Assembly (NCBI GenBank): GCA_951406725.2 | Contig: OX597831.1 | Span: 36,270,001-36,334,000, forward strand | Length of the DNA: 64,000 bases | Source: Octopus vulgaris | Taxonomy: Eukaryota | Direction of reading: 5' to 3' | Part shown: piece after piece, positions 1 through 64,000 of the stretch | How the letters are laid out: each line of letters opens with the position of its first letter | How positions within the stretch are numbered: position 1 is the stretch's first letter | Notes under the pieces: model-generated | Databases searched by the model: none | What the model saw: the letters and a program-made list of their open reading frames with translations, nothing else | What the model was told of the DNA's origin: nothing | Program-made: the position numbers and the translations under genes

Positions 1-220
1 TAAAAAAAATTTACCATCATATTTTTCCATTTTAATGCATTTTTTTCGCTTTTATATAAGGAAGTAACTCTCTAAAAATATCTACGATGTGTCAACGATT
101 TAAAAAATATTTACCTTAATTTTTTTTCAATTTTTAATGCATTTTTTGGCTATAACTCTCTAAAAATGCTTATATAGTTATTTCCCTTACAATCCGAGCA
201 ACGCCGGGCGATACTGCTAG
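1..220 (+). mobile_element. Helitron 3' end (non-autonomous, truncated by window edge)
   Basis: Imperfect GC hairpin CCGAGCAACGCCGGG (194-208) shortly before terminal CTAG (217-220), followed by T; internal subrepeat at about 8-47 and 108-147. Confidence 0.7.
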
Positions 221-452
221 TATATATATATATGTTCGTATAGAGCTGGTCACAATTGCCATTTGGTGTGATACCACCTTCTCTAGACATGAAGATAACA
301 TTTAGTAAGTCAAGGTATTTATGATTTATGTTGTACAGTATTTAATCTACCTGAAATTTTCTCTCGCTCCCCCCTCTCTCTCTGTATATATACACACATA
401 TATATACAAACATATATATAAATATATATATATACATATATATATATACATA

Positions 453-499
<47 letters not shown>

Positions 500-501
<2 letters not shown>

Positions 502-662
502 GACAGGCTTCTTTCTGTTTCCGTCTACAAAATCCACTCACAAGGCATTGGTCGGCCCGAGGCTATAGCAGAAGACACTTGCCCAAGATGCCACGCAGTG
601 GGACTGAACCCGGAACCATGTAGTTGGTAAGCAAGCTACTTACCACCACAGCCACTCCTGCG

Positions 663-665
<3 letters not shown>
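500..665 (-). mobile_element. tRNA-derived SINE family A, head half (CORE-like, resembles octopus OR-type SINEs)
   Basis: Minus strand reads GGCGCAGGAGTGGCTGTGGTGGTAAG (A box) ... GGTTCAGTCCC (B box) ... CTTGGGCAAGTGTCTT; ten or more copies in the window. Confidence 0.85.
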
Positions 666-717
<52 letters not shown>

Positions 718-722
718 GTACA

Positions 723-759
<37 letters not shown>

Positions 760-1361
760 GTGTACGTATGTATATATGCGCGTATATATGTATATATATG
801 TTTGTATATATGTTCGTATGTATATATACATACATATATATACATATATATATATATACATATATGCGTGTTTATGCGTGTACTTGTGTGTGTGTATGTA
901 CGTATGTATATGCATGTCTACAAACACGTTCAAACACAATCATAATGAAGAAAGGAGCAATTAAAAGACATGTATAGAGTCAAAGCTACAGCTACCTTCC
1001 TGTCTCAGTCTGGAATGAATAGAAAACTTTTAATAATTCCAGTTTGAATATTATTTCATAGAAATATAACTATTGTCTATTCCGAAGGCTTAAATATGGC
1101 GGTGATTCTTTTACAGCCAAATCAGAAAATGGCTGTTTTTCATTGCAATGTCTATTTCCTGTTCCCATCTTTTGTTTTTTCTTTTCCTTTTCATCACATA
1201 TCTCAATTTTCATATTATATTTGCTGAAATATTTTTCTGTTGTATTTGTTTTTGTACGATTTTATTGTTGTTCTTATTTGTGCTGTTGGTTATTAAGGAA
1301 ATGTGTGGGTTTTTAGAGATAGGTTAAATAATGTTCATTGCTTTATTTACATTATTTACAC

Positions 1362-1517
1362 TATTTACATTTGATGGTTATTTGTCCACATCTTGTTTGT
1401 TGTTAACACAACGTTTCGGCTGATATACGTTTCGGCCTCATGAAGGCTGGAGGGTCTATCAGCCGAAACGCTGTATTAACAACAAACAAGATGACAAATA
1501 TCCATCAAATGTAAATA
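1362..1517. mobile_element. Small inverted-repeat element (Penelope pLTR-like) with decayed hammerhead
   Basis: Arms about 1362-1428 and 1454-1517 are reverse complements; contains CTCATGA-A-GGCTG...CAGCC-GAAACG. Confidence 0.6.
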
Positions 1518-1682
1518 ATGTACATAATTCCACATCTCTTAAATATAGAACTGAATATTCATCGCTGTTGTTCAAATTGGAACGTATGTTTAGAAGTAGC
1601 TACGGCTGTGGTTTCTAGCAGATCGAACGACTGCATTGAAACTTCTCCATCAGGAAAATTACTCTTTACTCTCTCTCTCGCT

Positions 1683-2118
<436 letters not shown>

Positions 2119-2335
2119 TTTTCGGTCAAAACCTTATGATTGCCATTTGCAGGAAATCAAAGATCGTTTCATAACAGGAGATACAAATCCATGAGTACGC
2201 ACAGATTTAACAACTATTTTCAGCACGATGTAAACTTTTTTTATCCTTTCTTTAGTAATTCAATAAATGGACTGCGGCCATCGTTAGGCACCGCTTTGTA
2301 GCTTTGTAGCGTTTTACTCTAAAAGATCGTCTCCA

Positions 2336-2472
<137 letters not shown>

Positions 2473-2789
2473 TCAATAAATGGTGGGGTTGTGTCTCCCC
2501 TTACTCACAACACAGGAACTGAAGAACCACAATTACTACTACTTCCTGTCCTGCAAACATGCTGAATTAAACAACACAACACATGCTCTTAATCCCTTTG
2601 GATCTTAACACCTCAAGGTAATTTTTTCGTGAACAACCATAAAACTCAAGATACACAACGAACTCACAATGTATCGGAGAACTTATTTTTTAATTTTTGT
2701 ACATTTTTATCATTATTCTTTTACAAAAACAATGCAATTTTCTTTTTTTCCCCCTTTCTAATTTTGAAAAAAACTTTTTAAAACATAAA

Positions 2790-2830
2790 TATTCTTGACA
2801 AGTCATACAATGACGAAAACCGGTTGAATA
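2790..2830 (+). ncRNA. Decayed type-I hammerhead ribozyme motif
   Basis: TATTC-TTGACAA-GTCAT aca ATGAC-GAAA-ACCGG-TT-GAATA: stems I and II pair and stem III is palindromic, but the core has two transitions from CTGACGA. Confidence 0.55.
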
Positions 2831-2919
2831 AATATATATTTATATATTTTATCAATTTCTCATTTTATTAAAATTTTCTTTCATTTGAGCATTCTGCATT
2901 TTAAAAAAATTTTTCCTTA

Positions 2920-2976
<57 letters not shown>

Positions 2977-3199
2977 ATATATATGTGTGTGTGGTACTTA
3001 TTCTATTGATCTGTGGTATGGACCGCTAGATTATACGTGCGTAAAAATCCGATTCTGATTGCAAAGCGGTGGTTGAAGACAAACACAATGACACATATAC
3101 ACACAAAAATACACACACACAAACACATACACAGACACACACACACCTTCACACACAGACACATTCATGTGTGTATATTAAAGTATAAATTAAGAGAAT

Positions 3200-3478
3200 A
3201 TGTGAGAGGTTTTGCGCTGGAAGTAGAAAAAAAAATTACATTTGGCTTGAGAAGGTTTATTCTTCCACGACCTCGAAATCTCTCGGGTTATACAAGAGAC
3301 ACTGAAAAATTCTTCGCTTTAAGGGTATTGCGAAATATCTGGTTGGAGACCCAATTTTCAGAGTTCATTTACAGGGCTTAGGAAAAACTGAAGGACTGCT
3401 GCAACAAGTGCGTGAATCTGAGATGGCAATATGTTGAATAAAATTATAATTAACTGATCCTTTTCAGCACCTCCTCGC
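3200..3478 (+). mobile_element. Mariner remnant (transposase C-terminus plus right TIR)
   Basis: Decayed translation ...KLKDCCNKCVNLRWQYVE* and TIR CTTTTCAGCACCTCCTCG, shared with the MITE at 60380-60569. Confidence 0.55.
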
Positions 3479-3732
3479 ACATCATGCATGTCCACCCCAA
3501 ACCGACCAGTTTCAGGGTAGAAACCTAACTAAAAGCATCACATGCTTCTCCAGTATGACGCAGTTGAGAATGGAGACTAATCATTTCACGGCATCTTATA
3601 CACTGATACAGAAATAGTAACAAATCTTAAAAAAGATGGCAACTGATAGTCGCAAAGTTACGTTCCACGAGCAACCATTCATTAAACATAATGGCGTTAA
3701 TGCTAATATATATACTTACATACATACAAACA

Positions 3733-3802
<70 letters not shown>

Positions 3803-3947
3803 TGTGTGTGTGTATATATTTGTACATAAATGTGAGTGTGTGTTTGTGTCTGTGTCTGTATTTATATGCATGCATGGATACATACATACATACATACATA
3901 CACATATATATATATATGTGTCTGTGTGTATGTATATATATATATAC

Positions 3948-4013
<66 letters not shown>

Positions 4014-4262
4014 ATGTAATGACATATACGTAGATGCACATATTTATGTGTGTATACAGATAAATATATGTTTATATGCACACACACACGCACCCGCACA
4101 CGCACACACAAACATATGACGCTACCTACAACACCTTAAGTAAGTCATCAGTATTCTACTGCAAAACCCCGTTATTCGACCTACTATAAATAGGATACAC
4201 ATTTCAAATTGAACCCGAGAATCTTACCTGAGGAGAGACACATATCGATAGCATACACCTGG

Positions 4263-4354
<92 letters not shown>

Positions 4355-4744
4355 GAAAAGATGAGATAACATGCATAAATACGCAAACTAGCATCGAAAC
4401 ATGCAGGAAATGTTGTCGGCGCTGGAGTTTATGATAACACATACTCATATAAATGTGTGATATAATGTGCGATATTGTGTGTGATATTATAAGTGTGTGT
4501 GCGTTAGTGTGACTATGCAATAGCGTTCTGTTTTTCTCCTTCCTTTCAACGTTACCACTTCGCTCTGTCGACATGTTTCTCTCTCTCTTTCTTCCTCTCT
4601 CTCTCTCTCTCTCTCTCTCATTCCGCCTTTGCTTACTACTTCTCTGAGTATAACTCTTCTCAGCCAATATTTTCTCATTCTCTGTTTTTCCTTGCCGCTA
4701 TTCCGCCATGTGTGCGTGTACATTATAAATATGTGTGTGTGTGT

Positions 4745-4808
<64 letters not shown>

Positions 4809-4850
4809 GTATATATATTTATGTATATACATATATATTTTTATGTATGC

Positions 4851-4888
<38 letters not shown>

Positions 4889-5755
4889 CTGTGTGTGTGT
4901 GTATAAGTGTGTGTAAGTGTGTAAGTGTTAATGCGTGTGTGTGCGTGCGTATGTGTGTGTTTATATATATACATTTATCTATATACCTATATATATTTAT
5001 GCTTGCTTATATATAGATATATATATATCTGTATGTGTGTGTGTTTTCTTATGTGTTCGTATATATACATATATGTGTGTGTGTGTGTGTGTCCGTTTTT
5101 ATGCCAGTGTGTGCGTGTTTATGCGTGTGTGTGTGTGTGTATACAGTACACATGTATGTACACGTGCCACGTACGTGTGCGTAAGTTATCTTTCTGAATC
5201 ATTATCACATATTTGAAATCATCGAAGGCGTCTCGTCATGCTGTTGAACAGAACACGTGACCGTATGAGCCACATAAAATAACAGCTATGAATAGGTGTT
5301 TGCAAAGCGCCTATAATTAATTGGATGAGCGGAATCTTGTAGAAGCTGAACATTTACTTAAGGCTCCAATATCAGAGATAAGCTCCTTCATTTCAGAGAC
5401 AAGGTCCTTCATTTCAGAGATTATCAGTAGCTCAGAGCTAGTTATGTTCGCTTGCTATATATTCTATAATCTCAGATTTATAAACTTATTAAAAAATGCA
5501 AGAAGCATTACATTAGCAGCCAATTTCTCGGGGCTTTATGTATCTCCTATAAAATTTTTTTTGTGCCATTGTTAAAGAAACTATATGCTATAAACCTCAG
5601 TGTATGTGCAGTAAATATGCACCCAAGTGATTCTTACGAGAAAGAGAAACAAATTTTTCTGTGGATCACTTCGTCATCATTAGCTCCGTAGTTCATTACA
5701 ATTTATAGAATGATTGTTAACCTTAAAAAAATAATGAAAGCTGAGATATACTAAA

Positions 5756-6022
5756 ATTGGGTTGGTACATAATTATTGCGGCTTTTTTTTCTTTTGTCAA
5801 TAAATTTTATTCAACAAAAACGATAACAAAATGTAACAAAAACGTTTTTAAATGATTATTCTGGAGCATATTCACCATCTACTTCAATTACTGCTTCCCA
5901 TTTGCTTGGCAGACAGTCAGACCGTCATTGAAAGATGATTTTGTTAAATATTGTTGTTGCTTTTCTTGAATAAAATTTGTTGAAAAAAAAAAAAAGCCGC
6001 AATAATTATGCACCAACCCAAT
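5756..6022. mobile_element. Mariner-derived MITE
   Basis: TIRs ATTGGGTTGGTACATAATTATTGCGGCTTTT / AAAAGCCGCAATAATTATGCACCAACCCAAT; internal minus-strand LPSKWEAVIEVDGEY, a mariner-type C-terminus. Confidence 0.85.
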
Positions 6023-6310
6023 TGTCTTTCTAAACCAATCTTATATAATAGAACTAACTAAATTTAAGCTATTCTCCAGCATTTCGATTCGTTTTTGTCT
6101 TTGAATAGCTGGCTATGCCCTACATGCCTCGGTGAAGAATGTGCTGCAGACACCCAAAGAAATTATACTTACCGAAGACCAGTGCCTTTGTCAAGGAGAT
6201 TCTCCTTTGCTATCAACTTAAATGTTGGTTCTTCGGAGGATGCAGGATGATAAAATTCAAAAGGAAATAATAAATATTACACGCTTAAATCAGTAAATCT
6301 AAGCATAGAC

Positions 6311-6560
6311 TTTTTACTTTCCTTTTACTTGTTTCAGTCGTACGACTGCGACCATACTAGAGCACCGCCTTAAAAAAGTTTTAGCGCAAGAAATCACCCC
6401 TTCGAGTTAAACTTTGTAAGTTCTTATTCTATCGGTCTCTTTTGCCGAACAGCTAAGTTACGGGTATGTAAACACACCAGCATCAGTTGTCAAGCGATTG
6501 GGGAGACACACACTCAGACAAAGAATCGCACACATAAATATATACATGTGTGTATGTATA
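6311..6560 (-). mobile_element. SINE family A, tail half
   Basis: GAGCACCGCC...TTATTCTATCGGTCTCTTTTGCCGAACAGCTAAGTTACG...GTTGTCAAGCG; ends in the microsatellite at the giant inverted repeat. Confidence 0.8.
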
Positions 6561-6592
6561 TATATATATATATATATTTATTATATAGAAGG

Positions 6593-6643
6593 AGCTTCTA
6601 CAGGACTAGTACTGTTTCATTCAAGAGAAATCTTCAGGAAGCT
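6593..6643 (-). ncRNA. Type-I hammerhead ribozyme (left arm copy)
   Basis: Reverse complement of 10921-10971. Confidence 0.75.
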
Positions 6644-6865
6644 ATTTAACAAGAATTGTATTAGCATTTATACATTTAGGCAGGTTTAAAGGAGTGGTGG
6701 TGGGGGACTTTTTTGGGGGTAGGCATAGCGCAAAATATCATACTTGGGGGAGTGGTCAAGGAGTCAGTGGTAAGTTAGATGAAAGAATAGATAAATAAAA
6801 AAAAAAATAAATAAAAAAATAAAAAAGTAAAAAAAAATAAATAAATAAATAAAAATATATATATA

Positions 6866-6897
<32 letters not shown>

Positions 6898-7012
6898 ATA
6901 TATATATAAAAAAAAAAAAAAAAAAAGGGGGGAATAGAGTTATAGGTAAATAAGGAGATTCTCACTTATACCTATACACATATGTATACGTATCTACACA
7001 CATATATATATA

Positions 7013-7058
<46 letters not shown>

Positions 7059-7502
7059 TATATACACATATACATACATATCTACATACACACATACATA
7101 CACCCGCCCACATATACAAATTTATACACATGCACATGCATATACCTGTCTACACATACACACACGTATATATGCATACACTCACTCCCATGCATGCACG
7201 CATACACACATGTATATATATACACACGACCACACATACATATATACACAGAAAAATATATATTCATACGCACATACACTCATGCACACACAACACACCT
7301 AGTTCCCTATATACACATATTTACACCTATATATACATACACCCACATACACATATGTACATATATATATATATATACATATATATACATATATATACAT
7401 ATACACGCATACATATATATACATGTGTGCACATACATACATATACACATATACATACACACACACATACACATGTGTACCTATACATACCTACACATAC
7501 AC

Positions 7503-7543
<41 letters not shown>

Positions 7544-7932
7544 CCAATACAGGCCCATTCCCTAATTTTAATTTTATTATCTTCATTTATTACTTTTGTT
7601 ATCTTTGATCGCTAGCTAAGGATCCTGGCTATGGCAGAATGTCCATTTGTCTGTCTACTAGAAGGCAAGTACTCATTCCCGCTCGCACACTCATTAGCAC
7701 GTACATTCACCCATTCGTACACTCATACACATACACGTACGCACGCGTTATATTCATACATACAAACATCTACATACGTTCACGTATATACACATACGTA
7801 CTCGTACCTACAGATTCGTGTCTACACTTTAGGAGGCTAGTCTATACATATACACCAATAAATATACATATATATATATATACACATATACATACACACA
7901 CACACATATATACTCCTACATACAGATACATA

Positions 7933-7980
<48 letters not shown>

Positions 7981-8190
7981 CATACACACACACACATATA
8001 TATACACACACATACATACACATATATATACATACACAAACATATATACACACATATATATATATATATATATACACACATACACACACACATACATACA
8101 TATACACACAAACACATACATACGTATACATACATACATACATCCATACATCCATACTTACATGCATTTATACGCATACACACACCCCCA

Positions 8191-8229
<39 letters not shown>

Positions 8230-8731
8230 TCACACATACATATACAAATATATGCACACACATATACATACATACACGTATACACATACACGCACATACA
8301 CATATACATGCGTACCCATACACGTGCACACACGCACGTGCATCCATATATATACACACACACACATATATATACACGTGTGCAAGCATACATACATACT
8401 CATACACGCACACATACTTACATATACATATATGCACACACTTACACACATATATATACATACACATATACATGCATACATACATATATGCATACATACA
8501 CATACACGCACATACACATATACATGCGTACCCATACACGTGCACACACGCACGCGCATCCATATATATACACACACACACATATATACACGTGTGCAAG
8601 CATACATACATACTCATACATGCACACATACTTACATATACATATATGCACACACTTACACACATATATACATACACATATACATGCATACATACATATA
8701 TGCATACATACACACACGCGCGCTCATATAC

Positions 8732-8766
<35 letters not shown>

Positions 8767-8778
8767 CATATATATATA

Positions 8779-8817
<39 letters not shown>

Positions 8818-8989
8818 ACATACATATACATACACACATACACATACATACACATACAACTACACACACACACATATATATATATATACACATATATACA
8901 CACATACACATACATATATACACATATACATACATATACATACACACACACATACATATATACATATACACTGATACACATACCCATAC

Positions 8990-9022
<33 letters not shown>

Positions 9023-9306
9023 TACACATGCATATACTTATATCTCTACATACTCACATATATGTATGTATGCATGTATATGTGTATGTATATATATGTG
9101 TGTAAGTGTGTGCATATATGTATATGTAAGTATGTGTGCGTGTATGAGTATGTATGTATGCTTGCACACGTGTATATATATGTGTGTGTGTGTATATATA
9201 TGGATGCACGTGCGTGTGTGCACGTGTATGGGTACGCATGTATATGTGTATGTGCGTCTATGTGTATACGTGTATGTATGTATATGTGTGTGCGTATATT
9301 TGTATA

Positions 9307-9350
<44 letters not shown>

Positions 9351-9446
9351 GATGGGGGTGTGTGTATGCGTATAAATGCATGTAAGTATGGATGTATGGA
9401 TGTATGTATGTATGTATACGTATGTATGTGTTTGTGTGTATATGTA

Positions 9447-9481
<35 letters not shown>

Positions 9482-9494
9482 ATATATATGTGTA

Positions 9495-9568
<74 letters not shown>

Positions 9569-9961
9569 GGTATGTATCTGTATGTAGGAGTATATATGTG
9601 TGTGTGTGTATGTATATGTGTATATATATATATATGTATATTTATTGGTGTATATGTATAGACTAGCCTCCTAAAGTGTAGACACGAATCTGTAGGTACG
9701 AGTACGTATGTGTATATACGTGAACGTATGTAGATGTTTGTATGTATGAATATAACGCGTGCGTACGTGTATGTGTATGAGTGTACGAATGGGTGAATGT
9801 ACGTGCTAATGAGTGTGCGTGCGGGAATGAGTACTTGCCTTCTAGTAGACAGACAAATGGACATGCTGCCATAGCCAGGATCCTTAGCTAGCGATCAAAG
9901 ATAACAAAAGTAATAAATGAAGATAATAAAATTAAAATTAGGGAATGGGCCTGTATTGGAT

Positions 9962-10009
<48 letters not shown>

Positions 10010-10453
10010 GTGTATGTGTAGGTATGTATAGGTACACATGTGTATGTGTGTGTGTATGTATATGTGTATATGTATGTATGTGCACACATGTATATATATG
10101 TATGCGTGTATATGTATATATATGTATATATATGTATATATATATATATATGTACATATGTGTATGTGGGTGTATGTATATATAGGTGTAAATATGTGTA
10201 TATAGGGAACTAGGTGTGTTGTGTGTGCATGAGTGTATGTGCGTATGAATATATATTTTTCTGTGTATATATGTATGTGTGGTCGTGTGTATATATATAC
10301 ATGTGTGTATGCGTGCATGCATGGGAGTGAGTGTATGCATATATACGTGTGTGTATGTGTAGACAGGTATATGCATGTGCATGTGTATAAATTTGTATAT
10401 GTGAGCGGGTGTATGTATGTGTGTATGTAGATATGTATGTATATGTGTATATA

Positions 10454-10501
<48 letters not shown>

Positions 10502-10605
10502 TATATATATATGTGTAGATACGTATAGATATGTGTATAGGTATAAGTGAGAATCTCCTTATTTACCTATAACTCTATCCCTTTTTTTTTTTTTTTTATA
10601 TATAT

Positions 10606-10645
<40 letters not shown>

Positions 10646-10920
10646 TATATATATTTTTTTATATATATATATATATATATTTTTATATATATATATTTTT
10701 TTATTTATTTATTTTTTTATTTTTTTTTATTTTTTTTTTTTTATTTTTTTATTTTTTTATTTTTTTATTTATCTATTCTTTCATCTAACTTACCACTGAC
10801 TCCTTGACCACTCCCCCAAGTATGATATTTTGCGCTATGCCTACCCCCAAAAAAAGTCCCCCACCACCACTCCTTTAAACCTGCCTAAATGTATAAATGC
10901 TAATACAATTCTTGTTAATT

Positions 10921-10971
10921 AGCTTCCTGAAGATTTCTCTTGAATGAAACAGTACTAGTCCTGTAGAAGCT
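10921..10971 (+). ncRNA. Type-I hammerhead ribozyme
   Basis: AGCTTC-CTGAAGA-tTTC tctt GAAt-GAAA-CAGtACTAGTcCTG-TA-GAAGCT: 6 bp stem I, CUGANGA and GAAA boxes, near-palindromic stem III, GUA site (cut after 10965). Stem II is weak. Confidence 0.75.
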
Positions 10972-11055
10972 CCTTCTATATAATAAATTAATTTTACTCT
11001 GCTATGTATTGAGTACCTTACTTACTGTGGTTAACCCCGAATCAACCCGGGACCT

Positions 11056-11105
<50 letters not shown>

Positions 11106-11164
11106 AAAAAATGAAGTTCGAAAATGCTGCTGTATTATACAATTTTTAATTTTTATATATACAT

Positions 11165-11205
11165 TATAACATGTTTCAGTTCCTGAAATGAACCTTATCA
11201 AAAAA
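11165..11205 (-). ncRNA. Decayed hammerhead motif in Penelope 3' region
   Basis: Minus strand TTGATAA-GGTTC atttcag GAACT-GAAA-CATG-TT; stem I is poor. Confidence 0.45.
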
Positions 11206-11580
11206 AGTTATATATAAAAAAAGACAGCTCATGCCGTCAAACACAAGAAATTCATTTATAATACACAACGGAGTCAGACATCTTAGAGTTCATGTATAGT
11301 TGATATATAGTTCATGTATAGTTGATATATAGTTTGAAGTATATGTTCAAAGTGTTCGATGCAGTGGCCCACGGTGGCGATACGTATTCAATACAAAAAA
11401 CAGATCAAAGTGGTGGAAAGCGGTCAATACAGAAGATTGATGTTTCCGAAAGAGCGAGGAATTCATTTTTACCTTAAGCAATTGTGATGACCCATGGTGG
11501 ATGTTCGCTGGGTGGATCTAGTGAATTTTGTGAAGTGCTCGGTTTTATAATGCCTGTTAGGTGGTCAATCCAGCGTAGCG

Positions 11581-11915
11581 TGACGTCGTCAACGTTTTGA
11601 CCAATCGTTTCGTTAGGTGGCTTTATTCAAGCAGAACGGGACGTCATCATCATTTTGACCAATCGCTGCATTATAACTGCCTCTTGTTTGTTTCCTGTTT
11701 TGACCAGTCGCTTCGTTAGTGAAGCAGAACGGGACGTCATCCAGATTCTGCCCAATCACGACTTATAGCTACATTAGATCTGCCCCCTGTCTGTACTTGT
11801 TAGGTGACTAGTCAAGCAGAAAAGGACGTCATCAATATTCTGACTAATGACTGTCCCCTGTTTGTATCCTGTCCATTCTAGCAGAGCTAGACGTCATCAA
11901 CTTGTTGACCAATCA
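11581..11915 (+). promoter_or_regulatory. Five GACGTC(A)...CCAATC modules (CRE-like plus CCAAT box) with fixed spacing
   Basis: GACGTC at 11582, 11640, 11733, 11825 and 11890; CCAAT (CTAAT in copy 4) starts exactly 19 nt later each time. Confidence 0.65.
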
Positions 11916-12082
11916 GAATCGGGTCTGACCCTTAGCTGTATCGTATGTATCAGGGTCAGATTTGCACGAAAGAATTTTTTTCCTTTTTTACTAAGGCATA
12001 TTTCCGTCAGAGCGAGTGTCTGTTTAAAGTAGCGGCCGTGGTGGAATTTTGCTTCTCCTTTTCGGAGGACTTATCTTTTGTT

Positions 12083-12659
12083 TTAGTATTCCTGGCCCAG
12101 GGTGTTTAAACTTGGTCTAAATTTTTTTATGAAATATGGTTCTTTATTTTGGCGTTGTGTGAAGGTTGCGTTGTCACTGAATTTATAGAGCGGGTTAGTT
12201 GTAAATTTCGGATTTACATTTCCAGCACATCTATCTGTGTGTCCGCTGACCGGTATTTTGCGGTAATCAGGGTTTCTAATTTGTGATTTATGCACCGCCA
12301 TCCTGTTACGTAAGCTATTTTTTGTATGGCCTATATACTGCCTATTGCAGCCTGCGCATGTTATGACGTAAATTAAGTTTTCTGATGCGCAGGTGAAGTT
12401 TGTTCTAATGGTGAACTGGTGGCCTTGTTCCAGTATAAATTCTGATCCTTCTTTCAAGATGACACAGATTCCGCAGTTGGGCCTTCCACTTTTTCTAACT
12501 GCTGGTTTTGTGGTTGATGTTGAGTGCAGTGTAGCTTGGGAAAATCCTTTTCAAGGATTTTGGTTGCCGTTTACTTTTAATGATGGTGTGTGTTTCGAGG
12601 ATCCGGTTCATCTTTGGGTCTCCCTTTAGTAGGGTTGTGCTTTGTAGTATGGTGTTGAA

Positions 12660-12660
<1 letters not shown>
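12083..12660 (-). pseudogene. Penelope-like GIY-YIG endonuclease domain fragment
   Basis: NLIYVITCAGCNRQYIGHT..LRNRMAVH..E.YFIKKFRPSLN, preceded by the Zn-linker-like GRPNCGIC; frameshifted upstream and no RT present. Confidence 0.9.
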
Positions 12661-12704
<44 letters not shown>

Positions 12705-12711
<7 letters not shown>

Positions 12712-13265
12712 TAAATTAGAGACAAAACCACTATAATGCAAATCAAACAAAGAAAGACTTAAGCCAATACATAAAATAATTTAGAGTTTATTATAAGTAA
12801 ATTTTTATTTAGATTATATAGATTATTTATATCTTAAAAATATTGATTATATATATATATATATATATTATATTAAATTAGAGACAAAACCACTATAATG
12901 CAAATCAAACAAAGAAAGACTTAAGCCAATACATAAAATAATTTAGAGTTTATTATAAGTAAATTTTTATTTAGATTATATAGATTATTTATATCTTAAA
13001 AATATTGATTATATTTTAGGTTTTGAAACCACCTGAAGAATGTCTCATAGAAGTCCTGACACGAAACGATCGTAGTGGTTATTTTAATTAAATTTAATTT
13101 ATATAAATTATTTTATGTATTGGCTTAAGTCTTTCTTTGTTTGATTTGCATTATAGTGGTTTTGTCTCTAATTTAATATAATATAATATTTTACTATAAA
13201 ATTGGATTCAATCCTAAAGCTGATTTTTCCCTGTAAATTTGAATTTATTCCCTAATATTTATTAT

Positions 13266-13268
<3 letters not shown>
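12705..13268 (+). mobile_element. Inverted/tandem pLTR-like element carrying a hammerhead
   Basis: 161 bp-period direct duplication (about 12705-12851 and 12866-13012); its first ~85 bp recur inverted at about 13103-13187; (TA)n flanks. Confidence 0.8.
13027..13080 (+). ncRNA. Type-I hammerhead ribozyme
   Basis: AACCAC-CTGAAGA-aTGTC...GACAc-GAAA-CGATCG-TA-GTGGTT: 6 bp stem I, palindromic stem III, GUA site (cut after 13074); A-C mismatch at the base of stem II. Confidence 0.8.
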
Positions 13269-13308
<40 letters not shown>

Positions 13309-13332
13309 GAGAGAGAGAGAGAGAGAGAGAGT

Positions 13333-13384
<52 letters not shown>

Positions 13385-13389
<5 letters not shown>

Positions 13390-13568
13390 ATTTACAAAAT
13401 AAAAACAAAGGAAAAGACGAAGACAGGTGTGTAAACAACAAAGGATGTATTAGTTTAACGCTCGGGAAGTGAGAAGTTATTTTACGTTTCGAGCCTACGC
13501 TCTTCAACAGAAAGGAACACAGAAATAAACAGAGAGAGAAAATAAAAAGGGTTTAGTGGCTAGCGATA
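13385..13568 (-). mobile_element. Short interspersed pLTR-like repeat with variant hammerhead-like motif
   Basis: Minus strand ttt-CTGTTGAA-GAGC gtag GCTC-GAAA-CG-TA-aaa; homologues at 57733-57882 (+) and probably 63968-64000. Confidence 0.6.
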
Positions 13569-13572
13569 CATA

Positions 13573-13693
13573 TACGACGGTCTTATTTCAGTTTCCGTCT
13601 ACCAAATCCACTCAGAAGGCTTTGGTCGGTCCGCAGCTATATTAGAAGAGACTTGCCGAAGGTACCACGCAGTCGGACTGAACCCGGAACCAT
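13573..13693 (-). mobile_element. SINE family A, partial head
   Basis: CAGTTTCCGTCTACCAAATCCACTCA...GGACTGAACCCGGAACCAT. Confidence 0.8.
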
Positions 13694-14047
13694 ATTTTGA
13701 ATTTAGTCTCTTCGGTAGACCTAGCTGACGAGGACCAATCAGTTTTACTGAACAGTTCAAAACTTGAGTACTAGGTTATCCATTTCTCGGGTTTTCTTCC
13801 TAGAAGTAAGACGATTTTTTTAATATTCGCCGCCCGCACACATCTTTGCCTCTATACATTTGCGAAGCTTTACCTAGCGTGGAACGATTAATGACTGCTA
13901 TTTTCAGCAAAAAAGGGTACATTGCTGTGCCACTATTTCCCATTTATGATTCTACTTTTACGGTGTTTTGTTTCACTGTAAAATAATATTATTGTTTTGA
14001 AATAATATAGAGGTTTATATGTATGTATGTATGTATGTATGTATGCG

Positions 14048-14079
<32 letters not shown>

Positions 14080-14312
14080 TGTATTTATAAATGCAAGTGC
14101 GCACTCACGTTCATAAACACACACGCATGCACTGAGGAATGTCGCTTGATCAAAATAGCTGACTTCTGAACTGAGAAAGAAAACGCATGTGTTTCACTGG
14201 AAGCGGTTACGGTTTGCTGCCCGACCCACAAGACGAGACAAATAACGTCTGCCGAATTACTGTCACTCCAGCTTTGTAAACATTGAATTGCACAACCTTA
14301 AAAACCTTGCAC

Positions 14313-14313
<1 letters not shown>

Positions 14314-14385
<72 letters not shown>

Positions 14386-14464
14386 GTGATGGTTATAATA
14401 ATAATAGATTAATGATAATAATAATAATGATAATAATAATAATAATAATCATAATCAACAGAAA

Positions 14465-14517
<53 letters not shown>

Positions 14518-14641
14518 GTGATGGTTATAATAATAATAGATTAATAATAATAATAATAATGATAATAATAATAATAATCATAATCAAAAGAAAGAATAAT
14601 AATAATAATAATAATAATAGTGATGGTTATAATAATAATAG

Positions 14642-14711
<70 letters not shown>

Positions 14712-14728
14712 GTAATCAACAGAAAGAA
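14314..14728. repeat. (AAT)n microsatellite with ~110-130 bp higher-order triplication
   Basis: GTGATGGTTATAATAATAATAGATTAAT and AATCAACAGAAAGAA interruptions each recur three times. Confidence 0.9.
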
Positions 14729-15461
14729 AAAAGAAATTGTCATTTTAGGCATTTTATCCGTTTCCTGCTACATTGTATGTGCTTGTGCACGTGCGTGTGT
14801 GTTCGTTTCAGTATATAAAAAGAGCAAGAGAAAAAGTTAAACCCAACCATTTTCTTTTTTAGTGTGTCTTATAGTAAAGCAGAGACTTTTAGACATTAAT
14901 CCACATACATTTACTACTTTCACAGTTGTGACATCGTTTCACCTATTTTTGCGTTATTGGCTTTCGTGCACACAAGATTTATTCTTTGCTGTTTTGTTTT
15001 TTTCTTAAAATTTTTATTTTTTAAAATATATCAGCTTAGATGACTTGACTTTTTGTCACGAGGAAACTGAAGAAAAAGCAGGTGGTGTTGGAAAAAAAAT
15101 GAAGAGAAGAAAAAGGAAAAATTCATATAAGAAGAAGAGAAGAAAGAAGAAAAAGGAGAAGAGGAAGAAATATGCGAAAATGTCAGAAGGCACTAGAAAA
15201 GTGAAAAAAAAAGGACAGATCAACAAAGAAAAGCTGGCTGAAAATGCTAAAACTACTCTTTGGCTTTTTCTTCTTATTTCTCAAAGATTTCATCTTAATA
15301 TGATGTTTAAAAACGAATGCAATATTACAACTTGTGATTGGATAAAATTTTCAAAACTTGCTTAAATATTCATGTGTCTTATAGCAATTACCTTTTAGGC
15401 AACTAGAGCAGAGGATCAACTCTCTCGGTCATGAGTTCAAATCCTACCGCTGGTACTCTCT

Positions 15462-15582
15462 CTTTACTCTTTTACTTGTTTCAGTCATGTGACTGCGGCC
15501 ATGCAGGAGCACCGCCTTTATTCGAGCAACTCGACCCCGGGACTTATTCTTTTGTAAGCCCAGTACTTATTCTATCGGTACC
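15462..15582 (-). mobile_element. SINE family A tail fragment
   Basis: TTTTACTTGTTTCAGTCATGTGACTGCGGCCATGCAGGAGCACCGCC...ACTTATTCTATCGG. Confidence 0.8.
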
Positions 15583-15629
15583 TTTATTTTTGTTTCTTTT
15601 CTTCTGTTCAGTGCTGAGAAAACAAGTAA

Positions 15630-15779
15630 TGTGGTAAGAAGCTTGCTTCTCAACCGCATGGTTCCGGGTTCAATCTCACTGGGCAAGTGTCTTGTACTAC
15701 AGTCTCGGGCTGACCAAAGCCTTGTGAGTGAATTTGGTAGACGGAAACTGAAAGAAGCCCGTCGTATATATATGCATAC

Positions 15780-15862
<83 letters not shown>

Positions 15863-16082
15863 TATATGTGTGTCTGTGTATGTCCCCCCATCACCACTTG
15901 ACAACCAGTGTTAGTGTGCTTACGACCCCGTAATTTGCGATTCGGCAAAAGAGACCGATAGAATACAAGTATCAGGCTTAAAAACTAAGTGTTGGGGTCT
16001 CATTCGACTAAGAATTCAAGGCTGTGCCCCAGCATGATCGTAGTCTAATGACTGAAACAAGTAAAAAAATAAAAATAAAAGA
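15630..16082 (+). mobile_element. SINE family A, near full length, internal (TA)n(GA)n
   Basis: TGTGGTAAGAAGCTTGCTT...GGTTCCGGGTTCAATC...GAAGCCCGTCG, then microsatellite, then ...ATGACTGAAACAAGTAAAA. Confidence 0.85.
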
Positions 16083-16184
16083 TTCACAGATTTAAAGTCG
16101 AAATATTTCAAAAGAAGATTTTTTTTGTTTTGTTTTTAAATTTGGCTGTTTGTCTTGTCACAATTCATCAATATTTGTACGAAG

Positions 16185-16411
16185 GGAGCTGGCAGAAACG
16201 TTAGCGCGCCGGGTGAAATGCTAAGCGGTATTTCGTCTGTCGTTACGTTCTGAGTTCAAATTCCCCCGAGGTCGACATTGCCTTTCATCCTTTCGGGGGT
16301 CGATAAATAAAGTACCAGTTACGCACTGGGGTCGATGTAATCGACTTAATCCCTTTGTCTGTCCTTGTTTGTCTCCTCTGTGTTTAGCCCCTTGTGGGTA
16401 GTAAAGAAATA
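16185..16411 (+). mobile_element. tRNA-derived SINE family B with 15 bp TSD
   Basis: GAGCTGGCAGAAACGTTAG...GAGTTCAAATTC...GCCTTTCATCCTTTCGGGGGTCGATAAATAAAGTACCAG (resembles the Meta/Sauria-type central domain); TSD AATATTTGTACGAAG at 16170-16184 and 16412-16426. Confidence 0.9.
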
Positions 16412-16768
16412 AATATTTGTACGAAGAAGTAAAAATAATATATTGCTACAGAAATAAAATATAACCTTCCCAGTTTAGCACAGCTGTGTCACAGTACAGT
16501 GCATCGGTGGATTCGTTTATGCAATATTTCTGACAAAAGTACATGTTGAGTTGATACATAGCTTTTTAATGAAAGAGATATTTTGAGTGTCAGAGTGAGA
16601 GAAGTCAAGTTTCTCGACTAGAGAAATATTAAAAATAGTTTTGAAAATTCAATAAAAAAAACCCATCTAGCTATGAAAATAATATTATAGATCACTGCAG
16701 CGTCACGCATTCGCCTTGTGACAGTACAGTCCATAGAAATGACATACAATGTATTATCACTTGCTCAC

Positions 16769-17046
16769 CTCACATGAATAGGATTTCTGCTACCATATTC
16801 AATATAAGTGCAGCACGCATATATCTTCCTATACAAACAAAACGACCTCCACGACATGCAAACGCAGGTGATTATGCATATGAAAATACGAGTATAAGGC
16901 ACAAAAAGAAAATGACTCTCCCCAGACATAACTGAATATGCTTCAACACACGAACTCATATAAAGAATCATGCAAATCAAATCCAAAAACGAAAATACGA
17001 GTAGATAATAATATATTACGTATGATCGCAGGACACTTTCGTGTTT
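16769..17046 (-). CDS. Candidate internal exon of an unidentified multi-pass membrane protein
   Basis: Acceptor TTTTTCTGCTAG, 278 nt stop-free frame (KHESVLRSYVIYYYLLVFSFLDLICMILYM...FLFVPYTRIFICIITCVCMSW...NPIHV), donor AG|GTGAGC; no recognisable homology. Confidence 0.4.
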
Positions 17047-17404
17047 CTAGCAGAAAAATTTAAATACCGGAAAAAATGTTAAATACCAATAACAATAATA
17101 AAAACAGTTGTGAGTATGTATAATTTGATAACTCTAAGTTTGACTGCATTGTTTGTGCTATCATGCGCTATGTTGCACAACAGACACTTTTGGCATTTGG
17201 CAAAGCAAGAGCGAGTTTTCACAGGAGTGTCGTACGTCTCTGCGTAGGGCTACGCTAAGCAGAAATGTATAAACCGTTTTTGGTTTATTATTGTACGGGA
17301 GTTTATACTTGTTGTTTTGTTAGTCATTCCCTGCTTGGTCCCAATTCTTGTGGTATTGTGTACGACCTTCTGCTTTCGATAGTTGCAAGTTATGCAGTTA
17401 ACGG

Positions 17405-17625
17405 AGTGCTAACGTTTCTTATTTCTTTATTGCCCACAAGGGACTTAAAAGAGAGGGGACAAACAAGGACAGACAAAGGGATCAAGTCGATTACATCGAC
17501 CCCAGTGCGTAACTGGTACTTATTTAATCGACCCCGAAAGGATGAAAGGCAAAGTCGACCTCGCAGGAATTTGAACTCAGAGCGTAGCGGCAGATGAAAT
17601 ACCATTAAGCATTCAGCCAGTTCGC
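17405..17625 (-). mobile_element. SINE family B
   Basis: Reverse complement of the 16185 copy (CGACCCCGAAAGGATGAAAGGCAAAGTCGACCTCG...TTTGAACTCAG). Confidence 0.85.
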
Positions 17626-17703
17626 CGGGGTGGGTATGTTTCTGTTCACTTATATGTAGGGCTGTATGCAATACGTCCTCAGTATATAATGTCTGACAAG
17701 CAG

Positions 17704-17796
<93 letters not shown>

Positions 17797-17959
17797 TACA
17801 CACACACGTGCATGTATCTATGTGTATGTTTACAAGTTGTGAATAAATTTACATACGTTTAGTAAACCTACATTCAAGACCCACAAGGTTTCGGGACCTG
17901 GTGAGTAGAATAGTAACCAGATCCTTCTCGTATTATATCGTACTCGGTGAACGCCTCTG

Positions 17960-18112
17960 ACCTTACGTTCTGAGTTCAAATTCTGTCGAGGTAGACGTTG
18001 CCTTTCATCATTTAGGGGTCGATAAAATAAGAACCAGCAAAGTACTGGGGCTGATGGTAATCGAGTAACCCACCTTCTCCCAAGTTTCTGGCCTTGTGCC
18101 AAAATTTGAAAT
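17960..18112 (+). mobile_element. SINE family B, partial
   Basis: TTACGTTCTGAGTTCAAATTCTGTCGAGG...GCCTTTCATCATTTAGGGGTCGATAAAATAAG...TGTGCCAAAATTTGAAA. Confidence 0.8.
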
Positions 18113-18317
18113 CAGTCTATGAATTACGAAATGAAGTCTCAGTTTTTATAAGAGGGATATCTGAAACGAGTGCAACTGAAAGCCGAGCTTAGATCCTATA
18201 CATGGAGTTCAGCAGTTTCATTAAGAGAAGAATTTTCGATATGTCCATGGTGGTAGTTTTGAACTGAAAATATTTACGAGCATCTTTTCAATGAAACCAG
18301 AACTTGATAGCTCTCTA

Positions 18318-18559
18318 TTTTACTTGTTTCAGTCATTTGACTGTAAACCATGCTGGAGCACCGCCTTTAGTCAATCGAGCAAAGCGGGCCCATGACTTAT
18401 TCTTTGTAAGCCTAGTACTTATTCTATCGGTCTCTTTTGCCGAACCGCTAACTTACGGGGACGTAAACACACCGGTATCGGTTGTCAAGCGTTGTTGTTG
18501 TTGGGGGGGGGGACACAGACACACAAACACATACACATACATACGTACACACACACATG

Positions 18560-18597
<38 letters not shown>

Positions 18598-18745
18598 CAT
18601 ATATACGACGGGCTTCTTTCAATTTCCGTCTACCAAATCCACTGACTATAGTAGAAGACACTTGCCCAAGGTGCCACGCAGTGGGACTGAACCCGGATCA
18701 CGTGGTTCGTAAGCAAGCTACTTACCACACAGCCACTCCTACGCA
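18318..18745 (-). mobile_element. SINE family A, full length with internal microsatellite
   Basis: Tail, (CA/TA)n and head all present, ending CACAGCCACTCCTACGC. Confidence 0.9.
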
Positions 18746-18859
18746 TATATAAGATAATTTTAATTTGATAATGTAAAAAGTAATAAATAATAAATAAAAC
18801 AAAGAGAGTGAGAGAGCGGGGAGAGAGTGAGAGAGCGGGGAGAGAGAGAGAGAGAGAAA

Positions 18860-18902
<43 letters not shown>

Positions 18903-19435
18903 GGGCAAAACGTACCAGCGAAAACTAGAGTACCACAACATATTGGTAGTCTGCAATGGGAAAATCAATTAGATAAGTTCAGGTGCTCTGAGGAATGAGA
19001 TATTAATTGACCCTACCTCACTGCATTTATTAATGCTGTAAGGTGAGACTGTCTATCATCTACACGTTAATGTTGCGTTACTGCCCCATATGATATTGGC
19101 GCTAGTTATCTTGAAAAGCGTAAATTTCTAAAAGTACTTTACAAATACGTTGACATATACACAGATACAAATACTATATGCAAGCAAGATAAAGGGAAAG
19201 ATATCAGCAATTGTCCACATAAAACGCCTCTAATTTGTTAAGAATAGGTCAAACGTAACTTACTGATAAAGCGCGCCCACATGAGCGAGTAGAAAAACAA
19301 GAGTATATAGAAGAATGAAAGTAGATAAAGAAAATCTCTTGTGGCAATTACAGCAAAGTGCAACGGCAGATTTTTCTGTTAGTTCGTGACCAGAAAGATT
19401 AGTTGCGTGATTACTTTCCTCAAGGTAAATAAGGG

Positions 19436-19634
<199 letters not shown>

Positions 19635-22442
19635 ATGTATATATATGAAAAAGAAAACTGCTACATCTCATCTGTCATATAGATTTATTCATCTCATCTT
19701 TGCAAATAACGTACTTACAATTAAAAAAAGAAAGATGCAACACGAAAACAATGCTAAAATACAATCTCTGAAAGTCATCTTTATTATTATTATTTTTTTT
19801 TTTGCATAGAAGCCTTCAAGGAAGTTAATTTAAACTTTTAAACGAAATTACATCAATTCTCTCCTTTAACGTGAGTTTCCATTAATACAAGTAGTCAGGA
19901 ATAATATCAACAATTGATCTAAATGATCTTGAATAATCATAAAATATAACGAAATAAAAGCACCAAGTTAAATAAACGTTCAAACGGTGGTGTTTAATAA
20001 TCTCTGGAGATCTGTGATGTTGTATTAACTTTCGATGTTCTAATACACATTTTTTTTAGACAATTTGTTAAAGACACTTCGAATTGGATGACATGCTAAA
20101 AAGAAAAAAAAGAATTTCATCTCACGAACTGAATTCAATAACCTCTCATCAATCAATCGAAGATTTTTGACTCATATAGTATTAGGTGATTTGGTTTAGA
20201 TGCTGATTTTATTTTCAGAAAAAAAAATGTTAACGTGGATAACATTAAGCTAAGAAGGTTTCAGCGTAGAGACTTGTCGTGAAGTTTACCGATAAGAAAA
20301 GAAGATAGTGCAACGTGTATGGCTTTCTGAACAGCATTTGTTTTTTGACACGCAAAGCCGGCCAGTGAAATAACTAGTTCCAAACGAAATCGGCAGCCCA
20401 ATATCTAAGCTCAACACCTTGGATAACGTATCATATCATAGATTATTTGGGCTTTCCGTGTATGAAAAAATCGATTTTAACCCTTTAAACCTTAAATCGT
20501 CACGTTAGTATAGCGTTCGACATAAGTGTTTTTGTTTCTGTAAATCTTATCTGTTCTTTGACTAGTTAAGCGGTACAATGATTCCAGCCTGCTTCTCAGG
20601 ACACCTCGACATGCAAAAGATGTGATATGATAAAACCAATCTTTAACCGAAAATAGGATTTCTTCTCTACTCGGTCAAAGCGACATATGTTTGAGATATA
20701 TTTTAAAAGGCTGACATGTATTACCATCCCAATGTGCATCTTTATTGAATTACTAGGAATACATTTAAACAGGCGCACATGTATACATCCGCACATATAC
20801 ATAAAAATATACATGCGGTCTTTTATTAAATCAATCAAATACGCTGATACAGACACGTACACATAAACAGTAAAAATTTCCATTGAATATAAGAACAGTC
20901 AAGCACGACAGCAAGAGTGGATTATATTTTCCTATCTATATTTTAATCTAATTGGTAGAAATATAATTATCTTTATTTATAATCCCGCAATCAGTCTTTC
21001 TTAGAATTGATTCTGGATTCTAGTACGATATATGTTGCCTTCAGTAAATATTTTTAACCTTCGATATATAACATTTATAATAAAATCAGAGACCTGGACT
21101 CAATGCTTGTAACAAAATGGACTTCTGAAAACTATCAAAAAGAAAAGCTGTGGTATTAATCAGACGTCAGATTAGATTTACCACTCAGAAACAAGCACTG
21201 CGTTTTACAATTCTTATATTTCTGATATGTGGAACCTACTATAATAATACTCTCGTGTTTTTCTCCGTCACAACATATGCATGAGAAAGGAAAGAGAGAT
21301 AGATGAATAAGGAAAGGGGTAATGGCAAACTGATAGTGGGAACGTTTCAACTTTGAGTAAGTATGTGTGGGTATGTAAAAGGGAGGTTTGTGACTGTTTG
21401 TGTGTGTGTGTGTGTGCAATGGAGGTGGGATGGAGAGCATTCAACGCTGAAAAGAAAAATCAAAGAGCGTTTCAACTCTGTGTGAGTGCATGAGGGTATG
21501 TGAATGTCTGTATGTGAACCAGCTTTCTTTCATTATTAAATGATCGATGCCACATCTCAAAAGACAACCACTTGATAACATTGACACGTGTATTAATTTG
21601 ATTTCCCATCCATATTTATATATAAAATACTACTATTAGTCGTCATTTCTGACGGCACGGGACCAGTCGGAGTGATGACCTCCTCTTGATTGTTGCTTCC
21701 AGTATATATCGACTGTGTACGTTTTTTTTTTCAGGTGTCATGTGAGTCAGTTTAGAACTCAGGAACTCTTCGTGACTGCACTGTATTTCAGTGCCTTTAT
21801 CCACTACGCCACGTTCGTAGGCTGTTTTAGATTGAATTTTTAAGGCTGATAAACTCCCATTGATGTCTTAGGCCGGCTCAATACCGATCAGTTTCGTCAT
21901 CAAAAATTTAGCTCACGAAGTCTGGAACTCCTCCCACGGCTTTGACAGAAATAACTGCTTCGAGTTAATAAACGACAGGCCGTAAACTGGGACGATTAAG
22001 AATCGAGAGAGAGAGAGAGGTGGGGTGATTTCATTATTTTAAGTATTCGTCATACTTTTCCGTGTCATTAGAAACTTTCGACAGCTTGTATAGTAAGTTG
22101 ACTGTTTTATAAGACTACGTTCATAAATTCTATTGTATTTCTTACTCCATTTCCAATATCAGTGGATTTCAGTACTCAGGAAGACAAATGATGCAATGCT
22201 ATGTGAATCACTAAATTAAATATTCTAAGAGATTCTCCTGAAAACTAGTAGTGAGAATTAGGAATATAATTTAAATGAAATTTGCATTTTACTTAGAAAT
22301 CAACATCAAGACCAGAATAGATTGCTGATATTAAGTAACTCATGCAAATTCGGCGTTATTCATGATTGGTGAAAATTTGAATTGGCTCAACTTAGCGCTG
22401 GCACCGAAAACTTAGTGCATATTTCTGCCTTTCTTTTCTTTC

Positions 22443-22613
22443 TTACCTTTTACTTCTTTCAGCCATTAGATGGCAGCCATGTTGGAGCAACGCCTTGAAA
22501 AGTTTTTAGTCGAGCGAATCGTCATCGGTACTTTTTAAAGCTGGTACTTATTATCTCGGTCTATGTTACGAGGACGTAAACAAACTAAACCGGTCGTTAA
22601 GCGTGTGTATGTG

Positions 22614-22645
<32 letters not shown>

Positions 22646-22647
22646 TG

Positions 22648-22678
<31 letters not shown>

Positions 22679-23015
22679 CAGAATAAACTAGTGAGGGATT
22701 ATCAGTTGAGTAATCCTATCAGTAACGTACCTATAATGACTACTGGAAACGGCTGTAAGCCATATTTACTCCAATAAAGGAATCATATGTAATGACCATT
22801 AATTCAAACTTGTTTCTTATTTGTATGTCTGTATACACACACTCACTTGCGTATACACGATGGGTTTCTCCTAGCTTTCGTCTACCAAATTCAATCACAA
22901 GGCTTTGGTCGGACTGAGGCCAAAGTAGAAAACACTTGCCCGAGGTGTCACGCAGAGTGACTGAACCCGTACCCATGTGGTTGGAAAGCAAGCTTCTCAC
23001 CCCAGAGCCACGCCT
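22443..23015 (-). mobile_element. Diverged SINE family A with ~155 bp insert in its (TATG)n tract
   Basis: Tail 22443-22603, (TATG)n, unrelated insert at about 22677-22832, head 22856-23015. Confidence 0.75.
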
Positions 23016-23328
23016 GATTAGATGTTCACTTCACAATTACAAATATCTGGATTTGATCCACTCGTGCAACTAGCTTAAGCAAGTGTCTTATGCCACAACC
23101 TTGTGTTCCAAGTTTAATTGGGTAGATGAAACATGTATCATAACCCAGGGTGTAGGTTGTAATCGTGGTGTAAAAAGCCAGTCTTGTTGCACAGATGCCA
23201 ATGGGAAATTACGGGTTCACATACCTATAGAATGTTCAACAATTTACACGCTAAACGTGATGTAGAGATAGTCCAATCGAACAAGTGAATACTCTGCGTC
23301 GAAATCGACGGAAATCCAGTTTACTTTC

Positions 23329-23985
23329 AAATTTTGGAACAAGGCCAGTAATTTCAGAGGCATGGTTAAATCGTGTTACACCGACTCCAGTGCTCAGTTG
23401 GTACTTATTTCATTGACCCCGAAAAAATGAAAGGCAAATTCGACTTCGGTGAAATTTGAACTCAGAACCTAAATACGGACGCAATCCCGCTAAGCGTTTT
23501 GCACTGTATGTTAACGATTCTGCCACCTCGCCACCTGTATTTACTTTATTCTTTTCTACTCTAGGCACAAGACCCGAAATTTTGAGGGAAGGGGCCAGTC
23601 GAGTAGATCGACCCCAGTAGGCAACTGGTATTTAATTTGTCGATCCCGAAAGGGTTAAAGGCGAAGTCAACCTCGGCGGAATTTGAACTCAGGACATAAC
23701 GGCAGACGAAATACGGCTACGCATTTCGCCCGGCGCGCTAACGTTTCTGCCAGCTCGCCACCTGCATTTATATTATTCTTTTCTACTCTAAGCGCAAAAC
23801 ACGAAATTTTGGGGGAAGGGACCAGTCGATTAGATCGATCCCAGTAGGTAACTGGTATTTAATTTGTCGATCCCGAAAGGATTAAATACAAAGACGACGT
23901 CGGCGGAATTTGAACTCAGTACGAAAGTACGGATGAAACTCCGCAAAAGTATTTTGCACGGCGTGTTAACGATTCTGCCACCTGT
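23329..23985 (-). mobile_element. Three head-to-tail SINE family B copies
   Basis: Units at about 23329-23535, 23553-23762 and 23779-23985, each with CCCGAAA..G..AAA..C...CGG.G.AATTTGAACTCAG. Confidence 0.85.
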
Positions 23986-24589
23986 TTTTATTATTAACAG
24001 AGCGAAAATTACATGGAACATTATTAAATATATCTACAGTAAGTGGTTTGGATGTTTTAAAATCAGAAGTGAATCAACCATCGGTACAACAACATGCCAT
24101 TGACATGACGTTGGCATGTGCTGCAAGAAATGTGTGAAGATGCAGATTAAATGTAGGATTTCATATGAATATAGAAATGTCAATTCACTTGAAAGACTGT
24201 CGTTAAGAATGCTGTCAGTCACTTCAAACAGTGATTAATGTCAGTTCAAAATTGTAAGGCTCTTTCTTCCATTACAGCAAACCTACTCAGTTATATATGG
24301 TTTCGCTTTTTCGTGACGGAGTAGTGAGATGATGTGGGAGTCGAATATTCGTATTCTTGTCTATTTTTGTTTTGTTTGTTTTTAATTTTGACACCTAATA
24401 AGACCGGAATAACTCGAAACCAACGGTGACACACGAATTGAAAACGTCTTTGAAATTGCTTGAAAAATGGGCACTTAGTAGAAGGGTATTTTGATCGTTG
24501 TCGCTTCAAGTTGCTTATGCATAGCAATAAAGAAAAAAATGTTATATAAACAACCTCTACAACTCCTTCGTCACATGTGAATCTATTTG

Positions 24590-24701
<112 letters not shown>

Positions 24702-24830
24702 CAATATATATATGGCAATATATATATATATGTGTGGGTGTGTGTGTGTATGTGTATGTGTGTGCGTGTGTGTATCCATGCACGAATACATGGATATATA
24801 TGTATGTATTTGTCCAAGCGTATATATACG

Positions 24831-24867
<37 letters not shown>

Positions 24868-25665
24868 TCACACATGCATACTTACATACCAACAGACAGC
24901 GAGTAAAGGGAATCTGCTTGCATGTACACACATTACGTATTAAAATACTTACAGCAACAGTTCTTGTTATACACACCTCAAATGGCGCCAGAAACGGCGA
25001 TAACGATCAGCAAAAACATACAGACTTCTGTGTCGAAATCGAAATATGTACAATGAATTTACGTCTATGGTAAAATGAGAAAGTAACATCTCATAAAAAG
25101 AGAAACAAAGACAGAAAGATGGGGGAGAGAACTGGCAGGAGTAGAGAGGCTGAGAGAAGGGTAGAGAGACAGAGAGTGAATGAGTAGAACAAGGAAAAGG
25201 AGAAAAATGTTCCCATCGAGGGCATTTTGTATTGAATACCGATTGTAAGCTATAAAACCTTTTCAGCTGTCAATGGTAAGCCACAGAATTCGTATAAGCA
25301 TTGTTGTTTCGGAATATTTATTGAACAAAAATGATTTTCCCGTACGGGACCCCGGTATGAATAGTGGGCCGAAGAAAGCAGAATACGGATCGGTATAAAA
25401 CGTATAAATACGCACGTGCATACTCACAAACACATACATACATACATACATACATACATACACGCGCACGCACACACATAGACATCGTCCACACACAAAC
25501 ACACACTCAGAGACACAGACACACACACACAGACACACAGACACACACTCATTCACTCACTCACTCACACACACACATATACACGTATATATGTATATTT
25601 AAATATATACTCACACATATATCTTCATACATATCTATCTATATATCTATATACATCTCTTTCTT

Positions 25666-25719
<54 letters not shown>

Positions 25720-25839
25720 CAGATATATATATATATATATATACATACACACACGCATATATACACATATTTATGTGTGTGTATAAGCATATGTATTATA
25801 TGTGTGTATGTATGAACATATGTATTACATGTCTGCGTA

Positions 25840-25954
<115 letters not shown>

Positions 25955-26629
25955 ATACACACATATATATATCTTCACATTAATGTACACACGCACACAC
26001 CCACGCGGACACACACACATGTATATATGTATGTATATATATATACACATACACACAGGCACACATACATATACATCTATTTGAATGTGTTGTAATCACT
26101 TTTCACACAGCCGATATAGTAGCCATTCGGACCGGGAGGACTTTCACCATTATTTAGTCTGATTCCAGCTTTTATTTGTTGTACTTTTATTTTATTTTTA
26201 CTTTATTTTTCCTATTATCATCTAGAATGTTCCGAAAAGATTTTCATTTTACTCCAGAGAATAATATTCTATAGGTTGTGTGCGTATCTGAGCGTGTAGG
26301 CTAAATGCCCAGGTAAATATACAACTGTGAACTTTTGCAGTAGATTTTGTCAAAAACAATCTATTCGCACCACTCACTCATTCATTTTTCTTTTCAATTT
26401 GTCTTTCTCTTTCGCTCTTTGTCTGTCTGTCTGTCTGTCCATATGTCTGTTTGTCGGTCTCTCCTCCCCATCTCTCTCTCTTTCTTCCTCTTTACTGCTT
26501 CTCTCTCATTGTTTTTTTTTTATTTTGTTTTGTTTTCCTTCTTGTGTGTTGCTAACATTTCCGCTGTTTGTTAATTCATTTTTTTTATAATGTCCAATAT
26601 TTGAGATGCATTATTTAAAGGACAATACC

Positions 26630-26676
26630 TACTACTACTACTACAACTTCTACTATTACTACTGCTGCTGCTGCTG

Positions 26677-26724
<48 letters not shown>

Positions 26725-26725
26725 T

Positions 26726-26756
<31 letters not shown>

Positions 26757-26823
26757 GCTGCTGCTGCCACTACTACTATTACTACTACTACTACTACTAA
26801 TATTACTACTACTATTACTACTG

Positions 26824-26858
<35 letters not shown>

Positions 26859-26859
26859 G

Positions 26860-26915
<56 letters not shown>

Positions 26916-27243
26916 GCTGCTGCTGATGCTGCTGCCAACACTACCACTGCCAATAACAACAACAACAGCATCATCAGCAAAAAGGGCGATAGTGACAATG
27001 CTCGTTTACAAGAATCTAACAAACAATATATAATGTCGACTGACAATTTCAAGAAGAACAACGACAATAACAACAACAACAACAACTACAACTACAACAG
27101 CAGAAAAATAAATCAACATTAACAATACCAACAACATCGACGACAATCGCAACGGTAATACCGACAATGATAATGTAGACAAGAATACGACCAGCCACCA
27201 CTACCACCAACACCCCCTCCCACTACTACTACTACTACTACTA

Positions 27244-27282
<39 letters not shown>

Positions 27283-27327
27283 ACAACAACAACAACAAAA
27301 TCAGCACCACCACCACCATCACCACTG

Positions 27328-27424
<97 letters not shown>

Positions 27425-27425
27425 C

Positions 27426-27501
<76 letters not shown>

Positions 27502-27530
27502 ACAACAAAACAACAACAACAACAAAATCA
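26630..27530. repeat. (ACT)n/(ACC)n/(AAC)n trinucleotide cluster
   Basis: Long CTA runs interrupted by CTG, CCA and CAA. Confidence 0.95.
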
Positions 27531-27946
27531 GCAACAAATACAAGAATATTTTGTCAGATTCGAGAAGAACAATGACTGCAGCGCCACCAGCACCATCCTT
27601 CTTCACTGGTGACAATGCTACTTTCATAGGATTTACATAACTCAATATTCGCTTGCTATTCCATGACTGTTTCGTATACTATATTTTTGTTTGTTTGTTT
27701 GTTTTTTCGTTTAAATTCTTACATATTCACTGCGGAGTTTGCTGCATACAAATGCACAAATGCTCACGCCTACATAGAGACAACACAGACACAGACACAG
27801 ACATACGAATATAGAAACATATACATAGATATACATGTGAACAACTATGCGTGTATGCACACACACACACATATATATAAATATATATATAAATAAATAC
27901 GTACAAATATAAGTATACTTTGTATACCTGCATAAATATAAATATT

Positions 27947-27981
<35 letters not shown>

Positions 27982-28054
27982 ATATATATACATACATATA
28001 TATAAATATATATATATATATACATATAAATACATGTATATGTGTATATATAAA

Positions 28055-28108
<54 letters not shown>

Positions 28109-28253
28109 CATATATATATATATATAAATACATATATATATATAAACATATATAGATATATAAATATATATATATAAATACAGATATAGATATATAAATA
28201 TATATATATAAATACACACACACACATACACACACACACACGCACACACACAT

Positions 28254-28288
<35 letters not shown>

Positions 28289-28571
28289 ATAAAGTCACAC
28301 AAACATGTGTATGCGTGTCAATGAATAAATAGGAGTATTGTAAATGGTACGAAAACAGATTGAACTCCGTTTGTTTGGAAGTTGGTCAGAAAAGAAAAAG
28401 ATATGATATAGATCTACGCCATTATCAAGCGACAACCTGTGCACATATGGAAAGATAAAGGAGATAAAGTGAGACTGAGATATTCGTTTCCCATCTGTGT
28501 CTTGTCTAACAATGTATCGGATTTAAAAGAAAATGAATTTTCTCATTTATTGAGGTGGCGGCAGCAGTAAT

Positions 28572-29218
28572 ATAGTAGTAGTAGTAGTAATAGTAGTAGT
28601 AGTAGTAGTGGTAGTAGTAGTAGTAGTAGTAGTAGTGGCAGTAGTAGTAGTAGTAGTAGTAGTAGCAGCAGCAGCAGCAGCAGTAGTAGTAATAGCAGTA
28701 GTAGTAGTAGTAGCAGCAGTAGTAGTAATTGTAGTAGTAGTAGCAATAGTAGTAATTGTAGCAGCAGTAGTAGTAGAAGCAGCAGTAGTAGTAGTAACAA
28801 CAGTAGTAGTAATTGTAGTAGTAGCAGCAGTAGTAGTAGTAGTAGTAGTAATTGTAGTAGTAGTAGTAGTAGCAGCAGTAGTAGTAATTGTAGTAGTAGT
28901 AGCAATAGTAGTAATTGTAGCAGCAGTAGTAGTAGAAGCAGCAGTAGTAGTAGTAACAACAGTAGTAGTAATTGTAGTAGTAGCAGCAGTAGTAGTAGTA
29001 GTAGTAATTGTAGTAGCAGTAGCAGTAGTAGTAATAGCAGTAGTAGTAGTAGAAACAGTAGTAGTAGCAGCAGTAGTAGTAGTAGTAGTGGTAGTTGTAG
29101 TAATTGTAGTAGTAGTAGCAGCAGCAGTAGTAGTAGTAGTAACAGTAGTAGAAGTAACTGTAGTAGTAGTAGCAGTAGTAGTAGTAGTAATTGTAGTAGC
29201 AATAGCAGTAGCAGCAGC

Positions 29219-29274
<56 letters not shown>
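28572..29274. repeat. Degenerate (AGT)n array with internal 159 bp-period duplication
   Basis: The interruption pattern at 28712-28860 repeats at 28871-29016. Confidence 0.9.
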
Positions 29275-29696
29275 AGCTGTGGTAGAAGTTATCGTGGTTG
29301 TAGGATATGAATTTTTGGACTCAACGAATATTTTGAACTGGAAGAATCTGCTGTGGAAGACCTGCAAGGCATTTTGTTCGATCCGCTGGAAAAATCCTGG
29401 CAGACAGGGTAAAATGCCTTCTGGTGTTTAATGTCACATTACTGAATATCATTAAACTGTGAGTTCAAGATTCTTATTTTTTTGTTTCGAGATCGATATG
29501 CAATGTAAATGAATACAAGCCAAATACTGGTTATTCTAAAATAATTATACCCTTCAAATATCAGAAGAACGGGATCCGTTAAGGCATTGGTAAAGGAAAC
29601 GAAGAAGGGGAGCATCCAACAGGGTTCAAGTGTGGTGATATGTGAGAGTCGGTTTATTTGTCAGATGGTGTGTATGCAAATACGTATGTATGTATG

Positions 29697-30222
29697 GCCA
29701 TTGTTCAGTTTTATTTTAAGATTTCTTGCCAATAGAGAAAGAACCGGTTTCTAACCGAGATCCAAGGTTCCTTCATTGGAATTTCAACATCAACAACAGG
29801 GTATTTTTGCTGTGTGTATGTATGTATGTATGTATGTATGTATGTATGTATGTATGTATGTATGTATGTATGTATACATGCATGTATGTATGTATGTATG
29901 TATATGTATGCATGCATGTATGTACAGATTTATATTTTTTATGTATGTATTCTCATGCATATAGTTGCATATCTAGATATGTTCTTATATACTTAAATGA
30001 TAAACTTCTGGGAAGTTTTACAGATTTTTACAGTTCCAGTGATGGATTGGATCTGTAGTCTTCGAATTAGCTTTCTCCTTTCTGGTTTTTGAGAAGTCTA
30101 ATTTCTCAAGATTGATATTTAGGCAGTATGTTACATATCCCAGGGCCCCAATAATTACAGGTATAAACCTGAACTTGTAATCAGGATAGAGTAACTGCAG
30201 ATTTCCCAATAGTTCGACGTAG
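29697..30222 (-). mobile_element. 3' end of an R4/Dong-like (RLE) non-LTR retrotransposon with (CATA)n in the 3' UTR
   Basis: LLYPDYKFRFIPVIIGALGYV..., then after a frameshift SITGTVKICKT, typical of the restriction-like endonuclease C-terminus. Confidence 0.7.
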
Positions 30223-31348
30223 GTCTGTATGCATATAAATTGCGATATGGCTATTGTTCACAACAGAACCTGCGCAACATGTGGATAGAAGTGCCTCTCA
30301 GTTGGAGGAAGGTAAAGGTATGTCAAAAGAGTTCATACTATGGCGCCCGTTCCTTCTGCCAGCCAGCACCAGCAGTGCATTATGTAATAGAATGTGCAAA
30401 ATTCCTCCGGGCTCAGGAGTCAAACAAGGGCCTAACATTGCATCAACATTGACTCATTTCAGTGATTCTTTCTAGCAATCGCTTTGCCCGTATACGAGAA
30501 AGCAGCTAAGAAGATGTATGTTTGCATGCACGTATTCGTGTGAGTGTGAGTGTGTTTGTGTGGAATTTGCCCCTTCAAATATATAAGCAGGACTCTACTG
30601 TGTACGGCACCGGTGGTTTAAATTCAATAAGGATATTATAACACTAAATTAACTCTTATCTTTACTTATGCTCTTCGTTTACTAGACAAAAAGCTACCTT
30701 TTACTCATTATTTTCGCCCTGCACTGAAGATGGTCCGTCGCTAGACTCTTCTACTAATATATCAAATTTCTTTTTTCAGGATAAAAAGGTCACTACGTGT
30801 GATCTCCTAATAACTTTCTCATTGAACAATGACACTGATTCAGAGAGGGAGGGAGAGAGAGAGAGAGAGAGAGAGAGGGAGAAGGAGAGAGGGGGAGGAG
30901 GGAGAGAAATCAGCTCTAACTTGACTGGTAATATTTCAATCGAGCTCAAAAGAATGAAACGCAATGATGACTTCTGCAGATTCTAACTGAATGCGAGGCA
31001 TTCATACACCTACAATATCGACGGCCATCGCTGGCGATCAGATAAGACCAAGTTATCAACATATACTTAGTTTTGGTTGACGTATAGTCAAGAGCAGACA
31101 TTCCCACATTTTACACCGCGGGGCATGAAGGATCTGAAGGGGGGCAGAGTGATTGGGATGTAGCTGTACTTGGTTGGTATATCATTTATCTATCTAGAAA
31201 GGATGGAAGTCAAGGTGACCTAAATGGGTCTTGAATTCAGAGAATAGAGACAGAAGAACGAATGTAAGAGTGCCTATTAACCAACAAACTGATATTTTTG
31301 CCAATTCACAGCCTTCTATAAACATACATACACACATACACCGTAGTA

Positions 31349-31550
<202 letters not shown>

Positions 31551-31554
31551 TATA

Positions 31555-31796
31555 TGTAACTAATTTGTACTTTTGTACATGTATTTTTATTTTTGCAGTT
31601 TTATTGTTTGTCTATGCCAGAAAAAAGGCTTTTTCGTTCGTCCTCTTGTGTGTTTGTTTTTGTACATGTATCTCGTATTGTAACTAATTGTATTTTTTGT
31701 ACATGTATTTTTATTTTTGCTGTTTTATTGTTCGTCTATGCCAGAAAAAAGGCTTTTTCGTTCGTCCTCTTGTGTGTTTGTTTTTGTACATGTATT
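31555..31796. repeat. ~125 bp tandem duplication at the start of a pLTR-like T-rich element (to about 32095)
   Basis: TGTAACTAATT...GTCTATGCCAGAAAAAAGGCTTTTTCGTTCGTCCTCTTGTGTG...GTACATGTAT occurs twice. Confidence 0.85.
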
Positions 31797-32172
31797 TTAA
31801 TTTTGCAGTCTTATTGTTACGTCTTGTTTGTGTTCGTACTCATTTTGCCCCGCTGCTTGGAATTTTATTTTAATTCTCTCGCAGGAAGGCCTATTGGATT
31901 AGTGTTCTGTTATGCCTTCGAAACATGCCTGACTCCTCTAGCGACAGCTGATGACGGGGGTTTTGTCCTTGTGTAGCTCGTCCTGTATTTGTTTTTCGTT
32001 TTCTTGTTTTTCGTTTTCCGTTTTCTTGTTTTTTGTTTTTTGGTTTTTTCCGTTTCTACGTCTTATTGTGATGTCCTGTACTCCCGTATAATTATTTATA
32101 TATGTATGTATATATACATGTAGATGTAGGTACGTACATATATGTTTGTATGTATGCATATATTTTTATTTA

Positions 32173-32235
<63 letters not shown>

Positions 32236-32604
32236 CACGCACACACATTTGTAAGAATGTATAAATACATAGTCTCATAAGTTATACATGAATCATTGGT
32301 ATATTTCATTTTACAGTTGGTGTATAAAGAGAACGATATTCCCCTGGAAACAAAACAAACGGAAAGAAATTTTTTTAATAAGAATAAGAAAACGCGAAGT
32401 AAAAATAAAATCACTTTACGGAACAAAATAATATTCTTGCTGAATTATTTATGATATATAAGAATTACGTTTCTGTCCCCAAACCGCTAACACCACCAGC
32501 ACAACAGCCGCCATCACCACCATAACCGCTACCATCACCAGCAGCAATTTTCCGACACAACAACCAGCACCACCTACCATCACATAGTATTCATTAGATG
32601 TAAA

Positions 32605-32718
<114 letters not shown>

Positions 32719-33063
32719 TACATATATATATATATGTATGTATATATGTATATATATATATATATACATATATACATATATACACATATATATATATATA
32801 TATACACATATATACATACATACATATGCATATACGTATATATATGTATATATATATACACATATATACATAAATACACACACATATATGTATATATATG
32901 CGTGTGTGTGTCTATGTACGTACATATATGTATACATATGAATATATGTGTGTATATACGTATACACACACATGCACATACACATACACACACACAAATG
33001 CATAGCTTCCATGTTTGTATGCGTGTGTATACCTGTATAAATATGAAAATATACATATAAGAC

Positions 33064-33109
<46 letters not shown>

Positions 33110-33767
33110 TGTTTCTGTGTATGCGTGTGTGTGTCAACTGCTACTCGAAAAAAAAAGATCAATATGTTTTGCTAAATATTTCGTTTTAAGACGAAAAAGT
33201 TAGCTATAATTTAGATAAATAAACACCCTCATATATACACATACATGCATGCAACACACAAGCGCACAATTGTGCTCACAGATTTTCAGAAACACATAAA
33301 ACACCTGGGAAGTTGTTAAATAATGCGGTAATATCTTATCTATATACACAATTCATTCTCTTTTCCCGCTAGTTTTTACGCTCTTAGTGTTATTTATTTA
33401 TTTCCCATATTATTTGTTTTGTGAAAATTGACTACGAACAAGATATCTTTTTACACTTTCTTACTTAATAAAATCCAATCATAAAAATCCAATCTTTTAA
33501 ACGAAAGAACTGATTTTAATGTTTTCGGAAGCGACTAAATAAGAAATTAATATTTTATCATCTAGGATGAAAAAAAACAAAAAAACAAGAAGAAGAGAGA
33601 TAAATTTAAAAAAAAGTAAATAAATCTGTATTTGTATGTCTAAAATATTTAATATTGAGTTTAAAACTATAATATATAAATACGTGTTAGTGTTATTTAT
33701 TAAAATCTTTCTGCGTGTGCACATAAACGCAAAGATATATTGATATACACATATATATTATAAAGAT

Positions 33768-33819
<52 letters not shown>

Positions 33820-33977
33820 ACACACACAAACACACACACGCGCACGATTGCGCTTTTGTTCGTATATATACATTCATATATTTGTATGTATGATTGTGTG
33901 TGTTTATATACGTATATATGTATACATAAATGTATATATATGTATATATATATATTATATATATATATACCTGTGAG

Positions 33978-34036
<59 letters not shown>

Positions 34037-34493
34037 TTATATATATATAAATGTGTATGTATGTATGGATGTATGTATACTCTTTCATTTCTTAGCTTCC
34101 AAGATTATATCTTACTGTAGGCATTTTTCTTTGTCTTATAGCAGCGTGCTTCAACCTTCTCAAAGTTTTCTTTCGCTTGTTATTCAAATATCGATGTTTT
34201 TCATTAAGTAGAAAACCGTTAATATTTAAACGGAATAGAGATTTCCAGGTTCAGTTATTATGCAGTATTTACTTACAGTCCTTTGTACATATATTCTTTT
34301 CAAATTCCATTTGAGTCTTACTTGCGATGTAATCCTGTCTGCGATTAACGTAAGAGAAAAACAAAAATATCTAGCCATGCATTAGAGTTTCCCGATTCGA
34401 CTGCACTCCTTTAGAATTCGTGTATGCTCTTTAGATATAAATTGATGGCTTAGCAATGAAAAACAAGCCGTCAATTATCATTTTGCATGGTAA

Positions 34494-34708
34494 GGCGGTG
34501 AGCTGGCTGAAGCGTTAGCAAGCCAGGCAAAGATTTAGCGGTATTTGGTTCGTCTTTACGTTCTGAGTTCAAATTCCGCCGAGTTTGACTTTGCCTTTCA
34601 TCTTTTCAGGGTCAATAACATAAGTGCTAGTTCAGCACTTGGGTCGATCTAATCGACTTACCCACCTCACTGAAATTGCTGTTCGCCATGTGCCAAAATT
34701 TGAAACCA
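34494..34708 (+). mobile_element. SINE family B
   Basis: GGCGGTGAGCTGGCTGAAGCGTTAGC...GAGTTCAAATTCCGCCGAG...TTGCCTTTCATC. Confidence 0.85.
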
Positions 34709-35315
34709 TTTTTATTTCGCACACTCTGATAGGTGTAGTCACCAAACCTTCCTCACATTAGAACTTTGCTGCTTAAGTATAATATATTTTAGGGTATTTT
34801 GCCGATAGAAGTCTTTGAAATATTTTAATGATTTCCTTGTTTAAGATGATATGGGAAAAATACGGTTTGATTTTGATCAGTTTTCTGTTATCTTATACTG
34901 TAAACAGTATTTTCTAGAAATAAAAGAGGTTTTTGTTTTGTAGTGGCAGTAGTAAACACATGTCCCGCGAGGTACAAAACTACTCTGGATATAAGTAAAT
35001 TATATATTCATTGATATATACAGACCGCATGGTCTCAGCAAAAACGCCTCAAAACACCGACCAGCTTGATAAGACCTTGCCAGGAAGTTACACAACCAGA
35101 ATAAAAACCTTATTTTATTTAGCAGAACTGTTTGATCAAAATTGGACAAAATGCTTTGTATAATCTAATTTTTAGTGTGAGTTCCAATCCATCTGTAGGT
35201 TTCTCTTACATCTTCCATGGGTAGATGAAATAAATATCAGTCAAGTACTAAGATTTGTATAATCAACAGTTCTCTACAAACAAATATCGGGTCATGTACC
35301 TTTATAAGAAATTAT

Positions 35316-35535
35316 CATTATTATTTTTCTTTTTATCTGAGTCTTGCGTGCGCAGCGGGCTTGCTGCCTGCAGCCTACAGCACCATGCTATATGTTCTAT
35401 CTAATGCTTTCTTGATTATTCTGGCCGTGTCAAGGAGGCAAAACTTTTGTAACAGTTCTACTGAGCACTCTATGCCGATTTCGTTTATATTCCTCTTGAT
35501 GCTTTCTTATACTGCCCACAAGGACCCAACAATGT
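35316..35535 (-). mobile_element. 3' end of a second R4/Dong-like RLE retrotransposon
   Basis: Minus-strand translation IVGSLWAV*ESIKRNINEIGIECSVELLQKFCLLDTARIIKKALD, then a short 3' UTR and (TAA)n-like tail. Confidence 0.7.
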
Positions 35536-36253
35536 CATAGGAAAATGGGCAACACGAGGGCTTCCATAAGTGATGGAATGAAAAGTATGGTCAACTTCGG
35601 ATCTTTTCGTACCTAGTCCGAATGCTTATAACAAAGCAGACTCCATTAAAATCAGTGAGTGGTCAGGTGACAAAGTAAATGTGTATGCCATCTAAGAACA
35701 TAAAACGATTCACTAATTTCCACATAATTGTTGTTGTTCAAAAATTCTCTCACAAAACACTGGTCGAATCGAGGTTGCGGAATACAAGATGTTATGCAAT
35801 TGGATCGATCCCAAAATCACAGAATTACGAAGCGAACTTATTACACTGGACAACAAAAATGCTACTACTGGGGAGAAAGCAGGTGTTTTAGACTAAATCG
35901 AGTTTGCTGATTTCGAATCCGCACTCAGAATTATTCTAGCATGACAGGATTTTGAGTTATGTGCTTGCGCAAAATTATAAGTATACTTTTGGCTAGATAT
36001 CGGCCGTATTATAAAATTTGCTAAAATGAAAGGGGTTTTAATTCAAAATTAAAGAAATATCAGCAATAAAACAAACGATGAGAAAGTTCATTATTTAGTT
36101 TAGCAACAGATGGCGCTGACATATTGTGTGCAATGCCAAATACGTTGGTTTGTTCTTGGTACCTCTGTGTCGTTTGCGCTGCCGTCATGCGTGGAATGTG
36201 TATCTCTCGCTCTGTGGTGATTACTGTTTTAACTGTATTCATTGTGTTAGATC

Positions 36254-37350
36254 ATGAATAGGAGAGGCTGTGTAAATCACCCAGACAACATTTGTTATGT
36301 CTGTGGAAAATTTGTTCCACGTGACCAGCGGAGGAACATTGCCACCAAATTAAAAATTGCCTATAAATATTATTTCAGGTGTAAAGTTGGGGATTAAGAC
36401 AAGAGGTGGGCACGTCATATGTGCTGCACCATGTGTTACCTAGGCTTACACAGCGGCTGAATGGAAAACGGAAGGGAATGCCTTTTGTTGTAGCAGTGGT
36501 ATGGCGTGGATGTCTCTGATTGTTACTTTTGCATGACTAATATCAGTGGTTTCTCTAAGAAGACCAAAGCAAAATTCGTGTATGCAGATTGTAAGTCGAC
36601 TCTAAAACCGATCCTACATGACTTCGAGGACCCTGTCCCAGTTTCCCTCTCACATGCTTCACTTGAAAATCTTGACATGTCAGACGATGAAACCCCTAAT
36701 TCTCCTATCAACGAAGAGTATGTAGTATATTCTCAGAAAAATGAGCCAGGTTAGTTTAATAAGATTTGAACGAATTAGTAAGAGATCTAGCATTGTCAAA
36801 GGAGAGGGCAAAATTTTTTGGATCCAAATTACAACAACGGAATCTCCTACAGCAAGGTACGAAAATTTCCATTTTCCGTTCTCGACATCAGGGTTTATCT
36901 GTCTTTTGCAAGCAAGAAACTAATGCCTGTTTCTGTACTGACGTTAATGCACTCATGCAAAAACTAGGACACGTGCATGTGGCTAACGAATGGAGATTGT
37001 TTATAGATTCGAGTAAGGTTAGCTTCAAAGCTGTGTTGTCATATAATGATAAAGAAAAACCTTCCATCCCTGTGGGTCATGTTGTCGGTATGGAAGAAAC
37101 TTATGAATCGATGGAACTCTTTCTGAAAGGAGTTAATTACTCAGCTCACTAGTGAAATAATTGTGGTGATTTAAAGGTGATTTCCCTACTCCTTGGACTG
37201 CAGCTGGGATATACCAAAAATATGCGCTTCTTGTGTGTGTGGAACAGCCGCGACGACAGCAATCATTACACTGTAAAAGACTGGCCTAAAAGTGATGAGT
37301 GCATAGTTGGTCGGTACGATGTGCAGCATATGCTACTGGTAGACCAGTAA
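36254..37350 (+). pseudogene. Decayed DNA-transposon transposase (CYVCG..DKRWARH..DCYFC..WRLFIDSS..CGDLK family; tentatively Sola3-like)
   Basis: MNRRGCVNHPDNICYVCG; YFRCKVGD*DKRWARHMCC; SDCYFC; NELVRDLALSKE; EWRLFIDSSKVSFKAVL; CGDLKVISLLLGLQLGYTK; multiple stops and frameshifts, 3' truncated. The element probably starts near 35890. Confidence 0.8.
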
Positions 37351-37609
37351 AAGAGCTGAGCATATAAAAAACAAAGTCATTATATCTTAACATAAATATA
37401 CTATGTATCATATTATAATATTATTTGCCTTGAACATCAATTTATTATATTACAATACTAATATGCTATTATAATAATTATTTACCTTGAACATAACTAT
37501 TCCTGATTCTAATATAGTATTAATATACTACTAGCTGGACCGTGAAAAATTCACTGTAAACAAAAAAATGTAAGCACCTGTAAACTGGTGCCATGAAAAA
37601 TGTTTGTAT

Positions 37610-37760
37610 ATTATGGCCGTCTGTCATTACGTTCTGAGTTCAAATACTGTCGAGGTCGACTTTGGCTTTCATCTTTTCAGAGTCGATAAATTAAGTATCA
37701 GTTGTGTACTAGAGGCGATCAAAACAACTGTCCCCCGTGCCCACAAAAGATTCAGGCCTA
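37610..37760 (+). mobile_element. SINE family B, partial
   Basis: TTACGTTCTGAGTTCAAATACTGTCGAGGTCGACTTTGGCTTTCATC. Confidence 0.75.
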
Positions 37761-37784
37761 TAAAAGTATATTGTGACAGTTACT

Positions 37785-38724
37785 ACCCCCTTCCTCCTCC
37801 ACCTCGGATCTTTCCAGGAAGTCCCTAACTTCCTCCTCGAACTTTTCTAGGAAGAGATTCCTCCCCTTCCTCTACCTCCTCCTCTTACACCCCATCTTCG
37901 GAACATTCCAGGAAGTCCTTCCTTCCAATCCTCCCTTTCCAACACCACCTCAGAACATTCCAGGAAGTCCCTACCCACTCCTCGGACTTTTCCGGGAAGT
38001 TCCTACCATCTCATCGGAACATTTCAAGAAGTATTTCCTCACCCTTCTTCCTTTCCTCCCTTCCACAGAACTTTCTAGGAAGTCGCTACACTCCTCCGCG
38101 GACTTTTCCAGGAAGTCATTACTCCTCCTCCCCTTCATCTTCCTCGGAACTTACCATGAATTCCTTCCTACCCCTCCTCCCCTTCCTCGGAACTTTCCAG
38201 AAAGTCCCTACACACATCTTCGGAACTTTCCAAGAAGTCCTTCTTCCCCACGCATAAGAAATTTAGGTAGAAGCTAGATATATGTCCGACCTTGTGCAGA
38301 GGTCCCCTCGGAACTTTCCTTGAAGTCCATCTCCTCCTCTCCTCCCATCCCCATCCCCTCCACCCCTTTCTCCCTACTCGGAACTTTCCAGGAAGTCCTT
38401 CCTCCTTCTCTCCTTCCTCCCATACTCAGAACTTTCCTGGAAGTCCTTCCTTTCCCTCTTCCCATCTTACCTCCCTTTCCCTTCCTCCCCTCCTCGGTAC
38501 TTTCCAGGAAGTGTTTCTTTCCCGCCCTCCTCCCCGTCCCCTTATTCCTCTTCTCCTCCTCGGAACTCTATAAGAAATCCCTTCACCTCCTCTGACTTTC
38601 CCAGGAAGTCCTCTCATTCCTCCCCTCTTCCCCTTCTGCCAATCCTCGGAACTTTCCAGGAACTCCCAGGAAATCCCTATCCCCTCTTCGGAACTTTTCA
38701 GGAAGTCCTTCCTTCTCCTCCCAT
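37785..38724. repeat. Array of about 20 conserved 22-mers (CTCGGAACTTTCCAGGAAGTCC) with variable C/T-rich spacers
   Basis: Cores at about 37803, 37836, 37897, 37949, 37981, 38013, 38064, 38097, 38143, 38186, 38219, 38307, 38377, 38425, 38493, 38559, 38591, 38645 and 38687. Confidence 0.9.
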
Positions 38725-38725
38725 T

Positions 38726-39421
38726 GGATCTACTTCTAGCATAAGGGTTGTCCACACAGTGGTCATCTCTCTCATATGTATGTAATACGATTTACTGAAC
38801 CTTCAGATTTTAATATGCTAGACCACTGGTTTTAAATTGATGTTAATCAAATTAATATCCAATTTTTCACCCTCAATTTAAATTTAAATTAATAGTTCTC
38901 TAACCGGCAAACGCTACTGTAGTGAATTATTTCCTGCAGTCTTATTTCCGGGAATATAGTGCGCCGAAAGGAGGACTTTTGAAAAATAACCACAAGTGTA
39001 ATAGGTAGAACTAGATATATGTCCGACCTTGTGCAGAGGTCCCGTGTATAGTTCTGCAATTTATATTTGTATTGACGATCATACTGAAGATCTACGGACA
39101 AATTGCGTAAGTAAAATTACGTAATCTGTTGATAGTGAAACATGTTTGTGATTAATCTTTATTTTTGTTACTTTTCTTTTGTCTTGCTCGCTTACGTTCT
39201 GCTGTTTGCTAAATTTTCTTGAGAACATTTCTTAGTGGTAAGACCATATCGGATCTACTTCTAGCATAAAGGTTGTCCATATAGTGGTCATCCTTCTCAT
39301 ATGTATGTAATACAATTTATTGAAACTTCAGATTTTAATATGCTAGACCACTGGTTTTAAATTGATGTTAATTTAATTAATTATATAATTAATGATTATC
39401 CAATTTTCACCCACATTTTAA

Positions 39422-39426
<5 letters not shown>
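38726..39426 (+). mobile_element. 1.3 copies of a 525 bp HHR-bearing unit (retrozyme or pLTR-like)
   Basis: 38726-38886 repeats at 39251-39426; homologous to 56088-57170. Confidence 0.8.
39077..39153 (+). ncRNA. Type-I hammerhead with long stem II
   Basis: GATCATA-CTGAAGA-tCTA..TTGCGTAA..TTACGTAA..TAGt-GAAA-CATG-TT-TGTGATT: 7 bp stem I and palindromic stem III. Confidence 0.7.
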
Positions 39427-39492
<66 letters not shown>

Positions 39493-39536
39493 GTAGATAG
39501 ACAGACAGACAGATAAATACATTTTAAATCTTTAAT

Positions 39537-39876
39537 TCTTTTACTTTTTCACTTATTTGATTGTGGCCAAACTGGCGCACCGCCTTTAGTCGAACTAATC
39601 GACCCCAAGATTCTTTCTTTGTATGCCTATTCTATCGGTTCTTTTGCCGAACTGATATGTTACGCGCACGTAAACACACCAACATCAGTTGTCAAGGGAT
39701 GGTGGAGTTACAAGCACAGACACACAAATGCATACATACATACGTATATATATATATATATATGATGAAAGATGAACCGACCAAGCTATCAGATATTGCT
39801 ACACATCGCTGGTCACAATGCGCTTCACATTGTTTTAGCTTTCAAATGCCGCCACCCCGCTGGCTAACCGAGCAGG

Positions 39877-39918
<42 letters not shown>

Positions 39919-40088
39919 TATATACACGACGGGCTTCTTTCAGTTTCCGTCTTCCAAACCCACTCACAAAGCTTTGGTCGGCCCGAGGCTATAGTAGAAG
40001 ACATTTTGCTAAGATTCCACGCAGTGGGACTGAACCCGGAACCATGTCGTTGGGAAGCAAGCTTCTTACAACACAGCCACTCCTGAGC
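39537..40088 (-). mobile_element. SINE family A with ~115 bp foreign insert in its (TA)n
   Basis: Tail, (TA)n, insert at 39764-39879, (TA)n, head. Confidence 0.85.
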
Positions 40089-41769
40089 CTATAGTTAGAT
40101 AGATAGATAATTAGACGGAGAGAGGGGGTAAGATGGGTATGCGTAAATGTATGCCATTTGTCTTGCGTTAATGAGTGTTTCATTTATTTGTGTCACTGAA
40201 ATACTATTTCTTCCCTAAATGTAGGCAATGATTTGCTTGGAATATGTTCAGTGTTTTTCTTTTTTCTTTTTGTTTTTGCTGTGTTCCAATTCGAAGGATT
40301 AACTGAGTCTAATATGATTGATGCATGTTTCAATTTAGAATGATTAAGTGTAAATTTATAATTATGATACTAAGTAAACTAATGGACCACGTATTACAGT
40401 GTTACTAACGAATAAAAATGTGATTCATTAGGAAGGATAGTGGAACCAGGATGAAAGATATAATTAGCACAGCAACCAAATCCCTGACCAGTAACTCTGA
40501 TGTTGGGCTAATGATGCTTAAATCGAAGACGTCGTTCTTTCAATTCTCGCCAAAAATGAAAAACTTCCTGCTAACTGTAAGCGAGATATTTGCACCATCT
40601 ATAAAAAGTATTACACCCAATAATACTTTCAGCCAATGGACATTTAAAGACCACGCTTGTGAGAAAGAATAACTTTTTTTAGAAGTAACTGACCTTTCTA
40701 GTGGAAGAGTTTGTGTGTTAAATTTTGGTAATTTCATACGAAAGAACAGTTTCAGGTAAGGGAGATAATAAAAATTATAGCAGCTATGTTTTTTTTTCAT
40801 AAAGTCTTAATAATAGCCGAAAGTAAAATTGGCACCAAGCGGTTAAGCCAGTGATCATGTAAGTACACGGTCACTCCACCTGGTAGATATACCAGCCAAA
40901 TATATCTCAGATGACATCACGCTGTTTTACAAAGTTAAAGGAAAATTATATAGTGTTATCGTAGATACACGTAAAGAAGTAAAAAACAAACATATTCGAG
41001 TCAGGGGTAGTTCTGATCATTGGTTTGCTAGATACCAACCTGCCTAGAGCTAAACAGCAGTAACAGCTGCTACAGTAAAGAATGTAATGAATAATGTAGT
41101 GCTAGATTCAGTTTGACAGTAAAAAATGAAATGTCGTGGCAGCAGCATATTTATTTATTGATATGAGGAATAACAACTGACTTGGAGAAAAACAACAAGA
41201 ATGAATGATACGATGCTTGCAAACAATCTTGGAACAATTTTAGCAGCAATATCTTTACTTGCAAGTCCGCTAGATCACGGATGACCTGGGGCTAAACAAG
41301 AACAAAAAGTAAAAAAATGTTTGAGAAGAAATATAGAACGGTCAAAATTGCAACATGCTTGTTTATTGTCTGCTGGATCATAGTTGACCTGGGGTTAAAC
41401 AGCAACAATTTATTCTATTACCCAATGTTTGAAACGTCCACACAATTTACTAAGTCATTGTCTTTATCAAAATAAATTGCAATTACACGCACCAAATTCC
41501 CATTTCTGTCAAATAATAAAGATTGCTGGCGACAGAACCACATCAGTGCTATTAGAATTGAGGAACCACTTACAACGAGATGAATATTTGTCTGTTTCTG
41601 TTAGAGGTGTTATTATTTACAACGTAAACGATCTATGTTAAATTTACATTATTTTGGCCAATCTTAAAGGTGATGACTACTTCAGATTAAACGAACAGAA
41701 CAGGCATTCATGTAATTAAACTTATTTATGTTTAAAAAGTTTTCATTACGTAACTTCATGTTCAGCTCC

Positions 41770-41995
41770 TAATCGTCCTTTCTTAAGTAGATATATAGTA
41801 AAAAGTATGTCGGTCTTGACCATCCGCCTTATGTTTCTAGATATCTTACATCTTTTCTTTTTTTGTTTTTTGTACTTGTAGGATCTAAAGGAAGGGACAA
41901 TGTCCATTGCCTCCACAGGCTCTCTGACACCAGAAACCACTTTTGTGATGCATGTTACAATCCTCTGTATAACTTTTTCCAAGACGGAAGGGTTG
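41770..41995 (-). pseudogene. Highly decayed CR1/L2-like RT C-terminal fragment
   Basis: LEKVIQRIVTCITKVVSGVRE...MDIVPSFR resembles LEKVQRRATKLVPGLR...LDLPSL. Confidence 0.4.
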
Positions 41996-43569
41996 TGTTT
42001 TAAGGGTAAATTCCTACTATTTCCACCAGTTCTAGTATACAGACTCTCGTATTATATTCTGATACTTACAGAGAGTCCTATACAGACTCTCGTGATATTT
42101 TCTCCTGGGCAGTCCTTTGTATTACTAAAGCAAACCTCAATAATCTGTGGGCTTAATTGAATAAAGACAACTATGAAGATTCGATCCTATCGCTGTAATA
42201 TTTATAATGACATTCGACTTTTAAACGATCCGTTTTTATGTTTACAGCATCAGGCCGATATAATTTCCTATGGGTGAATTTATTAATAACCACATGTTAG
42301 TGAGAACGGACATTGCTGACTGTTTATTTTCATGCGGTGTACATAGAGAAAGAGTCTGGACGAGCTCAGTATATTTCTAGTTAAACACAGAGTAAGCAGT
42401 GCTGCCATTGCATACAGTTGGGAGATGTTCCTACATATTTACTGACGAGCCAGCGAGAGAAACTATGTGTAGCTGCTCACTTGAGAGAAACAGCAGTCGA
42501 ATATACCCTACAACTCAGTATTTTGGTACAGGGCATATTTCTGTGTGTTCGTCACACTCTCATCATATATGTTTAGCGAATGTGAAAATATATTCTCCAG
42601 ACAAACCTCGCAACATCTCTAATACTGTCCAACCCTTGGTTATCGAGGCCACCCGATTGTAAATTACTGCTCTGCTGTTTGAAAGAGAAGTGGACACATT
42701 CATGGGTAATGTAGTTCTGGATTAACACAAAGACGTGATGGCCATAACAGAAATACATCTCTTCGTAGCTCTAGCCTGGGGCTAATCAATAACATCCTAT
42801 TGAGTACAAAGCGGACTGAATCATTTGAAAAATAATTATTTGGGCCCACGAATATAAAAACAGCCAAACGGGACCACCTTTCAGCTGACTGTTAATAACT
42901 CACGGGACTGAGTCCATTCATTAATACATTTTTTCCCTCTCATAATTGAGCAACCTTTTAAAGGAGAAGTGTATCTACTATAAGCTAGATTGGATCTTTC
43001 GAGTAACAAATGTTTGGCCAACGGATATAAACGGAGTGCCAGTAGTAAGGTGTAAACTGACCACCTTCCAGCTGACTGCTAGTTACCCAATCGAATCAAC
43101 CAAGTACACAGTTGGCTCCTGTTATACTGAGTTAACTTTTACGGCATCAGTATTTGTGTTGGTGTTTAGAAAGCAGCACGGGTGTAGCAACACGGGTAAT
43201 CTGACACCCGATTCAATATTTGCTCATTGATTATACAAAAAAAACGAAATATTTTATTGCAAAGTGATCTCCAGCTTGTCAGCTGTTATGCTATTTTAAC
43301 AAAAATCCATTAACTCTGCTTCTTTTCTCGTGCAATCAGAAATATGGAGAAGAATTTTACAGCTAACTCACTTCCCAAAAGCATGCATATATATCCTAAC
43401 AAATTTCCGATATGAAATTCAGATATATCGAATATTTTTCTTTAATTTCCATTTTCATGACGTATAGTATCTGACTTCAACTTTTTTTTTTATTTGTTTT
43501 GTTAATGATAATTCATTTCAATGATTTTGAGTAACAACATTGTGAAATTAAATTCTGTTTGGGCTTGCT

Positions 43570-43609
43570 ACTATCATTATTATTATCATTATTAGTATTA
43601 GTATTAGTA

Positions 43610-43667
<58 letters not shown>

Positions 43668-43669
43668 CA

Positions 43670-43730
<61 letters not shown>

Positions 43731-43735
43731 CATCA
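43570..43735. repeat. (ATT)n microsatellite
   Basis: Long TAT run. Confidence 0.95.
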
Positions 43736-44640
43736 ATATTGTTGTTGTTATTGCTTTTGTTATAAAAATGAAAGTATTTGCTTACGTCATTTGTTTTGGT
43801 TAAATCTTGATTCTAAACATATTTATAAGCCTCCTCCGCTCAAATAGAAAAGTTGGATTAACATAAAAACTCCTTTGGATCATGCTGTGATACAAACAAC
43901 AGATGCTTCAGTTAAAGAAAATAATAATTTCTGACAGAGACACTGAGTAGTTTCGAATTCGATCGCTCATAGCGCTTACGTAATGTACTGTATTATCAGG
44001 TTGACCAAAATAATGTTGGTGGAAGACAAATGGAAAGGCAAATGGTTTTCTTCGATGATAGATTAAATCCTTCACCTGGCTTTTCATGCCTTCATCGAGC
44101 AAATTAGATTGTTCTATAAGCCTCCAATATGTGGCAATTAGTTATAGAGTTCTAGTTTTGCGTTCTAAGTATAGTTTTGTCCCGTTCTTCCACCAGTTAC
44201 AGAGCCTTTGAGAAGAATCATAAGTGCTATCAGTCCCTGACTATTTAGTCATTAGAGAGGGAGAGGGAAGAAAGGAAGAGAGAGGGGGGAAGAGGGAGGG
44301 GGAAGAAAGTGGATAAAGAGAGAGGAGAAAAAGAGAGGAAGAAAGGAGAGAGAGTGTGGGATGAGAGCGAGACGAGAGAAAGTGGGACAGAGAGCTGTGA
44401 CACGAAGTACTAGCCCCTGGGGTGCATAGTTTTGGGACAATGGAATGTATGTTTGCTTTATTACGTGATTGGAGACCCTTCCAAGATGAGGTGAAAGGAA
44501 ATTTGAGAGATGCAGTTTTGTTGATTTGCAGTTTAGTATGATCGTAATGAAAATGAACTAAACACATCATACCTTCAAAAACACTCGGAGATTACCTTTA
44601 CCAAAGATCGCTGCAACATTTCAATACTCACTATAGTTTG

Positions 44641-44884
44641 GGAGACACAGGGGTTAGTGATTAGGGTGTTGGACTCATGATCGTAAGATTGCGGTTTCCT
44701 TTCCTGCAACAGGTGATACGTTCTGTTCTTGAGCAAAACACTTCATTCCACGTTGCTCCAGTCCACTCAGCTGAAAACTGAGTAAACTGCGACTTAGTCG
44801 TGTCCCATCCAGAGGGGAATACATGCGTCACAGGAACCGGGAAACTGTATCAATGAATCTATATTATTCGGGAAGGAATTTTAC
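44641..44884 (+). mobile_element. Old tRNA-derived SINE (V-SINE-like central segment)
   Basis: tRNA-like head, then CTTGAGCAAAACACTTCATTCCACGTTGCTCCAGTCCACTCAGCTG; degenerate TSD CACTATAGTTTG / CACTCTAGTTTG. Confidence 0.7.
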
Positions 44885-45196
44885 CACTCTAGTTTGTAAA
44901 TTATTTGAATGAAGAGCTACTTACAAGATTAGTAGCACATGAATTTTCAGGGCAAATTCAAAGCAAGCATTTTGTTGTGTCTGCTACGGCTATTATCGTT
45001 TATTCAGTCTTAATCGAAAAGACATAATCAGATTTGTTCTAGTGGGAAGATCGTCCTGTTTTTTTCCTTCAATGACTACGTCAGCTTCTATGGAGTGAGC
45101 TTCGACGTCAGCTTGTATGGAAATTTCACGAGGATTTCGTAGGCAGCCTCATTTTCACTGTTTCAATTCAGTTATTTGATTAGTACCCAAGGAAAA

Positions 45197-45577
45197 GTCG
45201 AGGAGCAATGACCCAGAGGTTAGGGCAGCGGACATGCGGTCGTAGAATCGCGGTTTCGATTCCCAGACCAGGCATTGTGAGTGTTTATTGAGCAAAAACA
45301 CCTGAAGCTCCACGTGGCTCCAACAGGGAGTGGTAGTGAACCCTGCTGTACTCTTTCATCCCAACTTTCTCTCACTCTTTCTTTCTGTTTCTGTTGTACC
45401 TGTATTTCAAAGGGGCAGCCTTGTCACACTTTGTGTCGCGCTGAATCTCCCCGAGAACTACGTTAATGACACATGTGTCTGTGGAGTGCTCAGCAACTTA
45501 CACGTTAATTTCACGAGCAGGCTGTTCCGTTGATTGGATGAACTGGAACCACCGTCGTCGTAACCGACGGAGTGCCG
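45197..45577 (+). mobile_element. tRNA-derived SINE family C with TSD
   Basis: tRNA-like head GGTTAGGGCAGCGGAC...GGTTTCGATTCCCAG, 3' end GTCGTAACCGACGGAGTGCC; TSD TAGTACCCAAG at 45181 and 45578; second copy at 60785-61134. Confidence 0.9.
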
Positions 45578-47456
45578 TAGTACCCAAGAAAATTTACCAG
45601 CAACAGATCAATGCCCTAACCCATGACGGTTATACTTACGATTAACTAAATGTTAAGAATCCGGCGTGAAGCACTGGTCATTCCGAGTTTCTATGGCTCT
45701 AAGTTGCATTAATATTGTCTAAATTTGTCTTGGTATAGTATGGCTTATACAATTTTCTAATAGATTACAAAAGCATAAACAAAGAATAAATTCAAACGAA
45801 CATTTTCTTTTATTTTTTCTGCGTGGTTTGCTATCACAGTCTAGAATCATACAGTAGGATGGTTCCAGAAACAACAAAAGACACATTTTGCAACTTTTAA
45901 AATTAATTATATTTTTGAATATCTGATGAGCAAAAATATTCATTTATTAAATACTGTCTGCTGCACTTTTCATTTGTAAATTGCATTAGCAGCACATGAA
46001 AAAAGAAATTAAATTATATATATACATACACAAACGCATATACATATAACCATAAAGATAATTAGATGCATATATACATACATATATATACACAAACACA
46101 CATACACACACACACACACACTCACACACACATATATATATATAGATGCATACACATACCCATATATATATATATATATATATATATACTCATGCATATG
46201 CATATATACATATGCATTCAGACGTATATACATAAAAATACAAGCGTACATATGCAGATATTCTCATATATATACATACATATTAGATATTCTTAAAACA
46301 TGCACACAGTGATACAGCGAAGTTTGTATTCGTTAAACTTCATCATTAATAAATGAAATTAATTAAAATGCTCTGACACTCATTACATCGTTACTTGCAG
46401 ATAAACTCGAAACTGTCTCTTTTCCCATTACTGAAGAAAAGGATACCAAACTAGGTCTACCAAGACCCTTCTCCCAGCAGACACGGAGCTAATTCGGAGA
46501 GAGAAAGAGAGTAAGAATTCGTGGAGAGAGTAAGAAGTTGTAGAGAGAGAGAGAGAGAAAGAGAGAGGAAAGAGACGGCAGATGGAGCGAGACAGAACAA
46601 AAGATCATCTTGGCTCTAGTCTTGCTTCTTCCGTGGTCCTTATAGAATTTAAGAGAAATCTAACTGCCAACTATACGATAACTAAACAAAGACAACTGTG
46701 ATTTCACTGTTGGATTTCTTTCAAACTTCACATTGTGAGCGCGGTTGCTTGCCATGAATAGAGGTATGATTCGGCTCCCATGGTGGAATCTTTTACCTTT
46801 AAGCTTTGTTTGTAGATGTCTTTTCTTCGTATTCATAACATTGTGTAATACGATTTTTCTCCTTGGGTAGCATCTGTCATTTCCTATTTGCTCACCCCTA
46901 TAAAGTGTGAAAAAGGGTTAATATTTCCTTCAAACGTTGCTGTTGTTATATTCATTCCTTCAAACCCCAAACAATCGTCTCTCAACACATGGCTATGGCG
47001 CTCCCCCACTATTTTTGCTCGGGATCAGAGATGCATATATTGTCAGCCACTAAGGGTAATGATCAAGTGGTTACGCGTTAAGCAACTGACAGGCAAACCT
47101 GCGCTACTGAGCAGGATATTTGCTATAACGATATTTCTGCTTCAGCAACTCAGTGCTATGTCTGTCTGAAGTGTAATGGAAAAAATTGATCACTTTCAAA
47201 ACATTGATGTCCAGGTCACAAAAGCAAAGTTTGAAGGTAATAGTGGTCACTTCCTTTGATTTCAGGATAGAAGCAAATAGGCTATAACTCTTATTGACCA
47301 AAGATTAAAAAACAAAAGAATTAATTTTGCTACACAGTGCAATTTACGGTTAAGAATGATAAAGTTTAACTTCAAAATTACCGTACATGATGCGAATGTT
47401 TTAGCGTGTGTGTGTGTGTGTGTTAAAACACTTTTGTTTGTGTATACACTCTTAGT

Positions 47457-47674
47457 CTTTACTCTTTTACTTGTTTCAGTCATTTCACTGCGGCCATGCT
47501 GGAGCACCGCCTTTAGTCGAGCAAATCGACCCCAGGACTCATTCTCTGGAAGCCTAGTACTTATTCTATCAATGCCTTTTGCGGAACCGCTAAGTTACGG
47601 GGACGTAAACACACCACCATCGGTTGTCAGCGCGATTTTGGGAGGAAAAACACAGACACACAAACATATACACA

Positions 47675-47740
<66 letters not shown>

Positions 47741-47910
47741 CATATATACGACGGGCTTCTTTCAGTTTCGTCTACCAAATCCACTCACAAGGTTTTGCTC
47801 GGCCCAAGGCTATAGTAGAAGACACTTGCTCAAGGTGCCACGTAATGGGACGGAACCCGGAACCATGTGGTTCGTAAGCAAGTTACTTACCACACAGCCA
47901 CACAGCCACT
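47457..47910 (-). mobile_element. SINE family A, full length
   Basis: Tail, (TA)n and head all present. Confidence 0.9.
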
Positions 47911-48190
47911 TGTGTGTGTACTTCTTTTTATGCTGCAGTCGATAAACATAAGGAACCGCCATTTTATGCGTACGTGAAGAATTCATATAGATAAACGTGT
48001 TGTTACCATGCACAGTTTCACGAATATTGCTAATCAATTTAGGAAGTAACAATGTTTATAATAAAAATAATATTCTTGGGTAGTGATTGGAACGGACAAT
48101 GAAGATAAAAACAAAATAATATATGTGTGTAAGCGTAAGCACCCCTCCTCTCTCTCTCATTCCCTTTCTCTCTCTGTCTCTCTCACGATA

Positions 48191-48636
<446 letters not shown>

Positions 48637-48690
48637 ATCGTTCCACCACTGCTTATATCTCTCTGAGATATTTAGAAATTTAATATTCCT

Positions 48691-48728
<38 letters not shown>

Positions 48729-49047
48729 GGAGAGGGGAGAGAAGCAAAGAGAAGGAAAAGTTGTAACATCACCTACGGGCATCTGGACACTAGTCTACAG
48801 TAAATTACGCGCGCGCACGTACACATACACTCACGCACGCACACACACACATATGTATATAAGCACAGACAGACAGTCACTCACGTTCACACACGCACCC
48901 TGATTATACACCACGAAGAAAACGGATAAACAAGTCTATATACAAAGAAAAGAAACTGATAATTTCCTGTAGACTCTTTCATGTGTCTGTCCATTTATTT
49001 TTTGTCTGTCAATGCATGTGTGTGTGTTGTGTGTGTGTTGTGTGTGT

Positions 49048-49079
<32 letters not shown>

Positions 49080-49463
49080 CAGGATTTTGTTGGCCTGTTT
49101 CTATTTGAATCTAATTTCTGACTGCCTACGTATATCTTTACAGCTTATATTTTTATTCATACTGTTTTGTATATAAGTCATTATATACATACATACAAAC
49201 ACACATGTATGTATATACATGTGTGTGCGTGTGTATGTGTGTATTTGTGTACATGAATTGTTTATATATATATATATATATGTATGTATATTTGTACGTA
49301 TGTGTATGTATTCTTTGTGTGTCTGCTTGTGTGGTATAAATAAAATTTAAGCCTTAAAATCATACTCGCATTTCGGTAAATCAACTGACAACATTACACA
49401 AGTCTAGTTGGAAAATTACATAATCTTTCAATACTCCTGATCAGTGTTTAGCAAAAATTGCCC

Positions 49464-49498
<35 letters not shown>

Positions 49499-49846
49499 AA
49501 TAGATGAGTGTATTTTACCTTGTTAACAATTAACACGGATAAATGAATGAATAGTTACCAGGGCAGCAAAAATCTCACAAGTAAAGATGTTGTAACTCCT
49601 TGTTTATAAAGGTTGAAACTTCGTGTTTACGTTGAATATTTGAATAATATGAATAAAAAATGGAGTTAACGCAGGTTTAAACAAGTATTTTTACTTTCTA
49701 CATATGTTTCAAAAATTCCACTGATACTTATTCAAAAGAATAAAAGGTATAAACAATGCAATAAACAGAACTGTCGTTATTGGGCTCTTAAAAATTCGAG
49801 AGAACTGCAAGGAAGACCATTGCACAGCCTTCATATTTCTTTTGTT

Positions 49847-49935
<89 letters not shown>

Positions 49936-49940
<5 letters not shown>

Positions 49941-51095
49941 TGTGACAGAAAGGACGGACGTTTTGAAAGGGACATTACTCAGCCCCAGTGGGAGGGACAT
50001 ATGTCCAATAGGTACCATTCAATCCGTGGTGTCTTTGCATTTTTTGTGTCTTTTTTGTCAGGTAAAGCCATGGCCCTGTGGGCGATAGAGCATCGCGCGT
50101 TTGCTTACGACAGTTACATGAAGAATAACGAGTCTCTCACAGTAGTTCAGTGTGAATTTCGGCGTCACTTCAACAATCACCGAAGACAAGATGTTCCCAC
50201 CCATAACACAATCTTACGTTGAGTGAATGCACTTCGTACACGAAATACACTAATGAATAGGAGACTGGCGGGGGTCGCTACGAACGGTACGCATACCGGA
50301 GAATGTGGAACGCGTCAGACAAGCTTTGATACAGAGTCTGAATCGCTCTGCCTTGAGGCATTCCACTGAACTCGGCATCGGTAATCGATCGATGAGGCGT
50401 ATTTTGCACGAATAAGAAATTCCCACTCGTACAAATTGATAATCGGGCAACTGTTTAAACCTTGGGATTATGCACAGCGGCTTAGCATCGCACATCAGTC
50501 GGAAGCAATTTTTGAGACAGATGCCAACTTCATTTTATTAATGAGTGGAATGGTGAATAAACAGAACTGTCGTTATTGGACTCTTGAAAATTCGAGAGAA
50601 CTGCAAGAAAGACTACTGTACAGACTTCATATTTCTTTTTTTTTTTTTAAATTTATTTATCAGAAATAATTAAATTAGTAGGAAATATATGTAGTCTCTT
50701 GTCTGGCAGCGATAGAACCCATTCGATTTAAGCCAAATTAGAATACACTGCTTTACCCAACTGATTTGTCGATATGTGGTTATTTGTGGGGAAACCTCAA
50801 GGCACGTGTATATGCGCATAAGCCCCGTACATTGGACGATTTGAAGGAAGCTATTCGCGTGGAAGTCGGCCAAATCGATAGAGCAATGCTGGAGAGAGTC
50901 GAGGCCAACTTCTAAGAACGCCTTCAGAAATGTATCAATGAAAACGGACACTACAGGATAGAGGTTTTCCACACTTGAGTTTGACAAATGCTACTTCAAT
51001 ACAAACACATTGATGTCAATAAAATTTGTTTGCTGATAAAATTAATGATTTCGTGAACTTTTCAAATAGGTCTGTCTTCCTCTGCCACACCCTGC
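49936..51095 (+). mobile_element. Decayed Tc1/mariner transposon (DUF4817-type N-terminus) with internal deletion
   Basis: MALWAIEHRAFAYDSY..VQCEFRRHF; VRIPENVERVRQA; VNKQNCRYW; LWGNLKARVYAHKPRTLDDLKEAIR; degenerate TIRs at about 49936-49968 and 51060-51095. Confidence 0.85.
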
Positions 51096-51651
51096 ATATA
51101 TGAAATTGTTCCACTTTTGTGATGAATCAGCGCTATAAAGTCCACGTCTCAAAACCATAGAGGAAGGTGGAAAAGGTTGGCTTGGTTTTTTGTTTCCGAA
51201 GACACGCTGAAATAGTTTCCCCGTTCCCAACGTATTTCTTGGAGTTATGTTGTCATATCACGTATATGCACACACAAACGCAGACCAGACAAAGTCATTC
51301 ATCAATATGCCTGTAAATTGAGTAAAAAAAACAAAGAAAAAGAAACGTTAAGAAAGCGAATCCCAAAACTCTTGCAACGAGCGTGATTCTTTTACCAACT
51401 GAAACAATGAAACTGAGAAAGTAACGTTGAGCAAAAACATATAGAATACTGCAGCAGCAAGAACAATAACCATAACCACCATCTCTTCCACCAGATCTGT
51501 CTTGCTATTTTTGTTTCCGTCTGTTTCGCACGACAATTGGTCTTCTCAGAGATCAACGCTACGAACATGAAAGAACCACACAATTAGAGGCGTATTAACA
51601 TTCTCGGACACGAGAAACAACAGAAAACGGAACGTATGTCTGTTGTTTATA

Positions 51652-51716
<65 letters not shown>

Positions 51717-51822
51717 ACCGTTTTTTCTAAAGGGCCAATCAAACAAGTCCATTTCTTTTTAAAGGTGTAGCGTTTGTAAGAGTATAGATTGAATTAATAT
51801 ATAAGTTCCATTCTAGCAAAAA

Positions 51823-51860
51823 CTGTCTGATGAACGGCAACGAGAAACTCAGAGTAACAG
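51823..51860 (+). ncRNA. Minimal type-I hammerhead motif
   Basis: CTGT-CTGATGA-aCG gcaa CGa-GAAA-CTCAGAG-TA-ACAG, followed by a ~105 bp tail ending at (TA)n. Confidence 0.6.
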
Positions 51861-51962
51861 ATTTTGTTGAATTTTCTGCTGCTTAAAATAAAGCATATTA
51901 CTCTACCACTGGTATTTGAGTACTCTTTTTTCCACCTTGTTTCACATTTATGTGTTTACTCC

Positions 51963-52002
<40 letters not shown>

Positions 52003-52093
52003 TTACATTCGTACAGTTACACAGATATCCATACCCAGTCAAGAATGGACAAACGTACAAACGAGATCGTGCCTATTTATCTATACATACATC

Positions 52094-52124
<31 letters not shown>

Positions 52125-52371
52125 TATGTATGTGAATGCATTTATGTAAGCATGTATGTATTCGTGCGTATGTTTATGTATGGAAGTATTGTCTTTGCGC
52201 ACGACATGGAAGAAATATATACACACTGTAAATTACGGCTTAATGCAATATAATTCAATCTAATCACGATCAATGGAATCACTCAGATACAATAACATTC
52301 AGAAGAATACACATCCATTCAGCCACACATACAAACATATGTATACATATATAATATACTTATATACATAT

Positions 52372-52492
<121 letters not shown>

Positions 52493-52529
52493 TATACGTG
52501 TATGCACACACCCATAGACACACGCATAC

Positions 52530-52567
<38 letters not shown>

Positions 52568-53738
52568 GTGCATATGTAGATATAGATGCACGCATACATG
52601 CATGAATATATACATTCATACACCCATAAACACTAAATACAATGAACATACAAAGCGAGACATGGCACAGTCATAGATAGAATATACACGTTCAAAGCGA
52701 TATCAATCAACAACATTTTATAAGTTCTTTTGATTTGTGGTTTCACAGATTGCAGCAGTTAAAAAACTTCTTTTTTTTTTTTTAATTTATTTATCGGAAA
52801 TAATTAAATTAGTAGGAAATATATGTAGTCTCTTGTCTGGCAGCGATAGAACCCAATCGATTAGAGCCAAATTAGAATACACTGCTTTACCCAACAACAA
52901 CAACAGCAACAACTTTTGTCTAAATCTGTTTTACACTATCGAATCTCACAATTAAATTTCACATTAACGTTGATACGATATTCTTGCAAGGAATTTTTAA
53001 GGTTTTCTGATCTCATTGTTTGCCACTCTCTTCAATGCATCAGCTTAAAGTTTTATTTCCTATAACTTTATTAGTGCTTTCTATCCGTCTATCTCGTTTC
53101 TATCAGGACACTCAATTATTTCCCCACTTTTATTTTTTTACGTTTTGTTTCCTGATATTATTTATGTTTTTTTCTTTTCTTGTTTTATTCTTTGTTTTAG
53201 TTCTAATCAAATGGTAACTTTATTCTCTTCTATTCTTCACAGGTTTCCTATTAAATTCCATCTATCTTTATCTCACTTTCTGTTTTCTACAAATTCAATA
53301 AAGTACTAATGCAAAATTCCGGTTTGCAAAAGTCTTTGATTCTTAGCCTGCAGGAATCGCCTTTCTATAACCGTTAAAACGCAAACTTAAAAGACTAAAT
53401 TTAAATGCACGCATCATAATCACCATGGTTCAAATTTGTATACTACAGATATATTTTTAAAGATATCAATTTTCTCCTAGGTTATCATCTTTCAAATGTC
53501 AAGCCGTGTTATCTCTAAAGCTTTCATTTCAGAATAGATTCCTATGGACAACACTATGGAAACACCAAATACTTCGAAATCAACTATTAAATCCAATTTT
53601 CTTTCATCCTTTTTCCTCTGCTTCCTTTCTCTACTCATAATTGCAGCATGAAGATATATAAAGAATATAAAGTAACTAAATATTGATTAGTACCATGGAC
53701 ACAACGCTAGACATTTTAGGAGAGAGAACAGTCACATA

Positions 53739-53974
53739 CAGGGTGGCCCAAAAGTTGGTTTACAGTTATCAAGTAGGAACTTTTCTTTTAAAACATTTTA
53801 TTACATTTAAATTTCTATCGTACAAACGGAAAAGTGAGCTCGACAAAATTAACTAAATTATACATAGAATAATGGCTTCATACATTTTTTTTTTATAATT
53901 AAGATCTAAACTGTTGATATATGAATGTGAAAGAGATAGTTGAATAACTGTGAACCTACTTTTGGGCCACCCTG
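53739..53974. mobile_element. Tc1/mariner MITE with TA TSD, nested in an old SINE
   Basis: TA-CAGGGTGGCCCAAAAGTTGGTTTACAGTTAT ... ATAACTGTGAACCTACTTTTGGGCCACCCTG-TA. Confidence 0.9.
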
Positions 53975-54411
53975 TATATCGACTTCAAAACTTACCCGGT
54001 ATTTGTTTCAAAAAGCAGAAAGATAAAAGGCAAAACTGAACTCAGAGTGATTTGAATGCTGGAAAGAAAAGTCGCAAATGAATGCTATAATGCCCTCAAA
54101 ATAACCAAACATTCTTTAACTGTTACTGCCTATATTTGTCTACTCTCGGTGAATACAGGCGGCTACTGTAGTGTTCATAAAAACCTACTACATCCAGGAC
54201 TATACGTTAAAATCCTATTCATATCTCCTATAATTCTTTCATTCCGAGGGGGTGGCTGCTAACAACCCCGCCGAAACCGCAAACACGGTCTGCGTTCAAC
54301 GTTTTATCTCTTTTAACAAGAAAATAGATATAACAAACAATGACAAAAAACTTTCTAGCAATCCCTGCAGATTGTTTGAAGAATACGGTGATGAAGATAA
54401 TAAATGCTGGT

Positions 54412-54571
54412 GAGGAAGAGGAGGGGAAGAGGGGGAGAAAGAGGAAGAGAAGGAAGAAGAAGAAGAAGAGGAGGAGGAGGAGGAGGAAGAAGAAGAAGAG
54501 GAGGAGGAGGAGGAGGAGGAAGAAGAAGAAGAAGAAGAAGAAGAAGAAGAAGAAGAAGAAGAAGAAGAAGG
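54412..54571. repeat. (GAA)n/(GAG)n polypurine tract
   Basis: About 160 bp purine-only run. Confidence 0.95.
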
Positions 54572-54910
54572 ATAATTTTGGTGATAACAATGCCTTAAAT
54601 CTTTATTAAATCTAAAAATTCAATTTCTACACGAAGTGAATTATTTGATGCGATAATTTTTCAAAAGTGATTTCTTTCTTTTCTCACGAGGCCACCGTGC
54701 TTCAAATAATAATGGAATGAAAAAATGAACTTCGTCTTATATGAAAGAAATCTTCAAAAGTAGGATGAGTCTGCGGATGGTCCAGTGAGACGTAAGACTG
54801 AAAACTTAAGATGCGATATGACTGCAAGAAAAAAACGTTTTTTTTTGCTCATCGAGGTTTAGTAAAGCGCTGCAGTCGTAGTCGTTATCATTAAAACTAT
54901 TGTTGTTTTA

Positions 54911-55370
54911 AAGGCGGCGAGCTAACAGTATCGTTATCGCGCCAGGTAAAAATACTTAGCGGTATTTAGTCCGTCTTTACGATCCGAGTTCAAATTCTGG
55001 CGAGATCTGCTTTAACTTTCATCCCTTTCGGGGTCGATAAAATAAGTAGCAGTTGAGCAATGGGATCGATGAAATCGACTAGTCCCCTCCACACAAATTT
55101 CAGATCTTGTGCCTTTAATAGAAAGGGTTATTATAATTATTGCTCTTTATAAAGGCAGTGAGCTAGCAGAATCGTTACTGCGCCAGGTAAAACGCTTAGC
55201 GCCATTTCGTCCATCTTTACGTTCTGTTTCAAATTCCGCCACGGTCAACTTTGCTTTTCAACCTTTCGGGGTCGATAAAATCAGTACCATTTGAGCACTA
55301 GGATCGATAAAATTGATTTAGCCCCCAACACCCCGAAATTACTGGCTTTGTGACAAAATTCGGAAACATT
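54911..55370 (+). mobile_element. Two tandem SINE family B copies
   Basis: AAGGCGGCGAGCTAACAG... at 54911 and AAGGCAGTGAGCTAGCAG... at 55152. Confidence 0.85.
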
Positions 55371-55701
55371 ATTATTGTTGGTTTATAGATCCAAATCAAA
55401 CATGATCAAACCGACCGATGATTTAAGGTAAATTGGTCGTCATTGCCGTGTCTCTTCTTCTCAAGCGCATCAAGCCATCTTACATTAAAAAAAAAACTCT
55501 GGAGAAGGATTTAAGACTGCAGAGATCGTTCAAAACACTATATTAATTAAGACGATATGTATTTAAATCATACTAAAGGATGAAAAAATATTCCGTTCTT
55601 TTGCTTTGAACTGTCAATTAAAAGGTTACGTTTTCAAGTATTGAGTATTCGCTCTTCTTGTGTATTACATTAACAGTCATTACCCCGCCTCACACACACA
55701 C

Positions 55702-55737
<36 letters not shown>

Positions 55738-56362
55738 ACACACGCACACACGCACACACACACAGATACACACACACACAGATATATATGGAAAATGAAA
55801 GACGGAAGATGGAATATGCGAGAATTTATTATTAAATACGACAATTGTTTCAACACATCTAGCATCGATTCCTTATTGGTGGGGCACTCAACAACTGGTT
55901 CAGAAGCATTCGGCGGTGCAGATGTATCTTTTCAGGTGATAAATAGATACAACTCGCTAAAATGACTGTTCCGCAAGGTAACTTTCCGTTTTGCAGAAAG
56001 AAAAGCAGTCAAATACATAACGATCACTGTGAAAGTGCCCGAGCTTGACCAGTAAACTATCGTGTAAACCGTTCGTTTTATATATATGCTAGGCTACTGG
56101 TTTTAAATTGACTTTAATTAAATTAATTAAATTGATATTCAATTTATCTCCCCATTATTTAAATTTTAAAATCATTATGTTCTCTAATTGGCAACATTAA
56201 CTGCAGTAAATTATCTACTACAGAACTGTTTCCGGAATTTAGCGCGCCAGAGCTTTGACATTTGAAAGTAACCCCATTGTAATCGGTAGAACTAAGCAAT
56301 GTCTATTTTTATATGGACAACTTGTGTTTGTTTAGTTTTTCAAATTATATTGATTTTGGAAC

Positions 56363-56438
56363 GATCGTACTGACGAGTCTGCGGACGAAGGGTTACGTAA
56401 GTAATTTATTCGGTAATAGACGAAATCGGTATACGATT
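56363..56438 (+). ncRNA. Type-I hammerhead ribozyme with canonical core
   Basis: GATCGTA-CTGACGA-GTCTG...TAGAC-GAAA-TCGG-TA-TACGATT: 7 bp stem I, G-C closed stem II, GUA site (cut after 56431). Confidence 0.85.
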
Positions 56439-56841
56439 AATTCTTGAATTTTATATAATTTTCATCTGTCTTGCCCGCGTATGTTCTGGTGTTCGCTGAA
56501 TTTTCTCTGGAGAACATTTTCTCTTTGTAGTTAGATCGTATTTGATCTTCTTCTGGCGTATTGGTTATCCACCTAGTGGTTTATCCCTAGATATACACAT
56601 GTATGTATATAGGTGTTAAATTAATGGTATTATTAAATTAATATCAATTTTTCACCCTCATTTATAAATTTATAAATTTAATTATGCGGCAGTAAATATT
56701 TTATTTGATGCAGCATACGTTTCCAATGAGTCTTAGCATGCTTTTCGCGGGGAATTTGAGGCATAACTAAAAATGCAATTGGTTAAACCGCACGTGTATT
56801 TGACGCTCGTGTTGGTCTAATAAATTGTATTTAAGACAAAC

Positions 56842-56914
56842 CTCTTCTGATGATTTATAGATGTCTATGTAAGTAAAATTGCATTTACATTAGTAATGAA
56901 ACAATTGTTCAGGG
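56842..56914 (+). ncRNA. Partly decayed type-I hammerhead
   Basis: CTCTt-CTGATGA-tTTA...TAAt-GAAA-CAATTG-TT-cAGGG; palindromic stem III, weak stems I and II. Confidence 0.6.
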
Positions 56915-57164
56915 TCAATCTATTTATTCGTTATATTTCACTTTCCTTCCGTTAAATGTAATGTTATTTCTAGTTGGAAACATCGTTTCTGTGGCTATAC
57001 TATCGGAGCTATTTTTAGCACTAGAGCTATCCACATAGTGGTAAATCTCTAATAATTTATATATAAATTTGTATTTTCTCCCTAGTTTTTTTGTGCTAAG
57101 CCACTAGGTGTTAAGTTAATGGTACTATTAAATTAATATCAATTTTTCACCCTCATTTATAAAT

Positions 57165-57246
<82 letters not shown>

Positions 57247-57530
57247 TGTGTGTGTGTGTGTGTGTATGATGTGCAGTTACATATAAAAGCAAACAGTAAA
57301 CTGAAGGATCACTGAAGATATGTCAGTAGAATAAAATTGTTATATAATTTGAAAAAGGAAACGGTTGACACTTGCTTCGAAGTTTCCACCCCGCAACCTT
57401 CATTGGATTCCTCGATGAAAGTGATGCAGCCGAATCTTCAAAGTAACTCTGAACCTTTATTTTTCCCTTATGAAAATTGTGGGTTTACCTAATCACGGTT
57501 CTTTCATTGTCTTCGTAGTATTTTCTCTGT

Positions 57531-57573
<43 letters not shown>

Positions 57574-57677
57574 CACATATATATATAGATATACATATAT
57601 TCATATACACACACATATATATACATATATATATATATGTATACATACCTATACATACATACATATCTATCTATCTA

Positions 57678-57729
<52 letters not shown>

Positions 57730-57732
57730 CAT

Positions 57733-57882
57733 TCTCTCTGTGTTTATTTCCTCATTCCTTTCCGTTGAGGACCGTAAGCTTGAATCATGAAAGGCTTTTT
57801 CATTTATTCCCGAGAATCAAATTAATACACTTGCTTGCTGTTCCTACACCTGTCTTTGTCTTTTGGTTTTCTGTAAATTTCA
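57733..57882 (+). mobile_element. Diverged copy of the 13385-13568 repeat
   Basis: TCTCTCTGTGTTTATTTC...TTCCTTTCCGTTGAGGACCGTAAGCTTGAA...TACACCTGTCTTTGTCTTTT. Confidence 0.65.
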
Positions 57883-58909
57883 ACCACACACACACACACA
57901 CTCACATGCCTACATTAATATTTTCATATTGTCGCATACATGTGTGTGGTGTGTGTGTTTGTGGATTGGATGACGCGAAACTTCGAGTATAACTTACACG
58001 GGATTAGGTGATCATGCAAAATAAGGGAATATGTCTATGAATGTTTTCGCTGTCCACTATAGAATGTGAATCTGTTCAAACATAGACTAAAGACAAATAC
58101 CATTGGTATTTTAAAGGCTTGATCTAGAAACTGATATTTATTATTGTTTAGTCACAGGTGGGTCCGGATCGAGCCGACGAATGGTATATTCCAGTTGTGA
58201 GAAGGTATTCTTCATAATGAACTTAGAATCGCATTGTCCAATGTTCTTCTATTTTGTTTAGACACTTGTGTGTGATTTAAGGGAGATTTGGGTGCTATTT
58301 CTAACAAATCGAACGACTGGATAAAGACTACCGCGTGGTATCCTCACATTTTTGTAATTGTTCTTGTTGTCCAATTTTGATCCACATACTCAAATGCATT
58401 CCAGCCGTGCCTATCACATCATTTTCAGTGATAGTATACCCAGTAATACTACGGCTATTACGACATTATATATATATATATTTTAAGACCGTACATTGTG
58501 GTCTTTCAAGCAGATTTGTCTACTATTTATAGTAGATCAAGTAAGCGCATCGAAGCTGTTACGCCGATACGTAGTAAAGCTCTGTGTTTGAAAATAAATT
58601 ATTTTGTCCTAATGGAGTAACATTGAAGTAAAGAGCTTGAAAGATGCTATCTACAGTAAATTTCTAGATTTGTTACAAGTAGCTTAAATACACCTTCAAA
58701 AATAAATAAATAAATAAATAAATAAGTTAGTCACATTTACTATTGGATTAATTGGGTGCATAGCCTTGAAAATTGCTTACTTTCAACTTCAGAGAAACGG
58801 AATATCATTGGTAAATTAAGTTGATAAATTAAGTCTCTTTAAAAGCTTTAGCAGTGAGAAACGATATGTCATAGAATATAGAAATTCTAAATAAAGAAAA
58901 ATATATAGA

Positions 58910-58993
<84 letters not shown>

Positions 58994-59212
58994 TAAAGAA
59001 GTAAAATATTGGCAAACAAAACTAAATGTCTTTCGTTTACGAGAGTTTGTTTGTACAGTTATAATTTCCCTGTCGACTTAAATAAATCTAATAATAAAGG
59101 TAAGATAACACTTTAAATTCATTTGAAATGCACGGTCTGGCGTGTTTTTCTATCGATTCACTGTCGTAGAGTATCTTATACAAATACACTTCCTTTTTTT
59201 TTTCCGAATTTT

Positions 59213-59247
<35 letters not shown>

Positions 59248-59801
59248 TAAAAAATTATTTGTTAATCACAAACAAAGTTTATTAACGATTGGTTTCTAAC
59301 TAAATAACGTTTAAGAAAAATACAGAAAAGTTTAAAAAGTAAAACAAAAACAGCTCTCAAAACACACATATATGAGTGTGTGTTTTCCAATTCAGTATCT
59401 TTTTTCTCTCTCACTCTTTTTTAATTTATCGAAATTTCTTGTTGATTCCGTTATTCTGTTTACGAGTTTGAGTACATTATATATTAAGATAGCTGAAATA
59501 TCATATACAGTCTGTGAACTGGATATCCTCCTTATCATCAACTTTGCTGAACGTTTTTTTAATTCATTCATTTATTTACTTAATTTTGTATTTATATATA
59601 AGCTTGTCAAATGAGAATGGACTATATCCGTAACTTTCATAAAACTGTACCAGATTGGCGACCATCAGCAGAAAAAAGCGTGGATGCAGAGGGAACTGTA
59701 ATCTACACAGAAATCTTGCAATAGAATGAAGTATGCTAAATACATCTGAAGACTAGTTTAGTGACAGTTAGCTGAACCGCACAGTATATATCTCTCCCGC
59801 T

Positions 59802-59995
59802 ATACATACATACATACATACATACATACATACATACATACATACATACATACATACATACATACATACATACATACATACATACATACATACATACATA
59901 CATACATACATACATACATACATACATACATACATACATACATACATACATACATACATACGTACGTACGTACGTACGTACGTATGTACGTACAT
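59802..59995. repeat. (CATA)n grading into (CGTA)n
   Basis: About 40 CATA units followed by about 6 CGTA units. Confidence 0.95.
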
Positions 59996-59999
59996 ATGA

Positions 60000-60322
60000 T
60001 GAGACCCCCCTCGGTCATGACTGACCGTGGGATTGCACCTAGAAAGTTACCCTCCCAGGCACAAGAGAAGACCAGCAGTCGCCCATGCATACCAGCCTCC
60101 TCTCTCCACGCCACCAGTGTTATCCAAGGGAAAGGCAAAGGGGGCCGATACAGCTTGGCACCTGTGACGTCGCAACTCATTTCTACAGCTGAGTGAACAG
60201 GAGCAACATGAAATAAAAAGTATCTTGCTCAATAACACAACACGCAGCCTTGTCCGGGATTCGAACTCACAACCTTACTATCGTAAGCACGATGCTCTAA
60301 CCACTGAGCCATGCGCCTTCAC
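60000..60322 (-). mobile_element. tRNA-derived SINE family D (V-SINE-like centre)
   Basis: Minus strand GGCGCATGGCTCAGTGGTTAGAGC (A box) ... GAGTTCGAATCCC (B box) ... TTGAGCAAGATAC...GTTGCTCCTGTTCACTCAGCTG. Confidence 0.85.
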
Positions 60323-60379
60323 TAACATAAATATATACAATCATACATACATACATACATACATACAATTACATGCATA

Positions 60380-60569
60380 CGAGGGTGTGCTGAAAAGTTC
60401 CTGGCCCTGCGTAAAACAAATCGCAAGAGGATCAGTTAATTATGAATGACACACTTATTGCAGTGATCCTTCAGTTTTCCTAAGCTCTGTAAAAGAACTT
60501 GGAAGTTTGGGCCTATAATTAGGCCTTTTGCGACACCCTTAAAACCAGGAATTTTTCAGAACACTCTCA
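60380..60569. mobile_element. Mariner MITE with TA TSD
   Basis: TA-CGAGGGTGTGCTGAAAAGTTCCTGG ... CCAGGAATTTTTCAGAACACTCTCA-TA. Confidence 0.8.
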
Positions 60570-60784
60570 TACACATGCACATAGACCTATACATTAACAG
60601 GCACGGCTTCTTAGGAGAAAAACATCTATAAACTAAGCCTTTCAAATGACACCTCTCTTTCAGCCTATACAAGTAATAGCAACCGATTTTTGTGTATGTT
60701 TGTCCAAGTTCCATAGCCAAAGCTACAGAAACGCTAGTTTTATTCCAATAAATACCTAAAATTATCCACCATTTACTGCAATAG

Positions 60785-61134
60785 ACGTGGCACTCCGTCG
60801 GTTACGACGGCGAGGGTTCCAGTTGATCGTGAAATTAACATGCAAGTGGCTGAGCAATCCACAGACACTTGTACACTTAACGTAGTCCTCGGGGAAATTC
60901 AGCGTGACATAGAGTGTGACAAGGCTGGTCCTTTTGAAATACAAGCACAACAAGAGTGAGGGAAAGTTGTGTTGAAAGAATACAGCAGGGTTCGCCACCA
61001 CCTCCTGGCGGAGCCTCGTGAAGCTTTATGTGTTTTCGCTCAATAAACACTCACAATGCCCGATCTGGGAATCGGAACCGCGATCCTATGACCGCGAGTC
61101 CGCTGCCCTAACCACTGGGCCACTGCGCCTCCAC
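60785..61134 (-). mobile_element. SINE family C with 11 bp TSD
   Basis: Homologous to 45197-45577; TSD TACTGCAATAG at 60774-60784 and 61135-61145. Confidence 0.9.
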
Positions 61135-61191
61135 TACTGCAATAGTAATTGATAAATGGAAAAAAAAAGAAAAAAAATAGTCAGCAATATA

Positions 61192-61425
61192 CAGTAATCG
61201 CTCGACTATCGCGGGTGTTACGTTCAAAAACCCACGCAATAAGTGAAAATCCGCGAAATAGAAACAGTACAGTAGTGTATATTTAAAAAATTATTTTTAT
61301 AATATTTATATATTTGTTTATTATAAATGCAAAACAACATCACGGATGAATCGACGTAAGCTTAAATAATAAACCGTGATACGTGAACCGCTATATGTGA
61401 ACGGCAATATGGTGAGGGATTACTG
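61192..61425. mobile_element. Tigger/pogo-like MITE
   Basis: TA-CAGTAATCGCTCGACTATCGC ... GCAATATGGTGAGGGATTACTG. Confidence 0.75.
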
Positions 61426-61705
61426 CACACTTCGTACAAATAAGACCAATTGTTCTACTTACGATACAATATATAAGTAGCAAAGTTATAGGATTTGTAA
61501 ATTTCTCTGCAAACGGTTGTATGATTCTGATAATGAAAGTAACGAGGTTCAACGCTGGTCAAGTCAGCGTTATTTTCTCTCTACGGAACCAATAACAATA
61601 GATATCTGTTCACATTTATTCAAGTCTCAATGTGAAGGTTTTAAAATTTTAGGTTTAATTTCATACACATTATAAATACACACGCACACAGACACATACA
61701 TACGC

Positions 61706-61805
<100 letters not shown>

Positions 61806-62008
61806 AATCCACCAGAATGGACGAAAGCGCTATATATATGATATATGATGTATGATATAAGTTATATGCTGTATAAAAACATGTAATATACAAATAAATA
61901 TCTGTAAATATAAAACCATCCGAATTTCTGAGTACCCCATTTTTTTTCTTATATAAAATACCTGTACATCATCTCCAAACTTTCTAATATATGTATATAT
62001 ATATAGAA

Positions 62009-62103
62009 ATATAGAAATATAATTAAGGGCTCCTAAATAAGGATGCCAAGTGCTAGGGGCACTTGGCATCCTTATTTAGGAGCCCTTAATTATATTTCTA
62101 TAT
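62009..62103. repeat. Perfect hairpin with 45 bp arms and 5 nt loop
   Basis: 62009-62053 is the exact reverse complement of 62059-62103; loop TAGGG. Confidence 0.95.
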
Positions 62104-62208
62104 GAATAATATTTTTCTGTATGAATAATATTTTGTCTAATAACTAATTCGTCTTTTGTGCTGGGCCACTGGTAATAATCCATATTATTACCCTTTGTTT
62201 ATATTCAC

Positions 62209-62249
<41 letters not shown>

Positions 62250-62377
62250 CAGTAAAATTTAGATTCAGCTGAATATGGTACTTAAGTTAAAGGCACCGGA
62301 ATTTAGTATGGTATTATCCATATAATTCAAAATGGGGTGATTACAATCAAAATAAGCAACAAGGATATCCACAGGTA

Positions 62378-62457
62378 ATGCAGTACGATCGTTTCATTTA
62401 ATTGAACAATGAAAATAGTACATCAGTTTTAAAATGTATAGCAATCTTCAGCTGCAT
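62378..62457 (-). ncRNA. Type-I hammerhead motif with long, weak stem II
   Basis: Minus strand ATGCAG-CTGAAGA-(49 nt)-GAAA-CGATCG-TA-CTGCAT; 6 bp stem I and palindromic stem III. Confidence 0.65.
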
Positions 62458-63345
62458 AAAAATATAGATTTTAGTTAAATTCAAAGGATTCATTTGTATA
62501 GTTATTTTATTAACCAAAATCACAAAGTGGATAAGTAGATACACAAAGAACATGTTTCACCAACAACATCATAGTTGTAACTGATATTTTTTCACAGGAA
62601 GACACTGCTTATCATTGATTTTGTTATTCAGATTTACTACTGGGTGGGGGAGGGTTAGTTCTAATTTATAGACTAGTTTATCACGTCTAATAGAAACTAG
62701 AATCTATCTTTTATGGATAGAGTAAAAAGATAGTTGAAGTGGCAGAGTCATAAATCAAGATTTCTTTGAAGTAAAAACCATTTGGTTCAGTAAGAATATA
62801 TTTCAGCCAAATTTGCAGGCTAAAGCTGATGGGTTAGGGAGAGTAAAACTTATAATACTTAACTATTTGACAACCATAAACTCAGTGTTAATTTGAAATA
62901 CATAGGTACATTTTAGAGAGTTTTTTTCCCCACACAAAAAAATCAGAATAATTTCAGTATTTTACATAATATAGGGATGGAGAATATCGAAATGATTCCA
63001 TATTTATGTAACTTCTATACTAACTTAACATATATTTATAGTTAATTAGTAAATAGTAATTTTTGGTATTAATATGTTAAATTAAAGGAATATATTAAAA
63101 ATTTATATATTTTCTAGATGCTAATAATCTTAGAACATATTTCTTGTATTATAAAATAAATAGTGAAATATATCAGTATGGTTCTGTATAGGTTGAGTAT
63201 GAAATTTATAGAAATATATTATAAATAAAAAGATATAGCGAGTAAATAAGTAAGAAAAATTGGTTCAAAATAAAAATAAAGAAATATAAATGAGTATAAT
63301 GAAAAATAAATATGAATTCCTGTAGAATATTATAGACAGGAATGA

Positions 63346-63661
63346 TGTGGGGTAAGTATCTTGCGGTAAGTAGGTTCCGGGTTCGGTCTCGCTGCATAGC
63401 ATCTTGGGCAAGTGTCTATTACTATAACCAGGGCTTTGTGGGTGAATTTGGTGGACGAAGGCAGAAGGAGACCCTTCGTCCCTGCGTGTGTGTGTGTCAC
63501 CGTGTTGGTGTGTTTACATCCCCGTAGCCTAGCGGTTCGACAAGGGTGACCGCTAGAATAGGTGCTAGGCTTACAAAGAATAGATCCTGGAGTCGATTTG
63601 TTCGACTAAAGGTGGTGCTCCTGTATGGCCGCAGTCAAATGACTGAAACAAATAAAAAGAA
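63346..63661 (+). mobile_element. SINE family A with very short internal (TG)n
   Basis: GGTTCCGGGTTCGGTC...CTTGGGCAAGTGTC...(TG)~6...GGTGCTCC...GACTGAAACAAATAAAAAGA. Confidence 0.85.
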
Positions 63662-63902
63662 TATATATATATATTTGGCCAGAAGTCAGCTGACAGTAAA
63701 TCAAAATTCCATAAACACTTAATATTTAAATTTTGTTTATTCATTACAATTATGAATGTTTAATAATTGAATGCTGTGATTTAAAATAACCGCTTTTTTT
63801 TCCCAACATTTGTCCTTCATGAACGAAGTCTTATATAAAGTAATTTCTCGTTTTACTCTTGGAATTAAACGGGTTTTGATTTACTGTCAGGTGACTTTTG
63901 GC

Positions 63903-63969
<67 letters not shown>

Positions 63970-64000
63970 AAGGTTTACGAAAATAAACAAAAGACGGAGG

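Follow-up and report, generated by a model that had tools for sequence, protein, structure and literature searches.

How does a genome come to contain two nearly identical arms, each almost 2 kb long and facing the other in inverted orientation, with a hammerhead ribozyme motif at each outer end, and what might become of an RNA that is read through them? Such a fold-back lies within a 64-kb stretch of Octopus vulgaris DNA, called the window throughout, and had been described in an earlier note.

Arms, middle and inner junction of the fold-back

The fold-back at 6576–10988 is a real inverted repeat. In the arm alignment, 6576–8490 (1915 bp) pairs inverted with 9057–10988 (1932 bp), which confirms the arms of ~1.9 kb given in the earlier note and makes the structure one base wider at each end. 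The 1865 aligned positions contain 40 mismatches, mostly inside (TA)n(CA)n blocks, together with 14 gap blocks; when the simple-repeat blocks are set aside, the divergence is 8 substitutions in 1214 positions (0.66%), including the 7638/9865 difference that had been quoted. The arms therefore differ in microsatellite length and in a few bases, much as described.

6576–9056, minus strand: inverted copy without a tail, including the ‘spacer’ as extra 5′ sequence (arm alignment, strand composition, recurrent family end)
9057–11059, plus strand: 5′-truncated copy with tail, 2003 bp (arm alignment)
7540–7860, minus strand: island B, non-simple sequence, 99.4% identical to 9643–9963 (within-window comparison)
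8491–9056, minus strand: the 566 bp that stay unpaired; CA-rich, as is the left arm, with 143 C and 21 G (alignment, composition)
8210–8721, no strand: 216 bp tandem repeat, 2.4 copies (tandem-repeat analysis)
9057–9064, no strand: head-to-head junction at the palindrome CATATATG (sequence)

The share of simple sequence, defined as alternating purine–pyrimidine or A/T-only runs, is ~65% in each arm and 93% in the 566 bp middle, against 19% for the window as a whole; the description of the arms as mostly simple sequence with islands thus holds by composition. There is no second full copy of island B in the 64-kb window beyond the two arms. The many differences with T on the left and G on the right might reflect A-to-I editing of the template that became fixed. 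We discarded this idea, since these differences fall within (TA)n(CA)n blocks and A>G is not favoured among the 8 substitutions found elsewhere (one is A>G on the plus strand of the right arm, and two are the reverse). The divergence of 0.66% would correspond to roughly a million years if a published calibration (a distance of 0.09 at 25 million years; PMC13282606) applies here, and to less if errors of reverse transcription or assembly contributed.

A spacer of ~565 bp had been placed between the arms. The unpaired 566 bp are there, but not as a separate spacer. They carry the C/A strand bias of the left arm and start with the second unit of the 216 bp tandem repeat, whose units are 91% alike and whose first unit matches the right arm with one mismatch in 234 bp; this argues that the middle belongs to the left copy, of which it is most likely extra 5′ sequence.

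Ends, tail and flanks

The mirror identity stops at the element ends and does not extend into the left or the right flank.

6310–6575, plus strand: the flank on the left, a half-length dispersed SINE-like repeat with (TA)n at its end (matched 7 more times in the window at E ≤ 1e-7, with 71–82% identity)
10982–10987, plus strand: AATAAA directly preceding the short family end at 10988 (sequence, run mapping)
10989–11059, plus strand: one-sided tail, 71 bp (arm alignment, run mapping)
11060–11101, no strand: (TA)21, the right-hand target repeat (tandem-repeat analysis)

The 3′ end of the left copy, at 6576, is the counterpart of 10988 and lies just after AATAAA, and the right copy continues to 11059, so that the ~70 bp continuation noticed earlier measures 71 bp. 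There are thus two preferred 3′ ends, 71 bp apart, and a 3′ tail on one side only. The ends are asymmetric in the arm alignment, that is, they are not flush terminal inverted repeats. Both element ends adjoin (TA)n, within which a target duplication is unreadable, and in other contigs (AT)n follows 10988. The half repeat with its (TA)n at 6310–6575 is likely to have been the insertion target. The predicted fold of the tail is no better than that of shuffles (z −1.6). Further to the left of the fold-back, 5755–5778 and 6000–6023 form a MITE-like inverted pair of 24 bp, 96% alike and ~220 bp apart.

The hammerhead motifs

10921–10971, plus strand: type I hammerhead motif (strict descriptor, folding)
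6593–6643, minus strand: type I hammerhead motif with the same sequence as its right-hand counterpart and predicted cleavage 3′ of 6599 (alignment, strict descriptor)

The two motifs, reported earlier as identical, are so, and both face outward; the nearest difference between the arms is at 6645/10919. The right motif consists of a 6 bp stem I, CUGAAGA, a 3 bp stem II, GAAA and a stem III with the palindromic loop ACUAGU, and thus has the core CUGANGA/GAAA/UH together with stem I; the UA cleavage site is predicted after 10965. It lies on the sense strand, 94 nt from the long end and 23 nt from the short end, as in the Penelope-type layout. With a strict type I descriptor, the 64-kb window yields 5 motifs, and each of 100 block-wise dinucleotide shuffles yields none. 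Rfam returned no match at the gathering score and no hammerhead among 16 weak hits; the weak miRNA hits lie on (TA)n and were dismissed as noise, as were the matches of a bacterial promoter scan, which is not relevant here and stayed at chance level.

Within the family described below, N7 is the one core position that varies at 5% or more in the mapped runs, and few positions vary anywhere. The pair G10.1–C11.1 is absent: U10934 and U10945 flank the 3 bp stem II, and no family variant is listed there. In folding predictions the monomer has a hammerhead fold of −7.8 kcal/mol against −9.9 for a rival fold, and stems I and III are 13–18% populated; a double hammerhead, joined through the palindromic loop III, is predicted at −29.4 kcal/mol, against about −7.5 per monomer. 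Minimal hammerheads are reported to cleave poorly and mainly as dimers, and G10.1–C11.1 to be highly conserved (PMC4209133). The motif is likely a weak, dimer- or protein-dependent 3′-end motif of the element.

The 3′ end in public sequencing runs

Of the 24 sequencing runs listed, all of them available as contigs and none recorded as RNA, 20 (from 9 studies and under 3 organism labels) share 64% or more of the words sampled from 10775–11600. Four of the 24, here X1 to X4, were mapped at 85% likeness on 10775–11600, with 11055–11110 uncovered since repeats are skipped. X1, X2 and X3 are of DNA type, X1 possibly being the source of the window itself and X2 and X3 belonging to other studies; X4 is taken as RNA by guess alone and comes without matched DNA.

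Contigs on 10775–11600 number 12324 in X1, 2770 in X2 and 2346 in X3, counts that include a neighbouring repeat and in which depth does not equal copy number. A single variant letter is carried by up to 124 separate contigs, which identifies the hammerhead end as that of a diverse, many-copy family. The 3′ 285 bp (10775–11059) belongs to this family, and its outer island (island A) is multi-copy there, not single-copy; dispersal in many copies applies to the mapped stretch 10775–11054. Exact-pattern searches returned no locus for the hammerhead in metagenome and viral contigs and none for island B in metagenome contigs, collections in which animal DNA is not expected and which are uninformative on copy number.

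The family contigs run through the tail to ~11054. Others leave exactly at 10988 into (AT)n, 19 in X1, 12 in X2 and 12 in X3; exits at this position in all three DNA-type runs mark the end of the left arm as a recurrent end of the family. The locus's own left junction may be among these loose ends; in X2 and X3 the majority continuation differs from the left flank here. At 10871, 10901 and 10954 both arms carry the rarer of the family's letters, the other letter accounting for 62–76%, 57–65% and 72–92% of depth, and this sharing fits one source copy. Some family copies diverge upstream of 10846. In X1, one contig has a tandem joint from 10982 to 10921 (62 bp), and in 19 contigs stem I at 10921 is immediately preceded by half a hammerhead in inverted orientation; these are very short head-to-head forms of the family.

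No contig in the runs mapped (10775–11600; contigs only) bridges (TA)21 or any junction of the fold-back, and the locus is therefore without independent confirmation. This, together with the unequal simple-repeat blocks of the two arms, would fit an inversion that is an artefact, either a fold-back chimera in reading or a mis-join in simple sequence. We regard an artefact as very improbable. The mirror in a fold-back read would include the flank, whereas here it ends with the element; both ends match ends in other contigs, the exits from 10988 into (AT)n in three runs agreeing with the left arm; and the inner join leaves 566 bp unpaired.

The same data bear on a fold-back DNA transposon or large MITE, in which long terminal inverted repeats happen to contain a hammerhead-like motif. 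Such elements are suggested by long inverted arms rich in simple repeats, but the 71 bp on one side leave the ends not flush, the middle continues one arm, the hammerhead core is complete and of a kind that shuffled sequence did not yield, and the family also has tandem and very short inverted forms. This reading is scarcely credible.

Neighbouring elements

Immediately to the right of (TA)21 lies a 5′-truncated Penelope-like copy (11101–12662, minus strand), with a GIY-YIG frame after a cysteine linker and then a 3′ region of ~1 kb with repeated GACGTCA and CCAAT motifs; we take it to be of a Neptune-like clade. The part at 12104–12662 (minus strand) is the C-terminal part of an RT–GIY-YIG protein (Pfam GIY-YIG, E 9e-7), its product is 49–60% identical to residues 468–653 of P0001, and it is cut at a (TA)n run. 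The 3′ region of this copy differs from that of the fold-back and has no match to the islands, and we do not count it as the partner. A possible minimal hammerhead lies at 11150–11195 (minus strand), with the U3–A8 core UUGAUAA and a poor stem I, and is maybe decayed; the U3–A8 core variant has been reported in Schistosoma (PMC4209133).

Two further elements, unrelated to the fold-back, have the same inverted-plus-tail layout in miniature. That at 12663–13305 has (TA)n ends, a hammerhead motif at 13033 (plus strand), arms of 82 bp (12702–12783 and 13104–13185) and a tail of ~80 bp beyond the right arm; its left part is tandemly duplicated with a period of 162 bp. That at 48306–48690 has arms of 91 bp (48306–48396 and 48542–48632, 93% alike), a minimal hammerhead at 48436 with a palindromic loop III and a tail of ~58 bp. 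We conclude from the GIY-YIG fragment and these neighbours that Penelope-like enzymes have been active here and that such insertions are common in this genome.

The window holds other repeats. One family has type I hammerheads with a long stem II (39084 and 56370); its copies at 38723–39429 and 56084–57170 are ~70% alike, with direct partial repeats that resemble pseudo-LTRs. At 26610–29274, (CTA)n/(ACT)n arrays face a (TAG)n array ~1.6 kb away as an inverted simple-repeat arrangement, and 37788–38725 is a pyrimidine-rich array in which the units are degenerate and built around a TTTCCAGGAAGT-like motif. A weak DUF4817 helix-turn-helix match (49854–50222, plus strand, E 0.004) is probably a fragment of a DNA transposon.

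Origin of the inverted pair

The fold-back consists of two 5′-truncated copies of a many-copy, non-coding hammerhead repeat, placed head to head so that the 3′ end of each points out into (TA)n. We consider it probable that both arose in one insertion by a Penelope-like RT/GIY-YIG endonuclease supplied in trans. The earlier note had likened the structure to Penelope-like elements (PLEs), and both hallmarks of that likeness are present, namely an inverted 5′-truncated copy adjoining at the 5′ end and a one-sided tail. These are typical of PLEs (PMC8969392), in which such a copy at the 5′ end, a one-sided tail of 30–40 bp and microsatellite targets are standard (PMC8557442). When purified, a Penelope-like protein cleaves AT-rich DNA on both strands and extends them, and it initiates reverse transcription at two sites between which the tail lies (PMC11167929).

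A Penelope-like protein acting in trans would have nicked both strands of a (TA)n run, and each nick would have primed a cDNA on RNA of one source copy. With one cDNA begun from 11059 (the long end) and its counterpart from 10988 (the short end), a 71 bp tail would be left on one side. The cDNAs would have halted after about 2.0 and 2.5 kb and been joined at the CATATATG palindrome, and microsatellite slippage with a few point changes would later have made the arms diverge.

The enzyme would have come from elsewhere. Inside 6576–11059 there is no remnant of a reverse transcriptase or endonuclease, only low-complexity frames, and tblastn with P0001, a relative of 659 aa, gave only E ≥ 1.8; the element therefore lacks the RT plus GIY-YIG frame of an autonomous Penelope-like element and is not classed as one. 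No autonomous partner with the same 3′ end was found, and with neither remnant nor partner the mobilising family is one that we infer. A partial tandem copy (pseudo-LTR), published as frequent and not obligatory, is absent at the locus.

The inverted pair might instead have formed at the DNA level, if an ordinary copy inserted first and break repair or a replication template switch at CATATATG later duplicated part of it in reverse. The palindromic junction and the highly repetitive interior would suit such an event, which would equally give minority alleles common to both arms. We nevertheless think it quite unlikely, because the duplicate stops exactly at an end that the family uses repeatedly elsewhere, because the copy without a tail is the longer one on the 5′ side, and because the layout recurs in two other families within 64 kb.

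Two independent insertions of one young subfamily, adjacent and in opposite directions, are a distinctly improbable origin. The site looks like a hotspot, since next to it come the GIY-YIG fragment at 12104–12662 and a further hammerhead element, both with (TA)n at their boundaries, and the arms do differ at 8 of 1214 positions. On the other hand, the inner junction contains neither a pure (TA)n run nor spare DNA, the interior is 99.3% identical, and one arm is tailed and the other tail-less, as in the published layout of a single event (PMC8557442). A single Penelope-type insertion thus remains our preferred account.

RNA folding and trimming

The earlier note had proposed that a transcript would fold into ~1.9 kb of dsRNA and be trimmed at its 3′ end by the ribozyme. 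As the geometry of a read-through RNA, the first part would hold. Trimming is doubtful on the predictions, with stems I and III as weakly populated as given above and U–U in place of G10.1–C11.1. In read-through RNA, moreover, the motif faces its own antisense, with which a duplex of −124 kcal/mol over 75 nt is predicted against −7.8 for the hammerhead fold, and trimming is therefore unlikely unless folding and cutting come first. We believe that the long hairpin is likely a by-product of insertion and not a selected device.

If transcribed, the hairpin would be a good ADAR substrate, by analogy with the young repeats that are the main editing targets in animals (PMC9989829). In X4, A>G changes at 10893, 10957 and 10968 reach 5–9% of depth (in 2, 5 and 4 contigs respectively), against <0.1% in X1 to X3. 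They are the only three substitutions peculiar to X4 in the family part, and two of them sit in loop III and stem I of the hammerhead. It is possible that they reflect A-to-I editing of family transcripts, which would not be specific to the fold-back locus; alleles could explain them as well.

Comparison with known systems

The endonuclease-bearing PLEs (Penelope/Poseidon, Neptune, Nematis and Hydra; PMC8557442) have the same inverted 5′-truncated copy at the 5′ end, so that inverted repeats surround the unit, and are alike in the one-sided tail, in the hammerhead near the 3′ end and in a (TA)n target without readable duplication. The fold-back differs from them in having no RT–endonuclease frame within 2.0–2.5 kb of the 3′ end and no partial tandem, in an interior that is about two-thirds compound microsatellite, and in a tail about twice as long as theirs. 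With the Anolis Poseidon element PAc it has in common two 3′ ends that bound the tail and an AT-rich target, and PAc uses both strands, which would give an inverted pair as in the fold-back (PMC11167929). The frame of PAc, however, starts inside the hammerhead, whereas no coding frame follows the motif here; and the PAc hammerhead cleaved only with protein and was dispensable for insertion (PMC11167929).

The motifs resemble the minimal type I hammerheads of metazoan PLEs in the intact core, the 6 bp stem I, the palindromic loop III for which dimers are predicted and the pairing on opposite strands (PMC4209133). They depart from these in a 3 bp stem II with U–U and without G10.1–C11.1, and lie 4.3 kb apart, unlike the opposite-strand pairs of minimal hammerheads in Schistosoma, which are 100–700 bp apart (PMC4209133). 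Non-LTR retrozymes (bioRxiv 10.64898/2026.07.22.740005) are likewise non-coding, have a type I hammerhead and are proposed to rely on Penelope-like enzymes; they are head-to-tail tandem units, each with a hammerhead, whereas the fold-back is head-to-head and kilobases long. At its locus we do not find the two or more head-to-tail hammerhead units by which retrozymes are recognized.

We found no description of the fold-back's repeat family in the literature searched; Repbase and Dfam lay outside the search, and the supplements of PMC8557442, PMC4209133 and PMC13282606 may include the family. In the published repeat annotation of Octopus vulgaris, the main text does not contain the word ‘ribozyme’ (PMC13282606).

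Discussion

The layout of this locus is already known and its mechanism ordinary; only its size and its microsatellite-rich interior are unusual. Since inverted-plus-tail insertions have been described, the locus itself changes little, and because host DNA carried by Penelope-like elements is on record (PMC6431247), a captured interior would not be new either.

On the account preferred here, the fold-back would nevertheless be a clean natural example of the use of both RT start sites in one insertion, on opposite strands. In vitro work has suggested that both strands are used in this way and, in the account given there, the use is not traced to inverted copies (PMC11167929). With three such insertions, from three families, within 64 kb, the genome should contain many junctions at which the formation of inverted copies by Penelope-type insertion can be tested.

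A more far-reaching reading, which we think unlikely, takes the microsatellite-rich interior for the real body of a family that is non-coding, Penelope-dependent, present in many copies and at least 2.5 kb long. Routine inverted insertion would then seed kilobase-long, near-perfect hairpins and compound microsatellites genome-wide, and A-to-I editing at loop III and stem I (10957 and 10968) would tune dimer cleavage and hence mobility. If the interior is indeed the family body, it would link one non-coding retroelement to the very high microsatellite load of this genome and to part of the dsRNA that serves as its editing substrate.

Follow-up and report, generated by a model that had tools for sequence, protein, structure and literature searches.

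Non-LTR retrozymes of metazoans are described as non-coding, low-GC repeats of 150–450 bp that lie head to tail, carry a type I hammerhead in each unit and give a self-paired RNA, with circles documented in coral, mussel and axolotl (PMC7229834). According to the same source, the axolotl motif HHR_Amex2 has a U.U pair at the base of stem II, and the U.U-based axolotl hammerhead shows weak cleavage on its own that improves in the dimer, its repeat forming circles.

In 2026, Li, Clavereau and Pollet presented animal retrozymes as derivatives of the pLTRs of Penelope-like elements (PLEs), with consensus lengths of 51–972 bp, common monomeric derivatives and co-occurrence with Penelope-type GIY-YIG elements (10.64898/2026.07.22.740005). 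Their rule for an “active retrozyme” asks for a tandem called by TRF and complete hammerheads in two consecutive units; only one of nine Xenopus dimers was cleaved, and the sample, in the available part of the source, includes no mollusc.

PLE hammerheads combine an enlarged stem II of 7–8 bp with a palindromic stem III, which points to dimer-dependent cleavage (PMC4209133), and PLE copies end at a fixed site downstream of the hammerhead, lie in AT-rich or (TA)n targets and carry a terminal extension (PMC4209133, PMC8557442, PMC11167929), the tail measuring 30–40 bp (PMC8557442). A Poseidon reverse transcriptase (RT) initiates internally, downstream of the hammerhead, at AT-rich nicks; uncut RNA is its main substrate in vitro, insertion did not depend on cleavage, and none of the reads stopped at the cut (PMC11167929). 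Furthermore, PLEs insert into or beside earlier copies (PMC6765202).

In literature listings and abstracts, we found no report of a hammerhead retrozyme in a cephalopod; the family described here may be catalogued in Repbase, Dfam or paper supplements. In its available part, the repeat annotation of Octopus vulgaris counts 31 Penelope-like families with recent activity and mentions neither ribozymes nor retrozymes (PMC13282606), and the available parts of PMC5680766 and PMC10886601 hold nothing on cephalopods. Here, we analyze a window of 64,000 nucleotides from Octopus vulgaris (assembly GCA_951406725.2, contig OX597831.1, positions 36,270,001 to 36,334,000, forward strand), a stretch of AT-rich animal DNA dense in microsatellites, which contains three members (A1, A2 and B) of one hammerhead-bearing repeat family. 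In our view, this family is probably a non-LTR retrozyme copied by Penelope-like elements into TA-rich DNA, the A1/A2 locus being a likely inactive relic.

Anatomy of the A1/A2 locus and of locus B

The segment at 56083–57170 consists of two joined members of one repeat family, 68% alike, and forms no clean tandem array (Table 1). An earlier note on this DNA, made from the letters alone, had proposed non-coding units joined at about 500-bp spacing. The spacing is confirmed by homologous unit starts at 56098, 56610 and 57105 (512 and 495 apart), as are the near-identity of 56611–56672 and 57106–57169 and the lack of coding capacity, the longest stop-to-stop frame in the A1/A2 stretch being 59 aa and that in locus B 75 aa, with circular ATG ORFs of at most 49 aa in the units. 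Its description of a head-to-tail tandem holds for the homologous starts and not for the rest, since TRF calls no tandem repeat in the pair, either with the settings of Li et al. or with relaxed ones, and the join is out of register. Neither did TRF find a homogeneous dimer or array elsewhere within the window.

Table 1. Features of the repeat family, in window positions.
Feature	Position	Strand	Details
Unit A1	56083..56604	+	522 bp of a ~551-bp period, circularly permuted; family's 3' end missing; delimited by nhmmer and contig joints
Structured domain of A1	56175..56520	+	Predicted long rod closing a hairpin arm and the hammerhead; z -5.7
Hammerhead 1, type I, intact-looking	56363..56438	+	7-bp stem I from 56363; core 56370; predicted cut after 56431 (GUA)
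A1/A2 join, out of register	56605..56609	+	5 TA-rich bases where ~45 nt of the A1 period are expected
Unit A2	56610..57104	+	One full 495-bp period; 68% like A1, 70% like unit B
Structured domain of A2	56676..56985	+	Homologous to 56175–56520; z -6.3
Hammerhead 2, type I, impaired	56842..56914	+	Core 56847; predicted cut after 56909 (GUU); missed by the strict scan
A2 terminal redundancy, 66 bp	57105..57170	+	64/66 identical to 56610–56675; ends at the family's fixed 3' end
(TA)n(TG)n microsatellite	57171..57267		Directly 3' of A2
Locus B	38726..39426	+	One 525-bp period followed by a redundancy of ~165 bp (88% across 180 aligned positions); 3' end as in A2, then (TA)n
Hammerhead 3 (locus B), type I	39077..39153	+	7-bp stem I; predicted cut after 39146 (GUU)
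B-type unit fragment, 43 bp	38264..38306	+	Inside a C-rich repeat; 42/43 columns identical to 39001–39043

The homology of A1 and A2 lies well above chance (68% over 365 aligned positions; score 28.5 versus a shuffle maximum of 13). However, A1 is 77% identical to locus B, so the two neighbors are not each other's nearest relatives, and each has its own close paralogs among the contigs described below. Judged by these identities, A1 and A2 belong to different subfamilies and A2 appears to be a separate unit-plus-redundancy piece, which bears out the caveat of the earlier note that its second unit might be a separate insertion beside an older relative. Local tandem duplication followed by decay, that is, the birth of a satellite, or a mis-assembly would fit two co-oriented units nearly in register, and none of the contigs listed spans the whole stretch; but with A1 nearer to a distant locus than to its neighbor, separate close paralogs for each unit and a 66-bp redundancy still 97% identical, we regard such an origin as very unlikely.

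The full A1 period was obtained from contig joints that run from 56604 back to 56083 (“goes back 522”) with 29–30 letters between, seen in three contigs of one DNA run and one of another. These 29–30 extra nt after 56604 in related copies set the A1 period at ~551 bp and leave the A1/A2 join short by ~45 nt. A “skips 504” contig joint was set aside, as it reflects the similarity of the A1 and A2 heads. No continuation of A1 was found 3' of A2, a result compatible with a template jump and with nested insertion. The (TA)n(TG)n tract is the likely insertion target of A2, and no target-site duplication is discernible beside it.

A2 and B share their last motif, in which an AT-only palindrome comes after a C-rich loop and (TA)n follows immediately. 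This end lies 261 nt (A2) and 280 nt (B) downstream of the predicted cut, while the 5' ends of the two copies differ. This shared 3' end on (TA)n is present in two of the three copies, A1 being without it; internally, the 3'-end motif continues into the same unit start in all three. The end-to-start join is homologous across copies only 68–77% alike, which is not what a coding element truncated at random from its 5' end would produce, and a 3'-end motif that runs into the same unit start with no ORF points to a template with a period of ~500–550 nt and no ORF. Copies are longer than one unit, amounting to 1.13 units in A2 and ~1.3 in B. By analogy with described PLEs, a fixed 3' end on a (TA)n target, together with copies that exceed one unit, is read as a Penelope footprint. 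The 43-bp B-type fragment hints that B may formerly have had a longer upstream copy. It is enclosed by a degenerate C-rich repeat (37790–38725, ~17-bp unit) that adjoins locus B upstream.

Hammerhead motifs

A strict type I scan of the window returned 5 motifs, compared with a mean of 0.1 in 50 shuffles (maximum 1), and passed the hammerheads of A1 and B; A2 retains the core with a broken stem I. Thus, of the two hammerheads that the earlier note had placed at 56363 and 56842, the first passes and the second is imperfect: a U.C mismatch next to the cut, which is why it fails the strict scan, is followed by only 4 pairs, one of them U.G. All three copies present a palindromic or near-palindromic stem III, a stem II region of 44–46 nt and an NUH cleavage site. 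Hammerhead 1 has a stem II region of 45 nt whose basal pair is G-C and a near-palindromic stem III at 56425–56430 (fold z -2.5), which becomes a perfect palindrome with the C found at 56426 in 89–92% of DNA contig depth. Hammerhead 2 (palindromic stem III at 56901–56908; fold z -0.6) and hammerhead 3 (also palindromic; fold z -2.3) have U.U at the stem II base, a feature that A2 and B have in common together with the GUU site, G10.1-C11.1 being kept in A1 only.

Rfam gave no match at the gathering threshold, only Hammerhead_3 at E 1.5, and minimum-energy folds bury part of the hammerhead core in all three copies. Scanning for the hammerhead pattern gave 32 loci in metagenome contigs, 6 in viral ones and 13 in prokaryote ones; none of the 51 was similar to the units by blastn at E 0.01, so these pattern matches are ascribed to chance. 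The 3'-end motif had 0 matches in the metagenome contigs.

The predicted cuts of hammerheads 1 and 2 are 478 nt apart, as the earlier note had calculated. The distance stands; an RNA product of that length is not supported, since it would be an A1/A2 chimera short of the family period by ~45 nt and would need the damaged hammerhead 2. Two co-oriented cores at this spacing and a 478-nt stretch that folds better than shuffles (z -3.4) are what a working dimeric retrozyme releasing a circularizing RNA would offer, but the stem I mismatch lies right beside the cut, the differing stem III palindromes of A1 and A2 make a mixed dimeric fold unlikely, and A1 carries many letters absent from nearly all paralogs. 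We therefore consider a functional dimer at this locus highly improbable. The A1/A2 locus, which falls outside the active-retrozyme rule of Li et al., is likely dead, in other words likely inert junk.

Predicted RNA fold

The fold signal lies in a hammerhead domain of 310–346 nt that begins at the unit start (z -5.7 to -6.3). Compared with dinucleotide shuffles, the predicted circular folds of A1, A2 and B reach z -7.0, -5.8 and -4.4, respectively, with reverse complements near shuffle level; of 24 control tiles folded out of 44 candidates, two fell below -4, both containing inverted repeats. The units have a GC content of 30–34%, and 64–66% of the predicted monomer is paired. In a three-way consensus, 18 of 94 pairs changed on both sides, versus 6.7 in shuffles and 2–4 when slid, a count that leans high because it comes from only three sequences, the same three from which the structure was derived. 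Independently folded units had 64, 33 and 41 pairs in common, the 33 of A1/B being no better than the reverse-complement control (35) or the neutral maximum (35). As modeled, the hammerhead-domain fold is strand-specific and conserved, with compensatory changes.

Placing the 14 listed majority letters into A1 improved its fold by 7.2 kcal/mol, which none of 100 random sets of the same type matched, a sign that A1 has decayed from a family with better pairing. The same replacement at 9 sites of A2 was not significant, with 14 of 100 random sets as good. Linear units are predicted to fold as stably as circular ones (-114.0 vs -110.8; -130.0 vs -123.9), and the structure therefore neither requires nor proves a circle.

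Family copies in sequencing contigs

Contigs from four of the 24 sequencing runs listed were aligned to 55800–57172 at 80% likeness, and loose ends and variants were assessed among the 24 of 897 and the 40 of 188 listed. Two DNA runs gave 2982 and 3395 contigs on this interval, part of which come from an unrelated repeat at 55800–56075; most are less than 95% alike, and all 30 of 30 bins are covered. Three copies in the window and a high presence in related DNA runs make this a dispersed multi-copy family, and a rough comparison of summed depth, which is not itself a copy number, with single-contig depths of ~30–55 suggests hundreds of copies or more. The repeat at 55800–56075, a separate high-copy family, lies directly upstream of A1, and opposite-strand contig joints suggest that it is a MITE with terminal inverted repeats.

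Paralog contigs bridge the end-to-start join. One of them spans 56616–56906 with 33 other letters and stops 3 nt before cut 2; because contigs cannot show ends, this stop was not counted as evidence. A variant at 56173 occurs in 24 and 20 DNA contigs, up to 52 and 80 nt from the contig end. Arrays are beyond the reach of such short contigs. Two further runs, taken to be RNA by guess, also contain family contigs, and some of these extend across the predicted cuts; as DNA, uncut transcript and ligated circle look alike in contigs, they are neutral on expression.

These data bear on whether the units are simply what a coding Penelope-like family left behind, namely long stretches of pLTR plus tail in partial tandems cut short at the 5' end, without an ORF-less life cycle of their own. 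The fixed 3' end, the (TA)n target, the palindromic stem III and the large stem II are all PLE traits (PMC4209133, PMC8557442), several further PLE-type remnants with hammerheads occur in the window, and the summed depth, which peaks just upstream of the 3' end, fits 5' truncation as it would fit sequence conservation. Nonetheless, the three copies and the paralog contigs pass from the 3' motif into the unit start without an ORF, only 2% of aligned DNA contigs run on unlike the stretch (a weak measure, the contigs being short), and the redundancies of 66 and ~165 bp exceed the 30–40-bp PLE tail (PMC8557442). With 24 of 897 loose ends listed, an ORF-bearing form of the family may still exist. 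Altogether, we judge the origin as mere remnants unlikely and favor the retrozyme.

Proposed mechanism and the RNA template

The family likely works like a non-LTR retrozyme, every feature open to a sequence-level check having been found except a complete hammerhead in every unit. A longer-than-unit transcript would be cut by the hammerheads, probably acting as dimers through the palindromic stem III, and a host ligase would close the cut-to-cut monomers of 495, 525 or ~551 nt into circles. A Penelope-type RT/GIY-YIG protein would then nick (TA)n and start reverse transcription inside the RNA, at a fixed site 260–280 nt downstream of the cut, copying past one unit to leave a monomer plus terminal redundancy. 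A1 and A2 may have been joined by an RT jump between two templates, or A2 may have landed at the broken end of an older A1.

Since reverse transcription of an uncut tandem transcript would give copies of the same form, the circle is the least certain step, with circular and uncut tandem RNA about evenly balanced as the template. One form of the retrozyme reading, differing only in this RNA step and with its likelihood counted inside that of the whole, holds that the units are non-autonomous Penelope passengers copied from linear, uncut read-through RNA, the hammerhead being a weak or protein-gated relic and no circle accumulating. It draws on the linear fold being at least as stable as the circular one, on GUU with a U.U stem II base in A2 and B, on the partly buried cores and on the preference of the Poseidon RT for uncut RNA in vitro (PMC11167929). 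Set against it are the retention of core, palindrome and long stem II across 23–32% divergence, the cleavage and circles obtained with a U.U-based hammerhead in the axolotl (PMC7229834), and the expectation that dispersed 1.1–1.3-mers would be unable to seed longer-than-unit copies without circles or master arrays. Such a linear route is a serious possibility, though overall less likely than not.

More speculative, and doubtful as a whole, is the idea that octopus-type genomes harbor old, diversified viroid-like circular RNAs of ~500–550 nt, in which a domain of ~330 nt (rod, hairpin arm and 45-nt stem II) has been maintained by selection in subfamilies 23–32% diverged, with the Penelope RT starting at one fixed site and jumping between subfamilies to produce mixed tandems. 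If true, RT jumping between subfamilies would be a route to new chimeric circles.

Comparison with described elements

The units resemble the metazoan non-LTR retrozymes of PMC7229834 in being non-coding and low in GC, with one type I hammerhead per unit, head-to-tail unit starts and a predicted self-paired RNA, and A2 and B have the U.U stem II base of HHR_Amex2. Unlike those repeats, they measure 495–551 bp, contain a stem II region of 44–46 nt and occur in the window as monomer-plus-redundancy and as a mixed pair with no homogeneous arrays, their cleavage and circles being predictions. The retrozyme-like family proposed in the earlier note thus stands at the family level (ORF-less, high-copy, with a type I hammerhead, a conserved fold and copies of more than one unit) and not for a product of the A1/A2 locus, and its large units are not exceptional, their size lying inside the 51–972 bp range of Li et al. 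Monomer-based copies and the presence of a Penelope-type GIY-YIG element in the window also agree with that survey, in contrast to the parent pLTR, none of which was identified for the three units.

As for PLE pLTRs (PMC4209133, PMC8557442, PMC11167929), likeness extends to the palindromic stem III, the enlarged stem II, the fixed 3' end downstream of the hammerhead, the AT-rich or (TA)n target and the terminal extension. The units differ from them in having no ORF, a redundancy longer than the tail, a stem II far longer than 7–8 bp and G10.1-C11.1 retained in A1 only. The plant LTR retrozyme, with a type III hammerhead in LTRs, a PBS, a PPT and a 4-bp TSD, is unlike the units, which have type I topology and no discernible TSD.

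A1, A2 and B belong to a real, structured family of hammerhead-bearing retroelements whose kind is known in many animals and which is probably new for the cephalopod lineage, a probable extension of hammerhead retrozymes to a cephalopod. The anatomy of the units connects two separate bodies of work, one on the fixed internal site at which Penelope reverse transcription begins and one that models retrozymes as copied from circular templates. With its 3' end fixed, its 5' ends varying beyond one unit and its fold conserved among diverged subfamilies, the family lends itself naturally to testing whether circles or uncut tandem RNAs serve Penelope enzymes as templates, and which RNA structure these enzymes recognize.

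Other elements in the window

A 5'-truncated Penelope-type element lies between TA tracts at 11102–12662 on the minus strand. Its C-terminal GIY-YIG fragment (12086–12550; PF01541, E 9e-7; 49% like an RT-GIY-YIG protein), whose cysteine linker we take to be Neptune-like, implies that such enzymes exist or existed in this genome. The ~1-kb 3' region holds repeated promoter-like CCAAT and TGACGT motifs, and near the 3' end is a hammerhead-like motif, a U3-A8 core variant with a stem III palindrome identical to the one in locus B. As a parent of the unit, this element was rejected for want of DNA similarity. A tblastn search of the window with P0001 matched only at 12104–12662; no RT/GIY-YIG ORF flanks the three copies, and no autonomous element with the unit as its pLTR was found in the window.

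The strict scan also marked several of the other hammerhead-bearing PLE-type remnants. Identical type I hammerheads with a U.U stem II base and a long stem III sit at 10915–10978 (plus strand) and 6590–6645 (minus strand), in near-identical segments of opposite orientation. The element at 12686–13270 (plus strand), which abuts the GIY-YIG element and is flanked by TA, has a hammerhead (core 13033) between inverted repeats and contains a perfect 162-bp tandem duplication. An inverted-repeat element at 48306–48640 bears a hammerhead-like motif (core 48436) at its center, and a decayed minimal hammerhead lies within an inverted repeat at 1390–1500, in one of the control tiles. At 31555–31795, a 124-bp unit in 1.9 copies follows a TA tract, with no hammerhead by the strict scan.

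Elsewhere, a decayed ORF at 36230–37360 (plus strand), without a Pfam match over 36763–37149, presumably resembles a widespread DNA-transposon protein, and the terminal inverted repeats of the element at 53735–53985, seen in a control tile, are assumed to be of Tc1/mariner type. The SINE-like repeats of the window look octopus-type to us and, together with the microsatellite load, fit a cephalopod host. A possible exon lies at 41850–42000 (plus strand), where a polypyrimidine tract and AG precede open frames.
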